A stretch of 39,207 nucleotides of DNA from Reclinomonas americana ATCC 50394. Lineage: Eukaryota. The notes under the pieces are model-generated. The model had not been told where the DNA came from. It saw only the letters and a list, made by a program, of their open reading frames with translations, and did no database searches. The stretch is taken from contig PS015064.1 in the NCBI GenBank assembly GCA_048213135.1, positions 62,001 to 101,207 of the forward strand, read 5' to 3'. The position numbers and the translations under genes were made by a program. This document shows, piece by piece, positions 1-39,207 of this stretch (position 1 is its first letter; each line of letters begins with the position of its first letter).

Positions 1-330
1 GCAGCACGACATGCCAGTCCTCGTTGAGAGATAATGCANNNNNNNNNNNNNNNNNNNNGGGCAGTCGAAAGAGAGTGTCGCTGGACAGCAGCGCGATGCA
101 GTGGAGCGCCACCTCGAGCCACCACCCTGCTTGTCCATTCTGCCGATTTCCCATCGACGAGTCCCATGTCAGTCATCGAAAGCCCGCACGCATCAACGAA
201 GCCACATTGCTCTCACACTACCGTCTGTTGTGCGAGGTGCTGGCTGCAGCCTGGCGAGGGATGGACGACGTCTCGGAGCAAGGCGGGAGAAGAAAGGCGG
301 GAAACAGTGACAATCCGGATATCCCGCAGC
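1..330 (+). repeat. Conserved upstream element of WD40 paralog A (putative promoter/5' region)
   Basis: Aligns with 3666-3975; ~75 bp from 75 is identical. Confidence 0.85.
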
Positions 331-367
331 GAGCAAATCGCACACACACACGCATGCACGGCGGAGA

Positions 368-1557
368 ATGGCAACAAAGGTTGAATCTGCGCATTCGCGG
401 GGTTGGTGTCTGTGCGTGCATTCGTGTGCTCGTGCATGTGTGCGGTCGTTGTTTGTGTGTTTGTGCATGTGCGTCTCACCGCGAGTGATTGATGCAGATC
501 ATTCAGAGTCTCGATATGGTGCGATTCGTCGCCATCGCTCCCGATGGCAAGCACATTGTTGGTGGGTGTGTGGACGGAATTATTCGAGTGTGGTCTGTGG
601 CGAGTGGCAAGGAGGTGCGACGGCTGACGGGACACTCTGATGTGGTGTTTTCTGTCGCCATCACCCCTGANNNNNNNNNNNNNNNNNNNNTGGCAAGTAT
701 ATTGTCAGTAGCAGCTGCGACAACACTGTACGTGTGTGGTCTCTTGCGAGTGGAGAGGAAGCGCGACGGCTGGAGGGACACACCAGCACGGTGTACTCTG
801 TCGCCGTCACCCCTGATGGTCAGCTTATTGTCAGCGGCGGCTTCGACAAGACAGTGCGTGTGTGGTCGTTGATGAGTGGGAAGGAGGTGCGACGGCTGCA
901 GGGACACACTGCAAGGGTGTTGTCTGTCGCTGTCACCCCTGATGGTAAGCACGTTGTGAGCGGCGGTGGAGANNNNNNNNNNNNNNNNNNNNCAACACAG
1001 TGCGAGTGTGGTCTCTGGCGAGTGGGGAGGACGTACGACGGTTGGAAGGACACACTAACTGGGTGATGTCTGTCGCCGTCACTCCCGATGGTCATTACAT
1101 TGTGGGTGGGAGTGGGGACAACACCGTGCGAGTATGGATGCTGGCGAGTGGAGACCAAGTGCGACGATTGGAGGGACACACTGGTGCGGTGTGGTCTGTC
1201 GCCGTCACTTCTGATGGTCAGCACATCATCAGTGGGAGTGGGGACCGCACCATTCGGGTGTGGTCTCTGGCGAGTGGCGATGAAGTGCGACGGTTAGAGG
1301 GACACACGGACCTGGTGATGTCTGTCGCCGTCTCTCCCGATGGCCAGCACATTGTGAGTACGGGTGGCCAAGATAAGACCGTGAGAGTGTGGTCGACGCC
1401 GCGTGGCCTTGCTCGCCTCGAACTCCACGCTGCGCGCTCGGCCCTGCAGGCTGTGCAGGAGATGCAGGAGGAAGAAGTAGATTCACGATGCCTTCCCGAG
1501 CTGGTTCTGCGCTGTTTCATCGTCGAGGATGCCGAGGTCGTCCTTTTCTGGTGCTGA
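368..1557 (+). CDS. WD40 7-repeat propeller protein, paralog A, with helical C-terminal tail
   Basis: Exon 1 ATG GCA ACA AAG (368-379), intron GTTGAA..GCAG (380-497), exon 2 498-1557. Deleting the 20-N gaps at 671-690 and 973-992 restores one frame (TPDGKYIV; GGGDNTVRVW). Seven SVAVTPDG..D.TVRVW repeats of ~42 aa. Confidence 0.9.
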
Positions 1558-2043
1558 GAAGGTGAGTTTGAGAGAGGGAAGGTGGCTGCTGGTGATCGTG
1601 CGTTGTTTTTCGTGTCTTATGAGGGAGAGTGGGTGGGGAAGAGAGGACGACAGAGGAAGAGAGAGAGGTTGTTAAGGAAGAGTTGTTCTCTGTGTTTGTT
1701 GCCCTTTCATGTGAATGTGATTGTGCGGGGGTGAAGCATGTCTCCCTCTGTGTGCGTGTCTCTTTCTCACCTCCATTTGTGTGCAAGTGCGATGAATCAA
1801 TTGGAGTCTGTGATTTCTTTTCCCCTCGTTGTGATGTCTGTTGTGCGTGCATCTTTTGTCGCTGATATACGTGCCTCAGGAGAGCGAGTCACCGTTGTCT
1901 GTTTCCTTCGCGTCTTGCTTTGCGCACCTCCTTGGTGCCACTTTTCTTCCTCTCATTGTGCATGTGCGCCGCGGACAGTCTCTTTCCGGCTCTGCAGGAT
2001 GCATGTCATTCCGCTCTCGAGCCCCTTCCTCTGTCCCTTGTAG

Positions 2044-2079
<36 letters not shown>

Positions 2080-2643
2080 CTCTGTGTGCTCATCTGCTTC
2101 CCCAGTCATCCACCCCTCCTTGCCGCACACGCTCGAGGCCGAGCATGCTTCCCTACTCATGATGCACCGACTGCCATCCTGCCAGTCCATCATGGTGAGC
2201 TTCCCGATGCCGAAATGTGTGAGGTGACATGACTGCGTTCCGATTCTTCTCTCCCTCTCCTTTACAGGATGGTTGTGTGAGCGTCCCTTGGCTTGCTTCT
2301 TGACAAACGCGCGTTGGTATTAGCTGCTGATCGGTGTGTTCGTCGTTGAGACAGAGCAGATATCTCTCTCCACGTCCTCCATTCTTTCGCTCACAGCACA
2401 CCGGCATGCAGGCACCTTGGAAACACGTGCTCCTCGGTGGCCGCGATGCTGACTGGCGTGTCGTGCATTGCCCGTTGTCGGCTATCACCTCACTCACTCG
2501 GCTCCCCACTCGCATCCCACCAATGCACTCAGCAGGTGTGTGGACTTGTTCGGCGTGATCTCTCTTTCCGCTTTCCCTCCCACTCACCTCAGTCGTGTAG
2601 GTCGTGCATGCCATGGAGTGTGTGACGAGGTGGGCATGTGTGC

Positions 2644-3452
2644 CGTGATGTGCGACATGGTGGCTGGTCGGTGGATCGTTTTTCAATCCCGACTGGCAAG
2701 TCGGAGCGAATCAATGATGTGCGCTCCTTGGTTGTCGCTGTCACTGCCGAGTGATGCTGGTGGTGGTCATAGGAGATTGAAGACGCGTGCGTGTCCAGCA
2801 ACATACGGTGCGTGCGTGTTCTGCACGTGCGTTGAGGAACAAGTTGACGAGACTAGTACTTGACGATTGACTGACTCAATTCTGTGTCACAGGCGTGCTG
2901 GCAAGTAATTGTCCACTGGGCAACACGTGGTTCCGTGCCTCACAGTACATGCATGAGACGATTTACCGACCGACTGTGAGTGTGATTGAAGGCCCGAGGC
3001 ATTGATTGTGATGTTGGTGAGAGGAGGCGAGTCTCACGACGCAGCTGCCTCTTCCACCGCTTGCTGTCGTGATGTGCGACATGGTGGCTGGTCGGTGGAT
3101 CGTTTTTCAATCCCGACTGGCAAGTCGGAGCGGATCGATGATGTGAGCTCCTTGGCTGTTGCTGTCACTGCCAGGTGACAATGGTGGTGGCCACGGGGGA
3201 CTGCAGACACATGCTCGGCCAGCAACACATGGTGCGTGCATGCATTTCTGCATCTGCGTTGAGGAACAAGTCGGCGACTCAGTTCTGTGTGTGATCTGAA
3301 CACAGGCGTGCTGGCAAGTGACTGTCATGCGATGACACGTGGTTCCGTGCTTCATAGTGCATGCATGAGACGATACACCGACCGACTGTGAGTATGATTG
3401 AAGGCGCGAGGCATTGATTGTGACTTGGGGGAGGGGAAGCAAGTCTCACGGC
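2644..3452. repeat. ~420 bp tandem duplication (2644-3037 / 3068-3452)
   Basis: The first ~65 bp are identical and the remainder is alignable with substitutions and indels. Confidence 0.85.
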
Positions 3453-3665
3453 GCTGCCTCTTCCGTCGCTGAGCTGCTGAACTGGTCGCTTCTCTCCTGT
3501 TCCTCGTGTCTCTCCTTCTTCGTTGTACCATCATCGTGCCCTCATCAACCTCGCTGTGGGCCGATCCAAGGAGGTGTGCGGTATCGATGACTCGTCGTGC
3601 TTACTCGATTCTCCGATGTGCTCTGCGGTGGCATCAGCACACCAGGGCCACAACTGCGTATCCAA

Positions 3666-3975
3666 GCAGCCCGACATTCCTGTCCTCGTTGGCAGAGAAT
3701 GCAAGTCAGTTGATATGAAGTGTCGCTGGACAGCAGCGCGATGCAGTGGAGCGCCACCTCGAGCCACCACCCTGCTTGTCCATTCTGCCGATTTCTCATC
3801 GACGTGTCTCGTGTCGGTCTTCAAAAGCCGACACGCATAAAAGAAGCCACGTCGCTCTCATACTGCTGTATGCTCTGTGGGGTGCTGGCTACAGCCTGGC
3901 GAGGGATGGACGACGTCTCAGAGCAAGGCGGGAGAAGAAAGGCGGGAAACAGTGACAATCCGGATCCGGAGCGAA
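3666..3975 (+). repeat. Conserved upstream element of WD40 paralog B
   Basis: Direct repeat of 1-330. Confidence 0.85.
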
Positions 3976-4133
3976 CACATCACACACACGCAAACGCTCG
4001 CGAGAACAGACTCTTCGTGACCACCACCGCAGTAGAGTGCCGACCAGGTGGTTTGCTCTCCGAAGAGCGCAAGTCAACAGAAGCGAACCTGCAACGAGAG
4101 GACACGAGAGTCATTTATCCTTCCTCTTTTCCA

Positions 4134-4207
4134 ATGACAACCAAGGTGCGCTCACACGCGCGTGTGTGACAGGGGATTCGTGTATGTGGCTGCTGCTGCT
4201 CTCTTCC

Positions 4208-4249
<42 letters not shown>

Positions 4250-5323
4250 TGCCCATCTCAGTGTGCATGGTCGACACAGATCTTGCGGGGCCACACAGAC
4301 GCGGTGAAGTGTGTCGCCGTCACTCCCGACGGTCTGTTCATCGTGAGCGGTGGCTATGACGGGTCTGTACGTGTGTGGTCACTCGAGAGTGGCGAAGAGG
4401 TGCGACGGTTAGAAGGACACACTGACAAGGTGTGGTCTGTCGCCATCTCTCCCGACGGCCAGCACATTGTGACTGGCGGCATGGACAGGACAGTGAGAGT
4501 GTGGTCCTTTCCGAGCGGAGAGGAAGTGAGACGGTTTGATGAAGCTGTCGGAGGAGCGCCGTCTGTGGCCATCTCTCCCGATGGTCAACACATTGTGAGT
4601 GACACTCACGCTGGTATTTTGCGTGTGTGGTCGCTGGCAACTGGCGGAGAAGTTCGACAGTCTAAGTATCGTTGTGGTATGGTGTGGTCCATCATTGTCA
4701 CGCCCGACTGCCAGCACATTGTGGGCGGAGGTGAGGACACCATACTGCGAGTGTGGTCTCTCGCGAGTCGCGATCTGGATGAGGTGCGACGGTTGGAGGG
4801 ACACACTAGTGCGGTTTGGTCTGTCGCTGTCACTCCCGATGGTCGGTACATGGTGAGCGGAAGTCGAGACACAACTGTGCGATTGTGGTCTGTCGCGAGT
4901 GGAGAAGAGGTGCGGCGGTTGAAGGGACACACTGGCTGGGTGCTCTCTGTTGCCGCCACCTCCGACGGCCAGCACATCGTGAGTGCGGGTGGCCAAGACA
5001 GCACCGTTCGGGTGTGGTCGCTGGCGAGTGGCGAGGAAGTGCGGCGGTTGGAGGGACACACTGACTCGGTATGGTCTGTTGCCGTCACTCCCGATGGACA
5101 ACACATCGTGAGTGGCAGTCGGGACGGGATGATCCGTGTGTGGTCCACGCCGCGTGGGCTGGCGAGGCATGAGCTTGCGGCTGCACGATCAGCCGTGCTG
5201 GCTGTCAATGAGCTGCTTGCTGACGACCACCATGACTGGAACCTGGTCGACGTCGTGCTGCGGTGTTTTGTGCTGGAGGATGCAGCGGTGATTGAACGCC
5301 GTGCGCCAGAGTGGTTGATGTAG
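4134..5323 (+). CDS. WD40 7-repeat propeller protein, paralog B
   Basis: Exon 1 ATG ACA ACC AAG (4134-4145), phase-0 intron GTGCGC..(CT)n..CTCAG (4146-4261), exon 2 4262-5323 in frame (CAWSTQILRGHT). Seven WD40 repeats, then tail STPRGLARHELAAARSAVLAV..VVLRCFVLEDA. Confidence 0.93.
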
Positions 5324-5449
5324 AGAGTGTCGTCCCTGTCACAGTGAATGCTGGGTGCGTCGCCGCACGAGAATGAATACAAGCAAGTCGATTCATTTCA
5401 GTTGGATCAATAGCTGGCTACTTTGAACTCACGTGTACGCGAGAGCGGA

Positions 5450-6456
5450 ATGTCGACAAAGGTGTGGGCGTCTGCGTGTGTGTGCGAGAGAGATGCNNNN
5501 NNNNNNNNNNNNNNNNNNNNNNNNNNNNNNNNNNNNNNNNNNNNNNNNNNNNNNNNNNNNNNNNNNNNNNNNNNNNNNNNNNNNNNNNNNNNNNNNNNNN
5601 NNNNNNNNNNNNNNNNNNNNNNNNNNNNNNNNNNNNNNNNNNNNNNNNNNNNNNNNNNNNNNNNNNNNNNNNNNNNNNNNNNNNNNNNNNNNNNNNNNNN
5701 NNNNNNNNNNNNNNNNNNNNNNNNNNNNNNNNNNNNNNNNNNNNNNNNNNNNNNNNNNNNNNNNNNNNNNNNNNNNNNNNNNNNNNNNNNNNNNNNNNNN
5801 NNNNNNNNNNNNNNNNNNNNNNNNNNNNNNNNNNNNNNNNNNNNNNNNNNNNNNNNNNNNNNNNNNNNNNNNNNNNNNNNNNNNNNNNNNNNNNNNNNNN
5901 NNNNNNNNNNNNNNNNNNNNNNNNNNNNNNNNNNNNNNNNNNNNNNNNNNNNNNNNNNNNNNNNNNNNNNNNNNNNNNNNNNNNNNNNNNNNNNNNNNNN
6001 NNNNNNNNNNNNNNNNNNNNNNNNNNNNNNNNNNNNNNNNNNNNNNNNNNNNNNNNNNNNCATCTCTGTCTGCCTGTCTCCCCACACTCTCCCTTCTTGT
6101 GTGTGTGAGAGAGATCGTGGTTGCTTTCCTGACTCTCTCTCACCCACTCCGTCTCCTTGTGTATGTGAGGTCTGCCTGTCTCCCCACACACGCACACACA
6201 CACACACACTCTTTCCTTTCAGAGAGAGCATGGCCTTGCCGACTTTGTCTCTCTCACTTTCACTTTCACACACACACACACACACACACACTGTCTCTTT
6301 GCGTCGGCCGCGATACGTGTTTGTGAGGTCATGTTTGTTTGTCTCCATCGCTCCTTTCTCTCTCTCCTTCTCGCTCCTTTCTCTCTCTCTTCCTGTTTGC
6401 TCCCTCTCTCTCTCTCTCTCTCTTCCTCACCTTTCCTCCCTCCTTTTCCTTCTCCT

Positions 6457-6493
<37 letters not shown>

Positions 6494-7754
6494 CACTCTC
6501 TCTTCCTGTGTGTGAGAGAGAGCACGGCTGCCTTCCTGACTTTCCCTCTCCTCCGCTCTCTTCTCCCCCTCGCCTTCGCTCCTTTCTCTCTTCTCCTCCC
6601 TCATATTTCCCTTCCTCTCTCTTTCTCCCTCTCTGTCACTCCCTCTCTCTCCTCCCCTCCCTCCTATTTCCCTCTCTCTGCCTCCCCTCTCCCTCCTCCG
6701 CTGGGTGCTGTCTGTTGCCATCACCCCAGACAGTCGCCACATTGTGAGCGGCAGCTGGGACAACACCGTGCGCGTGTGGTCCCTCGCGAATGGTGAAGAA
6801 TTGCGACGATTGGAGGGACACACTGCCGCAGTGCATTCTGTCGCCGTCACCCACCGTGGTCAGCACGTTGTTAGCGGGAGTGCTGATCAGACGGTGCGCG
6901 TGTGGTCCCTCGCGAACGGTGAGGAGGTGCGACGATTGGAGGGACACACTGGAGTTGTGCTGTCGGTCGCTGTGAGCCGTCGCGGTCAGCTCGTTGTCAG
7001 CGGGGGTGGGGATCGGACAGTGCGAGTGTGGTCGCTGACAAGCGGGAAGGAGGCGCGACGACTGGAGGGTCACACTAGCCGAGTGAACTCGATCGCCGTG
7101 TCTCCTGACGACGAACACATCGTGAGCGGGGGCGGGGACATGACAGTGCGCGTGTGGTCGCTGACGAGTGGAGAGCAAGTGCGTCGATTGGAGGGACACT
7201 CCTCCGAGGTGATGTGTGTCACGATGACGCCGAACTGCCTGTACATTGTGAGCGGGAGCGACGACACAACCGTGCGAGTGTGGTCCGTGGCGAGCGGAGA
7301 AGAGGTGTGGCGGTGTGAGGGACACACCGATAAGATGCGGTCTCTCGCCGTGACTCCCGATGGGCAGCACGTTATCAGTGCAAGTGACGACGCGACCATT
7401 CGAGTGTGGTGCATGGCGAGTGGAAAAGAAGTGTATTGGTTGAAGGGGCACATCAGTGGGGTGACGTCTCTCGCCATCTCTCTCAACGGACAGCACCTTG
7501 TGAGTGGGAGTGACGATATGACGATCCGAGTGTGGTCCACGCTGTGTGGCCTCGCCCATCTCGAGCTCGACTGCGCGCGATCGGTCGTGCTCACGGTCAA
7601 GGAGATGCAGGAGGCAGGCACCGGAGAGGAAGTGGATTCGCGATGCCTGCCAGAGATGGTGCTGCGCTGTTTCATCGTCGAGGAGGCGGAAGTTGTGGTG
7701 CACCGCAGACGCCTCGTTGACCAGCCACTGTTTTGGAGTGAGGAGGGCGTTTGA
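5450..7754 (+). CDS. WD40 7-repeat propeller protein, paralog C (5' junction unresolved)
   Basis: Exon 1 ATG TCG ACA AAG|GTGTGG (5450-5461). Open WD40 frame ~6702-7754 with seven repeats and tail LPEMVLRCFIVEEA. The interval contains a 564-N gap and a CT tract, with no AG directly before 6702. Confidence 0.78.
5497..6060. other. Assembly gap (20-N gaps also at 39-58, 671-690, 973-992, 37730-37749)
   Basis: Runs of N. Confidence 0.99.
6061..6700. repeat. CA/CT microsatellite and polypyrimidine tract
   Basis: (CA)n, (CT)n and C/T-rich low-complexity sequence between exon 1 and the WD40 frame of paralog C. Confidence 0.85.
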
Positions 7755-8059
7755 TGGGTGACGCGTGGGCGAGGCCTCTTTCTTCGTTGTGTGCCTTGTG
7801 GCCTATCAAGGGTGAGGCCTCGCTTTCTCACAGCTGAACGGAGGTCTCTCTCACTCTGCATGCCAACTCTGAATCTCTGCGGGCTCCTTGGTGCAATTCT
7901 CGGATCCGATGACCGCGACCACATCGCCTCCCATTCTGTCGTTCGCTGGCTGTAGTCTGTGCGAAGTTGACTTCCCTCTCCTGTTGGTCACTGTCTTTGT
8001 TTTCCTGTGTGCTTTTCCCTGTTGCCTGCATTTTGCGCGGAGGTTGACTGACGAGCACT

Positions 8060-8620
8060 TTCTCTCGTTCTTGGTTTCCTATACTATACGCGGAGACTGG
8101 CACGTGAGCGCTCTTGTTTTCTTGCTCTTATTTGCCTCCCATTCTCTCTTACTTGGTTGCTCCGTGCAGCTGTGTACTATTTTCTTGTTGCCCGTGTTCT
8201 ACGCGGAAACTGGCACGTGAGCCTCCACTTTTCTCGCTCTTCGTTGCCCTCTGTTAGTTGCCTCTCCTTCTCTCGTACTTGGTTGCTCCGTGCTGCTGTG
8301 TACTATTTCCTGCTGCTGATGTTCTACGCGTAGACTGGTACGTGAGCCCTTCACTTTTCTCGCTCTTCGTTGCTGCCTATTTGTTGCTTTTCATTCTCTC
8401 GCACCTGGTTGCTCCGTGCAGCTGTGTACTATTCCTGTTGCTGACGTTCCTCGCGGAGACTGGCACGTGAGCCCTCCACTTTTCTCGTTCTTCGTTGCTC
8501 TCTGTTCGTTACCTCTCCTCGAGCTCCTCTCGTACTTGGTTGCTCCGTGCAGCTGTGCTTCTGCCTATGTTCCTCGTGGACCTTTCTCGTTCTTCGTTGC
8601 TCCCTGTTCTTTGCCTCTCC
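8060..8620. repeat. Minisatellite, ~115-125 bp unit, 4-5 copies
   Basis: GAGACTGGCACGTGAGC near 8093, 8205, 8331, 8455 and TTGGTTGCTCCGTGCAGCTGTG near 8153, 8279, 8406, 8536. Confidence 0.9.
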
Positions 8621-8780
8621 TTCTTTCGGTTCTTAGATGTTCATCCTTACCGGCCAGTAGAGTGGCTGATGACGCCTCACGATCGCGTGCTTGTGTGGAT
8701 CGTTGTGTGCGTCTTCCTCCCACTCGCGTGACTTCTCTTTCTCCCTCTACAATGTAACTTGCAATGGTTCACTGGTTTCC

Positions 8781-11700
8781 TCACGTCGCCACATTCACGA
8801 CCTTCACAACAGCACTGGCAGTCGCAGTCGACAGCATGGCTGTGTGACTCAGTCCTGCGACGCAAAAAACAGAGTCAGTATCGAGTCAGCGCCATCCATA
8901 CCGCCGGCCACGCCACGCACCGAGAAAGGCAAAAAAGGCGATCTTGAGCGGCTCGTTGATCAGGATGTCTGTAACACGACGCACAGTGAGTCTGACTTGC
9001 GATGATGCACACTCACACCCTCTTCGTCACACCTTGACCCTGCAGACAGAGAGAATCGCGTTCAGCACTCAACCAGGCAGTGTGTGACAGACCAAAACAC
9101 TCACCACTGATTGTGTGCGACCAACGGCGGCAGAGAGTACGCAGAGGGGATTATTCGTGAGCAAACACAGACAGGAGAATCACAGTACGCACACACGCAG
9201 ACACACCGCTGCCGTGCACATTATTGTCAGTTAGCACGCGATCTTGTGCAATGCTCAAGCGACAGAAGGACACGTTCCCATACCTGATTCCACACGCCGA
9301 GGCAATCAGACCACCGTTGCCAGCCGCCTCCAAATCATTCAGCACCCTGTACAAGCGCGGAACGTGAATCCCACTGGGCAATCGAAATGGCCTACACAGG
9401 CGAAAGGAGACCCACCGCGACGCCGTGATCAGGGTCATGATGATGAGGAAGATGCCGGTGAGCCTAATTCGCAACACAGAATCAGCAATGTCGCCCCCAA
9501 TTTCCCCCCAAGGACAGGGGCAAGGAGCAAACGGTTTCCCTTTGCTTACTGCTCACTCACCATATGATCACGAATGTCCACGGCACCAACTCGAGAGGCA
9601 GATCATGATTCTGCGAAACGAGATCAATCTGGTGCACCAGCGACACCAGCGCGCGACAAGCACACAAAATACCTTCCAGCGCTTTGCGAATCGACGCAGC
9701 GCCCCGTTCGTTGTTTCAACCTCGGCTACCGCCTCCGCAGTCTCTCGGCGATCTGTTCGTATGGGCACATGTTGGATATTGGAGACCGCAGACAGCAGAG
9801 CTGCTCCAGACGCACCGCTTATCGATGAACTGCTTCCACTCGAAACAGTGTTCTCTTCATCCCAGGCACAGCGAGTCCCTGCGAGCATCCAGTGGTTGGC
9901 GAAGAACAATCGACCGCACTCATGCACACCATACAGATCGTCGCGGTTCCAAAGAGTGAAAGGGACAGTCGCAGCGGTGGCAAACAGAGAGCCAAGAGAG
10001 CTCAAAGGAAGACAGAGTGAAAGAGACGAGAAGAATGAGACAACAGGAGAGAAGGTGACATTCAAGAGGGCGAAAGAAATTGCTGCCTCCCACCGCTTTG
10101 CATTGCACACCCTCGCTACTCTCTTCCTTTCGCACTTCTCTCTCCTGTCTCTCTCTGCTTCTCCTTGCCCTTCCTCATTGTCTCTCTTCCTTCCACACTT
10201 GCCTCTCCCTTCTCTCTCAGCTTTTCCTTGCCTCTCCTGTCTCTCTCTCGGCTCTCTCTTGCCCTTCCCCGTTACCTCTCATCTCTCCATATTTTGCTTC
10301 TTCTCTCTCTCCTACTTTCTCCGCTCATTCTTGCTATCTCTCTTCTTTCCACACTTGGTTCCTGTCTCTCTCCGCTCTCCCATGCCTCTCCTGCCTCTTC
10401 TGCCTCTCTCTGTCGGCTCTCTCTTGCCCTTCCCAGTTACTGCTCTTCCTTTCGCATTTCCTCTCATGTCTCTCGCCGCTCTCCCTTGCCTCTCCTCACC
10501 ACCTCTCTTCTTTCCACACTTACCTCTCCTGCCTCTCTCGGCTTTTCCTTTCCTCGTTCTCAGTCTTCCTTCCACACTCGCCTCATCTGTCACCCTCTCT
10601 GCTTCCCCTTGCCCTTCCTCTTCATCTGCCTTGTTGCTCTCCACTCTCCCCTTGCTTTTCCTCGTTCTCAGTCCACACCTATCACTCTACACACACTTCT
10701 TCGTTGCCACACCTCCTTCCAAACGTGCCTCTCCCTTCCGTCTCGGCTCTCCCTTGCCCTTCCTTGTTACCTCTCATCTTTCCATATATTTGCTTCTTCT
10801 CTCTCCGCTCTCCCTTCCTCGTTATCTCTCTTCCTTCCACACCTGCTTCTCCCTTCGCTCCCGGCTTCTCCTTGCCTCTCCTGCCTCTCTCTCTCTCTGT
10901 CGGCTCTCTCTTGCCCTTCTAAGTTACTGCTCTTCCTTCTGCATTTTCCTCTCATGTCTCTCGCCGCTCTCCCTTGCCTCTCCTCACCACCTCTCTGCTT
11001 ACCGCATTTTCCTCTCATGTCGCGCTCTCTGCTTTTCCTTCCTCCTTGCTCTCTCCCTTCCACACTTTGTTCTCTGTACCTTCAGCTCACTCTCTCTCTT
11101 TCTCGCGTCTGCTGTCCCTTTCTTCCGTTGTCTCTCTTGCCTCCCATGTTCTCTTCTGTTGCTTCCTCTCACTTACCTCTCAATATCATCAATCCACTCA
11201 CTTGTCCTTTCCTCTCTTCCCCCTTCCCCTTTCCCTTCTCCATTTCCTTTCCCCCGTCCCTTTCCTCTCATCCCCTCCCTTTCCCTTTCCCTTCTCCCAT
11301 CCCTTTCCCTCTTCTCTCCCCTCTCACCAACAGGAACCGCCGTGATGTATCGACGGCGCGGGCGCTCACAACGATCCTCCACAGTGATGCTGGGAACGGG
11401 ATACTGGATTCCATCAATCTGTGCGCGTGTGCACGTTAGTACGAAAGCCAATTTCCGTGCTCCTCGCAGACCACCAAGAAGCCGTGATCGACGAATGAAA
11501 GCAACCTTTGAGGACATTGCTCTCTGTCCCATTCGCTCACCTGCTTCAGCTTGAAGTCGCCCTCCGGAGATTCCAGCATGGGCATGTTGTTGCGAGACCG
11601 TTGTTGATCGGCCAACAGAGCGCGAACTCGTTGCCACATGGCAGAGTGCTGTGCGCATGGCGATGGTGTTAGTGCGCGTGTGTGGTGACTAGCTGCGTGT

Positions 11701-14700
11701 GCGTGTGCTTCTCTTTTTTTGTGTGTAGCAGCTACATCACTTCCACTGCAGATCATCGTCTTCTCACCATCACGGAAGGTGGCGGAGTGGAGGCGGATAC
11801 CAAAGGCACTGTCAGAGCTGGTGCTTCGCGATGGCCCCCTTGACGATGACTCCAATCCACAGGTGCACTGTTGGCGGGGTGCGCACAGTGCGTCAGCAGC
11901 AGTGAGCAGAACTCAAGCACTCTCACTCTCTTTTACGAACCGGCCAGCTGGCACGGCTACTGGACGGTGCACTCTGCGCATTCGCGAACGTGAGTCACTG
12001 TCGATCGCACCACTGTGCTAATGCACGCAGCATCGACTCACTCACCCACTTGCATCGGCTCCGTTCAAAGAGACGCGGCGAGCCGATGGTCCGATCGCCA
12101 GCATCGAGCCATTGCCGCTGGCGTGTTCACCATCTTCAGCCTGCTGCTGCTGATCGACAGCCATTCCGCGTACTCGGCGCCACAGCGCAGTTTGCTGGAC
12201 ATGAGGAATGCACTGTGAGCGTGTTGGCATGCTTGACGGCCCACAACAGTGATCACTTCACCATTACTGGAACAAACGGCGACGACATTGGCGGAGATGG
12301 CACTGGAGACCTGAGGTGAAGCAGGAAAAATGGTCAAGAACTGAAAGACACATTGAGTAGAGGGCTGATGGTGAAGGTACTGACCTCGACAGTGTGGTGC
12401 GGTTAGCAAGCCTATTATTGAGTAGAATGTGAGTGAGCGTATGTGACCCGCATGAGTGCACGCCAGTTCGCTCACCCATCGGAATCAGCATCGGCGTCAT
12501 CCTGATGACTGTGCTGGCCCACGTCATCCACGATGCGATTCGCAGTCAAGAATGCGGCCAACGATGCAGCTTGCTCGTCGCCGTTGGCTCTTGCCTTCTT
12601 CTGACGCCACAACCGCACAAACTCCTCCTCGAAGAGCACCGAAAACGAATCGCCATCACCACGCGCAAGTACAGAACGCAGCCAGGCAAGGAATTCGCGG
12701 AATAGTGCAGACAGTGTCGTTGACTGCGTGACCTGCAAAGAAGAAAGTGTGAGCTGGCACAGCAGCAAGAACGACGGCACGCCAACGCACGCTCACCGAC
12801 AAGGAGGACTGCTGCTGTCGAACGCTGGTCATAAAGTACATCCAGGCACCGACGACATCCTGCTTCCTCAGCATGGCAAGCACTCGCACACGGTGGAGAT
12901 CGACATTGCGAGCCTGCTTTCACGGGTCAGCGACGCCTTGCTGCATGAAAACGCTACATCACATTCCACTCACCGGCGAGCCCTCATTGTCGTCCACCAG
13001 TTCGTGCGCATGCACAGTCGTCGCCTCACTCACCACGAAATGCGGTGATGGTGGCATTAAAGAGTGCCACAGATTCGAGCCACCGCTCTTGTCGCTGCAG
13101 TTCAACAAGTGAGCACGGACTTGGAGATCTAGAAACAAATGCCACTTGACTCACAAGTGTGTCACCGCACCACGGCCCATGCGCACGGACGCCAGTCCAC
13201 TGCCGACCGACGGCGGTCGCCAACCAACTCCTTATTTGACACAAAGGACAACAGGCGAGCGCGCGAGTCCAGCAGGTCGTTACCGGGGCCATCGGCACTG
13301 GCACCCACCATGGCGTATTGTGCAAGCCAAAGACGCTGGAACTCGTCGGCCGACATCTCCGGCGCCAAACTCTCCTTTTCCATGTCGGCGCTGTTCACCC
13401 ACTCGAAGAACTCGCGTTGCAGCGCCACCAGCGAGAAGCCAACGGGGACCTGATTGACCGATCAGTCATGAGACAGGTTTGGTAAGGGAGGGAAATATGA
13501 AGAACGGAGTGCCGGCGATTCGTGCGCCATTTGTGCACGAATACGAGGTAGAGAAAGCAGTGTCTGTGAGCAAGAATGGCATCTAGAAGCACCACTCTGG
13601 CATACTCCGAGTTGAATACAAGAACTGCGTCCTGCCCCTGTCTCAACAACAAGCACACTCCGCACCCAACTGCAACCCATCACGTGTGTGCAATCTACCC
13701 TTCTTTTCCCTTACTTGAAGTTCGTTTCCCTCTTCCAACTGCGCAAATCCTCCATCTTCACCACCTCACTTCGCCTAAATCCCATTCCTCCTCTCCATCG
13801 AGCTCGTTTCTTCTCAATCAGCTCAGTTGCCCCTCATTTAGCCTTTCCCTCGGTCCACCTTCGAATTCTCCCGATTCTTCGTTCGTCCCTCCACTGCGAA
13901 GATACCTTCGAACTCGCGCCCCTCCTATCCTCCTCTCTCGCATCAACCATCTGCTCATCTCTGTCTCTCACTCCGACCTCACCGTTTCTCATTGCCATCA
14001 TTCTTCCTTCCTTATCGAGCTTATCGAGGCAGTTGCCCACCTCTTTCTCTCACTCCTCACGCATCAACTTCGTTCCTCCTTCGCCTGCTCAACTCTGTCT
14101 ACTCATCCATCCTCTCCTTTCTCCGCCCCTCACATCAACTTCGCTCCTCTATCATCTGCTCAACCCTGTCCTCTCACTCATTTCTTTCCCTCCCCTGCAT
14201 CGAGACCTTTCCACCACTATCTGCTCTCCTCACTCGGTTCTTTCTATTTCTCTTTGCTCACTTCCTTTTCCTTCTCTCACTGCCTCCTCCCCCCTCCTAA
14301 TCCCTCCTCCAGCATCGACGCAACTGCTCTCTGTCGGCCGTGTTGTGCGTAATGCAACAGCGCACCGAAAACGTCACTCTTTCGCAGCTGGGACACAGCA
14401 GTGAGCAAGTGTGTGCTGGATTCGCCTCGCACTCTCAGTCGAGCAACGCGCGGGGGCAACGGTGGTGGTGGTGGTGGTGGTGGCGGCGGAGGTGGCAATT
14501 GCCCACGAGCAGACACCACCACGGCGCGGTGACTCTGCGCGTATGCAGCACACAATCGCTGTTACATTGCGAACTTGATTGCAAACCACATCCTCCCACT
14601 CCACATCAAACTCACCTTGCGAGCCGACTCTGCACACTCCAAGTCGCTCGTATCATCGGCGGGCATGTCGATGGATGTCACCTCCACCCGCTTGCCGGTT

Positions 14701-17100
14701 GTTGTTTCGTGAGCAGAAGGCAACTGCATTACCATACGCGGTGTGCGCATAAATATCTGCGAGACAATCCACACCACCGGTGCCATGATCACGCCTACAG
14801 ACAAGCGTGAGGAACGACGCAGCGGAAGCACAGTGTACAGATCTGAGTGCACGAAACCAGAGATAATGCCAATCAGCATTTCGCGAAGGAAGGCAGAACC
14901 GCCACCCGTGACGGTGGCTTGCTCGGCAAACACGGCATTGGTGTACAGAGCCAGGCATACGGCAAACCACAGAACCTGAAGGAAGTGTGGAGTGAGCAGG
15001 TTATCAAAGAATGGGAGTGAAGAAAGAGACAGAGACACAGTGTGAGTGTCACTTGGGGAAAATGGTCACTCCATATTTCGGTCCAACTAACGCCACTTGC
15101 GGAGAGAAGATAGAGAGGGTGCTCAATGTGAAAAGTAGCACACGATCGAAAGCATTGCACGATACAGCGACAGTGCGTGTGGCGGCGTCTTACAGACTCT
15201 TTTCTCTCCTTCGAAGACGGCAGTGCGACGTGCATGAGTTCTCTGCGAAAGTTTGAAACGCGGCCCCTCTTTCTCTCTCGCATTCTCCTCTTCATACTGT
15301 GCACCGTGACTGCACACAACGCGACAGTCATTGAAGAGTTCTGGTAGTTCTCCATCCCCTCCTTCCCTGTTGCCCTCTCTCTCACCTCTCCCTCTCATGC
15401 TGTGCATCGTGACTGCACACAACGCGACAGTCATTGAAGAGTTCTGGTACTTCTCCATCCCCTCCCTCCCTGTTGCCCTCTCTCTCCCTCTCATGGTGTA
15501 CACCATGACTGCACACAACGCGACAGTCTCCTGAAGAGTTCTGGTAGTTCTCCATCCCCTCCCTCCTCTCTCTCTCTCACACCTCTCCTTCTCATGCTGT
15601 GCACCGTGACTGCATATAGCGCAATAGTCTCCTGAAGAGTCTTGCAACTCCACAACATCGCTACCTCGCTTTCTCCTTGCTTTCCTCTCCAAATCCCTCT
15701 CTGAGTTGAAACAAAACAACTGCTTGGCAGTCATTGCACTGAGCCGACACATCTCCCTCCGTCTCTCTCACTCTCATTGTGCGTACGGCGACAGAACAGT
15801 GTGCTGCGGTTTTGTGAAGAGTCCTGCAAGTCCACCGTCTCCCTTCTCTCATTCCTCTCCGAGTTGAAACAAGACAACTACGTCCCTCGTTTGACAGTCT
15901 CTCCCTGCACACTCTGCGCGCGGCCTGCTGAAGAGTCCTGCAACTTGCCCGTGTCCCTGTCTCCTTGTCTCCCTCTCTCTCTCTTACACCCTGCGCACAG
16001 CCACTGTGCACCTTGCATCCTTTCCTTCTCGCCCCATCCCTCTCAGCACACGGTTACTACTGTGCTAAACTTCCTCATCGCTCATTCTCCTTTCTCTTCT
16101 CCTCTCGTAGTTTGACAACTTAACTGTGTGCCTACAGTAAGTGCGTGAGCCGTGTCTCTCTCTCTCTCTCTGCTGCGAGTTCTCTGTGTGTGCGTCTTTT
16201 CGAACTTGCTCCCTTCTCCCTCTCCCCACCCTTCCACCTCCCCCCTTCCCTCCCTTCTCCCCGTCCCCCTCCCCCTTCCCTCCCTTCTCCCTTCCCTCCC
16301 TTCTCCCTTCCCCCCTCCCCCCCCTTTCCTCCCTCCCACACCGTCACACGCTGCGTTCGACGGAAGCGATCCGCATTCGGGCAGATAATCGTCGAGACCC
16401 ACGAGTGGTCATCTGCACGGAGCCACCACGCTACTCAGAAGCGCACAGTTTGCACTAATCAAGCAGCATGCACACACCTCTCACAGCCGTCCACACAGCC
16501 ACGGCGCGTCTCATCAACCAATTGCGGCCGCGATTGACGCGTATCACCGAGCGCACGAGCTCTGTGCGCATTCAAGTTAGAAACGAGCGTAGAAACGCAA
16601 GAGACTCGCAAGAACAATGGCCACAAAACGTCGGAATCGTGAAACAGCCACGAAATGCCTTTCAAGTGCCCGAAGCGAGTCTGACCAAAAGAATGACAAG
16701 AGTGAGCAGCGCGATGCCACAAGGGCTCTGCGGTAGTCATACACACCTGCATCTTCTGCCTGCAGACCGCGGTCGCGCAGATCGGCGGTGGAGAACACAC
16801 TGTGCACAATCACACACGCTCACTTTCAGGATCAAATCAATGAAATCGCTCGACGCAATACGCACCCGGCAAACTTGACGCCAGCCAACTCTGCCTGTCG
16901 CAACGGCATTTTTAACATGGTGACACATCGGACCAGCTGCCTGTCGCTCGCCTGGTCCATCTTGTAGCCAATGTACAGCTGGATGAGATAGATGACTTGA
17001 ATCACTGGTGCACGCGCGCAGGGTGGTGGTGAGTGGTGAGCAGGCTCGTGGTGACAGCGAGTCGGCGAGTGCTTACCAATGACAATCGAAAATGTCGAGC
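8781..17100 (-). CDS. PKD1-like five-TM region with large TM3-TM4 loop
   Basis: Hydrophobic segments near 17090-16970, 14975-14925, 14885-14745, 9480-9425 and 8970-8915. In-frame poly-Pro at ~14455-14497. Confidence 0.65.
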
Positions 17101-20100
17101 TCCTCAGCAGCTGGCCCGTGAAGAGTGACAGCAGGTCGGCAGGACTGAGAATCACCACGTTAGCTCACTTGCGACTCAACAACACCGCCGAGTACAGACG
17201 CAACGAGACAAAGGTAAAGTGAATGTTGAAGATATCATGCACTGCAGAGAGCGAGAGAGAGAGCAAGGCGAATCAGCACGATTGAACATCCAGACATAAT
17301 TCTCCACCCAAAGGACGCACAATTCACGCTAAAATCCGTCATGTGATTACAACGACACACAAACGACTGCACGTCGTGAGTACCACGCGTCACTCGCACA
17401 AATCTGTCACGTGTGTGCATTCGTCAGGGCAGAGCGCAAACGATGCGTCGTGCGGCGTCGCAACGTTTTGCATCCGTCAGAAATCCACTGCTGCCTGGTC
17501 TCGTTCCAGAACACACACAGCTTGCCGAAATCGGCAGCAGTCGCTGTAGAAACAAACAAGGAACAGAAAAGCGCCGTGAGCAACCCTCGCCTGGCGCCAA
17601 TGGCATCGTGCACACGCACGATTGTCACTGCGGTACACGGTCCGGTTGCAATCTGTGCAGATTCGTAAGCACATGCAACTATTCGTTAGCTGACACACAT
17701 AATTGCAATGCAAAGCGCAACGGCTGTCATCCAGGGTCACTAGCGTCGTGTCGCCATCGTCAACAGCCTCGGGTGAGTGCAAGCCACGCACTCCACAACC
17801 GTCAATGTACTCCAACACATCTCGCTTAGACAGGAGGTGAGACACGACACATTCACAGGCAGGCAGGCATACAAAGAGACGTACCAGCTGCGGTGCGACG
17901 GCGGCCAGGAGCGCGCTGTCTTGACGAGCAATCTCGAACGTGAAAGATTCACCCGCAGTGGCATTCAGAGCGATCGGCACTCCGTTTGCCGTTTGCAGAG
18001 ACACTCGCTGAACAGGACTCAGGAAGACGGTAGTGGAGTTGCGGCTGTCCGTGTAGGGCAGCAGGCCTGTGACAGCCATGTAATGGGAAGACATGCTTCA
18101 GACTACTGCACGCAATACACCAGGTGACCAACCATTGTCGATAAGCGTCGAGGTGATGATCGGGTAGACACCTTGCAGTCGCTCCGTAACGCTCAAGGGG
18201 AACTGGTACTGCGTGACCAGGGAGGAGGCAACATCATCCGTCGGGGGCACGGTGAAGGTGGAGCTGTTGGAGAACTGTGTGCGCAACATAAACAGTTCTT
18301 TTGTAAGCAGTTTCCGAGAGACATGAGCAGGCTGCCAGGGCAGCACAGACCTGGATGCCAGGCGCCGTCGCCGAGGGCGAAAGGTACGCGGACACCAGCT
18401 GTATGTTGGTGCCAATGATGGCAATTGCAGGATCGCCGGCGGTCTTGGTGTTGACAGCATGAAAGCCGACAGTGGACAGCGCCGCGACACCATTATTCGC
18501 CATCTCTCCGTCCAGCACTGTGTCCCGCGTGGCTCCAAACACCGTATCCACCGTCGACACCAGCAGCTGCTCGGTGCGCCAGAGAGTGAGCACACGTAGC
18601 TGCTCACAACGAACAACTAAAATTTTCCCCTGACAACAATCTGCACTTCTTGTCTTCTTTCAGTCTCCGCTCTCTCCATCAAGGATCTCGCCGCAGAGAC
18701 GCAGCAATCGGTGAGTGTGCTTTGAGAACGAAGCAAATGTGAGGTATGTCTATTCCTTGCCCTTCTTCTTCCTTCCTCCCTCTCTCCTCCTTCCTTCTCC
18801 TCTAACTCCCTCCCTTGCCACCGACATGCAGCAATCGGTGAGTGCGCTTGGAAAAACACGCAAGTGAGAGACGTGTCTATTCCTTGCCCTTTCTTCTTCC
18901 TTCTCCTTCCTCTCTCCTTCTTCCTTCTCCTCCCTCTCTATCTCCCTCGCCACCGACATGCAGCAATATTAATCGGTGAGTGTGCTTTACAAAGACGCAA
19001 GTGAGAGGCACGGCTACTTCTCTCCTTTCCTTCTCCTTCCTCTCCCTTTTCCTTCTCCTCCTCTCTCTCTCTCTCTCCCTCGCCACCGACTTGCAAGCAA
19101 TTGGTGAGTGTGCGTTGAGAATAAAGCAAATGTGAGGTATGTCTACTCCTCGCCCTTCTTCCTTCCTCCCTCTCTCCTCCTTCCTTCTCCTCACGCTCTC
19201 TCCCTCGCCACCGACATGCGAGTGTGCTTTTAGAAACACGCAAGTAAGAGGGGTGCCTACTCCTCTCCCTTCCTTCATCCTCCTCCTCTCTCACCCTCAC
19301 CACTGACATGCAGCATCGCCGAGTGTGATAGAGAAAGACGCAAGTGAGAGACGAGTCTACTCTGTCTCCGTCTCCCCTTCTTCCTTCTCCTCCCGCTCTC
19401 TCCCTTGCCCGATATGCAAGCAAATCGGTGAGTGTGCTTTACAAAGACGCACGTGAGAGGCACGGCTACTTCTCTCCCTCTCCTTCTCCTTCCTCTCCCC
19501 TTTTCCTTCTCCTCCTCTCTCTCTCTCTCTCCCGCGCCACCGACATGCAGCAATCGGTGAGTGTGATAGAGAAAGACGCAAGTGAGAGACGAGTCTACTC
19601 CTTGCCCTTTCTTCTTCCTTCCTCTCTCCTCCCCTCTCTCCTTCTTTCTCCTTCCCTCTTTCCTTCATCTATCTCCTCCTCCTCTCCCTCCTTCTCCTTC
19701 TCCTTCCCTCCCTCCCTCTCTCCCTTCCCTACTATCCTCCGCCTGGTTTACCCATCCCTCTCACCTGCACGGAGGACACTGGAAGATAGCTGCCAATCGT
19801 GGCCATGTGCACAGCTGTTTGCATCAGGGAACTCGCAGTAGTGGCAACGGCCGCAGAGTCGCCGCTCTTGCCCATATCACGCAGTGAGCTGACATGCGAA
19901 TACGCCAGTGAGTAAACGAGTTTAAAGTACGCTGAAAAAGGTGGAGACGATCGCACCTGGCCAGATCTCCAGCCACAAACAGCATGGTGGTGGTGGTTTC
20001 GGGAGACAGTGACAAGTCGATTTTGCCAGCAGTCGCCGACAACAACATTGAGGCGTCACGAACGGCTGCTCGGTTGGAAGAGACTGCATCGTCCTTGTGA

Positions 20101-23100
20101 GAATCAAGTGACGCGCGCGAGAAACCCACAAGGTAACAGGGTGTCTCACCATCGAGCAGCGCAGACTGGTCACCCACAGTCAGTGCCGATACGCCGGCAC
20201 TCAGCGAGCCCATGGCATCCGCCACTTCACTGTCCGTAAAGTCGGTAAGGTCAAGCTGCTGCGCTCGGTCAAAACTGCCGCGGAGAAAGGCTCCATCACT
20301 CGCAGTTGTGGACGGTGCGGTCGACTCGAGAACCACAATCGTGGAGTAGACATCGACAGACGCGCCGTATACATCGCGAACCGTGACGCCGACTTGCAAG
20401 TGATTGTCGGCGAAGGCGCTTCCAGCCAGCGGGAAGATAACGCCCCGGATAACAGAAATTGTACTGGCCGTGATAAAGACCTGTGAATGAGAACGGGGAA
20501 GGGAGGTCAGCGGGAAATGAAGTGTTGCATTTTGGGGACGAACTGGCTCTCTTCAAGACCAACCTTGGTGCCAAGCGACTGGTGCACGTAAAACGGGAGG
20601 TAGGACACTGAACGCGTGCGCGCACACACAGGCAGGTGAGATACAGTTCCATTCGATGAGCACGAGAACAACAGGAGACGCACGAGGTTGATCCTTATCC
20701 ACAAAGTCAGTCATTGTGAAAGTAAAGGCGGTGAATCGGGCCACGCCACTCAGCGGCGTAATGGCAAGATTGCCAGCAGTCGGCAAATCATTGATGTCGA
20801 GTGTGATGGAAGGAATAACTGGGGCGAGGCACGTCGATCCTGCGTCGATCCTGCATTCCGCACATAGATGCGAGTTCAGTAGCACGACTGCGAATACGTC
20901 TCGCTGAATCGCTGATACCTTGCTCATACGCTCGCCACGAGAAGCTGGTGTCTGTGGGAGTGCCGAATGCAGTGGCGGTGATTGAAATCGAGCGCAGCGG
21001 ATTCAGCCGTGCAGTTGAAGCACCGACAGCCAAGGGCGACTCGGAGACCTGTGCACCCAACACCACGATGAATAACAACCGCATCTCGTACCCAAGCAAC
21101 AGAACGTCGACAAACCACTCTGAACGCGACAGATTCTCCTCCTTGGACTGTCACATCTGCGGTCGCATGCCGGGTGCGAGTTCCTCGAGTCACTGTGCAC
21201 CCGAACGAGTAGCTGCAGGGAAGAGACATGAGAAGCCCATATCCCTCCTTGCGAGGCACTCTGAGTGATACTGCCACGCAACATGCCCGGCGTGCTGAAG
21301 CCAGCAGCAATGGTCAGCACCGCAGACCGCTCCGTCGAAACAACGGATGCCCCACAGGGTGTGCCCCCGAAAGAGCATGTCCACGTGAACACCACCGGCA
21401 CGTCTCGCACCAGCGACCGAGTCCGGTCAACATCCACCATCGTGGCCTGCACAGTCACTTGTCCGCCGACACCAACCACCGGCCCCACGGCGGTCAACGA
21501 CAGCTCCAAGTCATGGAACTCTGAGTGTACAGGTGACGAAACATAACACAAAATGAGTGTGACAAGATGGCAGGTACACGCAGAATGCGCACGCAACGAG
21601 TGACAATAGTCTCCGCCGCTGGCGTCAAGTCTCCCGAGTTCGCGTCCGTGACGACAAACACGAAGAGATCGGAGTAGCCGGTGGCCGCCTCGAGGCCGGC
21701 CAGAGTGCACAGCACCGGAGTCGTCGAGGTCCTGTTGAACGTCAACCACGTGTGAATGAGAGAGTGATAAAGAGAGCGGGCAAGCACACACGGAAACTCA
21801 CCACAAGCAGGGCGATGTAGTGGGATGCCAGTCGATGAGACGCGTCCGTCCGCTTGCTGCGCGCTTCTGAATGACTTGAAAACGCGGATTCGGTCTGACC
21901 AGAGTGGCAGTCAGCGCACCAGCAAAGAGGATAATCAGTGCAGTGACACTGGAGGAGGCTCACCCTTCTGCTGCATTTGGTGGGCCGTTGGCTTGAACAA
22001 ACCTGCAAAGCACAAGCAAGATCACCACGTTCATAATCAGCCAGCTGATGACAATTTTGTAGAGCTCCCCCTCAGTGTCCCCCACTCCCCCACTTTGGCT
22101 TCTCAACGCAACACTGGAGCCGTCGTATAAGTCGGGTTGCCGGCATTCCGCATTGTCGCCGTGTGCACAAGGAGAGTTTTCCCTGCATAGCCCGCATCAG
22201 CACGCTGCGATTCGAATAGAAGATGGAAGCACGCATGCACACGCACCCAAGACCAGCTGCTGACGCCCAAAGTCGTCGTCATTGGCGAGCGCCACACTCA
22301 GCGTGTAGTTCGTGTTCGGCTGCAGCCCGGTGGCCGTACACACCACGGTGTCGGTGTATGTCGTCGGCCACGGGCACGGATTTGGCAGTCGACAGCCAGA
22401 GCACTCCGTTGACAAACACCTGCACTCGTTCGCCAGAGGTGCGCTCATGCCAAGTTGAAGATAATGACGATCGCACACTGCGTGTCAGCGTCGAAAACGT
22501 GCGTTGCATGGCAAGTGTCACATTTTCTGGGTGGCGCAACAGGTCTGTCACGGCCAGCTGGTCAGCGATGCTTGTTTCTGCAGTTTGGGGCGACGCATTC
22601 GCACAACCAGTGAGCGTAGTGGCGCAAAGTGGGAAACCACTTCTCTTCAGTGAGACTGACCAGTACCCAGCGAGTAGCTGCCTGCTCGGTGAAATGCTCC
22701 CTCAGACGGCGCAGCAGTGTAGTCGACGCAGACAGCATACCAGGATTTGAATCGATTCAATCGGAATCCGCTCAGTACAACTTCGTGAGTTGTATCCACA
22801 GACGTGGTGCTCTGCCACGCAGTCGCCAAGTCGACTGCCAGCGTGCCATTGCGTGTCGGTGCCAACAATGGCGCCACGCAGGACGTCGCCCACGGCATGC
22901 TGACATCGTCGACGGGTTCCAGTCGCACCGCCCGCAGCGAGGTCCGCGGCTCCAGTCCCAGAGTCGCGCGGCGGGATCATTTGCAGGAAGAACGAGCGGA
23001 TCAATCGTCTCCACACGTGCTGCAGTCGGGCGGGGGCGCACAAGTGAGACTCTTGCCAGTTTCATAAATGGGGGCTTGCATAACAGACCAACAAAAATGT

Positions 23101-26100
23101 ACACAGCCTCCTTGACATTGAAGAAGGCGCCATTTGGGTCGGCTGCAGCGGCGTCGAAACACAGCGAGAAAAGGCCGGCTGTTAGCCCGCTGGCCACCGT
23201 GATGAGCATGCGAGTGTCGCCATTCGTCGACTGCAGCGACACCGTGTCGGAGCTGTCAATGGTCAACGAGCCGGTGGCAACACTGGCCGCCGGCAGGACC
23301 GTGCACACTGTGGCCTCACGCTCAAAACGGACGCGGCGCAGCAGAAATTGCGGCTGCAGAGCGACGCCGCTGACGGTAAAGATGGAGTTTGGCACATTCT
23401 CGAGAACCGTCACAGGTGTGAAGGAGGCCACGGAAGCTGCGAATGCGACGCAGAGTCAGCAGAGCACCTTCAAGTGGGACAGGATGAAGGAGATAGGCTT
23501 GTCAGCGCAAGATGGGCATTGACTGCGTGCAAAGCAAGACACAAACTCTTCCCGGTGTCCGACTCAAAAGTCTCTGAAACGATGAGCGACTGTCTTTTGA
23601 CTGAGAACAGGCACCTCTTCGTTTTCACGCATCACTCTCCTTTCTCCCCTTCCTCTCCCCCCTCCCTCTCTTTCCCCACCCTCGCCACTCACCGATGGCA
23701 GCACTGCCGTACTGCACAAAGAGTGGCTGCGAGTACGCCGACAGATCGACACACACGGCATATGTGTCGAGCGGCAGCGCGCCGGCTTCAATAACAACTT
23801 GCGAGCCATCTGTGTCGTCCGCCACAGCACCAAAGAGGAACGGCATCGACACTGTGCCCGTTGCTGGACTGCTGCCAGCAGCAGCACACGTGGTCGACGC
23901 CTCAAACCGCACACTCCGCACACTCACATTCGCACGCAATCCGTCACCCGAGATCGTGAAGCGCGCGGTTGCATCTCGCCGGAAGAACAACAGCGGAGCA
24001 ACACCGACAACGTGCGGAACATACAGCTCACGCACAATCGGCGACACAGTCAGTAGTTGCTCCGGCCACTTTTGCAGTGCAGTGGTGGGTGAGTCGGAGA
24101 CGAGCTCAACGCACACCGTCCAGCGTCCGGCAGGCACACCGGCGGCAAAGAGAATTTGGAGACTGGTGAAGCTCGCATTGGCAGACAGCGCAGAGGGAGT
24201 GATGGAAGTGACCGGCGACGGAAACGTGCACGAGGCGCCGCGTTGCAGGACCACACTTCGCAGGGCGCCCACAGGATCCATGGCGAAGCCGGTGAGTGTG
24301 ACGACAGAGGAGATTGCGTTTGGAAGCACAGTGACTGGTTGCATCAGTGTGGCGATGGCTGTCACAACGTGCATGTGGGTACGGAGTGCTTGACGAAGAG
24401 GATTCACAAGACGGCAACACAAACCGACAAAGAGGCGGCGCGAGGATACTTGCGTCGGCGCACCGTCCGGAGCCGCTGCTGTCCACTTCACACAGACGCA
24501 AAAGACGCCGGTGGGAATTCCATTGTTGCCGTCCGTGTTCAGTGGCACCAAGGCGACACTGCCGTCGACCACTCCACTCGGATTCGTCACTCGCGCACCA
24601 AGTACCACCACAGACCCCGCGGGAAGTAGGTTCAACGCTGCACATGAGGGTGCGGGGGTAAAGATGACTTGATCGATGCTGCTGCTAGTCAGCCCCATCC
24701 CTGCACCACAGCGCAATCTTGAGCAAATCCCGACAGAAGAGGGACAGAGTTGCGCTACCCCATGACCCCGTCCCTCCTTCCCTGCCTCATACATACATAC
24801 CGATGATTGTCACCGGTATCAGGGATGCACTGGCGAGAAGAACTGGTGGCGAAAACGAGTCGGCTCGTCCGACCGACAACAAGAGCACGGAGGGTCCAGG
24901 GGTGAGGGTGTTTGGTGGATCGGCGGCATATTCCACACAGATCTGTGAATCGCAGTTAGACAAACTGCCATTCTGAATTCGGTGTCATCGACGTGCGCGC
25001 TGCTTACCTTATACACTGTCGGCGACAAGCCACCCTGCGGGACAATCACTTGCAACATGTCGTCGGCTGCACTTGCAGCTTGTAGCGCGCTAGCACGCAG
25101 CGGAGTCTGGTCGCACGTGCCGACAGATGCGGATGATGCCACAGGCGAAAAGTACACGTTGCGCACGGCTGCTGCAGGCCGAAGGCCCGAGCCGACCAAC
25201 ACGATCGATGAGCCAGACACGGATGCCAGCACGCTGGGTAGTGTCACCGAGACGACGCCAGCTATGCAAAGTGCAAACAGTCACGACGAGGCTGGCAACT
25301 ATCATCAACACAGCACGTCAATGTCGCTCACCCAAATTCAATACGCTGCCGACCTTGACAAATGAGGCGACAGGATTGCTGTTCAACAAGTCAATGCACA
25401 CACTCCACTGCCCAAGCAGCAGCGTCGGCATGTTGCCGATGGAAATCGTGAACGCCGGCAAGCCGTTCAGAGATGGCGCTTGCGTCATCTCCGCGACCAC
25501 AAAGTTGCGCGACAGCGATGTACTTGCGGTCTGTGCACCAACGGAACACTGCAGGCCACGCTCCATGCGAACGGCGCGAATCATGTCCAATCCAAGGCCA
25601 ATGCCCGCCAGCGTGAGAGGTGCCACGGTGCTGGCGGATGAGATAAAGTCGGGCGAAAACATCGTGACACCTGTGCACGAAAAATCAGGATGAATGAAAA
25701 GATTCTCCTCCGACCAACTCGCCACACACCGCGGCTGCAAATGCTTGTGAACTTGAAGAGCGGAGGACACGTGCATGACCCGTCGCCAGCGACACCAGAG
25801 TTGCATACGCCGCCATTCTGGCACGGGCAAGCTGTGGAAGACAAATATAGACGCATTGGCTAGCAGTACAGGAAACAAGAGGGCACAAAGGACTCACGGG
25901 TGCAAACTGGGCCATACGCGACCGAAGAGCAGTCAGACGTGGTAAACGACTGAATGCTGCCTCGCTGCATCGACGATGCATCCAGGATGCGATAATAGTA
26001 CGTGGTGAGTGGGAACAGATTTTGAACGGTCGCCGTGACAACCACACTGCTGGTGGATGGTGATGGAGTGGCGTCGACGGTGGCAACAGGTACTGACAGA

Positions 26101-29100
26101 CTGCGAACAACTCGAGCACTGGTGTTCTGATCTACAACAGTGGTACAAGGAGCACCAGTCAGAATGGAGTTGCACCACTGTAGCTGGTGGGTGAAGAAAC
26201 CAAACCGGAGATTGCCAGAATGCGAGTCCGTGGTTCGAATGCGACACCCACCTACGAATACGTGCGTGGTGAGCAGAACAGAATACATTTCTCCTGCAGC
26301 ACGTACAACTTACTGGAGTGCGAAAAGTGGCAGTGAGTGGAGAGCCATTATCGTCGCCAGCTTGCCCAGTGCCGGCCACTGTTGTGACTCCAGATCCGTC
26401 AATAACACGAACGCGCTTGGTTCCGTACTAATCGCAGCAAAACGTAGCACTGAGTAATCGTTGCGCATACGACACGTGGAAGAGGCGTAACAGCGATTAC
26501 GCAACGTCAACAACGTACAAATTTCCAGTAATTGGATCCAGGGTGATGCCCTTTGCAGTTGTGAACAGTGCGTCGGTCCCCGCACCGTCCATGTAACCAG
26601 GACTGATAGGGTTACCAACAATGAGGGTGGCCACAAATGTGGCGGTGTCAACCCGGAAAATTCCGTGATTTCCACTGTCGCACACGTACAGGAAACCGCG
26701 CAGCTTGTCGAAGGCTACTTGCTGCAACTGCGTAGTCAGAGCCACGGTGGACGTTATTGCTGGAGTTGTGATCGCTCCGTTATCAATATTAACACATCTG
26801 CGACAGCATTGTTCAAGTGTCAGCATTGCGATCATGCTCTGTGTCGCCGATGGCAGTCCAGTGAGCCGAACCGAAGCGGGCCTGAGTGCGATACAAAGGC
26901 CACGCGAGATGCGAAGTCTACCGCGATACCCAGCGGAACAGAAAACTGGCCACTGGCCAGCGTGGTGACTTGTCCACCAGTCAGTTTTCGCACAGCGTTG
27001 TTGCTCTGCAGTGAGAATGCTTAAGTATGAATCAGTTGATCCTGAGCTCAGCGAGCAAGTAACTGTGTCAGCAATGTACACCTCCGTTCCTAGAGGATCT
27101 ACTGCCACTGCATTCGGGCTGCGAGAGACAACGGTTAGCATCCTTGCTCACCAATGTAATCGCCTGCAAGCAGCAATACTGACCCATTGAACAAGGCTGA
27201 TGTCGCCGGTCCATTCGTAAGTCCCGGAGAGTTGTACACTCCGGCGATGGTTGACACGACGGCTCCGGGACTGATCTTCCTGATTGTTTGACGACTGTAG
27301 TGGTATTCGTGTGAGGCAAAGTGCAGGCGGAATCAGCTATAGGTCAACTTCAGTAAGTCACGCACACTAAATCCGGGATGTAGATATTGCCAATGTCATC
27401 GGCGGCGCCAGCCTGTCAGTCGAGTAACAACATAAGCCAACCCCCTGCTCGCCAAAGAGGGAGAAAAATGAGAACGCAACGCCCGGCCCGCCAAATCGTG
27501 CCGCCGATCCAACGCCATCATCTGGGCCGTTCTGCCCAAATGCTCCAGCTAGCGTGCCCACCACCGGCTGTGCGTCGAACGGCGAAGTCGACAGCTCAAA
27601 CCGTGGAGTCACGCCACTGGATTGCACTCTGCCGAGCAGGGTGGCACTAGTGATAGTGATGTCCCCAACAGATAGCGTGCTCACAATTCCCGCGGCTGTG
27701 AGGTGATAGAAAACCTGTCAGGGAAAGCAATGCGCAGGTAGGGCAGGGTACGGTGGTCACGGTACGCAACTGACAGGCTGGAGCGGCGAACGAGTGGAAA
27801 AGGCAACAATCAAGCCTCGTGCTGATACAATGTTGGTGGCACGGAAGAAGTACGTTGCAGATGGAAACAGTGGCGTGGTCAGCGATGCGATGCGCGTCGC
27901 AATAGAGCTGGTGGGCGGCATGGCACTTAGGCGCCAGGAGGGGAGTGCAAGAAGGCGGATGGCGTGATTGCTGGAATAAGCCAGAAGGAGGGAGCGTGTG
28001 AGTATAAACGCTAGACCATGCAAAGCGTCGACACCAACGAGCAGCACCTGCCACAAACAGGCCCCCTCGAATCCAGGCCACACCATTCTGTGAGTGAGCA
28101 CCCTGGTAAGCATCGCTGCGGGTCAACCCCATACAAGACATTGACCAATTCATACCGGCAAGTTGAGTCGCGATGACCCAGCAAACCCATCAGCAGTGCC
28201 TGGTACAGTAGCCAAGCCAGCCAAGGTGCTGACTTGCGCTTTAATGGGGTCGATCTGTCGAATGGCGGAATTGTTTGTCTGCGACAGCACACTGTTGGGT
28301 CTATCGGCTCTACTGCAGTGCATGGCTCGAGCAGGGACGCAACATCTGCAACGTAGACCACGTTATCAAGGCTGACGGTGATGCCCGCTGGACTATTGAA
28401 TCGTGACACGCTGGTTGCCGCTCCATCCGCAGAGCCGACGCTGCCGGATATACCAGCCAACGTGGAAACCGTGGCAGTGGCCAGAATAATTTTGCGAATG
28501 GTGTGGTTACCAGTGTCTGCCACATACAGCAGCGTGTCCGCACTCGCCAGCGCCACTGCACTTGGCGTATTGAGCCGTGCAGCAGATCCTACTCCATCTG
28601 TGCTAACAGCTGAACCGGACGCGCCAGCAACAACTTGCGTAGCTCCAGCTAGTGTCACAGACCTGAGAAGTGCAGCATGGTGACGATTTAGTTCCACGGC
28701 AAGAGGGTGCATGAATTTATGTGGAGAGTACGTACAGAATAGTGTGGTGGCCGCTGTCGGCCACGTACACCAGCTGGTTCGCGGTAATGGCCAATCCGCG
28801 AGGCGCAGACAAATTAAGATTCGTGGTCAGGGTATCCACTGTGACACCACTGATGCGCCGCACATTGGTGTTACCGTCCTGGAAGCACATCATGTGAGGC
28901 GATGATGATGCGCAATGTGAGGGAGCGAGACACCAAAACCTCCACGACAAATGTGTCGCCGGTGACTTGGTGCACGGCAACGCCTGTGGGACTGTTTGTG
29001 CCATACAGGTCAATGAGCGGGTTTGACATAATGCGCAGAAATATGGTCCGAATACCTCGAGAACATGGCTGACGACACGGATCCATCCAGAGTTCCAGGC

Positions 29101-32100
29101 TGACCAGTGCCGGCAATTGTCGACACCAGGCCACTAAAACTCATTCGCCGAATCTTGTGGTTGCTGCGCATCGAATGAGCGGAGGCAGCGAACCGTGACA
29201 AGCGGAATCGATGCAACGCAACTTTCGATCCGCAATGACCATAGAGCCAGTCGACGCATCCGCTGCAATGCCCTGCAAACCTCTGATGTTCAGCAAGCGG
29301 AAACCACATGACAGCTTCCCCGATCGCTTCATGCTCACCCATGGAATGGAGAACGCGGCGCTTGCTCCTTGTCCATCTGCTGCACCGGAGATGCCAGGCG
29401 CGCCAGCAATCGTCGACAGCAGCGTAACACCAGACGCAAATGTGGATGGCGACAGCGAGACATCGAAAGCGCCTGTCATCTGGACACCGACGCCGTTCGG
29501 GTCGATGAAACCATTGAGAATCGCTGTGGTGGTGGTGACAGCAGTGGCGACATTGGTGGTGGCTACGGGAACTATGGACAAGTGTGGTAAGGAAACAATA
29601 ATTACGTGCTTAATCAAGCATCCAGAACTGCACTCGTACTCACAGAGCACAACAGAGAATGCCTGGGTGGTGAACTGCAAAACAGAGCCGACTCGATTAC
29701 TGTTTGTGTCTACGGCTCGGAAGACGTATGCTGTCGACGGCAGAAGAGAGGAGACTGTCGCAGAAAAGCTCGTTGGCGTGGTTGCAGTGGACGGACTTGC
29801 CGTAATCGTCACCGGCGGCAACACGGCCAGTCGCAGGGAGCCATTGTCGGAGTCTGGCACGGCAGTCGTGCATCAGACAGCAGTCAAGGGTCAAGAAGGA
29901 CAGCAAGAAATGACTCACCGGCAATCACCAAGCCGTGTGCAAATGCAGCCAACCCGCGCTGTGCCTTGGCGTGAGCTCTTGGTGTGCGCCGAACACCGAC
30001 AATGTCTTGACACACTCACCACAGTGCTCAGACGCGACGTATTGCCTGCCCCGTCAACAAACCCCGCCGTTGCAACGACGCCAAGCAGCGTGGACACTCT
30101 ATCGCCACAAATGCGACACATTAGTAAATGCTCCAATCTCGACATACCCACCACCAAGCACGCAGCGCAACGTCAGCAACATACAGCGTGTTTCCATCCG
30201 TACTGGTAGCAATGTGCGCCGGCAACTGGAACATTGCGGAGGTAAGTGTCCCGTCAAGAGCCCCGGAGACACCCACTTTGCCGGCGACAAGTGAGACGGT
30301 GGCGGTGTTCAAGTCGATCTTGCGAATGACCCGATTGCCCTGATCTACCACATAGAGAGCGCTACCATCTGCGGCAAGTGACACCGCGGAAGGGGAATTG
30401 AAACGCGCACTCGCGCCGACTCCATTCACTGAGCCACTAACGCCGGGAGCCCCAGCGACAATCGTCACTGACCCAGCAAATGCAAGGCGCCTGTGAAGCA
30501 AAGCGGATGTGAGTAAAGCGACAATAACAAAGCGTCGTCCGTCCGCAGCATGCCCAACCGAATCGTATGGTCGAGAGCATCCGCCACGTACACACACTCG
30601 TGTGCAAATGACCCGTCAACGGCGATGCCCTGCGGCAACCTGAAGTCGCTGCTAACGGTGGATACTTGGCCATTGGCAATCTTGCGCAGCGAATGGCTAC
30701 CCTCCTGTGACCACGGACAATGGATGAGAACATCACATCACCTATGGGCTAACCTGGTGCAGTGCAGACTCACTTCAGCGACATACACCTCGCGATTCTG
30801 ACTGTCAAATCCAACCCCCGTTGGGCTGTGAACAGCAATGAGAAGACGATCAGCATCGTGTGTGCACATGACGCCAGTCATTATCCAGTGCAGACCACGC
30901 ACCGTGAGAAACGTGCTGTTTCCGCCGGACCATCGACGCTGCCAACAGCCCCAGTACCCGCCAACAACGTGACCGTGCCGGCGAGCGTCACCGTCCGCAC
31001 GACATTGGCTCTGTTGGGTGTGTGATAAAAGCATCAGTGGATGACTGCGAGGAAGGGCGGATAAACATGACGCACTGATAGTCGGTGACGAAGAACGTTG
31101 CGCTGCTTGCATCCAATGCCACGCCCTAATTTTTCATCAGATAAAGGAAACGGATGTTATGACACGCTTACCGGCAACAAGCATCCTCACTGCATGAGCC
31201 TGACGCACCCATGGACTCGTGAATGCCCCGCTGCTGGAAGCAACCAGGGTGGACAGGACAGGCACCGAGCTGCCAATGGCGGCGGACGAGAGAGCAAAAT
31301 TGAAAGCATTGCTGGTGCCGCCAGTATCAACTGTTGCATTCAGAACAGCGCTGGTTGCGGTGACTGACGACGCAGCCAGCGTGCTCACATTGGGTGCTGT
31401 GAGGCAAGGAAATGAGTACCAGCGTCAACTCCACACGGACTGTCGACTTGCTCACAAACCCGCACTCGCCGGCATCGTGGTAAACTGACTTGACTGGGGG
31501 CGAGCCGACAAGTCGGAGAGACTGACAAATCGATACACGTATGTCGTCGACGGCAGCAATTGCCACACACTCAATAAAGCCGAAAAGCTGGTGCCACCAC
31601 TGCTACTGAAAGGGCTGATAGCGGTCACGTTGGGTGGGATGGTGACAAGCCGTATCCGTGAAGATCCACCATCTGTTTTACACCGAACACGATGAGTTCA
31701 ACACCTTTCACCATGAACGAGGAGATCATCAGCACACAAATGCACCAGAAACAAACAGAGTGCCATGCATGGCTGACATCATGCCCGGCGAACTGAATGT
31801 GGCGTTGACGCCGTAGCCGTCGACGGCAGCAATGGTTGCGGAGGATGCTCCTGCAACAACTATTAACTGACTGCCGGCGACATATCGGATGCAATTGTTG
31901 CCCGTCTGTAAGCCGCAACCATTAGCTTGATCGTAAAGAGGGGCAGCGAGAGAGACGGAGATCATATGAGACGCAACATCAGCCACGAATATAGTCAGTG
32001 CATCTGGGTAAACGACGACGCCGGTAGGGTTATTCAAGAGTGTGCCAGAGGCGCCAGACATGCCCGGCAGACCAGCAACGAGAGTGACAATGAATGTGCT

Positions 32101-35100
32101 CAGGTCCACTGCGCGGATCACGTGGTTGCCACTATCGGCCACCAACAGTCGCTTTGCCGTTGAATCCAGTGCGATTCCAGTTGGTTGATTAAATGAAGCC
32201 GTGGTGGCAACACCATTTGCGTATCCGCTGCTTCCTCGAGTACCAGCCAGCACGCTTGCAAGCCCACTGGCAGAGACGCGACTGCGACACGAAGACGATG
32301 AGACAGGTGGTGCAGCAAGCGTGTCGCCCCACCGGGCGGAAAACGCACAAGATAACGTGCAGCGCAGCATCGGCCACATAGAACTCGCCACCGGCAAATT
32401 CGGCGACCGCAACTCCTCGAGGAGCCTGAAAATCAGTCGTCACTGTGGACACTTGACTCGCTGACAAGCGACGAAGGCTGCGGTTGCCATCCTACAATAT
32501 CACAACAACAATGACGACACGCGCACAGGCGCCGAGAACATAGCTTCGAATTGGCGCACCTCGGTAACAAGAATGTCGCCATTGCGTCCATCGACAACTA
32601 CGCCAAACGGTCTGCGACAAACGTGGTCATACAAGCAGCCCGTCACCCGCAGCACATCATGCAGCATACGCACCGAGAGAAGCTGGCCGCAGCATATGGA
32701 CCATCTGACGAGCCCGAGACACCGAGAGTGCCGGCAAGCGTGCTCACGCTGCCATCCGTACCCACTGATCGGATCACATGGTTGCTGCACAAAGGAAAGA
32801 AAGGTGAGTCCGACCTCGCAAGGGAGCAAGGGCAAAAACACACATGTACACAGGCGGTACGAGCGTACTTTGTATCGCACACGACAATGCGACCGGAGGT
32901 CCAGTCCACCGCCACTCCCTGTTGTGATTGCCAATTACAATGCAAGTAAGGTCGCGAGTCTGGTCACAATGGACAACGTTGAACAACACACCATGGGCGA
33001 CGACAACGACAGTCTGCTGTCCACTGCCGATGACCCAGCTAGTGTGGACACTGTGGTCGCACCACTGCCGAAAAGATCGGCCGACGTGGTCAGCTCGAAA
33101 CAGAAAGAGTTGGCCGAAGAGCTTGTGAGGGTTGCTGTGCCGGTCAATGTGGCCGAATTCAAACCGACACTGCTGGCGGAGTTTGTGGTCAACAAAGTCA
33201 CTGAGATGAGCACACGAAAAGTGAGTAATCAGCGTGCCAGTTGTCCCGGGTCAGAAATGTTTGACTGTCACCCACCGAGATTCGTGGTGACAGAGGCCGT
33301 GGACGATCGAAAAGGCGAGTTCAGGTCTACGACACGGTAGGTGTATGACAAGCCCGAAACTAGTGCGACGCTAGCCGTCAGAGTGACCGACGTGGATCCA
33401 GTCGCAGTGGCGGGCGTCGTGGCGTATGGACTCGGCGGCAGCGTGATGATTCGGATGGCACTGTCGCCAGTGACAGTATCGTTTGTCGTCAGTGTCACAG
33501 TGGAGCCCTCGACGACTACGCCGTGCTGCAGAATGGGGAAAATGGCGCAAAATGAGACAGCTTCCTCGTTGACTACATGCAAGGCAGATCGTACCGGTGT
33601 TGGGAAAGATGCAGAGGTGAGTGGTCCATCATTGGCGGTGGACCAAGCTGGTGAACCTGCAAGTGTGCTCACACTACCGGATGCCGCAATCACCCGCACC
33701 GTGTGATTGCCAGCCTGGCGCGACAGAAAACGATGTAAATCTTACGCTTGTTGATGAGCACCACCAGCACACCAAGGCGACTCACCTCCACAACGAACAG
33801 AGAGCCTGAGAGATGCTCGAATGCCACTCCTATCGGATCGCGGAAGAAGGCACCACCCGGAGCACCATCAGTATATCCCGGTGACGACGACTGACCGGCC
33901 ACTGTAGTGACTGCCATGGTGGCCAGCACGATCTTGCGCACGATGAGGTTGCCGGTGTCGGCGACGTAGAGCACTTTCTGATTCGAGTCCAGGGCGAGAC
34001 CGATCGGTGAATGAAATGAGGCGCCGGTGCCTACAGCGTCTGTACTGCCCGGAACACCGACCGAGCCGGCGATGGTGGCCACCAGTCCTCGGAAAGACAC
34101 ACGACTGTGGCGAACACAATCAGTGTGCGCGCGAATGCGTGCAACAAGCGGTCTGCACGAACGGACGCCAGTAGCTCACCGCACGGTATGCAACGAGTCG
34201 GTGACGAACAGGCATTCACGATCGGCGAGCGAATCCACAGCAATGCCTCGTGGCTCCGTGAATCGCGCGTCGCTGCGAATGCCGTCATCGTGACCGGCTG
34301 CGCCGGCAACAGAGCCCGCCAGGGTCGAAAGCACACCAGCGGACAGCTTGCGAATGGCATTGTTGCCGCTCTGTATCCAGGGTTGAGAGGCGCGCACGTC
34401 TGCAACACCCGGAGGAGAGACAGACAACTGCTACATACATCAACAATAAAAACGTCTCCAGTTCCCCGGTCGATCCCAACAGAAGTCGGACTGGGTGGGA
34501 GACCCAAAGTCAGCCCTGTCACTAAACGTTGCTTCGCATGCACTGAGTGAATCACAGACCTGGACAACAGAGCACTGGTCGCCGCGCCTTCGACAAAGCC
34601 GGCGACGCCAATCTGACCGGCGAGAATCGTCTGGACTCCGATGGCCGACACGGAACGAACAACGTGATCTCTGAGAGGCGAGTATAGAGGCCAGTGAGAT
34701 GAAAGCAAAACAATGCATAGACACACAAAGGATCTTTTCAGTCTCGCGTGAAGGTGCGTGCAAGCCAGCTCGCAAATCACCTCGCATCAGCCACAAGGAC
34801 GCTACCGCTCCCGTCCACAGCCAAACCCTGCGCCGAGTACCGAGAGGTAAGCACATGCATAATCTCACAGCCAGTCGAGATGAAGTTGCCACCAACCATA
34901 AAGCCGACTATTGCAGCGGGATCCGACGGAGGTGGCGGAGCTCGCGTGACAGTCTTCAAGGTCGATACCAGTGGAGCATCGCCAAATGCATCTGGCGACC
35001 TTGCCACCTGCACGGTGCCCTGAACAGGGAATCCATTTTGAGGGTTAACACGCGCGCTGAAGGTAGCGGCCGTAAGCGCGCGAGTCAGCGAGTTTGTCGA

Positions 35101-37749
35101 CAATGAGACCGTTGGTGTAATCCAAGTGGGCGCTGATGGGGCAAGTTGCAGTGAGGGAGCGAGCTCAAGCGAGTACCACGTTTTCAAAGCGTGAGAAATA
35201 CCTGCGGAGGTGGTGATGGAAACCACGGTGCCGGAGAGTACGGGTGTGGATGCTGCCGCACGCACAAAGTATGTCGTCGCCGGCATCAACTGTGAAACTG
35301 TCGCGGAAAATGTCACCAGCTGCGAATCGCCCGCTGCGGTGGACGCAGAGGCGGCGACCGTGGTTGCTGGGAGCGCGACCTGCCGAAGTAGCACATTTCC
35401 CGTGTCTAACGCAGCAGTTAGTCAGTCTCAACAACGACCAAACGAGGCATGACAAAGTGGGGCAAACGCGCCAGCAACAAGCAGTCGTCCACGCGCCAAG
35501 TCAACAGCAAGCCCACGCTGGCAAGAGTTGGAGTAGATGATGAGGGACTGAATGAGGAAAGGGAGCGGAAGAACAGAACTGCCGGCACACACCGGAGACG
35601 ACAGCCGTGAATTGCTAACAGAGCCGTCTGCCAATCCACTTGTACCAGGTAAGCCGGCGACAACACCAAGAGAGCCGTCCACCAACGACACGCGTCGAAC
35701 AACGTGATTTGGCGTCTGACAACGAACACAATGAGTTATACCGTCGTCGTGAGGAGATTGGAAACCTCACGCTTCGCAGGTCGCAACATCAGCAATGAAC
35801 AGCATCTGGCCTGCAACATCGAGAGCAACCGTCGCGACGGCGGACAGCACAGCTGTGGTCGACGACACTGTCGATACTGTCAGCGTCGCGAGGTCGACAA
35901 GGCGGATGGTGTGGTTGCCCGCATCGGCGACATACAGCAGGCCGCGATTCGGATCGACGACCACATTGGTGGGCGAGCTGAACCTGGCCGAGCGTGCGAC
36001 AGCGTCGACGAAGCCCTGCTGGCCGGGGGAGCCAACAAGTGTGGCGGTGATGCCTCCATACGAGACTCGTCTGCACACGGACACGGAATGGGCGAAGAGA
36101 GAGATAGGGGGAGAAGGAGAGAGGAAAGGGAGGAGAGACACAGACAGAATGGAGGGAGGAGAGACACAGACAGAACGGAGGAAGGGAGAGAAAGAAGGAG
36201 GAGAGAGACACACACACGCACACTTCAACGCAAGCGAGTTGCAATCGTGCGGCCACAAGTAGTACTCACCGAATAGAGTGATTCAGCGTGTCGGCCACGT
36301 AAACACACTCGTGATTCGTATTGGGATCCGCGGCAAGACCCTGCGGTCCACCAAACTGCGCGGCAACAGTGGTCCCGCGTGGTCGGTCAGCAGTACCCTG
36401 GCTGCCGTTGCCGGCCAGCGTGGACACAGTGGTGCCGACAATCGAGCGAATGGCATGGTTGGATTCCTGAGCACGTGCGCAGTGAGACGAGGTTGTGCTA
36501 CGGGGCAGCGCAATCGCACGCAACTTCGGAGACGTAAATTACTTGCGTGTATGGGTCAACGAATACATCAGTAGGGCTGAGGAAAGAGGGTCAACAAATA
36601 CCGTTGACGTAAACGAGCACAGCAAGAGGAAACTCACTGCGAAAAGAGCGCAGTGCTGGTGCCGTTGGCAAAGCCCGGCGTTGCGACAACGCCAGCCAAG
36701 ACACTCACAATGCCAGTGGCAGTCACTTTGCGAACGACATGCGTACTGCACGGTGATATGGAAGAGTGAGTTGCGACACAAACACAGTGGGCTCATGAAT
36801 AAAACATACGCACTCGTACTCTGCGACAAACACATTGCCGGTGGCGTCGACCGCAACACCCTGTGTGCAAACAAAGTGGCCGAGCGTGAGCGATCTCACA
36901 TCAACACGAGGTGGTGCCTCTGTCCCACAAAAGCACACACCCGCGGGGAAGAGAACGTGGTCTGCACGGTAGAGACCGAAATCGCTCCTTCGATGGCACT
37001 GGACACACCAGAGATTTGGAAACCGAGGCCATCCACCGCGGTGCCGGCACTCGAGAGGACAGAGCCCTGCAGCGTGATGGTGGTGCTCGTCGTCGCAGAG
37101 GGAGCGAGGGTGGTGATGGTGATGCCGGAAGGATCACCTGCGCATGCAACACGTTGTAAGAACCCCAGCCAAGATTCTCTCCCTGTCTTCGCCAACGAAA
37201 CTTTGCGTGTGCACGACTGGTTTGCGACTCGAGCACGGCACCGACAGCAGCACCACCTTCTCGACGGAGAGCGGCGGACCCGACCTCATTATCATCATCG
37301 GCCGCATATCGTGATGGCCGGTGTCGCTGCCGTCATCCATCTCCGTCGCACGAACACGCACGAGTTGCAAACACGACATGTTGTACTCGTCCACTCCCAC
37401 TGCTGCCGAGGCGGCGGGCGGCGGCGGGGGCGTCGGCATCCACCACAACTCGCAACCATTGGCGATGCGCAGAGAGGCAGTCGGGGCCTCGGCGACAAGG
37501 GAAAATGAGTGTCGTTGGTGGCGATTGGCGTCGACAGCGAGGAGTGTGACAAGGAGGACACCAAGTCCGCGTGAGGAGGGAGGAGGAGGGAGGAGAGGGG
37601 GTGAAGTTGTTGTCGGGAGGAACTCAATATCCGATGGCGCGACATTGGCTGTGGCGCGCGGTGCATGCGGTGAGAAGAAGAAGAGGAGGAGGAGGAGGAG
37701 GAGGAGGAGGATGAGGAGGGAGAGAGAGANNNNNNNNNNNNNNNNNNNN

Positions 37750-37786
<37 letters not shown>

Positions 37787-38537
37787 CGTAAGAGCAGACC
37801 TTCGGCGATCACGAACGAGGCCTGGATGCGAGTGCGCTCCATTCGATGACTGGCCAGTGGCACCGCAGACTCACGGGCGTCGTTGCTGTCGCTGTCGACT
37901 GGCGGCATTCTCACGTGCATGGCACAACGCACAGTGACCATCAACGGCGACCCCAGCACTCCACTCTCACCCATGACGAGCTCATGGCCGTGAACGCCTC
38001 TGCGCACGGCGAAAAGGTGCGAGTCCCTGCCGCCGCCCTCCTCGTCATCCACGGTGGCACAGTCGTCGATGATCACCGCGAGCAAAACAGAACCCGCATC
38101 ATCTGCGTCCGCTCGAAGCTCGCCAATCACTTCACCGCGTGTTGATGGTGGTGTGTATGCAGGTGACGTGGGCACCAGCAGGAGGCGGGCTGTGTGAGAG
38201 AGACAAGCATCAGAACAACGCTCATTTTAATTGATGCATTGATCAATGCGACGACGCGTATCGATCACGCTGCGGGTGGCAATCGTGGCACAGCAGTCTG
38301 CGTGATGTATAGTGTGCACAAGGAGAGAGAAGAGAAGACGCGAGAAGCAAAGAGGAAGAAAAGACGCAGAACATGTTCATAGTAGCGCAACGCGCATGGC
38401 GGACACGCAGAGAAGTGCATTGTGCTCTTGATAGAACACGACTCACCATTGCGCTGCTCAAGCAGTGGCTCCGCGGAAACACACAGCGTGTGCAGGCGGC
38501 ATGCCACTACGAGCACCAGCAAGAGCGCAGTACGCAT
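8781..38537 (-). CDS. Giant multi-exon polycystin-1-like (REJ-GAIN/GPS-5TM) adhesion receptor with cadherin, FN3/NHL, EGF and Ig-like ectodomain
   Basis: Signal peptide at 38537, many phase-compatible GT-AG junctions and a colinear domain order. PKD1-type motifs HSWVS..FRRTQRVT|VLWFAVCLALYTNAVF, IGIISG and DILINEPLKIAFFAFL are present; stop TGA at 8783-8781. Not every junction was resolved, so single-gene status is inferred. Confidence 0.78.
10095..11325. repeat. Degenerate CT-rich repeat array in intron 9879-11327
   Basis: Recurring TTCCACACTT, CGGCTCTCTCTTGCCCTTC..GTTAC and CTCATGTCTCTCGCCGCTCTCCC blocks. Confidence 0.75.
15296..16010. repeat. Minisatellite (~100 bp unit) in intron 14976-16341
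   Basis: CTGTGCACCGTGACTGCACACAACGCGACAGTC..TGAAGAGTTCTGGTAGTTCTCCATCCCCT near 15297, 15400, 15496, 15597, with diverged copies near 15780 and 15905. Confidence 0.9.
17328..17520 (-). CDS. GPS autoproteolysis motif of the GAIN domain
   Basis: CVFWNETRQQWISDGC ... CRCNHMTDFSV; H-M-T at 17345-17337. Confidence 0.9.
18685..19615. repeat. Minisatellite (~95-135 bp unit, 8 copies) in intron 18600-19764
   Basis: CGCCACCGACATGCAGCAATCGGTGAGTGTG..ACGCAAGTGAGAG..CTACTC cores separated by CT-rich spacers. Confidence 0.9.
20240..21520 (-). CDS. REJ/PKD-type domain
   Basis: VFTWTCSFGGTPC; NDLPTAGNLAITPLSGVARFTAFTFTMTDFVDKDQP; LQVGVTVRDVYGAS, resembling REJ motifs of the polycystin-1 family. Confidence 0.75.
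23090..25680 (-). CDS. Six ~110-120 aa IPT/TIG-like Ig-fold repeats
   Basis: Recurring pattern P..h....hTh.G.Gh....hR.V.h....C ... hP.G.(W/Y/F).VCV(D/E). Confidence 0.65.
25735..25935 (-). CDS. EGF-like domain (laminin/stabilin-type spacing)
   Basis: DCSSVAYGPVCT|ACPCQNGGVCNSGVAGDGSCTCPPLFKFTSICS. Confidence 0.8.
25935..37140 (-). CDS. Six FN3-like/NHL beta-propeller modules
   Basis: Many NHL blades (e.g. TIAGSVGVPGSTDAVGTGASFHSPIGLALDSNQKVLYVADTGNLIVRKI) grouped into six blocks, each bracketed by the two halves of an FN3-like domain. Confidence 0.88.
37220..38190 (-). CDS. Two cadherin-like domains
   Basis: GEVIGELRADADD..LFAV..VTVR, followed by ANVAPSDI..TLLAVDAN..HSFSLV..LRIANGCEL..VRVRATE..LSVEKVV, matching the cadherin-like pattern by eye. 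Confidence 0.55.
38447..38537 (-). CDS. First exon of giant receptor: signal peptide
   Basis: MRTALLLVLVVACRLHTLCVSA-EP; phase-1 GTGAGT donor at 38446 joins in frame to the CACAG acceptor near 38190 (ARLLLVPTSP). Confidence 0.75.
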
Positions 38538-38922
38538 GAGACGCTGTGTGCGTGGATGCGAATCACACTTGGAAGTTAAGTTTGTCTAATTTTCAAGTGA
38601 ACTTTGATGCTCGCAGCTGAACGAAGGAACTCGCTGAATGACGGCGTTCTTGTTGTAATGGAGCGCATGCACATACGTTGCACTCTCTGCCCAGCGAGTC
38701 ACTTTGCAGCGTCGGTTGTTTGTCCTCGTCAGAGAGAGAGAGAGAGGGAAAGAGGAGAGGGAGGGAAAGAGAGAGGGAGGGAGTGAGGGAGAGAGAGTGG
38801 GAGGGAGAGGGAGAGCTAGAGAGAGTACGCCAGGCGAAGAAAGCACATGATAACTATGGTGTGTCCCTGTGTCGTGTCTCCACCACTGTGACATCAATCT
38901 CATTCTCTCTCGCTCTCTCTCG

Positions 38923-39030
38923 TCCGTCTCTCACGACGGCCTGCACGTGATAAGTGGCAGTGATAATTGCACTGTGCGTGTGTGGCCTGTCGCCAGTGGG
39001 GATGACTTGCGACAGTGGAAGGGACACACA
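38923..39030 (+). pseudogene. Single orphan WD40 repeat of the same family
   Basis: Translates SVSHDGLHVISGSDNCTVRVWPVASGDDLRQWKGHT. Similarity then ends and a stop follows at 39075. Confidence 0.75.
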
Positions 39031-39074
39031 GTCTTCGAAACCACAACTGCGTCAACGGAGTCACATAGATCCTG

Positions 39075-39207
39075 ATGTGTGGGGTGCTGGTTGCATCCCT
39101 GCAAGGAATGGAGGACGTCTCAGAGCAAGCCGGGAGAGGGAAGCGACGATGACAACGAACCTCGCTGAGCGAGCGATCGCGCGAGCAAACAACACGTCCA
39201 ACACACA
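39075..39207 (+). repeat. Diverged partial copy of the WD40 upstream element
   Basis: GGTGCTGGTTGCA..ATGGAGGACGTCTCAGAGCAAGCCGGGAGA matches ~235-290 and ~3880-3935. Confidence 0.7.

Follow-up and report, generated by a model that had tools for sequence, protein, structure and literature searches.

The DNA under study, referred to as the window, is a stretch of 39,207 nt in which three genes for WD40 proteins, here called paralogs A, B and C, are neighbours in tandem on the + strand (Table 1). Scores against the Pfam WD40 family (PF00400; cut-off 27) were 236.8 bits for B (E 2.3e-72), 246.5 bits for C (E 2e-75) and 125.7 bits for the third part of A; the part of A at 1000-1554 gave E 3.5e-37. 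The window also contains an element upstream of A with a second copy upstream of B, the relic of a solitary WD40 repeat and a partial copy of the upstream element.

Table 1. Coordinates of the WD40 genes, their tails and the accompanying elements in the window
Feature	Position	Strand	Description
Upstream element of A	74-350	+	277 nt; 88.8% identical to 3719-3992
Paralog A	492-1557	+	Closing strand, seven blades (units 504-1428), tail, stop TGA 1555-1557
Tail of A	1393-1554	+	54 aa
Upstream element of B, second copy	3719-3992	+	88.8% identical to 74-350
Paralog B	4184-5323	+	First in-frame ATG 4184; units 4289-5179; tail; stop TAG 5321-5323
Tail of B	5144-5320	+	59 aa
Paralog C	6699-7754	+	Seven blades (units 6699-7571), tail, stop TGA 7752-7754
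Tail of C	7536-7751	+	72 aa, longest of the three
Solitary WD40 repeat relic	38923-39030	+	tblastn with B: 41-47% identity, E 6e-8
Partial upstream-element copy	39078-39143		83%; downstream of the solitary repeat relic

Gene models and assembly

The start codon of paralog A (ATG 492) lies at the closing strand, two codons downstream of the in-frame stop TGA 486-488; the ATG at position 368 is that of an overlapping ORF in a frame other than the WD frame of A. In paralog B the ATG is followed by a Leu/Ser stretch encoded by a CT repeat, and the propeller starts at about 4271; blades 3 and 4 lack the GH residues and blade 3 also lacks the Asp. Paralog C is devoid of the closing strand, of the first three codons of blade 1 and of an upstream in-frame start codon; its reading frame is open, without a Met, from 6600, and a GTG at 6705 is the first start-type codon past the previous stop in the ORF list. 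Either this gene is a copy truncated at the 5' end or a 5' exon of it has escaped recognition.

The sequence of A is interrupted, inside the repeats, by two 20-N gaps (671-690 and 973-992), each of which splits an Asp codon (ga-N20-t and ga-N20-c), and the frame is intact if the gap length is zero. Upstream of C, a 564-N gap closes to zero length, where the contig of DNA run X1 joins 5496 straight to 6061, i.e., this gap is spurious and gap sizes in this assembly are therefore arbitrary. These gaps would be expected if part of the locus were an assembly artefact, in which collapsed or mis-joined repeats have altered the repeat number or order of A and, possibly, C at its 5' end. The X1 contig, which spans 5277-6175 (a fraction of 0.08 of the sampled words occurs in run X1), is of no help to A or to the repeats of B and C, which are outside its coverage. 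However, zero-length gaps give A exactly seven in-frame blades, like B and C, the ORFs of B and C contain no gaps, and a repeat identity of 53-80% is divergent enough for ordinary assembly, so that we consider an artefact unlikely.

No match to the upstream element was found in Pfam or in Rfam. The copies of A and B are approximately 89% identical, far above the genes downstream, which are synonymously saturated, and this likeness is unaccounted for by a simple old duplication.

Propellers, tails and extent of the family

An AlphaFold2 model of B (4262-5320; pLDDT 92.3, pTM 0.88) is composed of 28 strands and two C-terminal helices; the strands form seven blades, the N-terminal closing strand (residues 4-9) included. 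Its best matches among solved structures are generic repetitive propellers, i.e., PkwA (5yzv; E 8e-31, 38% identity), the designer WRAP-T proteins and 2ymu; for PkwA and the designer seven-blade propellers, the Foldseek TM values, normalised by target length, are 0.96-0.97. About 291 of the 353 residues are aligned in these matches; the tail, modelled as helices at residues 297-320 (pLDDT about 85) and 327-347 (pLDDT 50-70), lies outside the aligned part. An alignment of the three tails displays 22 invariant columns, and no relatives of the tail were found in Pfam, the PDB or the ESM Atlas: the A tail gave nothing in Pfam at E<=1 except a sub-threshold RRM_1 (E 0.067), and none of the three matched a SOCS-box or F-box profile in Pfam at E<=1. 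Each protein is predicted, from the model, to be a seven-bladed moderately repetitive WD40 propeller with a helical tail, about 50-70 aa long, that is specific to the family.

A search of 1.84 billion representative proteins with a profile of the tail (first row, the C tail) returned two matches, P0121 and P0122. The closest relative, P0121, is an ORF from an EST of the jakobid Reclinomonas americana, which shows transcription of one or more members of the family in this organism and which bears out an earlier note on this DNA in describing the genome as protist-like. As judged from these matches, the family appears to be narrow and lineage-restricted. The second match, P0122 (394 aa), starts in the same way as A, its Met being located 17 residues ahead of its first blade. 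This equivalent start, the start of A after an in-frame stop and the finding of no Pfam families in the upstream segments and spacer ORFs support the earlier view that the proteins are stand-alone and without NACHT.

Alternatively, the WD40 ORFs could represent the 3'-terminal exons of larger genes for multi-domain proteins (e.g., NLR/STAND-like or E3-ligase-like), the upstream exons of which are unrecognised. CT-rich tracts precede B and C, that of B ending in a splice-acceptor-like "cag" (4259-4261); neither gene has an ATG beside the closing strand, and the upstream elements could be exons, with an ORF that ends in a W-x10-CPFCR string, presumably resembling the end of a RING finger. Yet many amino-acid changes separate the upstream ORF of A from that of B, the frame of each with respect to its WD ORF is not the same and neither has a Pfam match, nothing is hidden in the 564-N gap upstream of C, and the start sites of A and P0122 also argue against additional exons. 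Longer proteins (616-2000 aa) sharing the tail were not found, which is weak evidence by the search's own caveat. We regard this explanation as very unlikely.

Variable columns and divergence of the repeats

Seven WD40 units of 42 codons per gene, i.e., 21 repeats in all, were anchored on the R[VL]W motif, yielding W-to-W spacings of 42,42,42,42,42,43 in A, of 42,42,42,44,43,42 in B and of 42 six times in C. Tandem Repeats Finder identified 126-129-nt arrays at 691-966, 993-1359, 4697-5125 and 6768-7199, with 72-78% matches. The invariant columns of the unit are R28 and W30, and the DHSW tetrad is made up of GH and the S, D and W of the unit. In DNA, identity between units ranges from 53-80%, and the units have a mean pairwise amino-acid identity of 0.56.

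The residues after GH(T/S) in paralog A had been noted as scrambled (DV-V-F, ST-V-Y, AR-V-L, NW-V-M, GA-V-W, DL-V-M), as had those flanking the conserved Asp (SCDN, GFDK, SGDR, SRDT, SWDN). All these strings were found, and column entropies over the 21 repeats confirm the hypervariability at both sites, which is highest in unit columns 4, 5, 7, 23 and 25 (2.3-3.4 bits, 6-13 residue types). In the predicted propeller the variable sites occupy top-face loops. This pattern is not specific to the locus. Among 120 listed matches, 28 have at least six regularly spaced 42-aa units each; these are unrelated WD40 proteins, mostly prokaryotic or metagenomic, in which the same columns vary most: the top five variable columns include column 7 in 22 of the 28 proteins, and columns 5, 23 and 4 in 21, 19 and 13 of them, respectively. 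Their entropy profiles correlate with that of this family with a median of 0.65, and their internal repeat identity is 0.28-0.78, as compared to 0.56 here. The variable columns are generic top-face positions of WD40 repeats, which lie in the D-A loop, at the beginning of strand A and in the B-C turn.

The repeats had further been described as homogenised, "nearly fixed even at synonymous sites", as in concerted evolution. This description fails, because synonymous divergence is near saturation (mean pS 0.564 over 210 pairs, dS about 1.1) and equal within genes (pS 0.549) and between genes (0.545 for the same blade, 0.575 for different blades), as well as for propellers compared in register (0.51-0.57) and out of register (0.52-0.63). 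The single-copy tails are as saturated as the repeats (pS 0.57-0.64). No conversion-like identical tracts between repeats were found, as a run equal to the longest one, 23 nt, also arose in 212 of 500 column shuffles, and the 21 units did not group by gene. What stands of the claim is a position-specific use of codons, i.e., GGA in column 1 (14/17), CAC in column 2 (17/17), GTG in column 6 (17/19), TCT in column 8 (15/18), GCC in column 10 (16/19) and GTG in column 29 (19/20), but not at other conserved columns, where R28 is encoded by five codons, S31 by four (6/6/6/1) and G35 also by four (7/7/4/2). The same amino acid has an identical codon in a fraction of 0.545 of pairs within a column vs 0.318 across columns. 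This codon use leaves room for an old or slow exchange between repeats, as does the tree, where neighbouring repeats pair in a few cases (A1-A2 and C1-C2). Across the paralogs, blades at the same position show weak orthology, with blade 7 and the pair A5-B5 as the only exceptions.

The scaffold has a pN of 0.18 vs a pS of 0.56, with significant purifying selection in 12 of the 42 columns, and the likeness of the scaffolds results from purifying selection on the fold rather than from recent gene conversion. Diversifying selection, also proposed earlier, was not seen: none of the 42 columns has a significant nonsynonymous excess (smallest p 0.20, column 5) with weak parsimony counting on saturated data. 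In these saturated data, the rate of change in the hypervariable columns is roughly 1.0-1.5-fold that of synonymous sites on average, and their pN of 0.63 is near the random level of 0.71, i.e., they have drifted or adapted to near-randomness. The pN of these columns is still 0.60 in the lowest-pS quartile of pairs (pS 0.43), which would also fit weak diversifying selection masked by saturation. However, the pS quartiles of the pairs (0.50/0.56/0.63) fit a standard deviation of about 0.09, as expected from ~29 synonymous sites (own calculation); the low-pS pairs are expected sampling noise, and choosing them therefore biases the comparison.

These data bear on the suggestion of a diversifying recognition repertoire, where top-face residues would be selected and repeats exchanged as in HET-E/NWD, without a NOD module. 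Columns 5, 7, 23 and 25 correspond one-to-one to codons 7, 9, 25 and 27 of HET-E/NWD, reported as positively selected in Podospora anserina (Paoletti 2007, PMC1805685). This correspondence, the location of the hypervariable columns in top-face loops of the model, their near-random pN, also in the lowest-pS quartile, the weak positional orthology of the blades, and the tandem genes together with the solitary repeat relic are all consistent with such a repertoire, but the repeats are not near-identical, conversion tracts are absent, no column displays a significant nonsynonymous excess, unrelated WD40 proteins are variable in these columns as well, and the low-pS pairs are explicable as noise in a biased choice. 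A repertoire for non-self recognition is neither required nor favoured by the data, and we consider it improbable.

Even less probable, in our view, are jakobid-restricted NOD-less WD40 receptors of a "split" recognition system, in which interchangeable sensors would plug via the tail into a separately encoded signalling partner. If this were the case, the members would differ almost completely at the four HET-E/NWD specificity positions and share a unique tail, and the 277-nt upstream element, with its unusual conservation, would serve them in common for regulation or recombination.

The locus probably comprises three old tandem paralogs, C being 5'-truncated, of lineage-restricted small stand-alone WD40 proteins with a helical tail. 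From its architecture, each of these paralogs may be a cytosolic protein-binding adaptor, where the top face of the propeller would bind a partner specific to the paralog and the conserved tail could be the module through which all members dock onto one and the same partner or complex.

Relation to known WD40 systems

The HET-E/HET-D/NWD proteins, which are NACHT-WD40 NLRs of P. anserina, vary most at the same four positions, which flank a conserved Val and Asp on the propeller top face. In contrast, a NACHT or effector domain is absent here, and NWD repeats are up to 100% identical (PMC1805685), whereas the units of this family are divergent in DNA and without conversion tracts. They do not cluster by gene, display no significant dN>dS (on saturated data and with weak parsimony counting) and are found as exactly seven blades per gene.

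WSB1 and WSB2 are WD40 substrate adaptors with a short C-terminal SOCS box. The likeness to these proteins is architectural only, i.e., a propeller and a short helical C-terminal module with which a common partner could be docked, the tails here having no SOCS-box or F-box match at E<=1. None of the three C-termini ends in an SKL-type tripeptide, which is the PTS1 motif, and the propellers are consensus-like rather than Pex7-like; as compared by description only, the family may differ in both features from Gcp1-3. These WD40 proteins, found alongside the mitochondrial T2SS among protists, jakobids included, are described as Pex7-like, and a PTS1 at the C-terminus is predicted for many of them (Horvathova et al. 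2021, PMC8134430).

The closest likeness is to the moderately and highly repetitive WD40s of prokaryotes, protists and fungi, for which variable hotspot positions on a conserved scaffold are described generally (Hu et al. 2017, PMC5587647). Regular near-consensus 42-aa units, the residues of the DHSW tetrad and such hotspots are common to these proteins and this family, which, at an identity of 0.56, falls within their "moderately repetitive" (MR) class (internal identity 0.4-0.7) when measured as an all-pairs mean, a procedure that differs from that of Hu et al. 2017. Structurally, the solved repetitive propellers of the PkwA WD40 domain (5yzv) and of Nostoc (2ymu) are the most alike. What this family adds is a two-helix C-terminal tail without a match in Pfam, the PDB or the ESM Atlas, a single seven-blade domain unaccompanied by a kinase, TIR, NACHT or any further partner domain, and a tandem arrangement of the genes in a eukaryote.

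Gene models of the three paralogs

The sequence has the make-up of a draft eukaryotic contig (~55% GC, CT, GA and CA microsatellites, five runs of N), and WD40 is the sole Pfam family recognised in the three + strand ORFs of its first 8 kb, referred to as paralogs A, B and C (see table). Each WD40 ORF contains arrays of 126-129 nt, as identified with Tandem Repeats Finder, which with the R[VL]W motif as an anchor resolve into seven units of 42 codons per gene, 21 in total, with three small indels. A unit corresponds to one blade of the propeller, and its codon positions are numbered here as columns 1-42. Past blade 7, each gene continues into a tail of 54-72 aa, and alignment of the three tails revealed 22 invariant columns. 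All strings quoted in the earlier note are found in the sequences of A, B or C.

In paralog A an in-frame TGA is found two codons before the ATG at 492, which is the start of the N-terminal closing strand, while position 368, where the gene had been proposed to start, is the start of an overlapping ORF that is read in a different frame from the WD ORF of A. The ORF at 3-488 and the WD ORF of A (489-1557) are in the same frame and are separated solely by the TGA at 486-488. Read-through of this codon, fusing the two, was considered and rejected; the counterparts in B are in different frames, and both A and C end in TGA, so that the shared frame is taken as a coincidence. The two 20-N gaps of A are located inside Asp codons, and the frame is kept if their length is zero. 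A larger gap of 564 N (5497-6060) could be assessed using X1, a DNA run and the one public sequencing run with word matches to the locus (a fraction of 0.08 of the words sampled); no RNA run was among those listed. X1 yielded a single contig here, which covers only 5277-6175. In this 378-nt contig, position 5496 is joined to 6061 with no letters between, i.e., the 564-N gap is spurious, and the gap sizes in the assembly are arbitrary placeholders.

The ORF of paralog B is open from 4037, with the first in-frame ATG at 4184, and a Leu/Ser stretch encoded by a CT repeat is found between this ATG and the propeller. In paralog C, the closing strand and an upstream start codon are missing and blade 1 is short of its first three codons, and the 564-N gap upstream, once closed with the X1 contig, hides no exon. 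It is either a 5'-truncated copy or a gene with an unrecognised exon.

Features of the WD40 locus and of the remaining window
Feature	Position (nt)	Strand	Details
Three WD40 ORFs	first 8 kb	+	PF00400 (Pfam), E 3.5e-37, 2.3e-72, 2e-75
Paralog A	492-1557	+	tail 54 aa
Paralog B	4184-5323	+	tail 59 aa
Paralog C	6699-7754	+	tail 72 aa
Upstream element before A	74-350		277 nt
Upstream element before B	3719-3992
Tandem duplication, ~420 nt	2641-3061 and 3065-3470		80% identity; A-B spacer
Tandem repeat	8128-8557		period 126 nt, that of the WD40 unit; 3.4 copies, 83% matches
Tandem arrays, CT-rich sequence	18687-19659 and 15272-15640		periods ~127-129 nt and ~101-103 nt
ORF with NHL repeat	28011-28712	-	PF01436, E 2e-8; another beta-propeller-type repeat
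Solitary WD40 repeat relic	38923-39030	+	41-47% identity to units of B
Partial upstream-element copy	39078-39143		83% identity; right after the WD40 relic, at the window end

Divergence of the repeats and placement of the variable columns

The earlier note described the scaffold of the repeats as homogenised, i.e., as nearly fixed even at synonymous sites. The synonymous sites have instead diverged: the DNA identity between units is 53-80%, and the Nei-Gojobori pS over the 210 unit pairs is 0.564, which corresponds to a dS of ~1.1. Values of pS are 0.549 within genes, compared to 0.545 between genes for the same blade and 0.575 between genes for different blades, and the propellers display a pS of 0.51-0.57 in register and 0.52-0.63 out of register. 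Intragenic exchange cannot homogenise single-copy tails, and in these tails the pS is 0.57-0.64. The saturated tails, together with the equal pS of the propellers, show that the paralogs are old and that divergence among the repeats equals that among the genes. Between aligned units, stretches of identical sequence extend to at most 23 nt, and 212 of 500 shuffles in which the column composition was kept contain one at least this long. Position-specific codon use does exist, however: the same amino acid is encoded by an identical codon in 0.545 of the pairs in the same column, compared to 0.318 across columns (e.g., GGA in 14 of 17 at column 1 and TCT in 15 of 18 at column 8). This preference is a residual signal of shared ancestry, far from fixation, and is the source of the earlier impression. 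At the protein level the scaffold is constrained, with a pN of 0.18 vs a pS of 0.56, and a tree-based counting test identified significant purifying selection at 12 of the 42 columns.

An AlphaFold2 model of B (pLDDT 92.3, pTM 0.88) displays 28 strands, four in each of seven blades and with the N-terminal closing strand (residues 4-9) counted in, followed by a tail with predicted helices at residues 297-320 (pLDDT ~85) and 327-347 (pLDDT 50-70). The structures from the PDB that matched this model in a Foldseek search are generic repetitive propellers, i.e., PkwA (5yzv), the WRAP-T designer proteins, 2ymu, LIS1 and WDR5. These alignments cover ~291 columns, i.e., the tail is without a structural match in the PDB. 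In WD40 proteins, the D-A loop with the start of strand A and the B-C turn define the top face of the propeller. In the model, columns 4-5 are located before strand A and column 7 is its second residue, and the B-C turn contains columns 23 and 25, one on each side of the Asp. The expectation that the variable residues cluster on one face is thus borne out at the level of the predicted structure.

At these five hypervariable columns the pN is 0.63, compared to a random level of 0.71, and they change at 1.0-1.5 times the mean synonymous rate in the counting test. Among the saturated within-genome repeats, this test detected a significant nonsynonymous excess at none of the 42 columns (smallest p 0.20), and diversifying selection at the top face, as proposed earlier, cannot be shown. 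The pairs with the lowest pS hint at an omega >1 at the hypervariable columns (e.g., A5-B5, with a pS of 0.29 and a pN of 0.63 at these columns). Estimating omega from the closest pairs was nevertheless rejected as biased, because the spread in pS (quartiles 0.50/0.56/0.63) matches the sampling noise on ~29 synonymous sites, for which we calculated an sd of ~0.09. A NOD-less recognition repertoire would be consistent with variability clustered on the top face; given the diverged synonymous sites and the outcome of the counting test, we consider it improbable.

Relatives, the upstream element and the surrounding sequence

A profile of the three tails, used to search 1.84 billion representative proteins, identified two, here called P0121 and P0122. 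The former (E 7e-22), an ORF of 116 aa, derives from an EST of Reclinomonas americana that is included in EukProt, which shows transcription of the WD40-tail family in this species. With an identity of 60-68% to A, B and C, it is either an additional member of the family or an ortholog in a related organism. The latter (E 1.5e-9; 394 aa) combines degenerate WD40 repeats with the same tail, and its Met start is located 17 residues ahead of the first blade. A full-length search with C yielded, among the matches listed, only generic WD40 proteins (26-56% identity, ~79% coverage, tail uncovered), which are uninformative on orthology. Tail-only searches found nothing among proteins of 193-615 aa or of 616-2000 aa, none of 85 pattern matches in JGI metagenome contigs was confirmed, the ESM Atlas returned no usable match, and no match above noise came from Pfam searches of the three tails and of six spacer ORFs. 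The empty tail-restricted searches, together with the stop-then-ATG arrangement at A, support the stand-alone, NACHT-less architecture that had been proposed, as well as a narrow distribution, which is probably restricted to jakobids.

The two copies of the upstream element are 88.8% identical, including a block of ~77 nt with zero differences, and are far closer to each other than the adjoining, synonymously saturated A and B genes are. By eye, the likeness reaches further, across the first N gap (8-38 vs ~3672-3702). At the amino-acid level, the ORFs over the element have many differences between the copies, they matched no Pfam family, and a search of the whole window, the element included, gave no Rfam match. 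The element is non-coding and, puzzlingly, either much younger than the genes behind it or under far stronger constraint; candidate explanations are a role in regulation or in a UTR, a dispersed repeat that accompanies the family, and a conversion tract of recent origin. The WD40 relic and the partial element copy at the window end suggest that the family undergoes birth-and-death turnover, or that another unit starts at the window edge.

Elsewhere, the possibility that the 126-nt tandem repeat after C is the remains of a WD array was rejected, because neither blastn nor tblastn revealed similarity to the WD arrays. A Pfam search of ten ORFs of the 21-37 kb region found nothing beyond the one NHL repeat match. 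The base skew changes sign near 20 kb, the + strand being CT-rich before this point and AG-rich after.

Comparison with other repetitive WD40 proteins

Collectively, the data show that A, B and C are tandem paralogs of old origin and belong to a family of small WD40 proteins that is restricted to one lineage. In the best-supported reading, which draws on architecture, they would be adaptors with diverged top faces, each binding different partners, and the shared helical tail would be a common docking module. The locus adds a WD40 family that is small, apparently confined to jakobids, and equipped with a previously undescribed C-terminal tail. If this tail is a docking module, the family would allow the partitioning of ligands among paralogous propellers to be studied in a simple system from a deep-branching eukaryote.

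The pattern of scrambled columns is not special to this family. Among the 120 matches of the full-length search that were listed, 28 contain six or more 42-aa units at regular spacing and are mostly metagenomic or prokaryotic. In these, the five most variable columns include column 7 in 22 proteins, column 5 in 21, column 23 in 19 and column 4 in 13, and internal identities are 0.28-0.78, compared to 0.56 for the units of A, B and C. According to Hu et al. (2017, PMC5587647), WD40 proteins are classed as highly (internal identity at least 0.7) or moderately (0.4-0.7) repetitive, repetitive forms abound in prokaryotes, protists and fungi, and hotspot sites stay diverse in highly repetitive repeats. 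Tempting as the pattern is, a conserved scaffold with scrambled top-face codons is the normal look of any regular, consensus-like WD40 array, and the locus, as read here, serves as a negative control: scoring a recognition repertoire also needs synonymous near-identity, conversion tracts or polymorphism among the repeats. In the NWD genes, as described by Paoletti et al. (2007, PMC1805685), positive selection acts on codons 7, 9, 25 and 27, which are equivalent to columns 5, 7, 23 and 25 of A, B and C. In the same description, however, these codons vary against a background of near-identical repeats ("up to 100%" identity within and between genes), which is absent in the units of A, B and C.
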